This document shows positions 1 through 64,000 of a stretch of 64,000 nt of DNA, piece after piece. Location of the stretch: assembly GCA_032718475.1 (NCBI GenBank), contig JAUCBJ010005712.1, forward strand, positions 81,059 to 145,058, written 5' to 3'. Position 1 is the first letter of the stretch. Every line of letters begins with the position of its first letter. The translations under genes and the position numbers were made by a program. Under the pieces are notes generated by a model. It had not been told where the DNA came from. It ran no database searches and saw only the letters and a program-made list of their open reading frames with translations. The stretch is from Nemertoderma westbladi. Taxonomy: Eukaryota; Animalia; Xenacoelomorpha.

Positions 1-3000
1 TAGAATAGAATACACAGATAGAATAGAATACACAGATAGAATAGAATACACAGATAGAATAGAATAGAATACACAGATAGAATAGAATACACAGATAGAA
101 TAGAATAGAATACACAGATAGAATAGAATACACAGATAGAATAGAATACACAGATAGAATAGAATACACAGATAGAATAGAATACACAGATAGAATAGAA
201 TACACAGATAGAATAGAATACACAGATAGAATAGAATTCACAGATAGAATAGAATTCACAGATAGAATAGAATACACAGATAGAATAGAATACACAGATA
301 GAATAGAATAGAATACACAGATATAATAGAATACACAGATAGAATAGAATTCACAGATAGAATAGAATTCACAGATAGAATAGAATACACAGATAGAATA
401 GAATACACAGATAGAATAGAATAGAATACACAGATATAATAGAATACACAGATAGAATAGAATTCACAGATAGAATAGAATTCACAGATAGAATAGAATA
501 CACAGATAGAATAGAATACACAGATAGAATAGAATAGAATACACAGATATAATAGAATACACAGATAGAATAGAATTCACAGATAGAATAGAATACACAG
601 ATAGAATAGAATACACAGATAGAATAGAATAGAATACACAGATATAATAGAATACACAGATAGAATAGAATAGAATACACAGATATAATAGAATACACAG
701 ATAGAATAGAATTCACAGATAGAATAGAATAGAATACACAGATATAATAGAATACACAGATAGAATAGAATACACAGATAGAATAGAATACACATATAGA
801 ATAGAATAGAATACACAGATATAATAGAATACACAGATAGAATAGAATACACAGATAGAATAGAATACACAGATAGAATAGAATAGAATACACAGATATA
901 ATAGAATACACAGATAGAATAGAATACACAGATAGAATAGAATACACAGATAGAATAGAATAGAATACACAGATATAATAGAATACACAGATAGAATAGA
1001 ATACACAGATAGAATAGAATACACAGATAGAATAGAATACACAGATATAATAGAATACACAGATAGAATAGAATACACATATAGAATAGAATACACAGAT
1101 AGAATAGAATACACAGATAGAATAGAATACACAGATAGAATAGAATGCACAGATAGAATAGAATACACAGATAGAATAGAATACACAGATAGAATAGAAT
1201 ACACAGATAGAATAGAATACACAGATAGAATAGAATACACAGATAGAATAGAATAGAATACACAGATAGAATAGAATACACAGATAGAATAGAATAGAAT
1301 ACACAGATATAATAGAATACACAGATAGAATAGAATTCACAGATAGAATAGAATAGAATACACAGATATAATAGAATACACAGATAGAATAGAATACACA
1401 GATAGAATAGAATACACATATAGAATAGAATACACAGATAGAATAGAATACACAGATAGAATAGAATACACAGATAGAATAGAATACACAGATAGAATAG
1501 AATACACAGATAGAATAGAATAGAATACACAGATAGAATAGAATACACAGATAGAATAGAATAGAATACACAGATAGAATAGAATACACAGATAGAATAG
1601 AATACACAGATAGAATAGAATACACAGATAGAATAGAATACACAGATAGAATAGAATACACAGATAGAATAGAATACACAGATAGAATAGAATTCACAGA
1701 TAGAATAGAATTCACAGATAGAATAGAATACACAGATAGAATAGAATACACAGATAGAATAGAATAGAATACACAGATATAATAGAATACACAGATAGAA
1801 TAGAATTCACAGATAGAATAGAATTCACAGATAGAATAGAATACACAGATAGAATAGAATACACAGATAGAATAGAATAGAATACACAGATATAATAGAA
1901 TACACAGATAGAATAGAATTCACAGATAGAATAGAATTCACAGATAGAATAGAATACACAGATAGAATAGAATACACAGATAGAATAGAATAGAATACAC
2001 AGATATAATAGAATACACAGATAGAATAGAATTCACAGATAGAATAGAATACACAGATAGAATAGAATACACAGATAGAATAGAATAGAATACACAGATA
2101 TAATAGAATACACAGATAGAATAGAATTCACAGATAGAATAGAATAGAATACACAGATATAATAGAATACACAGATAGAATAGAATACACAGATAGAATA
2201 GAATACACAGATAGAATAGAATACACAGATAGAATAGAATACACAGATAGAATAGAATACACAGATAGAATAGAATACACAGATAGAATAGAATACACAG
2301 ATAGAATAGAATACACAGATAGAATAGAATACACAGATAGAATAGAATACACAGATAGAATAGAATACACAGATAGAATAGAATAGAATACACAGATAGA
2401 ATAGAATACACAGATAGAATAGAATACACAGACAGAATAGAATAGAATACACAGATAGAATAGAATACACAGATAGAATAGAATACACAGATAGAATAGA
2501 ATACACAGACAGAATAGAATAGAATACACAGATAGAATAGAATACACAGATAGAATAGAATACACAGATAGAATAGAATAGAATACACAGATAGAATAGA
2601 ATACACAGATAGAATAGAATACACAGATAGAATAGAATACACAGATAGAATAGAATACACAGATAGAATAGAATACACAGATAGAATAGAATAGAATACA
2701 CAGATAGAATAGAATACACAGATAGAATAGAATACACAGATAGAATAGAATACACAGATAGAATAGAATACACAGATAGAATAGAATACACAGATAGAAT
2801 AGAATACACAGATAGAATAGAATAGAATACACAGATAGAATAGAATACACAGATAGAATAGAATACACAGATAGAATAGAATACACAGATAGAATAGAAT
2901 ACACAGATAGAATAGAATACACAGATAGAATAGAATACACAGATAGAATAGAATAGAATACACAGATAGAATAGAATACACAGATAGAATAGAATACACA

Positions 3001-6000
3001 GATAGAATAGAATACACAGATAGAATAGAATACACAGATAGAATAGAATACACAGATAGAATAGAATACACAGATAGAATAGAATAGAATACACAGATAG
3101 AATAGAATACACAGATAGAATAGAATACACAGATAGAATAGAATACACAGATAGAATAGAATACACAGATAGAATAGAATACACAGATAGAATAGAATAC
3201 ACAGATAGAATAGAATACACAGATAGAATAGAATACACAGATAGAATAGAATACACAGATAGAATAGAATAGAATACACAGATAGAATAGAATACACAGA
3301 TAGAATAGAATACACAGATAGAATAGAATACACAGATAGAATAGAATACACAGATAGAATAGAATACACAGATAGAATAGAATACACAGATAGAATAGAA
3401 TACACAGATAGAATAGAATACACAGATAGAATAGAATACACAGATAGAATAGAATACACAGATAGAATAGAATACACAGATAGAATAGAATACACAGATA
3501 GAATAGAATACACAGATAGAATAGAATACACAGATAGAATAGAATACACAGATAGAATAGAATACACAGATAGAATAGAATACACAGATAGAATAGAATA
3601 CACAGATAGAATAGAATACACAGATAGAATAGAATACACAGATAGAATAGAATACACAGATAGAATAGAATACACAGATAGAATAGAATACACAGATAGA
3701 ATAGAATAGAATACACAGATAGAATAGAATACACAGATAGAATAGAATACACAGATAGAATAGAATACACAGATAGAATAGAATACACAGATAGAATAGA
3801 ATACACAGATAGAATAGAATACACAGATAGAATAGAATACACAGATAGAATAGAATACACAGATAGAATAGAATACACAGATAGAATAGAATACACAGAT
3901 AGAATAGAATAGAATACACAGATAGAATAGAATACACAGATAGAATAGAATACACAGATAGAATAGAATACACAGATAGAATAGAATACACAGATAGAAT
4001 AGAATACACAGATAGAATAGAATACACAGATAGAATAGAATACACAGATAGAATAGAATACACAGATAGAATAGAATACACAGATAGAATAGAATACACA
4101 GATAGAATAGAATACACAGATAGAATAGAATAGAATACACAGATAGAATAGAATACACAGATAGAATAGAATACACAGATAGAATAGAATACACAGATAG
4201 AATAGAATAGAATACACAGATAGAATAGAATACACAGATAGAATAGAATACACAGATAGAATAGAATACACAGATAGAATAGAATACACAGATAGAATAG
4301 AATACACAGATAGAATAGAATACACAGATAGAATAGAATACACAGATAGAATAGAATACACAGATAGAATAGAATAGAATACACAGATAGAATAGAATAC
4401 ACAGATAGAATAGAATACACAGATAGAATAGAATAGAATACACAGATAGAATAGAATACACAGATAGAATAGAATACACAGATAGAATAGAATACACAGA
4501 TAGAATAGAATACACAGATAGAATAGAATAGAATACACAGATAGAATAGAATACACAGATAGAATAGAATACACAGATAGAATAGAATACACAGATAGAA
4601 TAGAATACACAGATAGAATAGAATACACAGATAGAATAGAATACACAGATAGAATAGAATAGAATACACAGATAGAATAGAATACACAGATAGAATAGAA
4701 TAGAATACACAGATAGAATAGAATAAATACACAGATAGAATAGAATAGAATAGAATACACAGATAGAATAGAATACACAGATAGAATAGAATACACAGAT
4801 AGAATAGAATACACAGATAGAATAGAATACACAGATAGAATAGAATACACAGATAGAATAGAATACACAGATAGAATAAATAGAATACACAGATAGAATA
4901 GAATACACAGATAGAATAGAATACACAGATAGAATAGAATACACAGATAGAATAGAATACACAGATAGAATAGAATACACAGATAGAATAGAATTCACAG
5001 ATAGAATAGAATACACAGATAGAATAGAATACACAGATAGAATAGAATAGAATACACAGATATAATAGAATACACAGATAGAATAGAATAGAATACACAG
5101 ATAGAATAGAATACACAGATAGAATAGAATACACAGATAGAATAGAATACACAGATAGAATAGAATACACATATAGAATAGAATACACAGATAGAATAGA
5201 ATACACAGATAGAATAGAATACACAGATAGAATAGAATACACAGATAGAATAGAATTCACAGATAGAATAGAATACACAGATAGAATAGAATACACAGAT
5301 AGAATAGAATAGAATACACAGATATAATAGAATACACAGATAGAATAGAATACACAGATAGAATAGAATACACAGATAGAATAGAATACACAGATAGAAT
5401 AGAATACACAGATAGAATAGAATACACAGATAGAATAGAATACACAGATAGAATAGAATACACAGATAGAATAGAATTCACAGATAGAATAGAATACACA
5501 GATAGAATAGAATACACAGATAGAATAGAATAGAATACACAGATATAATAGAATACACAGATAGAATAGAATACACAGATAGAATAGAATACACAGATAG
5601 AATAGAATACACAGATAGAATAGAATACACAGATAGAATAGAATACACAGATAGAATAGAATACACAGATAGAATAGAATACACAGATAGAATAGAATAC
5701 ACAGATAGAATAGAATACACAGATAGAATAGAATACACAGATAGAATAGAATACACAGATAGAATAGAATACACAGATAGAATAGAATACACAGATAGAA
5801 TAGAATAGAATACACAGATATAATAGAATACACATATAGAATAGAATACACAGATAGAATAGAATACACAGATAGAATAGAATACACAGATAGAATAGAA
5901 TACACAGATAGAATAGAATACACAGATAGAATAGACTACACAGATAGAATAGAATACACAGATGGAATAGAATACACAGATAGAATAGAATACACAGATA

Positions 6001-9000
6001 GAATAGAATAGAATACACAGATAGAATAGAATACACAGATAGAATAGAATAGAATACACAGATATAATAGAATACACAGATAGAATAGAATTCACAGATA
6101 GAATAGAATAGAATACACAGATATAATAGAATACACAGATAGAATAGAATACACAGATAGAATAGAATACACATATAGAATAGAATACACAGATAGAATA
6201 GAATACACAGATAGAATAGAATACACAGATAGAATAGAATACACAGATAGAATAGAATACACAGATAGAATAGAATAGAATACACAGATAGAATAGAATA
6301 CACAGATAGAATAGAATAGAATACACAGATAGAATAGAATACACAGATAGAATAGAATACACAGATAGAATAGAATACACAGATAGAATAGAATACACAG
6401 ATAGAATAGAATACACAGATAGAATAGAATACACAGATAGAATAGAATTCACAGATAGAATAGAATTCACAGATAGAATAGAATACACAGATAGAATAGA
6501 ATACACAGATAGAATAGAATAGAATACACAGATATAATAGAATACACAGATAGAATAGAATTCACAGATAGAATAGAATTCACAGATAGAATAGAATACA
6601 CAGATAGAATAGAATACACAGATAGAATAGAATAGAATACACAGATATAATAGAATACACAGATAGAATAGAATTCACAGATAGAATAGAATTCACAGAT
6701 AGAATAGAATACACAGATAGAATAGAATACACAGATAGAATAGAATAGAATACACAGATAGAATAGAATACACAGATAGAATAGAATTCACAGATAGAAT
6801 AGAATACACAGATAGAATAGAATACACAGATAGAATAGAATAGAATACACAGATATAATAGAATACACAGATAGAATAGAATTCACAGACAGAATAGAAT
6901 AGAATACACAGATATAATAGAATACACAGATAGAATAGAATACACAGATAGAATAGAATACACATATAGAATAGAATACACAGATAGAATAGAATACACA
7001 GATAGAATAGAATACACAGATAGAATAGAATACACAGATAGAATAGAATTCACAGATAGAATAGAATTCACAGATAGAATAGAATACACAGATAGAATAG
7101 AATTCACAGATAGAATAGAATAGAATACACAGATATAATAGAATACACAGATAGAATAGAATACACAGATAGAATAGAATACACATATAGAATAGAATAC
7201 ACAGATAGAATAGAATACACAGATAGAATAGAATACACAGATAGAATAGAATACACAGATAGAATAGAATTCACAGATAGAATAGAATACACAGATAGAA
7301 TAGAATACACAGATAGAATAGAATAGAATACACAGATATAATAGAATACACAGATAGAATAGAATACACAGATAGAATAGAATACACATATAGAATAGAA
7401 TACAGAGATAGAATATAATACACAGATAGAATAGAATACACATATAGAATAGAATACACAGATAGAATAGAATACACAGATAGAATAGAATACACAGATA
7501 GAATAGAATACACATATAGAATATAATACACAGATAGAATAGAATACACAGATAGAATCGAATACACATATAGAATATAATACACAGATAGAATAGAATA
7601 CACAGATAGAATAGAATACACAGATAGAATAGAATACACAGATAGAATAGAATACACAGATAGAATAGAATACACATATAGAATAGAATACACAGATAGA
7701 ATAGAATACACAGATAGAATAGAATACACAGATAGAATAGAATACACAGATAGAATAGAATACACATATAGAATAGAATACACAGATAGAATAGAATACA
7801 CAGATAGAATAGAATACACAGATAGAATAGAATACACAGATAGAATAGAATACACAGATAGAATAGAATACACAGATAGAATAGAATTCACAGATAGAAT
7901 AGAATACACAGATAGAATAGAATACACAGATAGAATAGAATAGAATACACAGATATAATAGAATACACAGATAGAATAGAATACACAGATAGAATAGAAT
8001 ACACATATAGAATAGAATACACATATAGAATAGAATACACAGATATAATAGAATACACAGATAGAATAGAATACACAGATAGAATAGAATACACAGATAG
8101 AATAGAATACACAGATAGAATAGAATACACAGATAGAATAGAATACACAGATAGAATAGAATTCACAGATAGAATAGAATACACAGATAGAATAGAATAC
8201 ACAGATAGAATAGAATAGAATACACAGATATAATAGAATACACAGATAGAATAGAATAGAATACACAGATAGAATAGAATACACAGATAGAATAGAATAC
8301 ACAGATAGAATAGAATACACAGATAGAATAGAATACACATATAGAATAGAATACACAGATAGAATAGAATACACAGATAGAATAGAATACACAGATAGAA
8401 TAGAATACACAGATAGAATAGAATTCACAGATAGAATAGAATACACAGATAGAATAGAATACACAGATAGAATAGAATAGAATACACAGATATAATAGAA
8501 TACACAGATAGAATAGAATACACAGATAGAATAGAATACACAGATAGAATAGAATACACAGATAGAATAGAATACACAGATAGAATAGAATACACAGATA
8601 GAATAGAATACACAGATAGAATAGAATACACAGATAGAATAGAATTCACAGATAGAATAGAATACACAGATAGAATAGAATACACAGATAGAATAGAATA
8701 GAATACACAGATATAATAGAATACACAGATAGAATAGAATACACAGATAGAATAGAATACACATATAGAATAGAATACACATATAGAATAGAATACACAG
8801 ATATAATAGAATACACAGATAGAATAGAATACACATATAGAATAGAATACACAGATAGAATAGAATACACAGATAGAATAGAATACACAGATAGAATAGA
8901 ATACACAGATAGAATAGAATTCACAGATAGAATAGAATACACAGATAGAATAGAATACACAGATAGAATAGAATAGAATACACAGATATAATAGAATACA

Positions 9001-12000
9001 CAGATAGAATAGAATACACAATAGAATACACAGATAGAATAGAATACACAGATAGAATAGAATACACAGATAGAATAGAATACACATATAGAATAGAATA
9101 CACAGATAGAATAGAATACACAGATAGAATAGAATACACAGATAGAATAGAATACACAGATAGAATAGAATTCACAGATAGAATAGAATACACAGATAGA
9201 ATAGAATACACAGATAGAATAGAATAGAATACACAGATATAATAGAATACACAGATAGAATAGAATACACAGATAGAATAGAATACACAGATAGAATAGA
9301 ATACACAGATAGAATAGAATACACAGATAGAATAGAATTCACAGATAGAATAGAATACACAGATAGAATAGAATAGAATACACAGATATAATAGAATACA
9401 CAGATATAATAGAATACACAGATAGAATAGAATACACAGATAGAATAGAATACACAGATAGAATAGAATACACAAATAGAATAGAATACACAGATAGAAT
9501 AGAATACACAGATAGAATAGAATACAAAGATAGAATAGAATACACAGATAAAATAGAATACACAGATAGAATAGAATACACAGATACAATAGAATACACA
9601 TATAGAATAGAATACACAGATAGAATAGAATACAAAGATGGAATATAATACAAAGATGGAATAGAATACACAGATAGAATAGAATACACAGATAGAATAG
9701 AATACACAGATACAATAGAATACACATATAGAATAGAATACACATATAGAATAGAATACACAGATAGAATAGAATACAAAGATGGAATAGAATACACAGA
9801 TAGAATAGAATACACAGATAGAATAGAATACACAGATAGAATAGAATACACAGATAGAATAGAATACACAGATAGAATAGAATACACAGATAGAATAGAA
9901 TTCACAGATAGAATAGAATACACAGATAGAATAGAATACAAAGATGGAATAGAATACACAGATAGAATAGAATACACAGATAGAATAGAATACACAGATA
10001 GAATAGAATACAGAGATAGAATATAATACACAGATAGAATAGAATACACAGATAGAATAGAATACACAGATAGAATAGAATACACAGATAGAATAGAATA
10101 CACAGATAGAATAGAATACACAGACAGAATAGAATACACAGATAGAATAGAATAGAATACACAGATAGAATAGAATACACAGATATAATAGAATACACAG
10201 ATAGAATAGAATACACAGATAGAATATAATACACAGATGGAATAGAGTACACAGATAGAATAGAATACACAGATAGAATAGAATACACAGATAGAATAGA
10301 ATACACAGATATAATAGAATACACAGATAGAATAGAATACACAGACAGAATAGAATACACAGATAGAATAGAATAGAATACACAGATAGAATAGAATACA
10401 CAGATAGAATAGAATACACAGATAGAATAGAATAGAATACACAGATAGAATAGAATACACAGATATAATAGAATACACAGATAGAATAGAATACACAGAT
10501 AGAATAGAATACACAGATAGAATAGAATAGAATACACAGATAGAATAGAATACACAGATATAATAGAATACACAGATAGAATAGAATACACAGATATAAT
10601 AGAATACACAGATAGAATAGAATACACAGACAGAATAGAATACACAGATAGAATAGAATAGAATACACAGACAGAATAGAATACACAGATAGAATAGAAT
10701 AGAATACACAGATAGAATAGAATATAATACACAGATAGAATAGAATAGAATAGAATACACAGATAGAATAGAATACACAGATATAATAGAATACACAGAT
10801 AGAATAGAATACACAGATATAATAGAATACACAGATAGAATAGAATACACAGACAGAATAGAATACACAGATAGAATATAATAGAATACACAGATAGAAT
10901 AGAATACACATATAGAATAGAATACACAGATAGAATAGAATACACAGATAGAATAGAATACACAGATAGAATAGAATACACAGATAGAATAGAATTCACA
11001 GATAGAATAGAATACACAGATAGAATAGAATACACAGATAGAATAGAATAGAATACACAGATATAATAGAATACACAGATAGAATAGAATAGAATACACA
11101 GATAGAATAGAATACACAGATAGAATAGAATACACAGATAGAATAGAATACACAGATAGAATAGAATACACATATAGAATAGAATACACAGATAGAATAG
11201 AATACACAGATAGAATAGAATACACAGATAGAATAGAATACACAGATAGAATAGAATTCACAGATAGAATAGAATACACAGATAGAATAGAATACACAGA
11301 TAGAATAGAATAGAATACACAGATATAATAGAATACACAGATAGAATAGAATACACAGATAGAATAGAATACACAGATAGAATAGAATACACAGATAGAA
11401 TAGAATACACAGATAGAATAGAATACACAGATAGAATAGAATACACAGATAGAATAGAATACACAGATAGAATAGAATTCACAGATAGAATAGAATACAC
11501 AGATAGAATAGAATACACAGATAGAATAGAATAGAATACACAGATATAATAGAATACACAGATAGAATAGAATACACAGATAGAATAGAATACACATATA
11601 GAATAGAATACACATATAGAATAGAATACACAGATATAATAGAATACACAGATAGAATAGAATACACATATAGAATAGAATACACAGATAGAATAGAATA
11701 CACAGATAGAATAGAATACACAGATAGAATAGAATACACAGATAGAATAGAATTCACAGATAGAATAGAATACACAGATAGAATAGAATACACAGATAGA
11801 ATAGAATAGAATACACAGATATAATAGAATACACAGATAGAATAGAATACACAATAGAATACACAGATAGAATAGAATACACAGATAGAATAGAATACAC
11901 AGATAGAATAGAATACACATATAGAATAGAATACACAGATAGAATAGAATACACAGATAGAATAGAATACACAGATAGAATAGAATACACAGATAGAATA

Positions 12001-15000
12001 GAATTCACAGATAGAATAGAATACACAGATAGAATAGAATACACAGATAGAATAGAATAGAATACACAGATATAATAGAATACACAGATAGAATAGAATA
12101 CACAGATAGAATAGAATACACAGATAGAATAGAATACACAGATAGAATAGAATACACAGATAGAATAGAATTCACAGATAGAATAGAATACACAGATAGA
12201 ATAGAATAGAATACACAGATATAATAGAATACACAGATATAATAGAATACACAGATAGAATAGAATACACAGATAGAATAGAATACACAGATAGAATAGA
12301 ATACACAAATAGAATAGAATACACAGATAGAATAGAATACACAGATAGAATAGAATACAAAGATAGAATAGAATACACAGATAAAATAGAATACACAGAT
12401 AGAATAGAATACACAGATACAATAGAATACACATATAGAATAGAATACACAGATAGAATAGAATACAAAGATGGAATATAATACAAAGATGGAATAGAAT
12501 ACACAGATAGAATAGAATACACAGATAGAATAGAATACACAGATACAATAGAATACACATATAGAATAGAATACACATATAGAATAGAATACACAGATAG
12601 AATAGAATACAAAGATGGAATAGAATACACAGATAGAATAGAATACACAGATAGAATAGAATACACAGATAGAATAGAATACACAGATAGAATAGAATAC
12701 ACAGATAGAATAGAATACACAGATAGAATAGAATTCACAGATAGAATAGAATACACAGATAGAATAGAATACAAAGATGGAATAGAATACACAGATAGAA
12801 TAGAATACACAGATAGAATAGAATACACAGATAGAATAGAATACAGAGATAGAATATAATACACAGATAGAATAGAATACACAGATAGAATAGAATACAC
12901 AGATAGAATAGAATACACAGATAGAATAGAATACACAGATAGAATAGAATACACAGACAGAATAGAATACACAGATAGAATAGAATAGAATACACAGATA
13001 GAATAGAATACACAGATATAATAGAATACACAGATAGAATAGAATACACAGATAGAATATAATACACAGATGGAATAGAGTACACAGATAGAATAGAATA
13101 CACAGATAGAATAGAATACACAGATAGAATAGAATACACAGATATAATAGAATACACAGATAGAATAGAATACACAGACAGAATAGAATACACAGATAGA
13201 ATAGAATAGAATACACAGATAGAATAGAATACACAGATAGAATAGAATACACAGATAGAATAGAATAGAATACACAGATAGAATAGAATACACAGATATA
13301 ATAGAATACACAGATAGAATAGAATACACAGATAGAATAGAATACACAGATAGAATAGAATAGAATACACAGATAGAATAGAATACACAGATATAATAGA
13401 ATACACAGATAGAATAGAATACACAGATATAATAGAATACACAGATAGAATAGAATACACAGACAGAATAGAATACACAGATAGAATAGAATAGAATACA
13501 CAGACAGAATAGAATACACAGATAGAATAGAATAGAATACACAGATAGAATAGAATATAATACACAGATAGAATAGAATAGAATAGAATACACAGATAGA
13601 ATAGAATACACAGATATAATAGAATACACAGATAGAATAGAATACACAGATATAATAGAATACACAGATAGAATAGAATACACAGACAGAATAGAATACA
13701 CAGATAGAATAGAATAGAATACACAGATAGAATAGAATACACAGATAGAATAGAATACACAGATAGAATAGAATACACAGATAGAATAGAATACACAGAT
13801 AGAATAGAATACACAGATAGAATAGAATACACAGATAGAATAGAATACACAGATAGAATAGAATACACAGATAGAATAGAATACACAGATAGAATAGAAT
13901 ACACAGATAGAATAGAATACACAGATAGAATAGAATACACAGATAGAATAGAATACACAGATAGAATAGAATACACAGATAGAATAGAATACAGAGATAG
14001 AATATAATACACAGATAGAATAGAATACACAGATAGAATAGAATACACAGATAGAATAGAATACACAGATAGAATAGAATACACAGATAGAATAGAATAC
14101 ACAGATAGAATAGAATACACAGATAGAATAGAATACACAGATAGAATAGAATACACAGATAGAATAGAATACACAGATAGAATAGAATACACAGATAGAA
14201 TAGAATACAGAGATAGAATATAATACACAGATAGAATAGAATACAGAGATAGAATAGAATACACAGATAGAATAGAATACAGAGATAGAATAGAATACAC
14301 AGATAGAATAGAATACAGAGATAGAATATAATACACAGATAGAATAGAATACAGAGATAGAATAGAATACACAGATAGAATAGAATACACAGATAGAATA
14401 GAATACACAGATAGAATAGAATACACAGATAGAATAGAATACACAGATAGAATAGAATACAGAGATAGAATATAATACACAGATAGAATAGAATACACAG
14501 ATAGCATAGAATACACAGATAGAATAGAATACACAGATAGAATAGAATACAGAGATAGAATATAATACACAGATAGAATAGAATACACAGATAGAATAGA
14601 ATACACAGATAGAATAGAATACACAGATAGAATAGAATACACAGATAGAATAGAATACAGAGATAGAATATAATACACAGATAGAATAGAATACACAGAT
14701 AGAATAGAATACACAGATAGAATAGAATACACAGATAGAATAGAATACACAGATAGAATAGAATACACAGATAGAATAGAATACACAGATAGAATAGAAT
14801 ACACAGATAGAATAGAATACACAGATAGAATAGAATACAGAGATAGAATATAATACACAGATAGAATAGAATACACAGATAGAATAGAATACACAGATAG
14901 AATAGAATACACAGATAGATTAGAATACACAGATAGAATAGAATACAGAGATAGAATATAATACACAGATAGAATAGAATACACAGATAGAATAGAATAC

Positions 15001-18000
15001 ACAGATAGAATAGAATACACAGATAGAATAGAATACACAGATAGAATAGAATACACAGATAGAATAGAATACACAGATAGAATAGATTACAGAGATAGAA
15101 TAGATTACAGAGATAGAATATAATACACAGATAGAATATAATACACAGATATAATAGAATACACAGATAGAATAGAATACACAGATAGAATAGAATACAC
15201 AGATAGAATAGAATACACAGATAGAATAGAATACACAGATAGAATAGAATACACATATAGAATAGAATACACATATAGAATAGAATACACATATAGAATA
15301 GAATACACATATAGAATAGAATACACAGATAGAATAGAATACACAGATAGAATAGAATACACATATAGAATAGAATACACAGATAGAATAGAATACACAG
15401 ATAGAATAGAATACACAGATAGAATAGAATACACAGATAGAATAGAAAACACAGATAGAATAGAATACACATATAGAATAGAATACACAGATAGAATAGA
15501 ATACACAGATAGAATAGAATACACAGATAGAATAGAATACACAGATAGAATAGAATACACAGACAGAATAGAATAGAATACACAGATAGAATAGAATACA
15601 CAGATAGAATAGAATACACAGATAGAATAGAATACACAGATAGAATAGAATACACAGATAGAATAGAATACACAGATAGAATAGAATACACAGATAGAAT
15701 AGAATACACAGATAGAATAGAATACACAGATAGAATAGAATACACAGATAGAATAGAATACACAGATAGAATAGAATACACAGATAGAATAGAATACACA
15801 GATAGAATAGAATACACAGATAGAATAGAATACACAGATAGAATAGAATACACAGATAGAATAGAATACACAGATAGAATAGAATAGAATACACAGATAG
15901 AATAGAATACACAGATAGAATAGAATACACAGATAGAATAGAATACACAGATAGAATAGAATAGAATACACAGATATAATAGAATACACAGATAGAATAG
16001 AATACACAGATAGAATAGAATAGAATACACAGATATAATAGAATACACAGATAGAATAGAATACACAGATAGAATAGAATACACAATAGAATAGAATAGA
16101 ATACACAGATATAATAGAATACACAGATAGAATAGAATACACAGATAGAATAGAATACACAGATAGAATAGAATAGAATACACAGATATAATAGAATACA
16201 CAGATAGAATAGAATACACAGATAGAATAGAATACACAGATAGAATAGAATAGAATACACAGATAGAATAGAATACACAGATAGAATAGAATACACAGAT
16301 AGAATAGAATACACAGATAGAATAGAATACACAGATAGAATAGAATACACAGATAGAATAGAATACACATATAGAATAGAATACACAGATAGAATAGAAT
16401 ACACAGATAGAATAGAATACACAGATAGAATAGAATACACAGATAGAATAGAATACACAGATAGAATAGAATACACAGATAGAATAGAATACACAGATAG
16501 AATAGAATACACAGATAGAATAGAATACACAGATAGAATAGAATAGAATACACAGATAGAATAGAATACACAGATAGAATAGAATAGAATACACAGATAT
16601 AATAGAATACACAGATAGAATAGAATACACAGATAGAATAGAATAGAATACACAGATAGAATAGAATACACAGATAGAATAGAATACACAGATAGAATAG
16701 AATACACATATAGAATAGAATACACAGATAGAATAGAATACACAGATAGAATAGAATACACAGATAGAATAGAATACACAGATAGAATAGAATACACAGA
16801 TAGAATAGAATAGAATACACAGATAGAATAGAATACACAGATAGAATAGAATAGAATACACAGATAGAATAGAATACACAGATAGAATAGAATACACAGA
16901 TAGAATAGAATACACAGATAGAATAGAATACACAGATAGAATAGAATACACAGATAGAATAGAATACACAGATAGAATAGAATACACAGATAGAATAGAA
17001 TTCACAGATAGAATAGAATACACAGATAGAATAGAATACACAGATAGAATAGAATAGAATACACAGATATAATAGAATACACAGATAGAATAGAATTCAC
17101 AGATAGAATAGAATTCACAGATAGAATAGAATACACAGATAGAATAGAATACACAGATAGAATAGAATAGAATACACAGATATAATAGAATACACAGATA
17201 GAATAGAATTCACAGATAGAATAGAATTCACAGATAGAATAGAATACACAGATAGAATAGAATACACAGATAGAATAGAATAGAATACACAGATATAATA
17301 GAATACACAGATAGAATAGAATTCACAGATAGAATAGAATACACAGATAGAATAGAATACACAGATAGAATAGAATAGAATACACAGATATAATAGAATA
17401 CACAGATAGAATAGAATTCACAGATAGAATAGAATAGAATACACAGATATAATAGAATACACAGATAGAATAGAATACACAGATAGAATAGAATACACAT
17501 ATAGAATAGAATACACAGATAGAATAGAATACACAGATAGAATAGAATACACAGATAGAATAGAATACACAGATAGAATAGAATTCACAGATAGAATAGA
17601 ATTCACAGATAGAATAGAATACACAGATAGAATAGAATTCACAGATAGAATAGAATAGAATACACAGATATAATAGAATACACAGATAGAATAGAATACA
17701 CAGATAGAATAGAATACACATATAGAATAGAATACACAGATAGAATAGAATACACAGATAGAATAGAATACACAGATAGAATAGAATACACAGATAGAAT
17801 AGAATTCACAGATAGAATAGAATACACAGATAGAATAGAATACACAGATAGAATAGAATAGAATACACAGATATAATAGAATACACAGATAGAATAGAAT
17901 ACACAGATAGAATAGAATACACATATAGAATAGAATACAGAGATAGAATATAATACACAGATAGAATAGAATACACATATAGAATAGAATACACAGATAG

Positions 18001-21000
18001 AATAGAATACACAGATAGAATAGAATACACAGATAGAATAGAATACACATATAGAATATAATACACAGATAGAATAGAATACACAGATAGAATCGAATAC
18101 ACATATAGAATATAATACACAGATAGAATAGAATACACAGATAGAATAGAATACACAGATAGAATAGAATACACAGATAGAATAGAATACACAGATAGAA
18201 TAGAATACACATATAGAATATAATACACAGATAGAATAGAATACACAGATAGAATAGAATACACAGATAGAATAGAATACACAGATAGAATAGAATACAC
18301 ATATAGAATAGAATACACAGATAGAATAGAATACACAGATAGAATAGAATACACAGATAGAATAGAATACACAGATAGAATAGAATACACAGATAGAATA
18401 GAATACACAGATAGAATAGAATTCACAGATAGAATAGAATACACAGATAGAATAGAATACACAGATAGAATAGAATAGAATACACAGATATAATAGAATA
18501 CACAGATAGAATAGAATACACAGATAGAATAGAATACACATATAGAATAGAATACACATATAGAATAGAATACACAGATATAATAGAATACACAGATAGA
18601 ATAGAATACACATATAGAATAGAATACACAGATAGAATAGAATACACAGATAGAATAGAATACACAGATAGAATAGAATACACAGATAGAATAGAATTCA
18701 CAGATAGAATAGAATACACAGATAGAATAGAATACACAGATAGAATAGAATAGAATACACAGATATAATAGAATACACAGATAGAATAGAATAGAATACA
18801 CAGATAGAATAGAATACACAGATAGAATAGAATACACAGATAGAATAGAATACACAGATAGAATAGAATACACATATAGAATAGAATACACAGATAGAAT
18901 AGAATACACAGATAGAATAGAATACACAGATAGAATAGAATACACAGATAGAATAGAATTCACAGATAGAATAGAATACACAGATAGAATAGAATACACA
19001 GATAGAATAGAATAGAATACACAGATATAATAGAATACACAGATAGAATAGAATACACAGATAGAATAGAATACACAGATAGAATAGAATACACAGATAG
19101 AATAGAATACACAGATAGAATAGAATACACAGATAGAATAGAATACACAGATAGAATAGAATACACAGATAGAATAGAATTCACAGATAGAATAGAATAC
19201 ACAGATAGAATAGAATACACAGATAGAATAGAATAGAATACACAGATATAATAGAATACACAGATAGAATAGAATACACAGATAGAATAGAATACACATA
19301 TAGAATAGAATACACATATAGAATAGAATACACAGATATAATAGAATACACAGATAGAATAGAATACACATATAGAATAGAATACACAGATAGAATAGAA
19401 TACACAGATAGAATAGAATACACAGATAGAATAGAATACACAGATAGAATAGAATTCACAGATAGAATAGAATACACAGATAGAATAGAATACACAGATA
19501 GAATAGAATAGAATACACAGATATAATAGAATACACAGATAGAATAGAATACACAATAGAATACACAGATAGAATAGAATACACAGATAGAATAGAATAC
19601 ACAGATAGAATAGAATACACATATAGAATAGAATACACAGATAGAATAGAATACACAGATAGAATAGAATACACAGATAGAATAGAATACACAGATAGAA
19701 TAGAATTCACAGATAGAATAGAATACACAGATAGAATAGAATACACAGATAGAATAGAATAGAATACACAGATATAATAGAATACACAGATAGAATAGAA
19801 TACACAGATAGAATAGAATACACAGATAGAATAGAATACACAGATAGAATAGAATACACAGATAGAATAGAATTCACAGATAGAATAGAATACACAGATA
19901 GAATAGAATAGAATACACAGATATAATAGAATACACAGATATAATAGAATACACAGATAGAATAGAATACACAGATAGAATAGAATACACAGATAGAATA
20001 GAATACACAAATAGAATAGAATACACAGATAGAATAGAATACACAGATAGAATAGAATACAAAGATAGAATAGAATACACAGATAAAATAGAATACACAG
20101 ATAGAATAGAATACACAGATACAATAGAATACACATATAGAATAGAATACACAGATAGAATAGAATACAAAGATGGAATATAATACAAAGATGGAATAGA
20201 ATACACAGATAGAATAGAATACACAGATAGAATAGAATACACAGATACAATAGAATACACATATAGAATAGAATACACATATAGAATAGAATACACAGAT
20301 AGAATAGAATACAAAGATGGAATAGAATACACAGATAGAATAGAATACACAGATAGAATAGAATACACAGATAGAATAGAATACACAGATAGAATAGAAT
20401 ACACAGATAGAATAGAATACACAGATAGAATAGAATTCACAGATAGAATAGAATACACAGATAGAATAGAATACAAAGATGGAATAGAATACACAGATAG
20501 AATAGAATACACAGATAGAATAGAATACACAGATAGAATAGAATACAGAGATAGAATATAATACACAGATAGAATAGAATACACAGATAGAATAGAATAC
20601 ACAGATAGAATAGAATACACAGATAGAATAGAATACACAGATAGAATAGAATACACAGACAGAATAGAATACACAGATAGAATAGAATAGAATACACAGA
20701 TAGAATAGAATACACAGATATAATAGAATACACAGATAGAATAGAATACACAGATAGAATATAATACACAGATGGAATAGAGTACACAGATAGAATAGAA
20801 TACACAGATAGAATAGAATACACAGATAGAATAGAATACACAGATATAATAGAATACACAGATAGAATAGAATACACAGACAGAATAGAATACACAGATA
20901 GAATAGAATAGAATACACAGATAGAATAGAATACACAGATAGAATAGAATACACAGATAGAATAGAATAGAATACACAGATAGAATAGAATACACAGATA

Positions 21001-24000
21001 TAATAGAATACACAGATAGAATAGAATACACAGATAGAATAGAATACACAGATAGAATAGAATAGAATACACAGATAGAATAGAATACACAGATATAATA
21101 GAATACACAGATAGAATAGAATACACAGATATAATAGAATACACAGATAGAATAGAATACACAGACAGAATAGAATACACAGATAGAATAGAATAGAATA
21201 CACAGACAGAATAGAATACACAGATAGAATAGAATAGAATACACAGATAGAATAGAATATAATACACAGATAGAATAGAATAGAATAGAATACACAGATA
21301 GAATAGAATACACAGATATAATAGAATACACAGATAGAATAGAATACACAGATATAATAGAATACACAGATAGAATAGAATACACAGACAGAATAGAATA
21401 CACAGATAGAATATAATAGAATACACAGATAGAATAGAATACACATATAGAATAGAATACACAGATAGAATAGAATACACAGATAGAATAGAATACACAG
21501 ATAGAATAGAATACACAGATAGAATAGAATTCACAGATAGAATAGAATACACAGATAGAATAGAATACACAGATAGAATAGAATAGAATACACAGATATA
21601 ATAGAATACACAGATAGAATAGAATAGAATACACAGATAGAATAGAATACACAGATAGAATAGAATACACAGATAGAATAGAATACACAGATAGAATAGA
21701 ATACACATATAGAATAGAATACACAGATAGAATAGAATACACAGATAGAATAGAATACACAGATAGAATAGAATACACAGATAGAATAGAATTCACAGAT
21801 AGAATAGAATACACAGATAGAATAGAATACACAGATAGAATAGAATAGAATACACAGATATAATAGAATACACAGATAGAATAGAATACACAGATAGAAT
21901 AGAATACACAGATAGAATAGAATACACAGATAGAATAGAATACACAGATAGAATAGAATACACAGATAGAATAGAATACACAGATAGAATAGAATACACA
22001 GATAGAATAGAATTCACAGATAGAATAGAATACACAGATAGAATAGAATACACAGATAGAATAGAATAGAATACACAGATATAATAGAATACACAGATAG
22101 AATAGAATACACAGATAGAATAGAATACACATATAGAATAGAATACACATATAGAATAGAATACACAGATATAATAGAATACACAGATAGAATAGAATAC
22201 ACATATAGAATAGAATACACAGATAGAATAGAATACACAGATAGAATAGAATACACAGATAGAATAGAATACACAGATAGAATAGAATTCACAGATAGAA
22301 TAGAATACACAGATAGAATAGAATACACAGATAGAATAGAATAGAATACACAGATATAATAGAATACACAGATAGAATAGAATACACAATAGAATACACA
22401 GATAGAATAGAATACACAGATAGAATAGAATACACAGATAGAATAGAATACACATATAGAATAGAATACACAGATAGAATAGAATACACAGATAGAATAG
22501 AATACACAGATAGAATAGAATACACAGATAGAATAGAATTCACAGATAGAATAGAATACACAGATAGAATAGAATACACAGATAGAATAGAATAGAATAC
22601 ACAGATATAATAGAATACACAGATAGAATAGAATACACAGATAGAATAGAATACACAGATAGAATAGAATACACAGATAGAATAGAATACACAGATAGAA
22701 TAGAATTCACAGATAGAATAGAATACACAGATAGAATAGAATAGAATACACAGATATAATAGAATACACAGATATAATAGAATACACAGATAGAATAGAA
22801 TACACAGATAGAATAGAATACACAGATAGAATAGAATACACAAATAGAATAGAATACACAGATAGAATAGAATACACAGATAGAATAGAATACAAAGATA
22901 GAATAGAATACACAGATAAAATAGAATACACAGATAGAATAGAATACACAGATACAATAGAATACACATATAGAATAGAATACACAGATAGAATAGAATA
23001 CAAAGATGGAATATAATACAAAGATGGAATAGAATACACAGATAGAATAGAATACACAGATAGAATAGAATACACAGATACAATAGAATACACATATAGA
23101 ATAGAATACACATATAGAATAGAATACACAGATAGAATAGAATACAAAGATGGAATAGAATACACAGATAGAATAGAATACACAGATAGAATAGAATACA
23201 CAGATAGAATAGAATACACAGATAGAATAGAATACACAGATAGAATAGAATACACAGATAGAATAGAATTCACAGATAGAATAGAATACACAGATAGAAT
23301 AGAATACAAAGATGGAATAGAATACACAGATAGAATAGAATACACAGATAGAATAGAATACACAGATAGAATAGAATACAGAGATAGAATATAATACACA
23401 GATAGAATAGAATACACAGATAGAATAGAATACACAGATAGAATAGAATACACAGATAGAATAGAATACACAGATAGAATAGAATACACAGACAGAATAG
23501 AATACACAGATAGAATAGAATAGAATACACAGATAGAATAGAATACACAGATATAATAGAATACACAGATAGAATAGAATACACAGATAGAATATAATAC
23601 ACAGATGGAATAGAGTACACAGATAGAATAGAATACACAGATAGAATAGAATACACAGATAGAATAGAATACACAGATATAATAGAATACACAGATAGAA
23701 TAGAATACACAGACAGAATAGAATACACAGATAGAATAGAATAGAATACACAGATAGAATAGAATACACAGATAGAATAGAATACACAGATAGAATAGAA
23801 TAGAATACACAGATAGAATAGAATACACAGATATAATAGAATACACAGATAGAATAGAATACACAGATAGAATAGAATACACAGATAGAATAGAATAGAA
23901 TACACAGATAGAATAGAATACACAGATATAATAGAATACACAGATAGAATAGAATACACAGATATAATAGAATACACAGATAGAATAGAATACACAGACA

Positions 24001-27000
24001 GAATAGAATACACAGATAGAATAGAATAGAATACACAGACAGAATAGAATACACAGATAGAATAGAATAGAATACACAGATAGAATAGAATATAATACAC
24101 AGATAGAATAGAATAGAATAGAATACACAGATAGAATAGAATACACAGATATAATAGAATACACAGATAGAATAGAATACACAGATATAATAGAATACAC
24201 AGATAGAATAGAATACACAGACAGAATAGAATACACAGATAGAATAGAATAGAATACACAGATAGAATAGAATACACAGATAGAATAGAATACACAGATA
24301 GAATAGAATACACAGATAGAATAGAATACACAGATAGAATAGAATACACAGATAGAATAGAATACACAGATAGAATAGAATACACAGATAGAATAGAATA
24401 CACAGATAGAATAGAATACACAGATAGAATAGAATACACAGATAGAATAGAATACACAGATAGAATAGAATACACAGATAGAATAGAATACACAGATAGA
24501 ATAGAATACACAGATATAATAGAATACAGAGATAGAATATAATACACAGATAGAATAGAATACACAGATAGAATAGAATACACAGATAGAATAGAATACA
24601 CAGATAGAATAGAATACACAGATAGAATAGAATACACAGATAGAATAGAATACACAGATAGAATAGAATACACAGATAGAATAGAATACACAGATAGAAT
24701 AGAATACACAGATAGAATAGAATACACAGATAGAATAGAATACAGAGATAGAATATAATACACAGATAGAATAGAATACAGAGATAGAATAGAATACACA
24801 GATAGAATAGAATACAGAGATAGAATAGAATACACAGATAGAATAGAATACAGAGATAGAATATAATACACAGATAGAATAGAATACAGAGATAGAATAG
24901 AATACACAGATAGAATAGAATACACAGATAGAATAGAATACACAGATAGAATAGAATACACAGATAGAATAGAATACACAGATAGAATAGAATACAGAGA
25001 TAGAATATAATACACAGATAGAATAGAATACACAGATAGCATAGAATACACAGATAGAATAGAATACACAGATAGAATAGAATACAGAGATAGAATATAA
25101 TACACAGATAGAATAGAATACACAGATAGAATAGAATACACAGATAGAATAGAATACACAGATAGAATAGAATACACAGATAGAATAGAATACAGAGATA
25201 GAATATAATACACAGATAGAATAGAATACACAGATAGAATAGAATACACAGATAGAATAGAATACACAGATAGAATAGAATACACAGATAGAATAGAATA
25301 CACAGATAGAATAGAATACACAGATAGAATAGAATACACAGATAGAATAGAATACACAGATAGAATAGAATACAGAGATAGAATATAATACACAGATAGA
25401 ATAGAATACACAGATAGAATAGAATACACAGATAGAATAGAATACACAGATAGATTAGAATACACAGATAGAATAGAATACAGAGATAGAATATAATACA
25501 CAGATAGAATAGAATACACAGATAGAATAGAATACACAGATAGAATAGAATACACAGATAGAATAGAATACACAGATAGAATAGAATACACAGATAGAAT
25601 AGAATACACAGATAGAATAGATTACAGAGATAGAATAGATTACAGAGATAGAATATAATACACAGATAGAATAGAATACACAGATAGAATAGAATACACA
25701 GATAGAATAGAATACACAGATAGAATAGAATACACAGATAGAATAGAATACACAGATAGAATAGAATACACAGATAGAATAGAATACACATATAGAATAG
25801 AATACACAGATAGAATAGAATACACAGATAGAATAGAATACACAGATAGAATAGAATACACAGATAGAATAGAATACACAGATAGAATAGAATACACAGA
25901 TAGAATAGAATACACAGATAGAATAGAATACACAGATAGAATAGAATACACAGATAGAATAGAATACACAGATAGAATAGAATACACAGATAGAATAGAA
26001 TACACAGATAGAATAGAATACACAGATAGAATAGAATACACAGATAGAATAGAATACACAGATAGAATAGAATACACAGATAGAATAGAATACACAGACA
26101 GAATAGAATAGAATACACAGATAGAATAGAATACACAGATAGAATAGAATACACAGATAGAATAGAATACACAGATAGAATAGAATACACAGATAGAATA
26201 GAATACACAGATAGAATAGAATACACAGATAGAATAGAATACACAGATAGAATAGAATACACAGATAGAATAGAATACACAGATAGAATAGAATACACAG
26301 ATAGAATAGAATACACAGATAGAATAGAATACACAGATAGAATAGAATACACAGATAGAATAGAATACACAGATAGAATAGAATACACAGATAGAATAGA
26401 ATACACAGATAGAATAGAATACACAGATAGAATAGAATACACAGATAGAATAGAATACACAGATAGAATAGAATACACAGATAGAATAGAATACACAGAT
26501 AGAATAGAATACACAGATAGAATAGAATACACAGATAGAATAGAATACACAGATAGAATAGAATACACAGATAGAATAGAATACACAGATAGAATAGAAT
26601 ACACAGATAGAATAGAATACACAGATAGAATAGAATACACAGATAGAATAGAATACACAGATAGAATAGAATACACAGATAGAATAGAATACACAGATAG
26701 AATAGAATACAGAGATAGAATATAATACACAGATAGAATAGAATACACAGATAGAATAGAATACACAGATAGAATAGAATACACAGATAGAATAGAATAC
26801 ACAGATAGAATAGAATACAGAGATAGAATAGAATACACAGATAGAATAGAATACACAGATAGAATAGAATACACAGATAGAATAGAATACACAGATAGAA
26901 TAGAATACAGAGATAGAATAGAATACAGAGATAGAATAGAATACACAGATAGAATAGAATACACAGATAGAATAGAATACACAGATAGAATAGAATACAC

Positions 27001-30000
27001 AGATAGAATAGAATACACAGATAGAATAGAATACACAGATAGAATAGAATACAGAGATAGAATAGAATACACAGATAGAATAGAATACACAGATAGAATA
27101 GAATACACAGATAGAATAGAATACACGGATAGAATAGAATACACAGATATAATAGAATACACAGATAGAATAGAATACACAGATAGAATAGAATACACAG
27201 ATAGAATAGAATACACATATAGAATAGAATACACAGATAGAATAGAATACACAGATAGAATAGAATACACAGATAGAATAGAATACACAGATAGAATAGA
27301 ATACACAGACAGAATAGAATAGAATACACATATAGAATAGAATACACAGATAGAATAGAATACACAGATAGAATAGAATAGAATACACAGATAGAATAGA
27401 ATAGAATACACAGATAGAATAGAATAGAATACACAGATAGAATAGAATACACATATAGAATAGAATACACAGATAGAATAGAATACACAGATAGAATAGA
27501 ATACACAGATAGAATAGAATACACAGATAGAATAGAATACACAGATAGAATAGAATACACATATAGAATAGAATACACAGATAGAATAGAATACACAGAT
27601 AGAATAGAATATACAGATAGAATAGAATGCACAGATAGAATAGAATACACAGATAGAATAGACTACACAGATAGAATAGAATACACAGATGGAATAGAAT
27701 ACACAGATAGAATAGAATACACAGATAGAATAGAATAGAATACACAGATAGAATAGAATACACAGATAGAATAGAATAGAATACACAGATATAATAGAAT
27801 ACACAGATAGAATAGAATTCACAGATAGAATAGAATAGAATACACAGATATAATAGAATACACAGATAGAATAGAATACACAGATAGAATAGAATACACA
27901 TATAGAATAGAATACACAGATAGAATAGAATACACAGATAGAATAGAATACACAGATAGAATAGAATACACAGATAGAATAGAATACACAGATAGAATAG
28001 AATAGAATACACAGATAGAATAGAATACACAGATAGAATAGAATACACAGATAGAATAGAATACACAGATAGAATAGAATACACAGATAGAATAGAATAC
28101 ACAGATAGAATAGAATACACAGATAGAATAGAATACACAGATAGAATAGAATACACAGATAGAATAGAATTCACAGATAGAATAGAATTCACAGATAGAA
28201 TAGAATACACAGATAGAATAGAATACACAGATAGAATAGAATAGAATACACAGATATAATAGAATACACAGATAGAATAGAATTCACAGATAGAATAGAA
28301 TTCACAGATAGAATAGAATACACAGATAGAATAGAATACACAGATAGAATAGAATAGAATACACAGATATAATAGAATACACAGATAGAATAGAATTCAC
28401 AGATAGAATAGAATTCACAGATAGAATAGAATACACAGATAGAATAGAATACACAGATAGAATAGAATAGAATACACAGATATAATAGAATACACAGATA
28501 GAATAGAATTCACAGATAGAATAGAATACACAGATAGAATAGAATACACAGATAGAATAGAATAGAATACACAGATATAATAGAATACACAGATAGAATA
28601 GAATTCACAGATAGAATAGAATAGAATACACAGATATAATAGAATACACAGATAGAATAGAATACACAGATAGAATAGAATACACATATAGAATAGAATA
28701 CACAGATAGAATAGAATACACAGATAGAATAGAATACACAGATAGAATAGAATACACAGATAGAATAGAATTCACAGATAGAATAGAATTCACAGATAGA
28801 ATAGAATACACAGATAGAATAGAATTCACAGATAGAATAGAATAGAATACACAGATATAATAGAATACACAGATAGAATAGAATACACAGATAGAATAGA
28901 ATACACATATAGAATAGAATACACAGATAGAATAGAATACACAGATAGAATAGAATACACAGATAGAATAGAATACACAGATAGAATAGAATTCACAGAT
29001 AGAATAGAATACACAGATAGAATAGAATACACAGATAGAATAGAATAGAATACACAGATATAATAGAATACACAGATAGAATAGAATACACAGATAGAAT
29101 AGAATACACATATAGAATAGAATACAGAGATAGAATATAATACACAGATAGAATAGAATACACATATAGAATAGAATACACAGATAGAATAGAATACACA
29201 GATAGAATAGAATACACAGATAGAATAGAATACACATATAGAATATAATACACAGATAGAATAGAATACACAGATAGAATCGAATACACATATAGAATAT
29301 AATACACAGATAGAATAGAATACACAGATAGAATAGAATACACAGATAGAATAGAATACACAGATAGAATAGAATACACAGATAGAATAGAATACACATA
29401 TAGAATATAATACACAGATAGAATAGAATACACAGATAGAATAGAATACACAGATAGAATAGAATACACAGATAGAATAGAATACACATATAGAATAGAA
29501 TACACAGATAGAATAGAATACACAGATAGAATAGAATACACAGATAGAATAGAATACACAGATAGAATAGAATACACAGATAGAATAGAATACACAGATA
29601 GAATAGAATTCACAGATAGAATAGAATACACAGATAGAATAGAATACACAGATAGAATAGAATAGAATACACAGATATAATAGAATACACAGATAGAATA
29701 GAATACACAGATAGAATAGAATACACATATAGAATAGAATACACATATAGAATAGAATACACAGATATAATAGAATACACAGATAGAATAGAATACACAT
29801 ATAGAATAGAATACACAGATAGAATAGAATACACAGATAGAATAGAATACACAGATAGAATAGAATACACAGATAGAATAGAATTCACAGATAGAATAGA
29901 ATACACAGATAGAATAGAATACACAGATAGAATAGAATAGAATACACAGATATAATAGAATACACAGATAGAATAGAATACACAGATAGAATAGAATACA

Positions 30001-33000
30001 CAGATAGAATAGAATACACAGATAGAATAGAATACACAGATAGAATAGAATACACATATAGAATAGAATACACAGATAGAATAGAATACACAGATAGAAT
30101 AGAATACACAGATAGAATAGAATACACAGATAGAATAGAATTCACAGATAGAATAGAATACACAGATAGAATAGAATACACAGATAGAATAGAATAGAAT
30201 ACACAGATATAATAGAATACACAGATAGAATAGAATACACAGATAGAATAGAATACACAGATAGAATAGAATACACAGATAGAATAGAATACACAGATAG
30301 AATAGAATACACAGATAGAATAGAATACACAGATAGAATAGAATACACAGATAGAATAGAATTCACAGATAGAATAGAATACACAGATAGAATAGAATAC
30401 ACAGATAGAATAGAATAGAATACACAGATATAATAGAATACACAGATAGAATAGAATACACAGATAGAATAGAATACACATATAGAATAGAATACACATA
30501 TAGAATAGAATACACAGATATAATAGAATACACAGATAGAATAGAATACACATATAGAATAGAATACACAGATAGAATAGAATACACAGATAGAATAGAA
30601 TACACAGATAGAATAGAATACACAGATAGAATAGAATTCACAGATAGAATAGAATACACAGATAGAATAGAATACACAGATAGAATAGAATAGAATACAC
30701 AGATATAATAGAATACACAGATAGAATAGAATACACAATAGAATACACAGATAGAATAGAATACACAGATAGAATAGAATACACAGATAGAATAGAATAC
30801 ACATATAGAATAGAATACACAGATAGAATAGAATACACAGATAGAATAGAATACACAGATAGAATAGAATACACAGATAGAATAGAATTCACAGATAGAA
30901 TAGAATACACAGATAGAATAGAATACACAGATAGAATAGAATAGAATACACAGATATAATAGAATACACAGATAGAATAGAATACACAGATAGAATAGAA
31001 TACACAGATAGAATAGAATACACAGATAGAATAGAATACACAGATAGAATAGAATTCACAGATAGAATAGAATACACAGATAGAATAGAATAGAATACAC
31101 AGATATAATAGAATACACAGATATAATAGAATACACAGATAGAATAGAATACACAGATAGAATAGAATACACAGATAGAATAGAATACACAAATAGAATA
31201 GAATACACAGATAGAATAGAATACACAGATAGAATAGAATACAAAGATAGAATAGAATACACAGATAAAATAGAATACACAGATAGAATAGAATACACAG
31301 ATACAATAGAATACACATATAGAATAGAATACACAGATAGAATAGAATACAAAGATGGAATATAATACAAAGATGGAATAGAATACACAGATAGAATAGA
31401 ATACACAGATAGAATAGAATACACAGATACAATAGAATACACATATAGAATAGAATACACATATAGAATAGAATACACAGATAGAATAGAATACAAAGAT
31501 GGAATAGAATACACAGATAGAATAGAATACACAGATAGAATAGAATACACAGATAGAATAGAATACACAGATAGAATAGAATACACAGATAGAATAGAAT
31601 ACACAGATAGAATAGAATTCACAGATAGAATAGAATACACAGATAGAATAGAATACAAAGATGGAATAGAATACACAGATAGAATAGAATACACAGATAG
31701 AATAGAATACACAGATAGAATAGAATACAGAGATAGAATATAATACACAGATAGAATAGAATACACAGATAGAATAGAATACACAGATAGAATAGAATAC
31801 ACAGATAGAATAGAATACACAGATAGAATAGAATACACAGACAGAATAGAATACACAGATAGAATAGAATAGAATACACAGATAGAATAGAATACACAGA
31901 TATAATAGAATACACAGATAGAATAGAATACACAGATAGAATATAATACACAGATGGAATAGAGTACACAGATAGAATAGAATACACAGATAGAATAGAA
32001 TACACAGATAGAATAGAATACACAGATATAATAGAATACACAGATAGAATAGAATACACAGACAGAATAGAATACACAGATAGAATAGAATAGAATACAC
32101 AGATAGAATAGAATACACAGATAGAATAGAATACACAGATAGAATAGAATAGAATACACAGATAGAATAGAATACACAGATATAATAGAATACACAGATA
32201 GAATAGAATACACAGATATAATAGAATACACAGATAGAATAGAATACACAGACAGAATAGAATACACAGATAGAATAGAATAGAATACACAGACAGAATA
32301 GAATACACAGATAGAATAGAATAGAATACACAGATAGAATAGAATATAATACACAGATAGAATAGAATAGAATAGAATACACAGATAGAATAGAATACAC
32401 AGATATAATAGAATACACAGATAGAATAGAATACACAGATATAATAGAATACACAGATAGAATAGAATACACAGACAGAATAGAATACACAGATAGAATA
32501 GAATAGAATACACAGATAGAATAGAATACACAGATAGAATAGAATACACAGATAGAATAGAATACACAGATAGAATAGAATACACAGATAGAATAGAATA
32601 CACAGATAGAATAGAATACACAGATAGAATAGAATACACAGATAGAATAGAATACACAGATAGAATAGAATACACAGATAGAATAGAATACACAGATAGA
32701 ATAGAATACACAGATAGAATAGAATACACAGATAGAATAGAATACACAGATAGAATAGAATACACAGATATAATAGAATACAGAGATAGAATATAATACA
32801 CAGATAGAATAGAATACACAGATAGAATAGAATACACAGATAGAATAAAATACACAGATAGAATAGAATACACAGATAGAATAGAATACACAGATAGAAT
32901 AGAATACACAGATAGAATAGAATACACAGATAGAATAGAATACACATATAGAATAGAATACACAGATAGAATAGAATACACAGATAGAATAGAATACAGA

Positions 33001-36000
33001 GATAGAATATAATACACAGATAGAATAGAATACAGAGATAGAATAGAATACACAGATAGAATAGAATACAGAGATAGAATAGAATACACAGATAGAATAG
33101 AATACAGAGATAGAATATAATACACAGATAGAATAGAATACAGAGATAGAATAGAATACACAGATAGAATAGAATACACAGATAGAATAGAATACACAGA
33201 TAGAATAGAATACACAGATAGAATAGAATACACAGATAGAATAGAATACAGAGATAGAATATAATACACAGATAGAATAGAATACACAGATAGCATAGAA
33301 TACACAGATAGAATAGAATACACAGATAGAATAGAATACAGAGATAGAATATAATACACAGATAGAATAGAATACACAGATAGAATAGAATACACAGATA
33401 GAATAGAATACACAGATAGAATAGAATACACAGATAGAATAGAATACAGAGATAGAATATAATACACAGATAGAATAGAATACACAGATAGAATAGAATA
33501 CACAGATAGAATAGAATACACAGATAGAATAGAATACACAGATAGAATAGAATACACAGATAGAATAGAATACACAGATAGAATAGAATACACAGATAGA
33601 ATAGAATACACAGATAGAATAGAATACAGAGATAGAATATAATACACAGATAGAATAGAATACACAGATAGAATAGAATACACAGATAGAATAGAATACA
33701 CAGATAGATTAGAATACACAGATAGAATAGAATACAGAGATAGAATATAATACACAGATAGAATAGAATACACAGATAGAATAGAATACACAGATAGAAT
33801 AGAATACACAGATAGAATAGAATACACAGATAGAATAGAATACACAGATAGAATAGAATACACAGATAGAATAGATTACAGAGATAGAATAGATTACAGA
33901 GATAGAATATAATACACAGATAGAATATAATACACAGATAGAATAGAATACACAGATAGAATAGAATACACAGATAGAATAGAATACACAGATAGAATAG
34001 AATACACAGATATAATAGAATACACAGATAGAATAGAATACACAGATAGAATAGAATACACAGATAGAATAGAATACACAGATAGAATAGAATACACATA
34101 TAGAATAGAATACACATATAGAATAGAATACACATATAGAATAGAATACACATATAGAATAGAATACACATATAGAATAGAATACACAGATAGAATAGAA
34201 CACACATATAGAATAAAATACACATATAGAATAGAATACACAGATAGAATAGAATACACAGATAGAATAGAATACACAGATAGAATAGAATACACAGATA
34301 GAATAGAAAACACAGATAGAATAGAATACACATATAGAATAGAATACACAGATAGAATAGAATACACAGATAGAATAGAATACACAGATAGAATAGAATA
34401 CACAGATAGAATAGAATACACAGACAGAATAGAATAGAATACACAGATAGAATAGAATACACAGATAGAATAGAATACACAGATAGAATAGAATACACAG
34501 ATAGAATAGAATACACAGATAGAATAGAATACACAGATAGAATAGAATACACATATAGAATAGAATACACAGATAGAATAGAATACACAGATAGAATAGA
34601 ATACACAGATAGAATAGAATACACAGATAGAATAGAATACACAGATAGAATAGAATACACAGATAGAATAGAATACACAGATAGAATAGAATACACAGAT
34701 AGAATAGAATACACAGATAGAATAGAATACACAGATAGAATAGAATACACAGATAGAATAGAATACACAGATAGAATAGAATACACAGATAGAATAGAAT
34801 ACACAGATAGAATAGAATACACAGATAGAATAGAATACACAGATAGAATAGAATACACAGATAGAATAGAATACACAGATAGAATAGAATACACAGATAG
34901 AATAGAATACACAGATAGAATAGAATACACAGATAGAATAGAATACACAGATAGAATAGAATACACAGATAGAATAGAATACACAGATAGAATAGAATAC
35001 ACAGATAGAATAGAATACAGAGATAGAATATAATACACAGATAGAATATAATACACAGATAGAATAGAATACACAGATAGAATAGAATACACAGATAGAA
35101 TAGAATACAGAGATAGAATAGAATACAGAGATAGAATATAATACACAGATAGAATAGAATACACAGATAGAATAGAATACACAGATAGAATAGAATACAC
35201 AGATAGAATAGAATACAGAGATAGAATAGAATACAGAGATAGAATAGAATACACAGATAGAATAGAATACACAGATAGAATAGAATACACAGATAGAATA
35301 GAATACACAGATAGAATAGAATACACAGATAGAATAGAATACACAGATAGAATAGAAAACAGAGATAGAATATAATACACAGATAGAATAGAATACACAG
35401 ATAGAATAGAATACACAGATAGAATAGAATACACGGATAGAATAGAATACACAGATATAATAGAATACACAGATAGAATAGAATACACAGATAGAATAGA
35501 ATACACAGATAGAATAGAATACACATATAGAATAGAATACACAGATAGAATAGAATACACAGATAGAATAGAATACACAGATAGAATAGAATACACAGAT
35601 AGAATAGAATACACAGACAGAATAGAATAGAATACACATATAGAATAGAATACACAGATAGAATAGAATACACAGATAGAATAGAATAGAATACACAGAT
35701 AGAATAGAATAGAATACACAGATAGAATAGAATAGAATACACAGATAGAATAGAATACACATATAGAATAGAATACACAGATAGAATAGAATACACAGAT
35801 AGAATAGAATACACAGATAGAATAGAATACACAGATAGAATAGAATTCACAGATAGAATAGAATTCACAGATAGAATAGAATACACAGATAGAATAGAAT
35901 ACACAGATAGAATAGAATACACAGATAGAATAGAATACACAGATAGAATAGAATACACAGATAGAATAGAATTCACAGATAGAATAGAATAGAATACACA

Positions 36001-39000
36001 GATATAATAGAATACACAGATAGAATAGAATACACAGATAGAATAGAATACACAGATAGAATAGAATACACAGATAGAATAGAATACACAGATAGAATAG
36101 AATACAGAGATAGAATATAATACACAGATAGAATAGAATACACAGATAGAATAGAATACACAGATAGAATAGAATACACAGATAGAATAGAATACACAGA
36201 TAGAATAGAATACACAGATAGAATAGAATACACAGATAGAATAGAATACACAGATAGAATAGAATACACAGATAGAATAGAATACACAGATAGAATAGAA
36301 TACACAGATAGAATAGAATTCACAGATAGAATAGAATACACAGATAGAATAGAATACACAGATAGAATAGAATAGAATACACAGATATAATAGAATACAC
36401 AGATAGAATAGAATACACAGATAGAATAGAATACACAGATAGAATAGAATACACAGATAGAATAGAATACACAGATAGAATAGAATTCACAGATAGAATA
36501 GAATACACAGATAGAATAGAATAGAATACACAGATATAATAGAATACACAGATATAATAGAATACACAGATAGAATAGAATACACAGATAGAATAGAATA
36601 CACAGATAGAATAGAATACACAAATAGAATAGAATACACAGATAGAATAGAATACACAGATAGAATAGAATACAAAGATAGAATAGAATACACAGATAAA
36701 ATAGAATACACAGATAGAATAGAATACACAGATACAATAGAATACACATATAGAATAGAATACACAGATAGAATAGAATACAAAGATGGAATATAATACA
36801 AAGATGGAATAGAATACACAGATAGAATAGAATACACAGATAGAATAGAATACACAGATACAATAGAATACACATATAGAATAGAATACACATATAGAAT
36901 AGAATACACAGATAGAATAGAATACAAAGATGGAATAGAATACACAGATAGAATAGAATACACAGATAGAATAGAATACACAGATAGAATAGAATACACA
37001 GATAGAATAGAATACACAGATAGAATAGAATACACAGATAGAATAGAATTCACAGATAGAATAGAATACACAGATAGAATAGAATACAAAGATGGAATAG
37101 AATACACAGATAGAATAGAATACACAGATAGAATAGAATACACAGATAGAATAGAATACAGAGATAGAATATAATACACAGATAGAATAGAATACACAGA
37201 TAGAATAGAATACACAGATAGAATAGAATACACAGATAGAATAGAATACACAGATAGAATAGAATACACAGACAGAATAGAATACACAGATAGAATAGAA
37301 TAGAATACACAGATAGAATAGAATACACAGATATAATAGAATACACAGATAGAATAGAATACACAGATAGAATATAATACACAGATGGAATAGAGTACAC
37401 AGATAGAATAGAATACACAGATAGAATAGAATACACAGATAGAATAGAATACACAGATATAATAGAATACACAGATAGAATAGAATACACAGACAGAATA
37501 GAATACACAGATAGAATAGAATAGAATACACAGATAGAATAGAATACACAGATAGAATAGAATACACAGATAGAATAGAATAGAATACACAGATAGAATA
37601 GAATACACAGATATAATAGAATACACAGATAGAATAGAATACACAGATATAATAAAATACACAGATAGAATAGAATACACAGACAGAATAGAATACACAG
37701 ATATAATAGAATAGAATACACAGACAGAATAGAATACACAGATAGAATAGAATAGAATACACAGATAGAATAGAATACACAGATAGAATAGAATACACAG
37801 ATAGAATAGAATACACAGATAGAATAGAATACACAGATAGAATAGAATACACAGATAGAATAGATTACAGAGATATAATAGAATACACAGATAGAATAGA
37901 ATACACAGACAGAATAGAATACACAGATAGAATAGAATAGAATACACAGACAGAATAGAATACACAGATAGAATAGAATAGAATACACAGATAGAATAGA
38001 ATACACAGATAGAATAGAATACACAGATAGAATAGAATACACAGATAGAATAGAATACACAGATAGAATAGAATACACAGATAGAATAGATTACAGAGAT
38101 AGAATAGATTACAGAGATAGAATATAATACACAGATAGAATATAATACACAGATAGAATAGAATACACAGATAGAATAGAATACACAGATAGAATAGAAT
38201 ACACAGATAGAATAGAATATAATACACAGATAGAATAGAATAGAATAGAATACACAGATAGAATAGAATACACAGATATAATAGAATACACAGATAGAAT
38301 AGAATACACAGATATAATAGAATACACAGATAGAATAGAATACACAGACAGAATAGAATACACAGATAGAATAGAATAGAATACACAGATAGAATAGAAT
38401 ACACAGATAGAATAGAATACACAGATAGAATAGAATACACAGATAGAATAGAATACACAGATAGAATAGAATACACAGATAGAATAGAATACACAGATAG
38501 AATAGAATACACAGATAGAATAGAATACACAGATAGAATAGAATACACAGATAGAATAGAATACACAGATAGAATAGAATACACAGATAGAATAGAATAC
38601 ACAGATAGAATAGAATACACAGATAGAATAGAATACACAGATAGAATAGAATACAGAGATAGAATATAATACACAGATAGAATAGAATACACAGATAGAA
38701 TAGAATACACAGATAGAATAGAATACACAGATAGAATAGAATACACAGATAGAATAGAATACACAGATAGAATAGAATACACAGATAGAATAGAATACAC
38801 AGATAGAATAGAATACACAGATAGAATAGAATACACAGATAGAATAGAATACAGAGATAGAATATAATACACAGATAGAATAGAATACAGAGATAGAATA
38901 GAATACACAGATAGAATAGAATACAGAGATAGAATAGAATACACAGATAGAATAGAATACAGAGATAGAATATAATACACAGATAGAATAGAATACAGAG

Positions 39001-42000
39001 ATAGAATAGAATACACAGATAGAATAGAATACACAGATAGAATAGAATACACAGATAGAATAGAATACACAGATAGAATAGAATACACAGATAGAATAGA
39101 ATACAGAGATAGAATATAATACACAGATAGAATAGAATACACAGATAGAATAGAATACACAGATAGAATAGAATACACAGATAGAATAGAATACAGAGAT
39201 AGAATATAATACACAGATAGAATAGAATACACAGATAGAATAGAATACACAGATAGAATAGAATACACAGATAGAATAGAATACACAGATAGAATAGAAT
39301 ACAGAGATAGAATATAATACACAGATAGAATAGAATACACAGATAGAATAGAATACACAGATAGAATAGAATACACAGATAGAATAGAATACACAGATAG
39401 AATAGAATACACAGATAGAATAGAATACACAGATAGAATAGAATACACAGATAGAATAGAATACACAGATAGAATAGAATACAGAGATAGAATATAATAC
39501 ACAGATAGAATAGAATACACAGATAGAATAGAATACACAGATAGAATAGAATACACAGATAGATTAGAATACACAGATAGAATAGAATACAGAGATAGAA
39601 TATAATACACAGATAGAATAGAATACACAGATAGAATAGAATACACAGATAGAATAGAATACACAGATAGAATAGAATACACAGATAGAATAGAATACAC
39701 AGATAGAATAGAATACACAGATAGAATAGATTACAGAGATAGAATAGATTACAGAGATAGAATATAATACACAGATAGAATATAATACACAGATAGAATA
39801 GAATACACAGATAGAATAGAATACACAGATAGAATAGAATACACAGATAGAATAGAATACACAGATAGAATAGAATACACAGATAGAATAGAATACACAG
39901 ATAGAATAGAATACACAGATAGAATAGAATACACAGATAGAATAGAATACACATATAGAATAGAATACACATATAGAATAGAATACACATATAGAATAGA
40001 ATACACATATAGAATAGAATACACATATAGAATAGAATACACAGATAGAATAGAATACACAGATAGAATAGAATACACATATAGAATAGAATACACAGAT
40101 AGAATAGAATACACAGATAGAATAGAATACACAGATAGAATAGAATACACAGATAGAATAGAATACACAGATAGAATAGAATACACAGATAGAATAGAAT
40201 ACACAGATAGAATAGAATACACAGATAGAATAGAATACACAGATAGAATAGAATACACAGATAGAATAGAATACACAGACAGAATAGAATAGAATACACA
40301 GATAGAATAGAATACACAGATAGAATAGAATACACAGATAGAATAGAATACACAGATAGAATAGAATACACAGATAGAATAGAATACACAGATAGAATAG
40401 AATACACAGATAGAATAGAATACACAGATAGAATAGAATACACAGATAGAATAGAATACACAGATAGAATAGAATACACAGATAGAATAGAATACACAGA
40501 TAGAATAGAATACACAGATAGAATAGAATACACAGATAGAATAGAATACACAGATAGAATAGAATACACAGATAGAATAGAATACACAGATAGAATAGAA
40601 TACACAGATAGAATAGAATACACAGATAGAATAGAATACACAGATAGAATAGAATACACAGATAGAATAGAATACACAGATAGAATAGAATACACAGATA
40701 GAATAGAATACACAGATAGAATAGAATACACAGATAGAATAGAATACACAGATAGAATAGAATACACAGATAGAATAGAATACACAGATAGAATAGAATA
40801 CACAGATAGAATAGAATACACAGATAGAATAGAATACACAGATAGAATAGAATACACAGATAGAATAGAATACAGAGATAGAATAGAATACACAGATAGA
40901 ATAGAATACACAGATAGAATAGAATACACAGATAGAATAGAATACACAGATAGAATAGAATACAGAGATAGAATAGAATACAGAGATAGAATATAATACA
41001 CAGATAGAATAGAATACACAGATAGAATAGAATACACAGATAGAATAGAATACACAGATAGAATAGAATACAGAGATAGAATAGAATACAGAGATAGAAT
41101 AGAATACACAGATAGAATAGAATACACAGATAGAATAGAATACACAGATAGAATAGAATACACAGATAGAATAGAATACACAGATAGAATAGAATACACA
41201 GATAGAATAGAAAACAGAGATAGAATATAATACACAGATAGAATAGAATACACAGATAGAATAGAATACACAGATAGAATAGAATACACGGATAGAATAG
41301 AATACACAGATATAATAGAATACACAGATAGAATAGAATACACAGATAGAATAGAATACACAGATAGAATAGAATACACATATAGAATAGAATACACAGA
41401 TAGAATAGAATACACAGATAGAATAGAATACACAGATAGAATAGAATACACAGATAGAATAGAATACACAGACAGAATAGAATAGAATACACATATAGAA
41501 TAGAATACACAGATAGAATAGAATACACAGATAGAATAGAATAGAATACACAGATAGAATAGAATAGAATACACAGATAGAATAGAATAGAATACACAGA
41601 TAGAATAGAATACACATATAGAATAGAATACACAGATAGAATAGAATACACAGATAGAATAGAATACACAGATAGAATAGAATACACAGATAGAATAGAA
41701 TTCACAGATAGAATAGAATTCACAGATAGAATAGAATACACAGATAGAATAGAATACACAGATAGAATAGAATACACAGATAGAATAGAATACACAGATA
41801 GAATAGAATACACAGATAGAATAGAATTCACAGATAGAATAGAATAGAATACACAGATATAATAGAATACACAGATAGAATAGAATACACAGATAGAATA
41901 GAATACACAGATAGAATAGAATACACAGATAGAATAGAATACACAGATAGAATAGAATACAGAGATAGAATATAATACACAGATAGAATAGAATACACAG

Positions 42001-44613
42001 ATAGAATAGAATACACAGATAGAATAGAATACACAGATAGAATAGAATACACAGATAGAATAGAATACACAGATAGAATAGAATACACAGATAGAATAGA
42101 ATACACAGATAGAATAGAATACACAGATAGAATAGAATACACAGATAGAATAGAATACACAGATAGAATAGAATACACAGATAGAATAGAATACAGAGAT
42201 AGAATAGAATACACAGATAGAATAGAATACACAGATAGAATAGAATACACAGATAGAATAGAATACACAGATAGAATAGAATACACAGATAGAATAGAAT
42301 ACACAGATAGAATAGAATACACAGATATAATAGAATACACAGATAGAATAGAATACACAGATAGAATAGAATACACAGATAGAATAGAATACATAGATAG
42401 AATAGAATACAGAGATAGAATAGAATACACAGATAGAATAGAATACACAGATAGAATAGAATACACAGATAGAATAGAATACACAGATAGAATAGAATAG
42501 AATACACAGATATAATAGAATACACAGATAGAATAGAATACACAGATAGAATAGAATACACAGATAGAATAGAATACACAGATAGAATAGAATACACAGA
42601 TAGAATAGAATACACAGATAGAATAGAATACACAGATAGAATAGAATACACAGATATAATAGAATACACAGATAGAATCGAATACACAGATAGAATAGAA
42701 TACACAGATAGAATAGAATACACAGATAGAATAAAATACACAGATAGAATAGAATACACATATAGAATAGAATACACAGATAGAATAGAATACACAGATA
42801 GAATAGAATACACAGATAGAATAGAATAGAATACACAGATAGAATAGAATACACAGATAGAATAGAATACACAGATAGAATAGAATACACAGATAGAATA
42901 GAATAGAATACACAGATATAATAGAATACACAGATAGAATAGAATACACAGATAGAATAGAATACACAGATAGAATAAAATACACAGATAGAATAGAATA
43001 CACATATAGAATAGAATACACAGATAGAATAGAATACACAGATAGAATAGAATAGAATACACAGATAGAATAGAATACACAGATAGAATAAAATACACAG
43101 ATAGAATAGAATACACATATAGAATAGAATACACAGATAGAATAGAATACACAGATAGAATAGAATACACAGATAGAATAGAATACACAGATAGAATAGA
43201 ATACACAGATAGAATAGAATACACAGATAGAATAGAATAGAATACACAGATATAATAGAATACACAGATAGAATAGAATACACAGATAGAATAGAATACA
43301 CAGATAGAATAAAATACACAGATAGAATAGAATACACATATAGAATAGAATACACAGATATAATAGAATACACAGATAGAATAGAATACACAGATAGAAT
43401 AGAATAGAATACACAGACAGAATAGAATAGAATACACATATAGAATAGAATACACAGATAGAATAGAATACACAGATAGAATAGAATACACAGACAGAAT
43501 AGAATAGAATACACATATAGAATAGAATACACAGATAGAATAGAATACACAGATAGAATAGAATACACAGATAGAATAGAATACACAGATAGAATAGAAT
43601 AGAATACACAGATAGAATAGAATACACAGATAGAATAGAATACACAGATAGAATAGAATACACAGATAGAATAGAATACAGAGATAGAATATAATACACA
43701 GATAGAATAGAATACACAGATAGAATAGAATAGAATACACAGATAGAATAGAATAGAATACACAGATAGAATAGAATAGAATACACAGATAGAATAGAAT
43801 AGAATACACAGATAGAATAGAATACACAGATAGAATAGAATACACAGATAGAATAGAATAGAATACACAGATAGAATAGAATACACAGATATAATAGAAT
43901 ACACAGATAGAATAGAATACACAGATAGAATAGAATACACATATAGAATAGAATACACATATAGAATAGAATACACAGATAGAATAGAATACACATATAG
44001 AATAGAATACACAGATAGAATAGAATACACAGATAGAATAGAATACACATATAGAATAGAATACACAGATAGAATAGAATACACATATAGAATAGAATAC
44101 ACAGATAGAATAGAATACACAGATAGAATAGAATACAGAGATAGAATAGAATACACATATAGAATAGAATACACAGATAGAATAGAATACAGAGATAGAA
44201 TAGAATACACATATAGAATAGAATACACAGATAGAATAGAATACACATATAGAATAGAATACACAGATAGAATAGAATACACATATAGAATAGAATACAC
44301 AGATAGAATAGAATACACAGATAGAATAGAATACACATATAGAATAGAATACACAGATAGAATAGAATACACATATAGAATAGAATACACAGATAGAATA
44401 GAATACACAGATAGAATAGAATACAGAGATAGAATAGAATACACATATAGAATAGAATACACAGATAGAATAGAATACACATATAGAATAGAATACACAG
44501 ATAGAATAGAATACACAGATAGAATAGAATACAGAGATAGAATAGAATACACAGATAGAATAGAATACACAGATAGAATAGAATACACAGATAGAATAGA
44601 ATACACAGATAGA
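1..44613. repeat. 18-bp satellite array, consensus GATAGAATAGAATACACA, with 23-bp variants (extra AGAAT pentamer); roughly 2,400 units, runs off the left edge of the window
   Basis: Seen directly: continuous tandem repeat from base 1 to ...atacacagataga at ~44613, where unique sequence (cggtttcggc) begins. Recurrent variant units include aattcaca, gatataatag, cacatataga, cagagataga, cagacaga and caaagatgga. Confidence 0.99.
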
Positions 44614-44879
44614 CGGTTTCGGCATAAAGGAAACCATAAATTTAATCTTAATGTTTAATCCCAAATCAATCCAAGTAAAGATAGATGGTTTTGAGATTTA
44701 CTATTATTGACAGAAGTTGAGATAGACGGTTTTGGCAAAAATATAACTTCTTAGGACTTCATAATTACGTCTTTAGACTTGGCTAGAAAGATGCGCCTCG
44801 TTTTCCTTATTCCAAATATATGCAGAGGTCATTTTTTGAAAAAAATTGACTTAGACGGCTTTGGCATGTAAAGGCCGTG
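44607..44879. repeat. Four dispersed copies of the motif (AGA/T)TAGAYGGYTTYGRSA; possible subterminal region or terminus (...GGCCGTG) of a non-autonomous DNA transposon bordering the satellite
   Basis: Copies at 44607 (agatagacggtttcggca), 44679 (agatagatggttttgaga), 44720 (agatagacggttttggca) and 44851 (ttagacggctttggca). The transposon interpretation is inference; the partner end is not in the window. Confidence 0.4.
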
Positions 44880-45632
44880 TCATTTGTAAAGATACTAACT
44901 AGGGCTATTTAAGTTAAGTATGACATTTTTAGTTTTACAATACGCGTTTAGTTCATTATCATTAGCCTCGTTGACCTCGTCCTGTTTTGACTAAAATATT
45001 TTTCTTAAACGCAGACTGACGACTTTTATAACTATACAAAGTCTCAAAACTGTGCGAGTAAGTGCTGATTTGTGGCAGATGGATACTCTTATCCATTGCA
45101 AAACTCGTTGCGTTCGTCCTGTGCAAGTTGGTCACCCAATATATACCTCACAACATTCCATTATCAGTATTGGATAAAATGACATATCGTCAAATATGTT
45201 ACACTTTGTGGATTAGGATTATAGTCAAAACAATACTCGTTATTAGGAGTATAGCCAACACAGACTCGTCTTCATTACATAAAACATTCCACCACCGGTA
45301 CTGATCAAAATGACATAGCGTCCGTTATGCTAACTCAGGTTGTTTAAGAGTAATTCATCACAATACTGGTCTACTTCATTAGCCACGTTGCGCTCGTCCT
45401 GAAGGCCCAACGCAAATTCTATTTGGAAAATTTCTAAACTTTCGCCAAACAACTTTGTCAAACTTGTACCAAGTTTGGATTTTGGATAGATTTGATTTCA
45501 TCGAGGATTAACGGAGTTATTAACGTTTAAAAACAGGGATATACAGACACACCGATTGAGATAGTGGAACCCGTATGCAAAGCTCGCTTACTTACGTGGC
45601 TCGCCCCACTTTTCCGTTATCCGAAAAACACG

Positions 45633-45731
45633 CGTATACTAATGTAGCTAACTAATAACGTATAACGTATAACGTATACTAATGTAGCTAACTAATAACG
45701 TATAACGTATACTAATGTAGCTAACTAATAA
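45633..45731. repeat. Short compound tandem repeat: 26-bp CGTATACTAATGTAGCTAACTAATAA x3, separated by 2 and then 1 copies of CGTATAA
   Basis: Seen directly at 45633, 45673 and 45706. Confidence 0.9.
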
Positions 45732-45756
45732 CTGAGCTATCAGGACGGATGAATTT

Positions 45757-48700
45757 AGTAGGTATTAGGCAACCTTTACCACACTTAGTTATAGCGACAA
45801 CAGTAGCTATTAGGCAACCTTTACCACGCTTAGTGATAGCGAGAACAGTAGGTATTAGGCAACCTTTACCACGCTTAGTGATAGCGAGAACAGTAGGTAT
45901 TAGGCAACCTTTACCACACTTAGTTATAGCGACAACAGTAGGTATTAGGCAACCTTTACCACGCTTAGTGATAGCGAGAACAGTAGGTATTAGGCAACCT
46001 TTACCACGCTTAGTGATAGCGAGAACAGTAGGAATTAGGCAACCTTTACCACACTTAGGGATAGTGACAACAGTAGGTATTAGGCAACCTTTACCACACT
46101 TAGAGATAGCGACAACAGTAGGAATTAGGCAACCTTTACCACACTTGGAGATAGCGACAACAGTAGGTATTAGGCAACCTTTACCACACTTAGAGATAGC
46201 GACAACAGTAGCTATTAGGCAACCTTTACCACACTTAGAGATAGCGACAACAGTAGGAATTAGGCAACCTTTACCACACTTAGGGATAGTGACAACAGTA
46301 GGTATTAGGCAACCTTTACCACACTTAGAGATAGCGACAACAGTAGCTATTAGGCAACCTTTACCACGCTTAGGGATAGCGACAATAGTAGGTATTAGGC
46401 AACCTTTACCACGCTTAGTTATAGCGACAACAGTAGCTATTAGGCAACCTTTACCACGCTTAGAGATAGCGACAACAGTAGGTATTAGGCAACCTTTACC
46501 ACGCTTAGATATAGCGACAACAGTAGCTATTAGGCAACCTTTACCACGCTTAGTGATAGCGAGAACAGTAGGTATTAGGCAACCTTTACCACACTTAGTT
46601 ATAGCGACAACAGTAGCTATTAGGCAACCTTTACCACGCTTAGGGATAGCGACAACAGTAGGTATTAAGCAACCTTTACCACGCTTAGTTATAGCGACAA
46701 CAGTAGCTATTAGGCAACCTTTACCACGCTTAGAGATAGCGACAACAGTAGGTATTAGGCAACCTTTACCACGCTTAGTGATAGCGACAACAGTAGCTAT
46801 TAGGCAACCTTTACCACGCTTAGAGATAGCGACAACAGTAGGTATTAGGCAACCTTTACCACGCTTAGAGATAGCGACAACAGTAGGTATTAGGCAACCT
46901 TTACCACGCTTAGGGATAGCGAGAACAGTAGGTATTAGGCAACCTTTACCACACTTAGTGATAGCGACAACAGTAGGTATTAGGCAACCTTTACCACGCG
47001 TAGCGACAACAGTAGGTATTAGGCAACCTTTACCACACTTAGTGATAGCGAGAACAGTAGGTATTAGGCAACCTTTACCACACTTAGTGATAGCGACAAC
47101 AGTAGGTATTAGGCAACCTTTACCACACTTAGTGATAGCGACAACAGTAGGTATTAGGCAACCTTTACCACGCGTAGCGACAACAGTAGTTATTAGGCAA
47201 CCTTTACCACGCGTAGCGACAACAGTAGGTATTAGGCAACCTTTACCACGCGTAGCGACAACAGTAGGTATTAGGCAACCTTTACCACACTTAGTGATAG
47301 CGAGAACAGTAGGTATTAGGCAACCTTTACCACACTTAATGATAGCGACAACAGTAGGTATTAGGCAACCTTTACCACGCGTAGCGACAACAGTAGGTAT
47401 TAGGCAACCTTTACCACACTTAGTGATAGCGAGAACAGTAGGTATTAGGCAACCTTTACCACGCTTAGTGATAGCGAGAACAGTAGGTATTAGACAACCT
47501 TTACCACGCTTAGTGATAGCGACAACAGTAGGTATTAGGCAACCTTTACCACGCTTAGTGATAGCGACAACAGTAGGTATTAGGCAACCTTTACCAACTT
47601 AGTGATAGCGACAACAGTAGGTATTAGGCAACCTTTACCACGCTTAGTGATAGCGAGAACAGTAGGTATTAGGCAACCTTTACCACGCTTAGTGATAGCG
47701 AGAACAGTAGGTATTAGGCAACCTTTACCACGCTTAGTGATAGCGACAACAGTAGGTATTAGGCAACCTTTACCACGCTTAGTGATAGCGAGAACAGTAG
47801 GTATTAGGCAACCTTTACCACGCTTAGAGATAGCGACAACAGTAGGTATTAGGCAACCTTTACCACGCTTAGTGATAGCGAGAACAGTAGGTATTAGGCA
47901 ACCTTTACCACGCTTAGTGATAGCGAGAACAGTAGCTATTAGGTAACCTTTACCACGCTTAGGGATAGCGACAACAGTAGGTATTAGGCAACCTTTACCA
48001 CGCTTAGTGATAGCGACAACAGTAGGTATTAGGCAACCTTTACCACACTTAGAGATAGCGACAACAGTAGGTATTAGGCAACCTTTACCACGCTTAGAGA
48101 TAGCGACAACAGTAGGTATTAGGTAACCTTTACCACGCTTAGTGATATCGAGAACAGTAGCTATTAGGTAACCTTTACCACGCTTAGGGATAGCGACAAC
48201 AGTAGGTATTAGGCAACCTTTACCACGCTTAGTGATAGCGAGAACAGTAGGTATTAGGCAACCTTTACCACGCTTAGTGATAGCGAGAACAGTAGCTATT
48301 AGGTAACCTTTACCACGCTTAGGGATAGCGACAACAGTAGGTATTAGGCAACCTTTACCACGCTTAGTGATAGCGACAACAGTAGGTATTAGGCAACCTT
48401 TACCACGCTTAGAGATAGCGACAACAGTAGGTATTAGGCAACCTTTACCACGCTTAGGGATAGCGACAACAGTAGGTATTAGGCAACCTTTACCACACTT
48501 AGTGATAGCGACAACAGTAGGTATTAGGCAACCTTTACCACACTTAGGGATAGCGAGAACAGTAGGTATTAGGCAACCTTTACCACACTTAGAGATAGCG
48601 ACAACAGTAGGAATTAGCAACCTTTACCACGCTTAGTGATAGCGACAACAGTAGGTATTAGGCAAACTTTACCACGCTTAGAGATAGCGACAACAGTAGG

Positions 48701-51700
48701 TATTAGGCAACCTTTACCACGCTTAGTGATAGCGAGAACAGTAGCTATTAAGTAACCTTTACCACGCTTAGTGATAGCGACAACAGTAGGTATTAGGCAA
48801 CCTTTACCACGATTAGTTATAGCGACAACAGTAGCTATTAGGCAACCTTTACCACGCTTAGAGATAGCGACAACAGTAGGTATTAGGCAACCTTTACCAC
48901 GCTTAGATATAGCGACAACAGTAGCTATTAGGCAACCTTTACCACGCTTAGTGATAGCGAGAACAGTAGGTATTAGGCAACCTTTACCACACTTAGTTAT
49001 AGCGACAACAGTAGCTATTAGGCAACCTTTACCACGCTTAGGGATAGCGACAACAGTAGGTATTAAGCAACCTTTACCACGCTTAGTTATAGCGACAACA
49101 GTAGCTATTAGGCAACCTTTACCACGCTTAGAGATAGCGACAACAGTAGGTATTAGGCAACCTTTACCACGCTTAGTGATAGCGACAACAGTAGCTATTA
49201 GGCAACCTTTACCACGCTTAGAGATAGCGACAACAGTAGGTATTAGGCAACCTTTACCACGCTTAGAGATAGCGACAACAGTAGGTATTAGGCAACCTTT
49301 ACCACGCTTAGGGATAGCGAGAACAGTAGGTATTAGGCAACCTTTACCACACTTAGTGATAGCGACAACAGTAGGTATTAGGCAACCTTTACCACGCGTA
49401 GCGACAACAGTAGGTATTAGGCAACCTTTACCACACTTAGTGATAGCGAGAACAGTAGGTATTAGGCAACCTTTACCACACTTAGTGATAGCGACAACAG
49501 TAGGTATTAGGCAACCTTTACCACACTTAGTGATAGCGACAACAGTAGGTATTAGGCAACCTTTACCACGCGTAGCGACAACAGTAGTTATTAGGCAACC
49601 TTTACCACGCGTAGCGACAACAGTAGGTATTAGGCAACCTTTACCACGCGTAGCGACAACAGTAGGTATTAGGCAACCTTTACCACACTTAGTGATAGCG
49701 AGAACAGTAGGTATTAGGCAACCTTTACCACACTTAATGATAGCGACAACAGTAGGTATTAGGCAACCTTTACCACGCGTAGCGACAACAGTAGGTATTA
49801 GGCAACCTTTACCACACTTAGTGATAGCGAGAACAGTAGGTATTAGGCAACCTTTACCACGCTTAGTGATAGCGAGAACAGTAGGTATTAGGCAACCTTT
49901 ACCACGCTTAGTGATAGCGACAACAGTAGGTATTAGGCAACCTTTACCACGCTTAGTGATAGCGACAACAGTAGGTATTAGGCAACCTTTACCAACTTAG
50001 TGATAGCGACAACAGTAGGTATTAGGCAACCTTTACCACGCTTAGTGATAGCGAGAACAGTAGGTATTAGGCAACCTTTACCACGCTTAGTGATAGCGAG
50101 AACAGTAGGTATTAGGCAACCTTTACCACGCTTAGTGATAGCGACAACAGTAGGTATTAGGCAACCTTTACCACGCTTAGTGATAGCGAGAACAGTAGGT
50201 ATTAGGCAACCTTTACCACGCTTAGAGATAGCGACAACAGTAGGTATTAGGCAACCTTTACCACGCTTAGTGATAGCGAGAACAGTAGCTATTAGGTAAC
50301 CTTTACCACACTTAGTGATAGCGAGAACAGTAGGTATTAGGCAACCTTTACCACGCTTAGTGATAGCGAGAACAGTAGCTATTAGGTAACCTTTACCACG
50401 CTTAGGGATAGCGACAACAGTAGGTATTAGGCAACCTTTACCACGCTTAGTGATAGCGACAACAGTAGGTATTAGGCAACCTTTACCACACTTAGAGATA
50501 GCGACAACAGTAGGCATTAGGCAACCTTTACCACGCTTAGAGATAGCGACAACAGTAGGTATTAGGTAACCTTTACCACGCTTAGTGATATCGAGAACAG
50601 TAGCTATTAGGTAACCTTTACCACGCTTAGGGATAGCGACAACAGTAGGTATTAGGCAACCTTTACCACGCTTAGTGATAGCGAGAACAGTAGGTATTAG
50701 GCAACCTTTACCACGCTTAGTGATAGCGAGAACAGTAGCTATTAGGTAACCTTTACCACGCTTAGGGATAGCGACAACAGTAGGTATTAGGCAACCTTTA
50801 CCACGCTTAGTGATAGCGACAACAGCAGGTATTAGGCAACCTTTACCACGCTTAGAGATAGCGACAACAGTAGGTATTAGGCAACCTTTACCACGCTTAG
50901 GGATAGCGACAACAGTAGGTATTAGGCAACCTTTACCACACTTAGTGATAGCGACAACAGTAGGTATTAGGCAACCTTTACCACACTTAGGGATAGCGAG
51001 AACAGTAGGTATTAGGCAACCTTTACCACACTTAGAGATAGCGACAACAGTAGGAATTAGCAACCTTTACCACGCTTAGTGATAGCGACAACAGTAGGTA
51101 TTAGGCAAACTTTACCACGCTTAGAGATAGCGACAACAGTAGGTATTAGGCAACCTTTACCACGCTTAGTGATAGCGAGAACAGTAGCTATTAAGTAACC
51201 TTTACCACGCTTAGTGATAGCGACAACAGTAGGTATTAGGCAACCTTTACCACGATTAGGGATAGCGACAACAGTAGGTATTAGGCAACCTTTACCACAC
51301 TTAGTGATAGCGACAACAGTAGGTATTAGGCAACCTTTACCACACTTAGTGATAGCGACAACAGTAGGTATTAGGCAACCTTTACCACGCGTAGCGACAA
51401 CAGTAGGTATTAGGCAACCTTTACCACGCTTAGTTATAGCGACAACAGTAGCTACTAGGCAACCTTTACCACGCTTAGGGATAGCGACAACAGTAGGTAT
51501 TAGGCAACCTTTACCACACTTAGTGATAGCGACAACAGTAGGTATTAGGCAACCTTTACCACACTTAGAGATAGCGACAACAGTAGCTATTAGGCAACCT
51601 TTACCACACTTAGTGATAGCGACAACAGTAGGTATTAGGCAACCTTTACCACACTTAGAGATAGCGACAACAGTAGGTATTAGGCAACCTTTACCACGCT

Positions 51701-53630
51701 TAGTGATAGCGAGAACAGTAGGTATTAGGCAACCTTTACCACGCTTAGTGATAGCGAGAACAGTAGCTATTAGGTAACCTTTACCACGCTTAGGGATAGC
51801 GACAACAGTAGGTATTAGGCAACCTTTACCACGCTTAGTGATAGCGACAACAGTAGGTATTAGGCAACCTTTACCACGCTTAGAGATAGCGACAACAGTA
51901 GGTATTAGGCAACCTTTACCACGCTTAGTGATAGCGAGAACAGTAGGTATTAGGCAACCTTTACCACGCTTAGTGATAGCGAGAACAGTAGCTATTAGGT
52001 AACCTTTACCACGCTTAGGGATAGCGACAACAGTAGGTATTAGGCAACCTTTACCACGCTTAGTGATAGCGACAACAGTAGGTATTAGGCAACCTTTACC
52101 ACACTTAGAGATAGCGACAACAGTAGGTATTAGGCAACCTTTACCACGCTTAGAGATAGCGACAACAGTAGGTATTAGGTAACCTTTACCACGCTTAGTG
52201 ATATCGAGAACAGTAGCTATTAGGTAACCTTTACCACGCTTAGGGATAGCGACAACAGTAGGTATTAGGCAACCTTTACCACGCTTAGTGATAGCGAGAA
52301 CAGTAGGTATTAGGCAACCTTTACCACGCTTAGTGATAGCGAGAACAGTAGCTATTAGGTAACCTTTACCACGCTTAGGGATAGCGACAACAGTAGGTAT
52401 TAGGCAACCTTTACCACGCTTAGTGATAGCGACAACAGCAGGTATTAGGCAACCTTTACCACGCTTAGAGATAGCGACAACAGTAGGTATTAGGCAACCT
52501 TTACCACGCTTAGGGATAGCGACAACAGTAGGTATTAGGCAACCTTTACCACACTTAGTGATAGCGACAACAGTAGGTATTAGGCAACCTTTACCACACT
52601 TAGGGATAGCGAGAACAGTAGGTATTAGGCAACCTTTACCACACTTAGAGATAGCGACAACAGTAGGAATTAGCAACCTTTACCACGCTTAGTGATAGCG
52701 ACAACAGTAGGTATTAGGCAAACTTTACCACGCTTAGAGATAGCGACAACAGTAGGTATTAGGCAACCTTTACCACGCTTAGTGATAGCGAGAACAGTAG
52801 CTATTAAGTAACCTTTACCACGCTTAGTGATAGCGACAACAGTAGGTATTAGGCAACCTTTACCACGATTAGGGATAGCGACAACAGTAGGTATTAGGCA
52901 ACCTTTACCACACTTAGTGATAGCGACAACAGTAGGTATTAGGCAACCTTTACCACACTTAGTGATAGCGACAACAGTAGGTATTAGGCAACCTTTACCA
53001 CGCGTAGCGACAACAGTAGGTATTAGGCAACCTTTACCACGCTTAGTTATAGCGACAACAGTAGCTACTAGGCAACCTTTACCACGCTTAGGGATAGCGA
53101 CAACAGTAGGTATTAGGCAACCTTTACCACACTTAGTGATAGCGACAACAGTAGGTATTAGGCAACCTTTACCACACTTAGAGATAGCGACAACAGTAGC
53201 TATTAGGCAACCTTTACCACACTTAGTGATAGCGACAACAGTAGGTATTAGGCAACCTTTACCACACTTAGAGATAGCGACAACAGTAGGTATTAGGCAA
53301 CCTTTACCACGCTTAGATATAGCGACAACAGTAGCTATTAGGCAACCTTTACCACACTTAGTGATAGCGACAACAGTAGGTATTAGGCAACCTTTACCAC
53401 ACTTAGTGATAGCGACAACAGTAGGTATTAGGCAACCTTTACCACGCGTAGCGACAACAGTAGGTATTAGGCAACCTTTACCACACTTAGTGATAGCGAC
53501 AATAGTAGGTATTAGGCAACCTTTACCACACTTAGTGATAGCGACAACAGTAGGTATTAGGCAACCTTTACCACGCGTAGCGACAACAGTAGGTATTAGG
53601 CAACCTTTACCACACTTAGAGATAGCGACA
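45757..53630. repeat. 45-bp minisatellite AGTAGGTATTAGGCAACCTTTACCACGCTTAGTGATAGCGACAAC (39-bp deletion variants), about 175-180 units, with ~2.4-kb and ~1.6-kb higher-order duplications
   Basis: Seen directly. Matching ORF break points in the supplied track recur at offsets of 2398 (47602/50000), 2443 (48620/51063) and 1613 (51063/52676). Confidence 0.98.
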
Positions 53631-54047
53631 GGTATTAAGCTTATTTGACTGTTTATGCGATGATATTATCCTGGTTGAGCTTTCCCTTTTTCTTAATCAT
53701 TGGTTCTTTGGCTCTAAAGATCTTCCCTACACAAGTTCAGTGATTATATCCATCCTAATTTAAGATGATGACGCATTGCAACCTACTTACCGAGTAATGG
53801 AATCTGTTTGATTGCTAATGTACTGATACTGACAAGCAAACCACCACCACGCCACCGTCTGCTTCATAGTTTCGCTCCAATGCATTTACTTTTGTTGAGT
53901 TTATATAATGCTGTTGTTAGTTGGTCGGTAGGTCAAGGGTTTGGTTTTTATATTCGCCCGATGAAGCTGCGGGAGGGCAAGGATTAAGGTTTGGTAAGAC
54001 CTTGTTCAGCATGAGGGTGGTGTGGGGGAATGTGGTTGTTGTGGGAA

Positions 54048-54066
54048 GGGGGGGGGGGGGGGGGGG
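54048..54066 (+). repeat. Poly-G tract (19 G) at the end of a G-rich stretch; G-quadruplex-capable
   Basis: Seen directly; preceded by gggtggtgtgggggaatgtggttgttgtggg. Confidence 0.85.
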
Positions 54067-55040
54067 TCGCTACGAATAGCGGCTGGTTTACAGATCAAGT
54101 TTATTTTATTACATCAACAAATAACAATTTAATCAAACATATGAGAAATGAAATCATATTACATTATAATGTTAACAACAATACTAACCACAATCGCTAC
54201 CAAAATCTAACACGAATTCAACAAATAATATACAACGTGTGTCTGATAGAATTCAAAATCAGAATAACATTTTTTTTACACAGTTAATTTATAATTAGAT
54301 ATAAAATATATTTAGGAAATCGATATTTAGGAAATCAAATAATATATATTCACTTGTTTTACTTTCGATATTCTGTACTTGTCGTGTATTGAGTTATTTA
54401 AGATTACAATACAACCCGGTTTAAAAAAACCAACGTAGCAAAGTAATAAAGTGTTCAAGCTATCAATTAAAAGTAATCCAATATCGTGAAGTTCTTCTTA
54501 CGATATGAAGAATGTAAAATATATTTCCAAATTAAAACATCTATATACTTCACAAATACAAATATTAAAACCATAAAAGTGCGACGTAGATAGCACAATT
54601 CCGTCTAAAGGAAACAGACGACCTGACCTGCCTCCAGCAACTGGACTGTTTCACGTGTGTTCCGAGTGTTCCGCGTAAATCCAACCCTCAAAGACAAAAA
54701 ATGACGATAATCGATAAATAAACGATGATAGACGATAGTTATTATTTTTGGATATTTATCGATGGCTGTCTGTCGACTCAGTGTCGAGACCACGCATGCC
54801 GAAAATAATTCTAGGCTATTGAATTCTTTTTATTCTCACTTTCACGAAGATACTTTAACATTAGCCATATTTGTCTTCATTAACTATATTGTTCGGAATT
54901 TCTTAGACATCTATAATTCATATGGGGCTGAATATCAACATGGTAACCACCAACAAAAAGGTAACAATGACAACATGAATTCATGAAGTGAGTTATTGAA
55001 TCCAGAAGCTATCTAACTCAATGGTATAACCCATACTGGT

Positions 55041-56033
55041 TTAATAACGATATCGTCCAAAATCAACCAGAGCAATAAGGGGTTGCTCAAACACCTGTAT
55101 CCGAATGCGAGAAAGTCTTCTGCGATATGACTTATGCAGATAAATGTAGATGATAGGGTTAACGATGGTATCTGTGTAGCTAAAGAAGGTGGCGGTGGAG
55201 CTGAAATACCTAGCAAACGACACAATGTCAGCAGGTTCCGCTATAGATATCATAAGCTGAAAGCTCCAAAAAGGTAAGAAACTTAACAAAAAAACAATAA
55301 CCACAAATAATACCAATTTCGTCATTCGAATTGTGGCCCTCTTATTGGTTTCAAACCTGTTGCGTTCTGTTTCTGATAGTTGCTGTTGGGTTGCGTTCTC
55401 TCTACCCGAACCCCATTGCAACAGAATAATAATTTTACCATAGAAAAATGAAATGGCAATTAATGGTAGAATATAAAAGACCGCGCAGAGAATGTAGTTA
55501 TATTTGCGATGAGAGAATGAGGACGGCCAATCAGATCCACAGAAGTACCCTCTATAACCTTCCACCATCGTAGTGTACAGGAACATAGGCAGAGCCCACA
55601 GAAAACCTGCCACCCAAACGCCGCCACACAGAGCGTAGGTTATCCACGTAGCCTTGTGGTTGAAATTTTTCACGAGCACGAAATACCGTTCACCACTAAT
55701 GATAACGCACATGTAGACCCCAGATAACATTGATAACACGTCCATACTGAAGATGAATCTACAACCGGTATCTCCGAAATACCATTGGCTGTAATAGAAG
55801 TTGGTGATTCCTAAGAAAGGGCATCCAATGATGTACATCAAATCAGCAAATGCGAGATTCAAAATAAACACATCGATGCCATATTGCAAACGTTTCGGTT
55901 TCGGTGTCGTTAGAATTAAAGATATTAATGTCAAAATGGCGAGAAAAGAAGTGAGAAATATTCCAAAATATAGAGTTCCTGCTACGTGGTAAAAAACGTA
56001 CGACTTTGAGGCAATGATAACGGATTCATTCAT
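55041..56033 (-). CDS. UTS2R-like: Single-exon class A (rhodopsin-like) peptide GPCR, 330 aa, urotensin-II receptor-like (somatostatin/MCH/urotensin receptor group)
   Basis: Seven hydrophobic segments. Motifs: TM2 ILNLAFADL, ECL1 WYFGDTGCR, TM3 Asp (SMDVLSM) and ERY, TM4 Trp, ECL2 Cys, TM5 YILP, TM6 FLLSFLPFWSFQL, TM7 NPIIY, and an N-terminal NES sequon. WxFGDxGCR...D...ERY and FLPFW..QL match my recollection of vertebrate UTS2R. An in-frame TGA lies just upstream of the ATG. Confidence 0.9.
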   Translation of the reverse strand: MNESVIIASKSYVFYHVAGTLYFGIFLTSFLAILTLISLILTTPKPKRLQYGIDVFILNLAFADLMYIIGCPFLGITNFYYSQWYFGDTGCRFIFSMDVLSMLSGVYMCVIISGERYFVLVKNFNHKATWITYALCGGVWVAGFLWALPMFLYTTMVEGYRGYFCGSDWPSSFSHRKYNYILCAVFYILPLIAISFFYGKIIILLQWGSGRENATQQQLSETERNRFETNKRATIRMTKLVLFVVIVFLLSFLPFWSFQLMISIAEPADIVSFARYFSSTATFFSYTDTIVNPIIYIYLHKSYRRRLSRIRIQVFEQPLIALVDFGRYRY

Positions 56034-56311
56034 AACGAATTTTCTTTTTATTCCGAGTCACATAATATCAGTGTTCAGTGGTTAAATGTCAAAATGTTGA
56101 GATTTCTTGAGGTTAATAATTATATGGGATGTAGCGTTTACACCCTAATTATATTGGTGAAATCGGTTGTATCATTTTGCCAAACCGAACACTATGAGCG
56201 AGAACATCCTCACTTTACAACACAGTTTATGTAAAAAAAATCATCACGTAATGTAGGATAGAAATCACGCAAATCTACGGAGCCCGGGAAGGGACATGAA
56301 AAAATATTTTT

Positions 56312-56400
56312 CTAACACGAGCCCTCATGTTAGTAACACGAGCCCTCGTGTTAGCTAACACAAGCCCTAGTGTTAGCTAACACGAGCCCTCATGATAGCT
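56312..56400. repeat. Four tandem ~22-bp palindromic subterminal repeats, CTAACACGAG-CC-CTCGTGTTAG (one copy at the right end, ~59215-59235)
   Basis: Seen directly. The 10-bp arms of the consensus are reverse complements; individual copies carry 1-2 mismatches. Likely transposase-binding sites (inference). Confidence 0.85.
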
Positions 56401-56984
56401 CTAACGACCATTTACGTTAATATTACAAATTTGGAGTTGTTTGATTGGTTGTAGTAACATAGGAGAACTAAATTGGAGGGAAATTAAAATTGTATCTCAA
56501 TGGTTCTTACGTTACTGTTCAGTATACTGGTATAGGCCTATTATATATTTCGCGTCTCGTAACGGCTGCAGGTATACTGACTTGAATATGAATAACGAAC
56601 TGGAAACCTTAATGAGAGAACGATTCATTGGACGAGTTATTATGTTTACGACATAATTGGCATATTATTGACATATTACGACAAATTAGGTTTACTTTGG
56701 AACATATCAATGACTACGATTGGCGATCTCAAATCAATGCTGTATGTATCAATAACATATAGGCCTATAACTATATACTATTATGGCGGCCTATATGGAT
56801 TAGTTGTGAAACTTAATTGCTGAATAATTACAATTATCTAAAATTAATGTAACTTAATCAATCTCTTTCACTTTCTTAATTTCTTCTTTCTTAATTAATA
56901 AATAAATTATAAATATTGCCCGCTATAATGAATTATTATCTTTAAGAAAGTGTTTGAAAAATTGTATGAGAGGATTAGTAATAA

Positions 56985-57093
56985 TTATTATTATATTAAA
57001 CATATCTTTATTAATAATTATTATTAAATTAAACATATCTTTATTAATAATAATTATTAAATTAAACATATCTTTATTAATAATAATTATTAA
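56985..57093. repeat. AT-rich 33-bp tandem repeat (ATTAAACATATCTTTATTAATAATAATTATTAA) x3, in the intron upstream of the HECT exon
   Basis: Seen directly; produces the IIIINKDMFNL x3 repeat in the ORF track. Confidence 0.85.
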
Positions 57094-57119
57094 AGGAAAA
57101 TATATTTTCTTGCTTTTAG

Positions 57120-57401
57120 CCGGCATTGACGTACCCGGATTTCCAGGAGAACGAATTTATTTGAAGAATTTATTACAGTTTATTACTGGCTCAGATAGTG
57201 TCCCGGCTCTCGGATTCGAGGAGCAACCTTTGGTGTTGTTCGAGCACCCTGACGATGAAGTTGATCCGGTTAACCAAGGAATCCCTAAGGTGAACGACCT
57301 GCGGGAAGCAAATCTGCTTACCTGTTATGGACAGTTACGAAATATTCAAGGAGCGCATGACACTATGTGTTCACATGTTGTCAACATTTTCCACGGAATA
57401 A
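57120..57401 (+). pseudogene. Terminal exon of a HECT-type E3 ubiquitin ligase (G2E3-like C-lobe) with a +1 frameshift at ~57296, inside the transposon
   Basis: Splice acceptor ttttcttgcttttAG ends at 57119. Frame A reads LKNLLQFITGSDSVPALGFEEQPLVLFEH...IPKVN. Removing G57296 gives TCGKQICLPVMDSYEIFKERMTLCVHMLSTFSTE-stop (TAA 57399-57401, overlapped by AATAAA). FITG..VP.LGF, the P..NTC catalytic Cys, LP and the Phe four residues from the C-terminus are HECT C-lobe hallmarks. Confidence 0.85.
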
Positions 57402-57426
57402 ATGAATGAAATAACAACTAAACTTA

Positions 57427-59122
57427 CTACCGTTAGTAGGCAGTACAGTACAGTAGGTAGTACCGTTAGTAGGCAGTACAGTACAGTAGGTAGTACCGTT
57501 AGTAGGCAGTACAGTACAGTAGGTAGTACCGTTAGTAGGCAGTACAGTACAGTAGGTAGTACCGTTAGTAGGCCGTACAGTACAGTAGGTAGTACCGTTA
57601 GTAGGCAGTACAGTACAGTAGGTAGTACTGTTAGTAGGCAGTACAGTACAGTAGGTAGTACCGTTAGTAGGCAATACAGTACAGTAGGTAGTACCGTTAG
57701 TAGGCAGTACAGTACAGTAGGTAGTACCGTTAGTAGGCAGTACAGTACAGTAGGTAGTACTGTTAGTAGGCAGTACAGTACAGTAGGTAGTACCGTTAGT
57801 AGGCCGTACAGTACAGTAGGTAGTACCGTTAGTAGGCCGTACAGTACAGTAGGTAGTACCGTTAGTAGGCAGTACAGTACAGTAGGTAGTACCGTTAGTA
57901 GGCCGTACAGTACAGTAGGTAGTACCGTTAGTAGGCAGTACAGTACAGTAGGTAGTACCGTTAGTAGGCAGTACAGTACAGTAGGTATAGTAACGTTAGT
58001 AGGCCGTACAGTACAGTAGGTAGTACCGTTAGTAGGCCGTACAGTACAGTAGGTAGTACCGTTAGTAGGCCGTACAGTACAGTAGGTAGTACCGTTAGTA
58101 GGCAGTACAGTACAGTAGGTAGTACCGTTAGTAGACCGTACAGTACAGTAGGTATAGTACCGTTAGTAGGCCGTACAGTACAGTAGGTAGTACCGTTAGT
58201 AGGCCGTACAGTACAGTAGGTAGTACCGTTAGTAGGCAGTACAGTACAGTAGGTAGTACCATTAGTAGGCAGTACAGTACAGTAGGTAGTACTGTTAGTA
58301 GGCAGTACAGTACAGTAGGTAGTACCGTTAGTAGGCAGTACAGTACAGTAGGTAGTACCGTTAGTAGGCAGTACAGTACAGTAGGTAGTACCGTTAGTAG
58401 GCAATACACTACAGTAGGTAGTACCGTTAGTAGGCAATACACTACAGTAGGTAGTACCGTTAGTAGGCAGTACAGTACAGTAGGTAGTACCGTTTGTAGG
58501 CAGTACAGTACAGTAGGTAGTACCGTTAGTAGGCAGTACAGTACAGTAGGTAGTACCGTTAGTAGGCAGTACAGTACAGTAGGTAGTACCGTTAGTAGGC
58601 AGTACAGTACAGTAGGTAGTACCGTTAGTAGGCAGTACAGTACAGTAGGTAGTACCGTTAGTAGGCAGTACAGTACAGTAGGTAGTACCGTTTGTAGGCA
58701 GTACAGTACAGTAGGTAGTACCGTTAGTAGGCAATACACTACAGTAGGTAGTACCGTTAGTAGGCAGTACAGTACAGTAGGTAGTACCGTTAGTAGGCAA
58801 TACACTACAGTAGGTAGTACCGTTAGTAGGCAGTACAGTACAGTAGGTAGTACCGTTTGTAGGCAGTACAGTACAGTAGGTAGTACCGTTAGTAGGCAGT
58901 ACAGTACAGTAGGTAGTACCGTTAGTAGGCAGTACAGTACAGTAGGTAGTACCGTTAGTAGGCAGTACAGTACAGTAGGTAGTACCGTTAGTAGGCAGTA
59001 CAGTACAGTAGGTAGTACCGTTAGTAGGCAGTACAGTACAGTAGGTAGTACCGTTAGTAGGCAGTACAGTACAGTAGGTAGTACCGTTAGTAGGCAGTAC
59101 AGTACAGTAGGTAGTACCGTTA
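57427..59122. repeat. 33-bp minisatellite AGTACCGTTAGTAGGCAGTACAGTACAGTAGGT, ~51 units, internal to the TIR element
   Basis: Seen directly; two 35-bp (+TA) variants near 57985 and 58152. Confidence 0.97.
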
Positions 59123-59729
59123 GGCCTACATATAGATAAGATACACTTTGATACATATGACAATTGAGATACAATTTTAATTTCCCTCCAATTTAGTTAA
59201 ATTTCCCTCCAATTTAACACGAGGGCTCGTGTTAGAAAAATATTTTTTTCATGTCCCTTCCCGGGCTCCGTACAAATCGCCGCAAATTATGGTTTAAGAA
59301 GACAGCGTAAAAACTTTGACTCCCAAAAAGTTACCTTAAAACATAATATCACAACTGCGATGAAATAAAATCGCTAACGGATTATTATTTATATAGGGTA
59401 AATTATTATAGGATGGCGAATCGCATGGATGTGTTGAGTATAGAAATAATACGACGCTCTTATTGGATAATAAGATAAGAGGACAATGTGAGTAAATGAA
59501 GAATAAGTTACAAAATGCAACAGTTGAGTTACAGATAGTTGTGTTGGATATGTTAATTATTATAATATGCTGTAAAAGCAGCCTTGTAGATATATTATAT
59601 ATATATATTAATGAATACATTGTTACGTTTGGATTAGTAGCTCTTTAGGTGCTTTATACCCTGTATGAGTAAATGAGTATGGTCTATGGTGTATCAGGTA
59701 GGGGTACGGAAGCCTCTTAGCGACCAGGA

Positions 59730-61015
59730 GACAAACATTAATGAGGGGCACAAACATTAATGAGGGACACATTAATGAGGGACACAAACATTACTGACGG
59801 ACACAAATATTAATGAGGGATACAAACATTAATGAGGGACACAAACATTAATGAGGGGCACATTAATGAGGGACACAAACATTAATTAGGGACACAAACA
59901 TTAATTAGGGACACAAACATTAATGAGGGACACAAACATTAATTAGGGACACAAACATTAATGAGGGACACAAACATTAATTAGGGACACAAACATTAAT
60001 GAGGGACACAAATATTAATGAGGGACACACATTAATGAGGGACACAAACATTAATGAGAGATACAAACATTAATGAGGGACACAAACATTAATGAGGGAC
60101 ACAGTCATTAATGATGGACACAAACATTAATGAGGGATACAAACATTAATGAGGGACACAAACATTAATGAGGGGCACATTAATGAGGGACACAAACATT
60201 AATTAGGGACACAAACATTAATTAGGGACACAAACATTAATGAGGGACACAAACATTAATTAGGGACACAAACATTAATGAGGGACACAAACATTAATTA
60301 GGGACACAAACATTAATGAGGGACACAAATATTAATGAGGGACACACATTAATGAGGGACACAAACATTAATGAGAGATACAAACATTAATGAGGGACAC
60401 AAACATTAATGAGGGACACAGTCATTAATGATGGACACAAACATTAATGAGGGACACAAACATTAATGTAGGACACAAACATTAATGAGGGACACAAACA
60501 TTAATTAGGGACACAAACATTAATGAGGGACACAAATATTAATGAGGGACACATATTAATGAGGGACACAAACATTAATGAGGGATACAAAAATTAATGA
60601 GGGACACAAACATTAATGATGGACACAAACATTAATGAGGGACACAAACATTAATGAGGGACACAAACATTAATGTAGGACACAAACATTAATGAGGGAC
60701 ACAAACATTAATTAGGGACACAAACATTAATGAGGGACACAAATATTAATGAGGGACACATATTAATGAGGGACACAAACATTAATGAGGGACACAAACA
60801 TTAATGAGGGACACAAACATTAATGAGGGACACAAACATTAATGAGGGACACAAACATTAATGAGGGACACAAACATTAATGAGGGACACAAATATTAAT
60901 GAGGGACACAGACATTAATGAGGGACACAAACATTAATGAAGGCCACAAACATTAATGAGGGACACAAACATTAATGAGGGACACAAACATTAATCAGGG
61001 GCACAACATTAATAG
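59730..61015. repeat. 19-bp minisatellite ACAAACATTAATGAGGGAC (15-bp variants), ~68 units, containing a ~319-bp internal duplication
   Basis: Seen directly. Variants gagagatac and acagtcattaatgatgg each recur ~319 bp apart (~60056/60374 and ~60101/60420). Confidence 0.96.
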
Positions 61016-61080
61016 GAGCACTACAATAATTTATGGTGTGTCATCACCCATAGAAATTAATGTGTTCTATTTTTAAAAAG

Positions 61081-61341
61081 TGACCGCTCGACGCGGCCGC
61101 TCGCCGCTCCTGTGGTGTATCACGGCCTTTAAGTCAATTGAGGAATTCGGGTTTCCTGTACGTTTAGAAACAGACAGGGGAACAGAGAATGGCCTCAGCT
61201 GCAGAGCCCAAGTCTTCTTTCGCAGAGACAGCGAAGCGCATCGGTACATTTCTTATCTTAAAAACCAACGTATCGAGTCATGGTGGGCTATACTTCGCAA
61301 GACATGGAGTAACTTCTGGATAAATTTACTTAAAGATCTTG
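61081..61341 (+). pseudogene. Fragment of a DDE integrase-core transposase (IS3/IS481-like eukaryotic type, IS3EU-like)
   Basis: Peptide FGFPVRLETDRGTENG...Q.FFR...HRYISYLKNQRIESWWAILRK...FWINLLKDL contains the second catalytic Asp (D-x-G-T-E-N) and the catalytic Glu (N-Q-R-I-E) motifs. Possible acceptor AG at 61079-61080. Similarity stops abruptly at TGTTAG (61342). Confidence 0.8.
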
Positions 61342-64000
61342 TGTTAGCTTATTCAATCCCGCCAACACCCCATAAAGTTGTAAGCCGATAAGCAATATTG
61401 GGAGCCACGAGATTGGGCAATTAACCAACTCGTGCCATCCCAATAAGAGTGGGAAGGAAGCACACAATAGAGGGTCAGGGGCCAAACCCCTAACCCAAGG
61501 AGAACAGGTGGAGTGAAGGGGAATACTCCACGGGGCGCCAACGAGGGTATCAACCAATCAGAGGGGGGAATGGCATCGATTGAGTAGCAGTAAGGCCAAC
61601 CGTGCAGTATAGCCACTTGGCAGTAATATTACCTATTCAGTTATCTCAGTGCAGCAGTGCTAGCGTAGGGTACAGCCAATTAGTTTAGTTAGGGGATCAC
61701 GGGACTTTAGTTACCGTATCCCGCCTTGTACACATTTACAATATATCCATATCTTATAACCTCCTATTATACACCGAACTTCAGAACTCAGTCACTTTAT
61801 TTCATCCTTATACACGGCGGGGACGCGTGGACTAAATTACCACAACCGGATAAATCGGGATCCCTCTTGGATCCCGTCACAGTAACTAAATCGGTGCTGC
61901 TTCCCCAGCTAAACTCAGTAACTAAAGCCAGCTGCCGCCCTAGACAAACTCTATAAACACTAGCCACCGAAATCTGCAGAAGAGAGATGAGCGATTCGGG
62001 CGAGACACCACCGCGGACCCCGGACGAAGACCTAACGATCCGCGAGGCCGCGACCAAACGATACAGGCCCACGACGCCGGAGCCATCGATAGTGGGCGGA
62101 CCGGAAGTCGAGGATGAGGGGGGCCTGGAGCTCGAAGCCGAGCCAAGAGAAAGGGAGAGCGAGAAGGAGGGAGAAAGGGCGGAGTCGACACGGGACGGAG
62201 AAAGGCGCGCCGATGTCGCCGGCCAGCTACCGGCCGAGGGCGACGAGCGGCCCACCGAAACGGTGACGGTGGGGCCGACGGTGCGACGCCGGACGCGAAG
62301 AGACGGAACAAAGATCGGTACCGATGTCGCCGGCCAGCTACAGGCCGAGGGCGACGGACGGCCCACCGGAACGGCGACGGTGGAGCCGCCGGTACGACGT
62401 CGAACCCGGAGGGAGAGGGGAGAAGTCGGCGACGAGGACGTCGGGGTTTCTGAGCGACTCCGACGCGCTTACATCGCAACCCGGAGGATACTAAACGATG
62501 CCAAGAAGAAAGGGGCGAAGGTGGACGAGGTGAGACTGAGGAAGCGACTAGGTGAGTCGGATAAACACTTTAGTTATCTAATACACTTTGAGCAGAGAGA
62601 GCTAGCCGAAACGAGGGCACATGAGATTGCCGTGGAACTATTGGAACTGTGGGAGCGTGGGGGTATGGAACCTAGTGTAGGGCCAGTGTACATAGGGCCA
62701 TACTCGGTCGATGCCCGGGGAATAAAACCGGTGGGTTGGAGGGGACTCGAAGGGGGCGAATCCGAGGTTAACTCCGAGGATTCGGCCTCGTCGGTCGGAG
62801 AAAGTTCCGGGAAGCGGGGGAGAGCCAGTGGGTCGGGAAGGCGGAGGGAATCCGTTACAACCGATAAGTCTGCTACATCCTCCGTAAAAGAAAGACGGGT
62901 GAGAGAGATAGAGGCCAGACACCGTCTCAATCTAGCGGTGGAAGCTAATAGAGAAGTAGGTAGACGGCTAGAGGAGGGGAGAGTGATGCTAGAGAGGGAA
63001 GCGGTGTCGATTAAAGAGTTAAGGGAAAGGGGCGAAAGGGCCGCGAGGAACCTTAGGGAGTATGACGAGATGGAGTTGAGGGAAGAGAGGGAACGCGAGG
63101 CGGAACGCGAGAAACGCGAGGCGGAACGCAGGGAGCGTGAGGCGAGAGAGGAAAGTGAACGCAGGGAGCGTGAGGCGAGAGAGGAAAGTGAACGCAGGGA
63201 GCGTGAGGCGAGAGAGGAAAGTGAACGCAAAGAGCGTAAGGCGAGAAGAAGAGAGGGGATTGTGAGAGAGATGGAATTGGTCGAGCAGAGAGAACGGGAG
63301 TCTAGCGAGAAAGTAACAAGAGAGGAGAGTGGCCGAATAGAGTTAGAGAAACGGCGAGAGAAACTCCTAGAGTATACAGCTGTACACGCGCGCGATTTGG
63401 AACGGGCGCGGGCAGGAGTGTCTGAAAGCGGGGCCGGCTCGAGTATTTTTGAGGAGCCGAGGGCCGTAGATACATTTATTAATGCCCCACTGACAGGGAC
63501 CGCACGACAGACCCAAAACTGGTGTGACCGTACGGGCGGGGGGGGTAATAATAATGATGGTACAGTAGGCGTTGTTAATATTGATAATACCGTATGGGAC
63601 AACACTAATCAAACCTTTATTGCAGGAAATACTTTACCTAGTGGTAGTAATTTAAATTTAAATCAGAACAATCCTAGTGTTAATGTAGGAGATAATTCTA
63701 ATATTGATGTAGTTACGCAAAATAATTCAAATAATCAAAATAATAATCCAAATTCGAGCCTACAAAATAATTTAAATAACGCGATCACGCAAAATAATTC
63801 GAATAATTTAAATAATGACCTAAATCCGAATTTACAAAATAATTCGGATAACGTGGCCGCCCAGAGTAATACAAACGATTTTGTTTTGGGCGAGCAAATT
63901 AATTCCGTTTCCAATATGGGTGTTATTAGTGTAGACACGTCGGGCCTACGTAACCAGGGAGCAGAGGGCCTGGTAGGCCACGTAGTTAGTAGACAGGGAG
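61342..64000 (+). mobile_element. Probable LTR retrotransposon, 5' portion (LTR/leader plus gag-like ORF), possibly BEL/Pao; continues beyond the window
   Basis: Abrupt TGTT start exactly where transposase similarity ends, then ~640 bp of higher-GC non-coding sequence and a long open ORF. The 3' LTR, TSD, a clear PBS and pol domains are not visible, so the class is inference. Confidence 0.55.
61987..64000 (+). CDS. Long ORF open to the window end (at least 671 codons): acidic/Pro N-terminus, E/R-rich coiled coil, Asn-rich low-complexity region; gag-like N-terminal region
   Basis: Hand translation from ATG 61987 (MSDSGETPPRTPDEDL...) finds no stop to base 64000. Missing from the ORF track, presumably because it has no stop in the window. 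Contains a 111-bp (37-aa) duplication at 62211/62322 and a 33-bp ERREREAREES repeat at ~63124-63250. Confidence 0.8.
   Translation, partial: MSDSGETPPRTPDEDLTIREAATKRYRPTTPEPSIVGGPEVEDEGGLELEAEPRERESEKEGERAESTRDGERRADVAGQLPAEGDERPTETVTVGPTVRRRTRRDGTKIGTDVAGQLQAEGDGRPTGTATVEPPVRRRTRRERGEVGDEDVGVSERLRRAYIATRRILNDAKKKGAKVDEVRLRKRLGESDKHFSYLIHFEQRELAETRAHEIAVELLELWERGGMEPSVGPVYIGPYSVDARGIKPVGWRGLEGGESEVNSEDSASSVGESSGKRGRASGSGRRRESVTTDKSATSSVKERRVREIEARHRLNLAVEANREVGRRLEEGRVMLEREAVSIKELRERGERAARNLREYDEMELREEREREAEREKREAERREREAREESERREREAREESERREREAREESERKERKARRREGIVREMELVEQRERESSEKVTREESGRIELEKRREKLLEYTAVHARDLERARAGVSESGAGSSIFEEPRAVDTFINAPLTGTARQTQNWCDRTGGGGNNNDGTVGVVNIDNTVWDNTNQTFIAGNTLPSGSNLNLNQNNPSVNVGDNSNIDVVTQNNSNNQNNNPNSSLQNNLNNAITQNNSNNLNNDLNPNLQNNSDNVAAQSNTNDFVLGEQINSVSNMGVISVDTSGLRNQGAEGLVGHVVSRQG

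Follow-up and report, generated by a model that had tools for sequence, protein, structure and literature searches.

IS3EU and GingerRoot transposons are described, in the available sections of PMC10045372 and PMC6839031, as having TA..TA termini, a 6-bp target-site duplication, long terminal inverted repeats (TIRs) and non-autonomous derivatives. All of these features are shared by an element that we describe here from a 64-kb stretch of Nemertoderma westbladi DNA (hereafter the window). The relatives encode an integrase-like transposase of the rva_4 type (PF24764), whereas the copy in the window has no transposase. In the accessible text of PMC11934779, IS3EU is called largely unexplored in structure and function, and PMC10853768 refers to a second IS3EU protein without saying what it is.

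Two kinds of described elements come closest to the window locus. Fungal IS3EU elements carrying TET/JBP or alpha-kinase genes share with it TAYGG..CCRTA ends, the 6-bp duplication and an enzyme gene whose strand is opposite to that of the transposase, but their cargo is a kinase and a dioxygenase instead of a ubiquitin ligase and their hosts are fungi; an anti-silencing role has been proposed for the TET cargo (available text of PMC12730594). Gene-fragment GingerRoots and Pack-MULEs likewise hold intron and exon fragments within TIRs and have lost the transposase. Their fragments derive from host genes at 79-98% identity, whereas the exon in the window belongs to a type that autonomous elements in many genomes contain (available text of PMC6839031).

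G2E3-type matches occur in the portions of two reports at hand: a repeat candidate in Cottus matched G2E3 (PMC5638112), and 20 G2E3-like copies in a sea cucumber were read as a DNA-repair adaptation (PMC9700323). HECT and ubiquitin are not mentioned in the available main text of PMC10045372 or PMC6839031, and the same keywords are absent from the one supplement each of PMC6839031 and PMC12730594 that was covered. Our literature search returned no report of HECT cargo in IS3EU; Repbase or Dfam entries or Kojima 2019 may name the second protein.

The element and its orphan HECT exon

The element comprises 2,997 bp at 56276-59272 of the window (coordinates are on the + strand unless marked otherwise) and is flanked on both sides by CAAATC (56270-56275 and 59273-59278), a perfect 6-bp target-site duplication. 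Its termini, TACGG…CCGTA, conform to the TAYGG..CCRTA version of the TA..TA ends of IS3EU/GingerRoot. The left TIR (56276-56332) starts TACGGAGCCC and the right TIR (59215-59272, - strand) finishes GGGCTCCGTA. By blastn the two align over 58 bp at 96.6%, above the threshold of 30 bp set for this feature, and complementarity is 92% over the outermost 36 bp (56276-56311 and 59237-59272). Two occurrences of the 20-nt terminus were counted in the window, where 0.00 would be expected. The original prediction of an IS3EU-like element with near-perfect TIRs and a CAAATC duplication is thus borne out.

Within these boundaries, 4.1 copies of a subterminal 22-bp repeat (56312-56400), with one related copy in the right end, form putative and likely transposase-binding sites, and a 39-bp internal segment (56466-56504) recurs in inverted orientation at 59160-59198 (97%). 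Further inward lies an AT-rich intron end with 33-bp repeats (56975-57119), followed by the last exon of a HECT E3 ubiquitin ligase (57120-57401). A tandem array of 51.3 copies of a 33-bp unit (57428-59123) accounts for 1,696 of the 2,997 bp and occupies the place of the transposase gene in convergent relatives. An autonomous member would hold a DDE transposase within its TIRs; none is present here, and tblastn with three transposases matches the window only at 61083-61340, outside the element.

The intron ends in a pyrimidine-rich acceptor (...cttttag, AG at 57118-57119) of predicted phase 1. Downstream of it, two reading frames are joined at one extra base, 57296. Read through with X at this base, the exon encodes 92 aa that match PF00632 HECT with an E-value of 2.8e-10 and 40.7 bits (cut-off 23.9 bits), so the HECT call stands on the frameshift-corrected peptide; the first half of the exon alone reaches 19.7 bits. 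The read-through also matches 13 distinct solved HECT chains, with SMURF2 as the best at 30.2 bits. In this alignment the exon Cys (57300-57302) falls on the Cys of PKAHTC in SMURF2, with a Phe at position -4. The Cys at the PKAHTC-motif position is the catalytic Cys of HECT ligases. In line with this, the C-lobe motifs, the Cys and the -4 Phe align with those of host HECT ligases (SMURF2, NEDD4 family). The locus differs from these ligases in its score of 30.2 bits at best, in the missing N-lobe and in its exon structure, which is unlike that of two inspected host genes.

The intron end, acceptor, last exon, Cys, -4 Phe, stop codon and frame-breaking base near 57296 had all been foreseen from the sequence and were recovered. 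For the AATAAA, the result is mixed: the motif is present at 57397 and is the only one within 57101-57440, but it is built from the last codon plus the stop and is therefore weak as a polyadenylation signal. We no longer count it as independent support for the gene end.

Wider searches with the exon gave few relatives. A representative search with its first half returned five matches; two of them, P0004 and P0005, were discarded as unrelated repeat proteins. None of 15 candidates passed in a protein search with the read-through peptide, none of the 29 viral and 88 metagenome stretches that matched HECT patterns was confirmed, and an Atlas look-up returned eukaryotic HECT clusters only.

The HECT N-lobe binds the E2 enzyme, and a C-lobe without it cannot ligate ubiquitin. 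With four full-length HECT-type proteins as queries, no other HECT exon was found in the 64-kb window; an open frame encoding an N-lobe with its E2-binding region is thus absent, and the frame is broken at 57296. Since the N-lobe is missing, the exon cannot ligate ubiquitin. The present copy cannot encode a working ligase and is a dead remnant.

Most of the window consists of tandem repeat, with a 44.6-kb array at 1-44613 (18-bp unit, 2,431 copies) and a 7.9-kb array at 45757-53630 (45-bp unit, 177 copies). Between these arrays and the element, an intact single-frame rhodopsin-family GPCR gene is found at 55041-56033 (- strand; 7tm_1, E 1.4e-44). Its likely start codon is ~240 bp from the left end of the element, and the insertion may sit in the GPCR promoter or 5' region. 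On the other side, a second IS3EU-type element spans 59705-61343. Its end starts TACGGAAGCC and matches ends upstream of transposases in four loci at 17 of 23 bases; an array of 68.8 copies of a 19-bp unit follows, and then a transposase fragment (61077-61343) with 55% identity to P0002 and an rva_4 score of 19.2 bits, below the cut-off. No partner for the end at 59705 was found within the window. We rejected this fragment as a part of the HECT element, as it lies outside 56276-59272 and follows the different IS3EU-type end at 59705. It is succeeded by a probable LTR retroelement (~61340-64000), whose 681-codon open frame has no Pfam match and which has an end, GGATCCCGTCACA, at 61869-61881.

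Sister copies in Nemertoderma westbladi

Other copies of the element were sought in short, unphased contigs from three runs of two studies. Summed contig depth, which is not a copy number, is 3,324-11,423 over 56300-56399 and 11.4-23.6 on the flank in runs X1-X3, so the terminus is hundreds of times as deep as the flank. At least six contigs in X1, five in X3 and two in X5 continue into other sequence before 56276. Because these contigs run into different flanks, the element belongs to a dispersed mobile family with copies at different sites. Flank contigs end at 56271, 56256 and 56313, and variants seen in one contig each depart from the window sequence after 56526. Over the exon, the depth is only ~2x that of the flank in two of the three runs, and there are 35 contigs in total (5, 7, 23 and 0 in four runs, the last being X4; X5 has none there either, which in both runs need not mean absence).

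The sister exon copies decay freely. A T>G change at 57171 creates a stop in X1 and X3, the splice acceptor is lost in an X3 copy, X2 copies carry 16-base and 2-base deletions, and a junction to other sequence occurs at 57343 in all three runs. We also observed that a sister copy breaking at this position continues into sequence that opens with the reversed 13 bases of the GGATCCCGTCACA end. All seven contigs covering 57307 differ there from the window, and all three runs continue differently after 57425, which indicates that the window holds a distinct copy or allele.

The extra base at 57296 was also checked against these data, at the level of contigs, and is missing in all four contigs that cover the position, in three runs. 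As it lies outside a homopolymer, we lean towards a private mutation. If it were instead an assembly error, the exon might be spliced into a working transcript, an idea with which both the four contigs and a set of overlapping, unphased X2 contigs (records 6, 8 and 11) that tile an open exon with its acceptor would agree. We consider this extremely unlikely, given that no further HECT exon could be detected in the window, that the neighbouring GPCR gene is on the other strand and points away, and that the window, by its differences at 57307 and after 57425, seems to be a distinct copy.

HECT genes beside transposases and the origin of the exon

Loci from other genomes were collected by searching for the transposase motif WHxDG[YH]DKLK in degenerate form. 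This yielded at least 120 metagenome loci (~390 estimated overall), 40 of which hold at most 630 bp, and five contigs in prokaryote assemblies; all 125 match transposase P0009. A HECT match by tblastn is present in 12 of them. A C-lobe profile built from eight relatives, with the window sequence left out, matches 11 of the 125, in every case downstream of the transposase and on the opposite strand. Among loci with at least 2 kb on the respective side, 10/25 carry the C-lobe downstream versus 0/16 upstream, and with at least 4 kb the figures are 8/12 versus 0/8. L049 is a duplicate of L056; with one of them removed the latter comparison becomes 7/11 versus 0/7 (Fisher p 0.013, with related loci being non-independent). 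Four of the 12 long downstream loci have no HECT match.

The reverse search gave a similar picture. Of four assemblies, three have Pfam HECT matches, at 13 distinct loci, and eight of these loci have transposase sequence within ~10 kb (six convergent, two on the same strand), one of the eight being the locus by which its assembly was selected. Two of the remaining loci are on short contigs and three have no transposase within 20 kb; the two transposase-free loci that we inspected are NEDD4-like multi-exon genes whose C-lobe is split over several exons. The exceptions to the convergent layout are two G003 loci, in which HECT C-lobe and transposase pieces are found on the same strand (L134:9967-11490 and L135:11798-14792). 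G001, G002 and G003 (L121-L140) are prokaryote species-representative assemblies with long contigs that hold spliced HECT genes and eukaryotic transposons, and these contigs are likely mis-binned animal or host DNA. Transposase scans of viral contigs gave no confirmed case.

Complete elements were identified by a strict scan of 75 sequences of at least 2 kb, requiring TAYGG ends and a perfect, non-palindromic 6-bp duplication; candidates whose duplications proved palindromic or mismatched (L004, L124/L127, L128, L129, L131, L135 and inner L132 pairs) are not counted. Three TAYGG-ended elements around a transposase were found (L132, L043 and L074), two of which hold both genes. In L132 (7,307 bp), the HECT gene has several exons, the last of which scores 28.8 bits, and the 414-codon transposase frame scores 243.5 bits; both are above the Pfam cut-offs. 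L043 (5,980 bp) encloses a frameshifted HECT-like gene and a transposase within its TIRs, and its relative L080 has open frames of 710 and 440 codons. The 710-codon frame has no Pfam match, and the HECT call for L043 and L080 therefore rests on our custom profile and tblastn. This intronless frame (L080:725-2854, + strand) has a long N-terminal part that is a candidate for a substrate-binding region. At L022, a 520-codon frame spans nearly the whole HECT profile. The layout shared by the complete elements with both genes is TIR, HECT gene, opposite-strand transposase, TIR. L074 (L074:296-3180) is compact, with 2,885 bp, a 412-codon transposase frame and a perfect 6-bp duplication. As no HECT was detected in this complete element, the HECT cargo appears to be dispensable in some lineages.

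The catalytic-position Cys is kept in 9/9 transposase-linked C-lobes, although picking by profile favours Cys-keeping C-lobes. Between L080 and L043, dN/dS is 0.51 for the HECT-like gene (p 1e-5) and 0.44 for the transposase (p 1e-3), from a single pair with one decayed partner. Together, Cys retention and this pair suggest that the HECT gene is maintained in intact elements.

The window element is tied to these families by its ends and by its exon. Of its first 23 bases, 20 match the ends upstream of the L007 and L059 transposases, and 19 and 18 match the two ends of L074. Ten of 1,259 TAYGG sites are within seven mismatches of the window terminus, against a mean of 0.45 and a maximum of 4 in 200 shuffles. 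L007 combines such a terminus, upstream of its transposase, with a convergent HECT. A profile of nine transposase-linked C-lobes gives the exon 53.6 bits, versus 40.7 on Pfam HECT, and the exon reaches 47.0 bits against L049 versus 30.2 against SMURF2, the best solved host HECT; the other linked C-lobes, apart from the L049/L056 duplicates, give 10-23 bits or none, below SMURF2. A phase-1 acceptor is predicted at a similar place in L049/L056, L012, L124 and L007. In a C-lobe tree without a host outgroup, in which 1/15 inner branches is supported, the window falls in no well-supported clade.

By sequence, the closest proteins to the exon are P0003, P0006 and P0007 (64.6-77.8 bits). The relatives that have a name, P0022-P0024, are 'G2E3-like' proteins from Saccoglossus, Ptychodera and Haliotis and score 67-83 bits on the linked profile, a likeness in score only. 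True G2E3 has N-terminal PHD-type/RING fingers and conserved synteny among its orthologues.

Taken together, we propose that the window locus is very probably a non-autonomous IS3EU/GingerRoot deletion derivative with a dead remnant of a HECT gene that is likely the family's own. Since related complete elements carry a ligase beside the transposase, the exon is likely the leftover of the transposon's second gene. The original prediction had left the choice between host-exon capture and origin by deletion from a family with a ligase gene of its own; the linkage elsewhere, the complete elements and the terminus match support the second. Its autonomous parent would have been laid out as TIR, HECT gene, opposite-strand transposase, TIR. 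Internal deletions would then have taken out the upstream HECT exons and the transposase, leaving the end of the last intron and the last exon, after which the 33-bp unit would have expanded into the array. The remnant would move, or would have moved, with transposase supplied in trans.

A one-off, Pack-type capture, in which a transposase-only family of the L074 kind copied the last intron and exon of a single-copy host HECT gene, appears unlikely. GingerRoots do take up intron-exon fragments of 84-1,654 bp, often with the transposase lost (available text of PMC6839031), L074 shows that the end type of the window exists without HECT, and the exon depth of only ~2x the flank in two of three runs would fit such an event. 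The exon itself, in contrast, is like the transposase-linked type: the linked profile gives 26.1 and 22.8 bits for its two halves, but 8.5-14.0 for four exons taken singly from two NEDD4-like host genes. The inspected host genes of this kind also divide the C-lobe among several exons, and the position and strand of the window exon agree with the convergent layout.

It is highly unlikely that an exon of the transposon-borne type reached the element by capture or recombination from some other element, or from a domesticated copy, instead of from its own parent. Cargo genes do move between fungal transposon lineages including IS3EU (available text of PMC12730594), another family of IS3EU type is present at a distance of 433 bp, and the one-contig variants leave the window sequence after 56526. 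Against this, L007 unites a nearly identical terminus with a convergent HECT, so descent from the element's own parent needs no extra step.

Proposed ligase role and significance

In intact elements, we would expect the ligase to aid the spread of the element. Its most likely job would be to mark for destruction a host protein that acts in restriction or silencing, a tentative proposal with chances just short of even that draws on the analogy with the anti-silencing role proposed for the TET cargo of fungal IS3EU (available text of PMC12730594). The next candidate, tagging of the element's own transposase for turnover or post-integration removal, is possible but rather doubtful. More broadly, there may be a widespread animal IS3EU branch in which an active HECT ligase is a regular second gene, directed against a host factor of restriction or silencing, and many of the annotated 'G2E3-like' expansions in aquatic animals, the 20 sea-cucumber copies included, would in that case be transposon genes; we offer this as a conjecture somewhat more apt to fail than to hold.

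The window locus is a fossil, and the intact elements L132, L022 and L080 would be better objects of study. The multi-copy 'G2E3-like' annotations now have a testable alternative reading. If the proposal is true, a cut-and-paste transposon equipped with a ubiquitin ligase would be a mobile element of eukaryotes that steers host protein degradation, and the substrate of this ligase would point either to a host defence against DNA transposons or to the way in which transposase is removed after integration.
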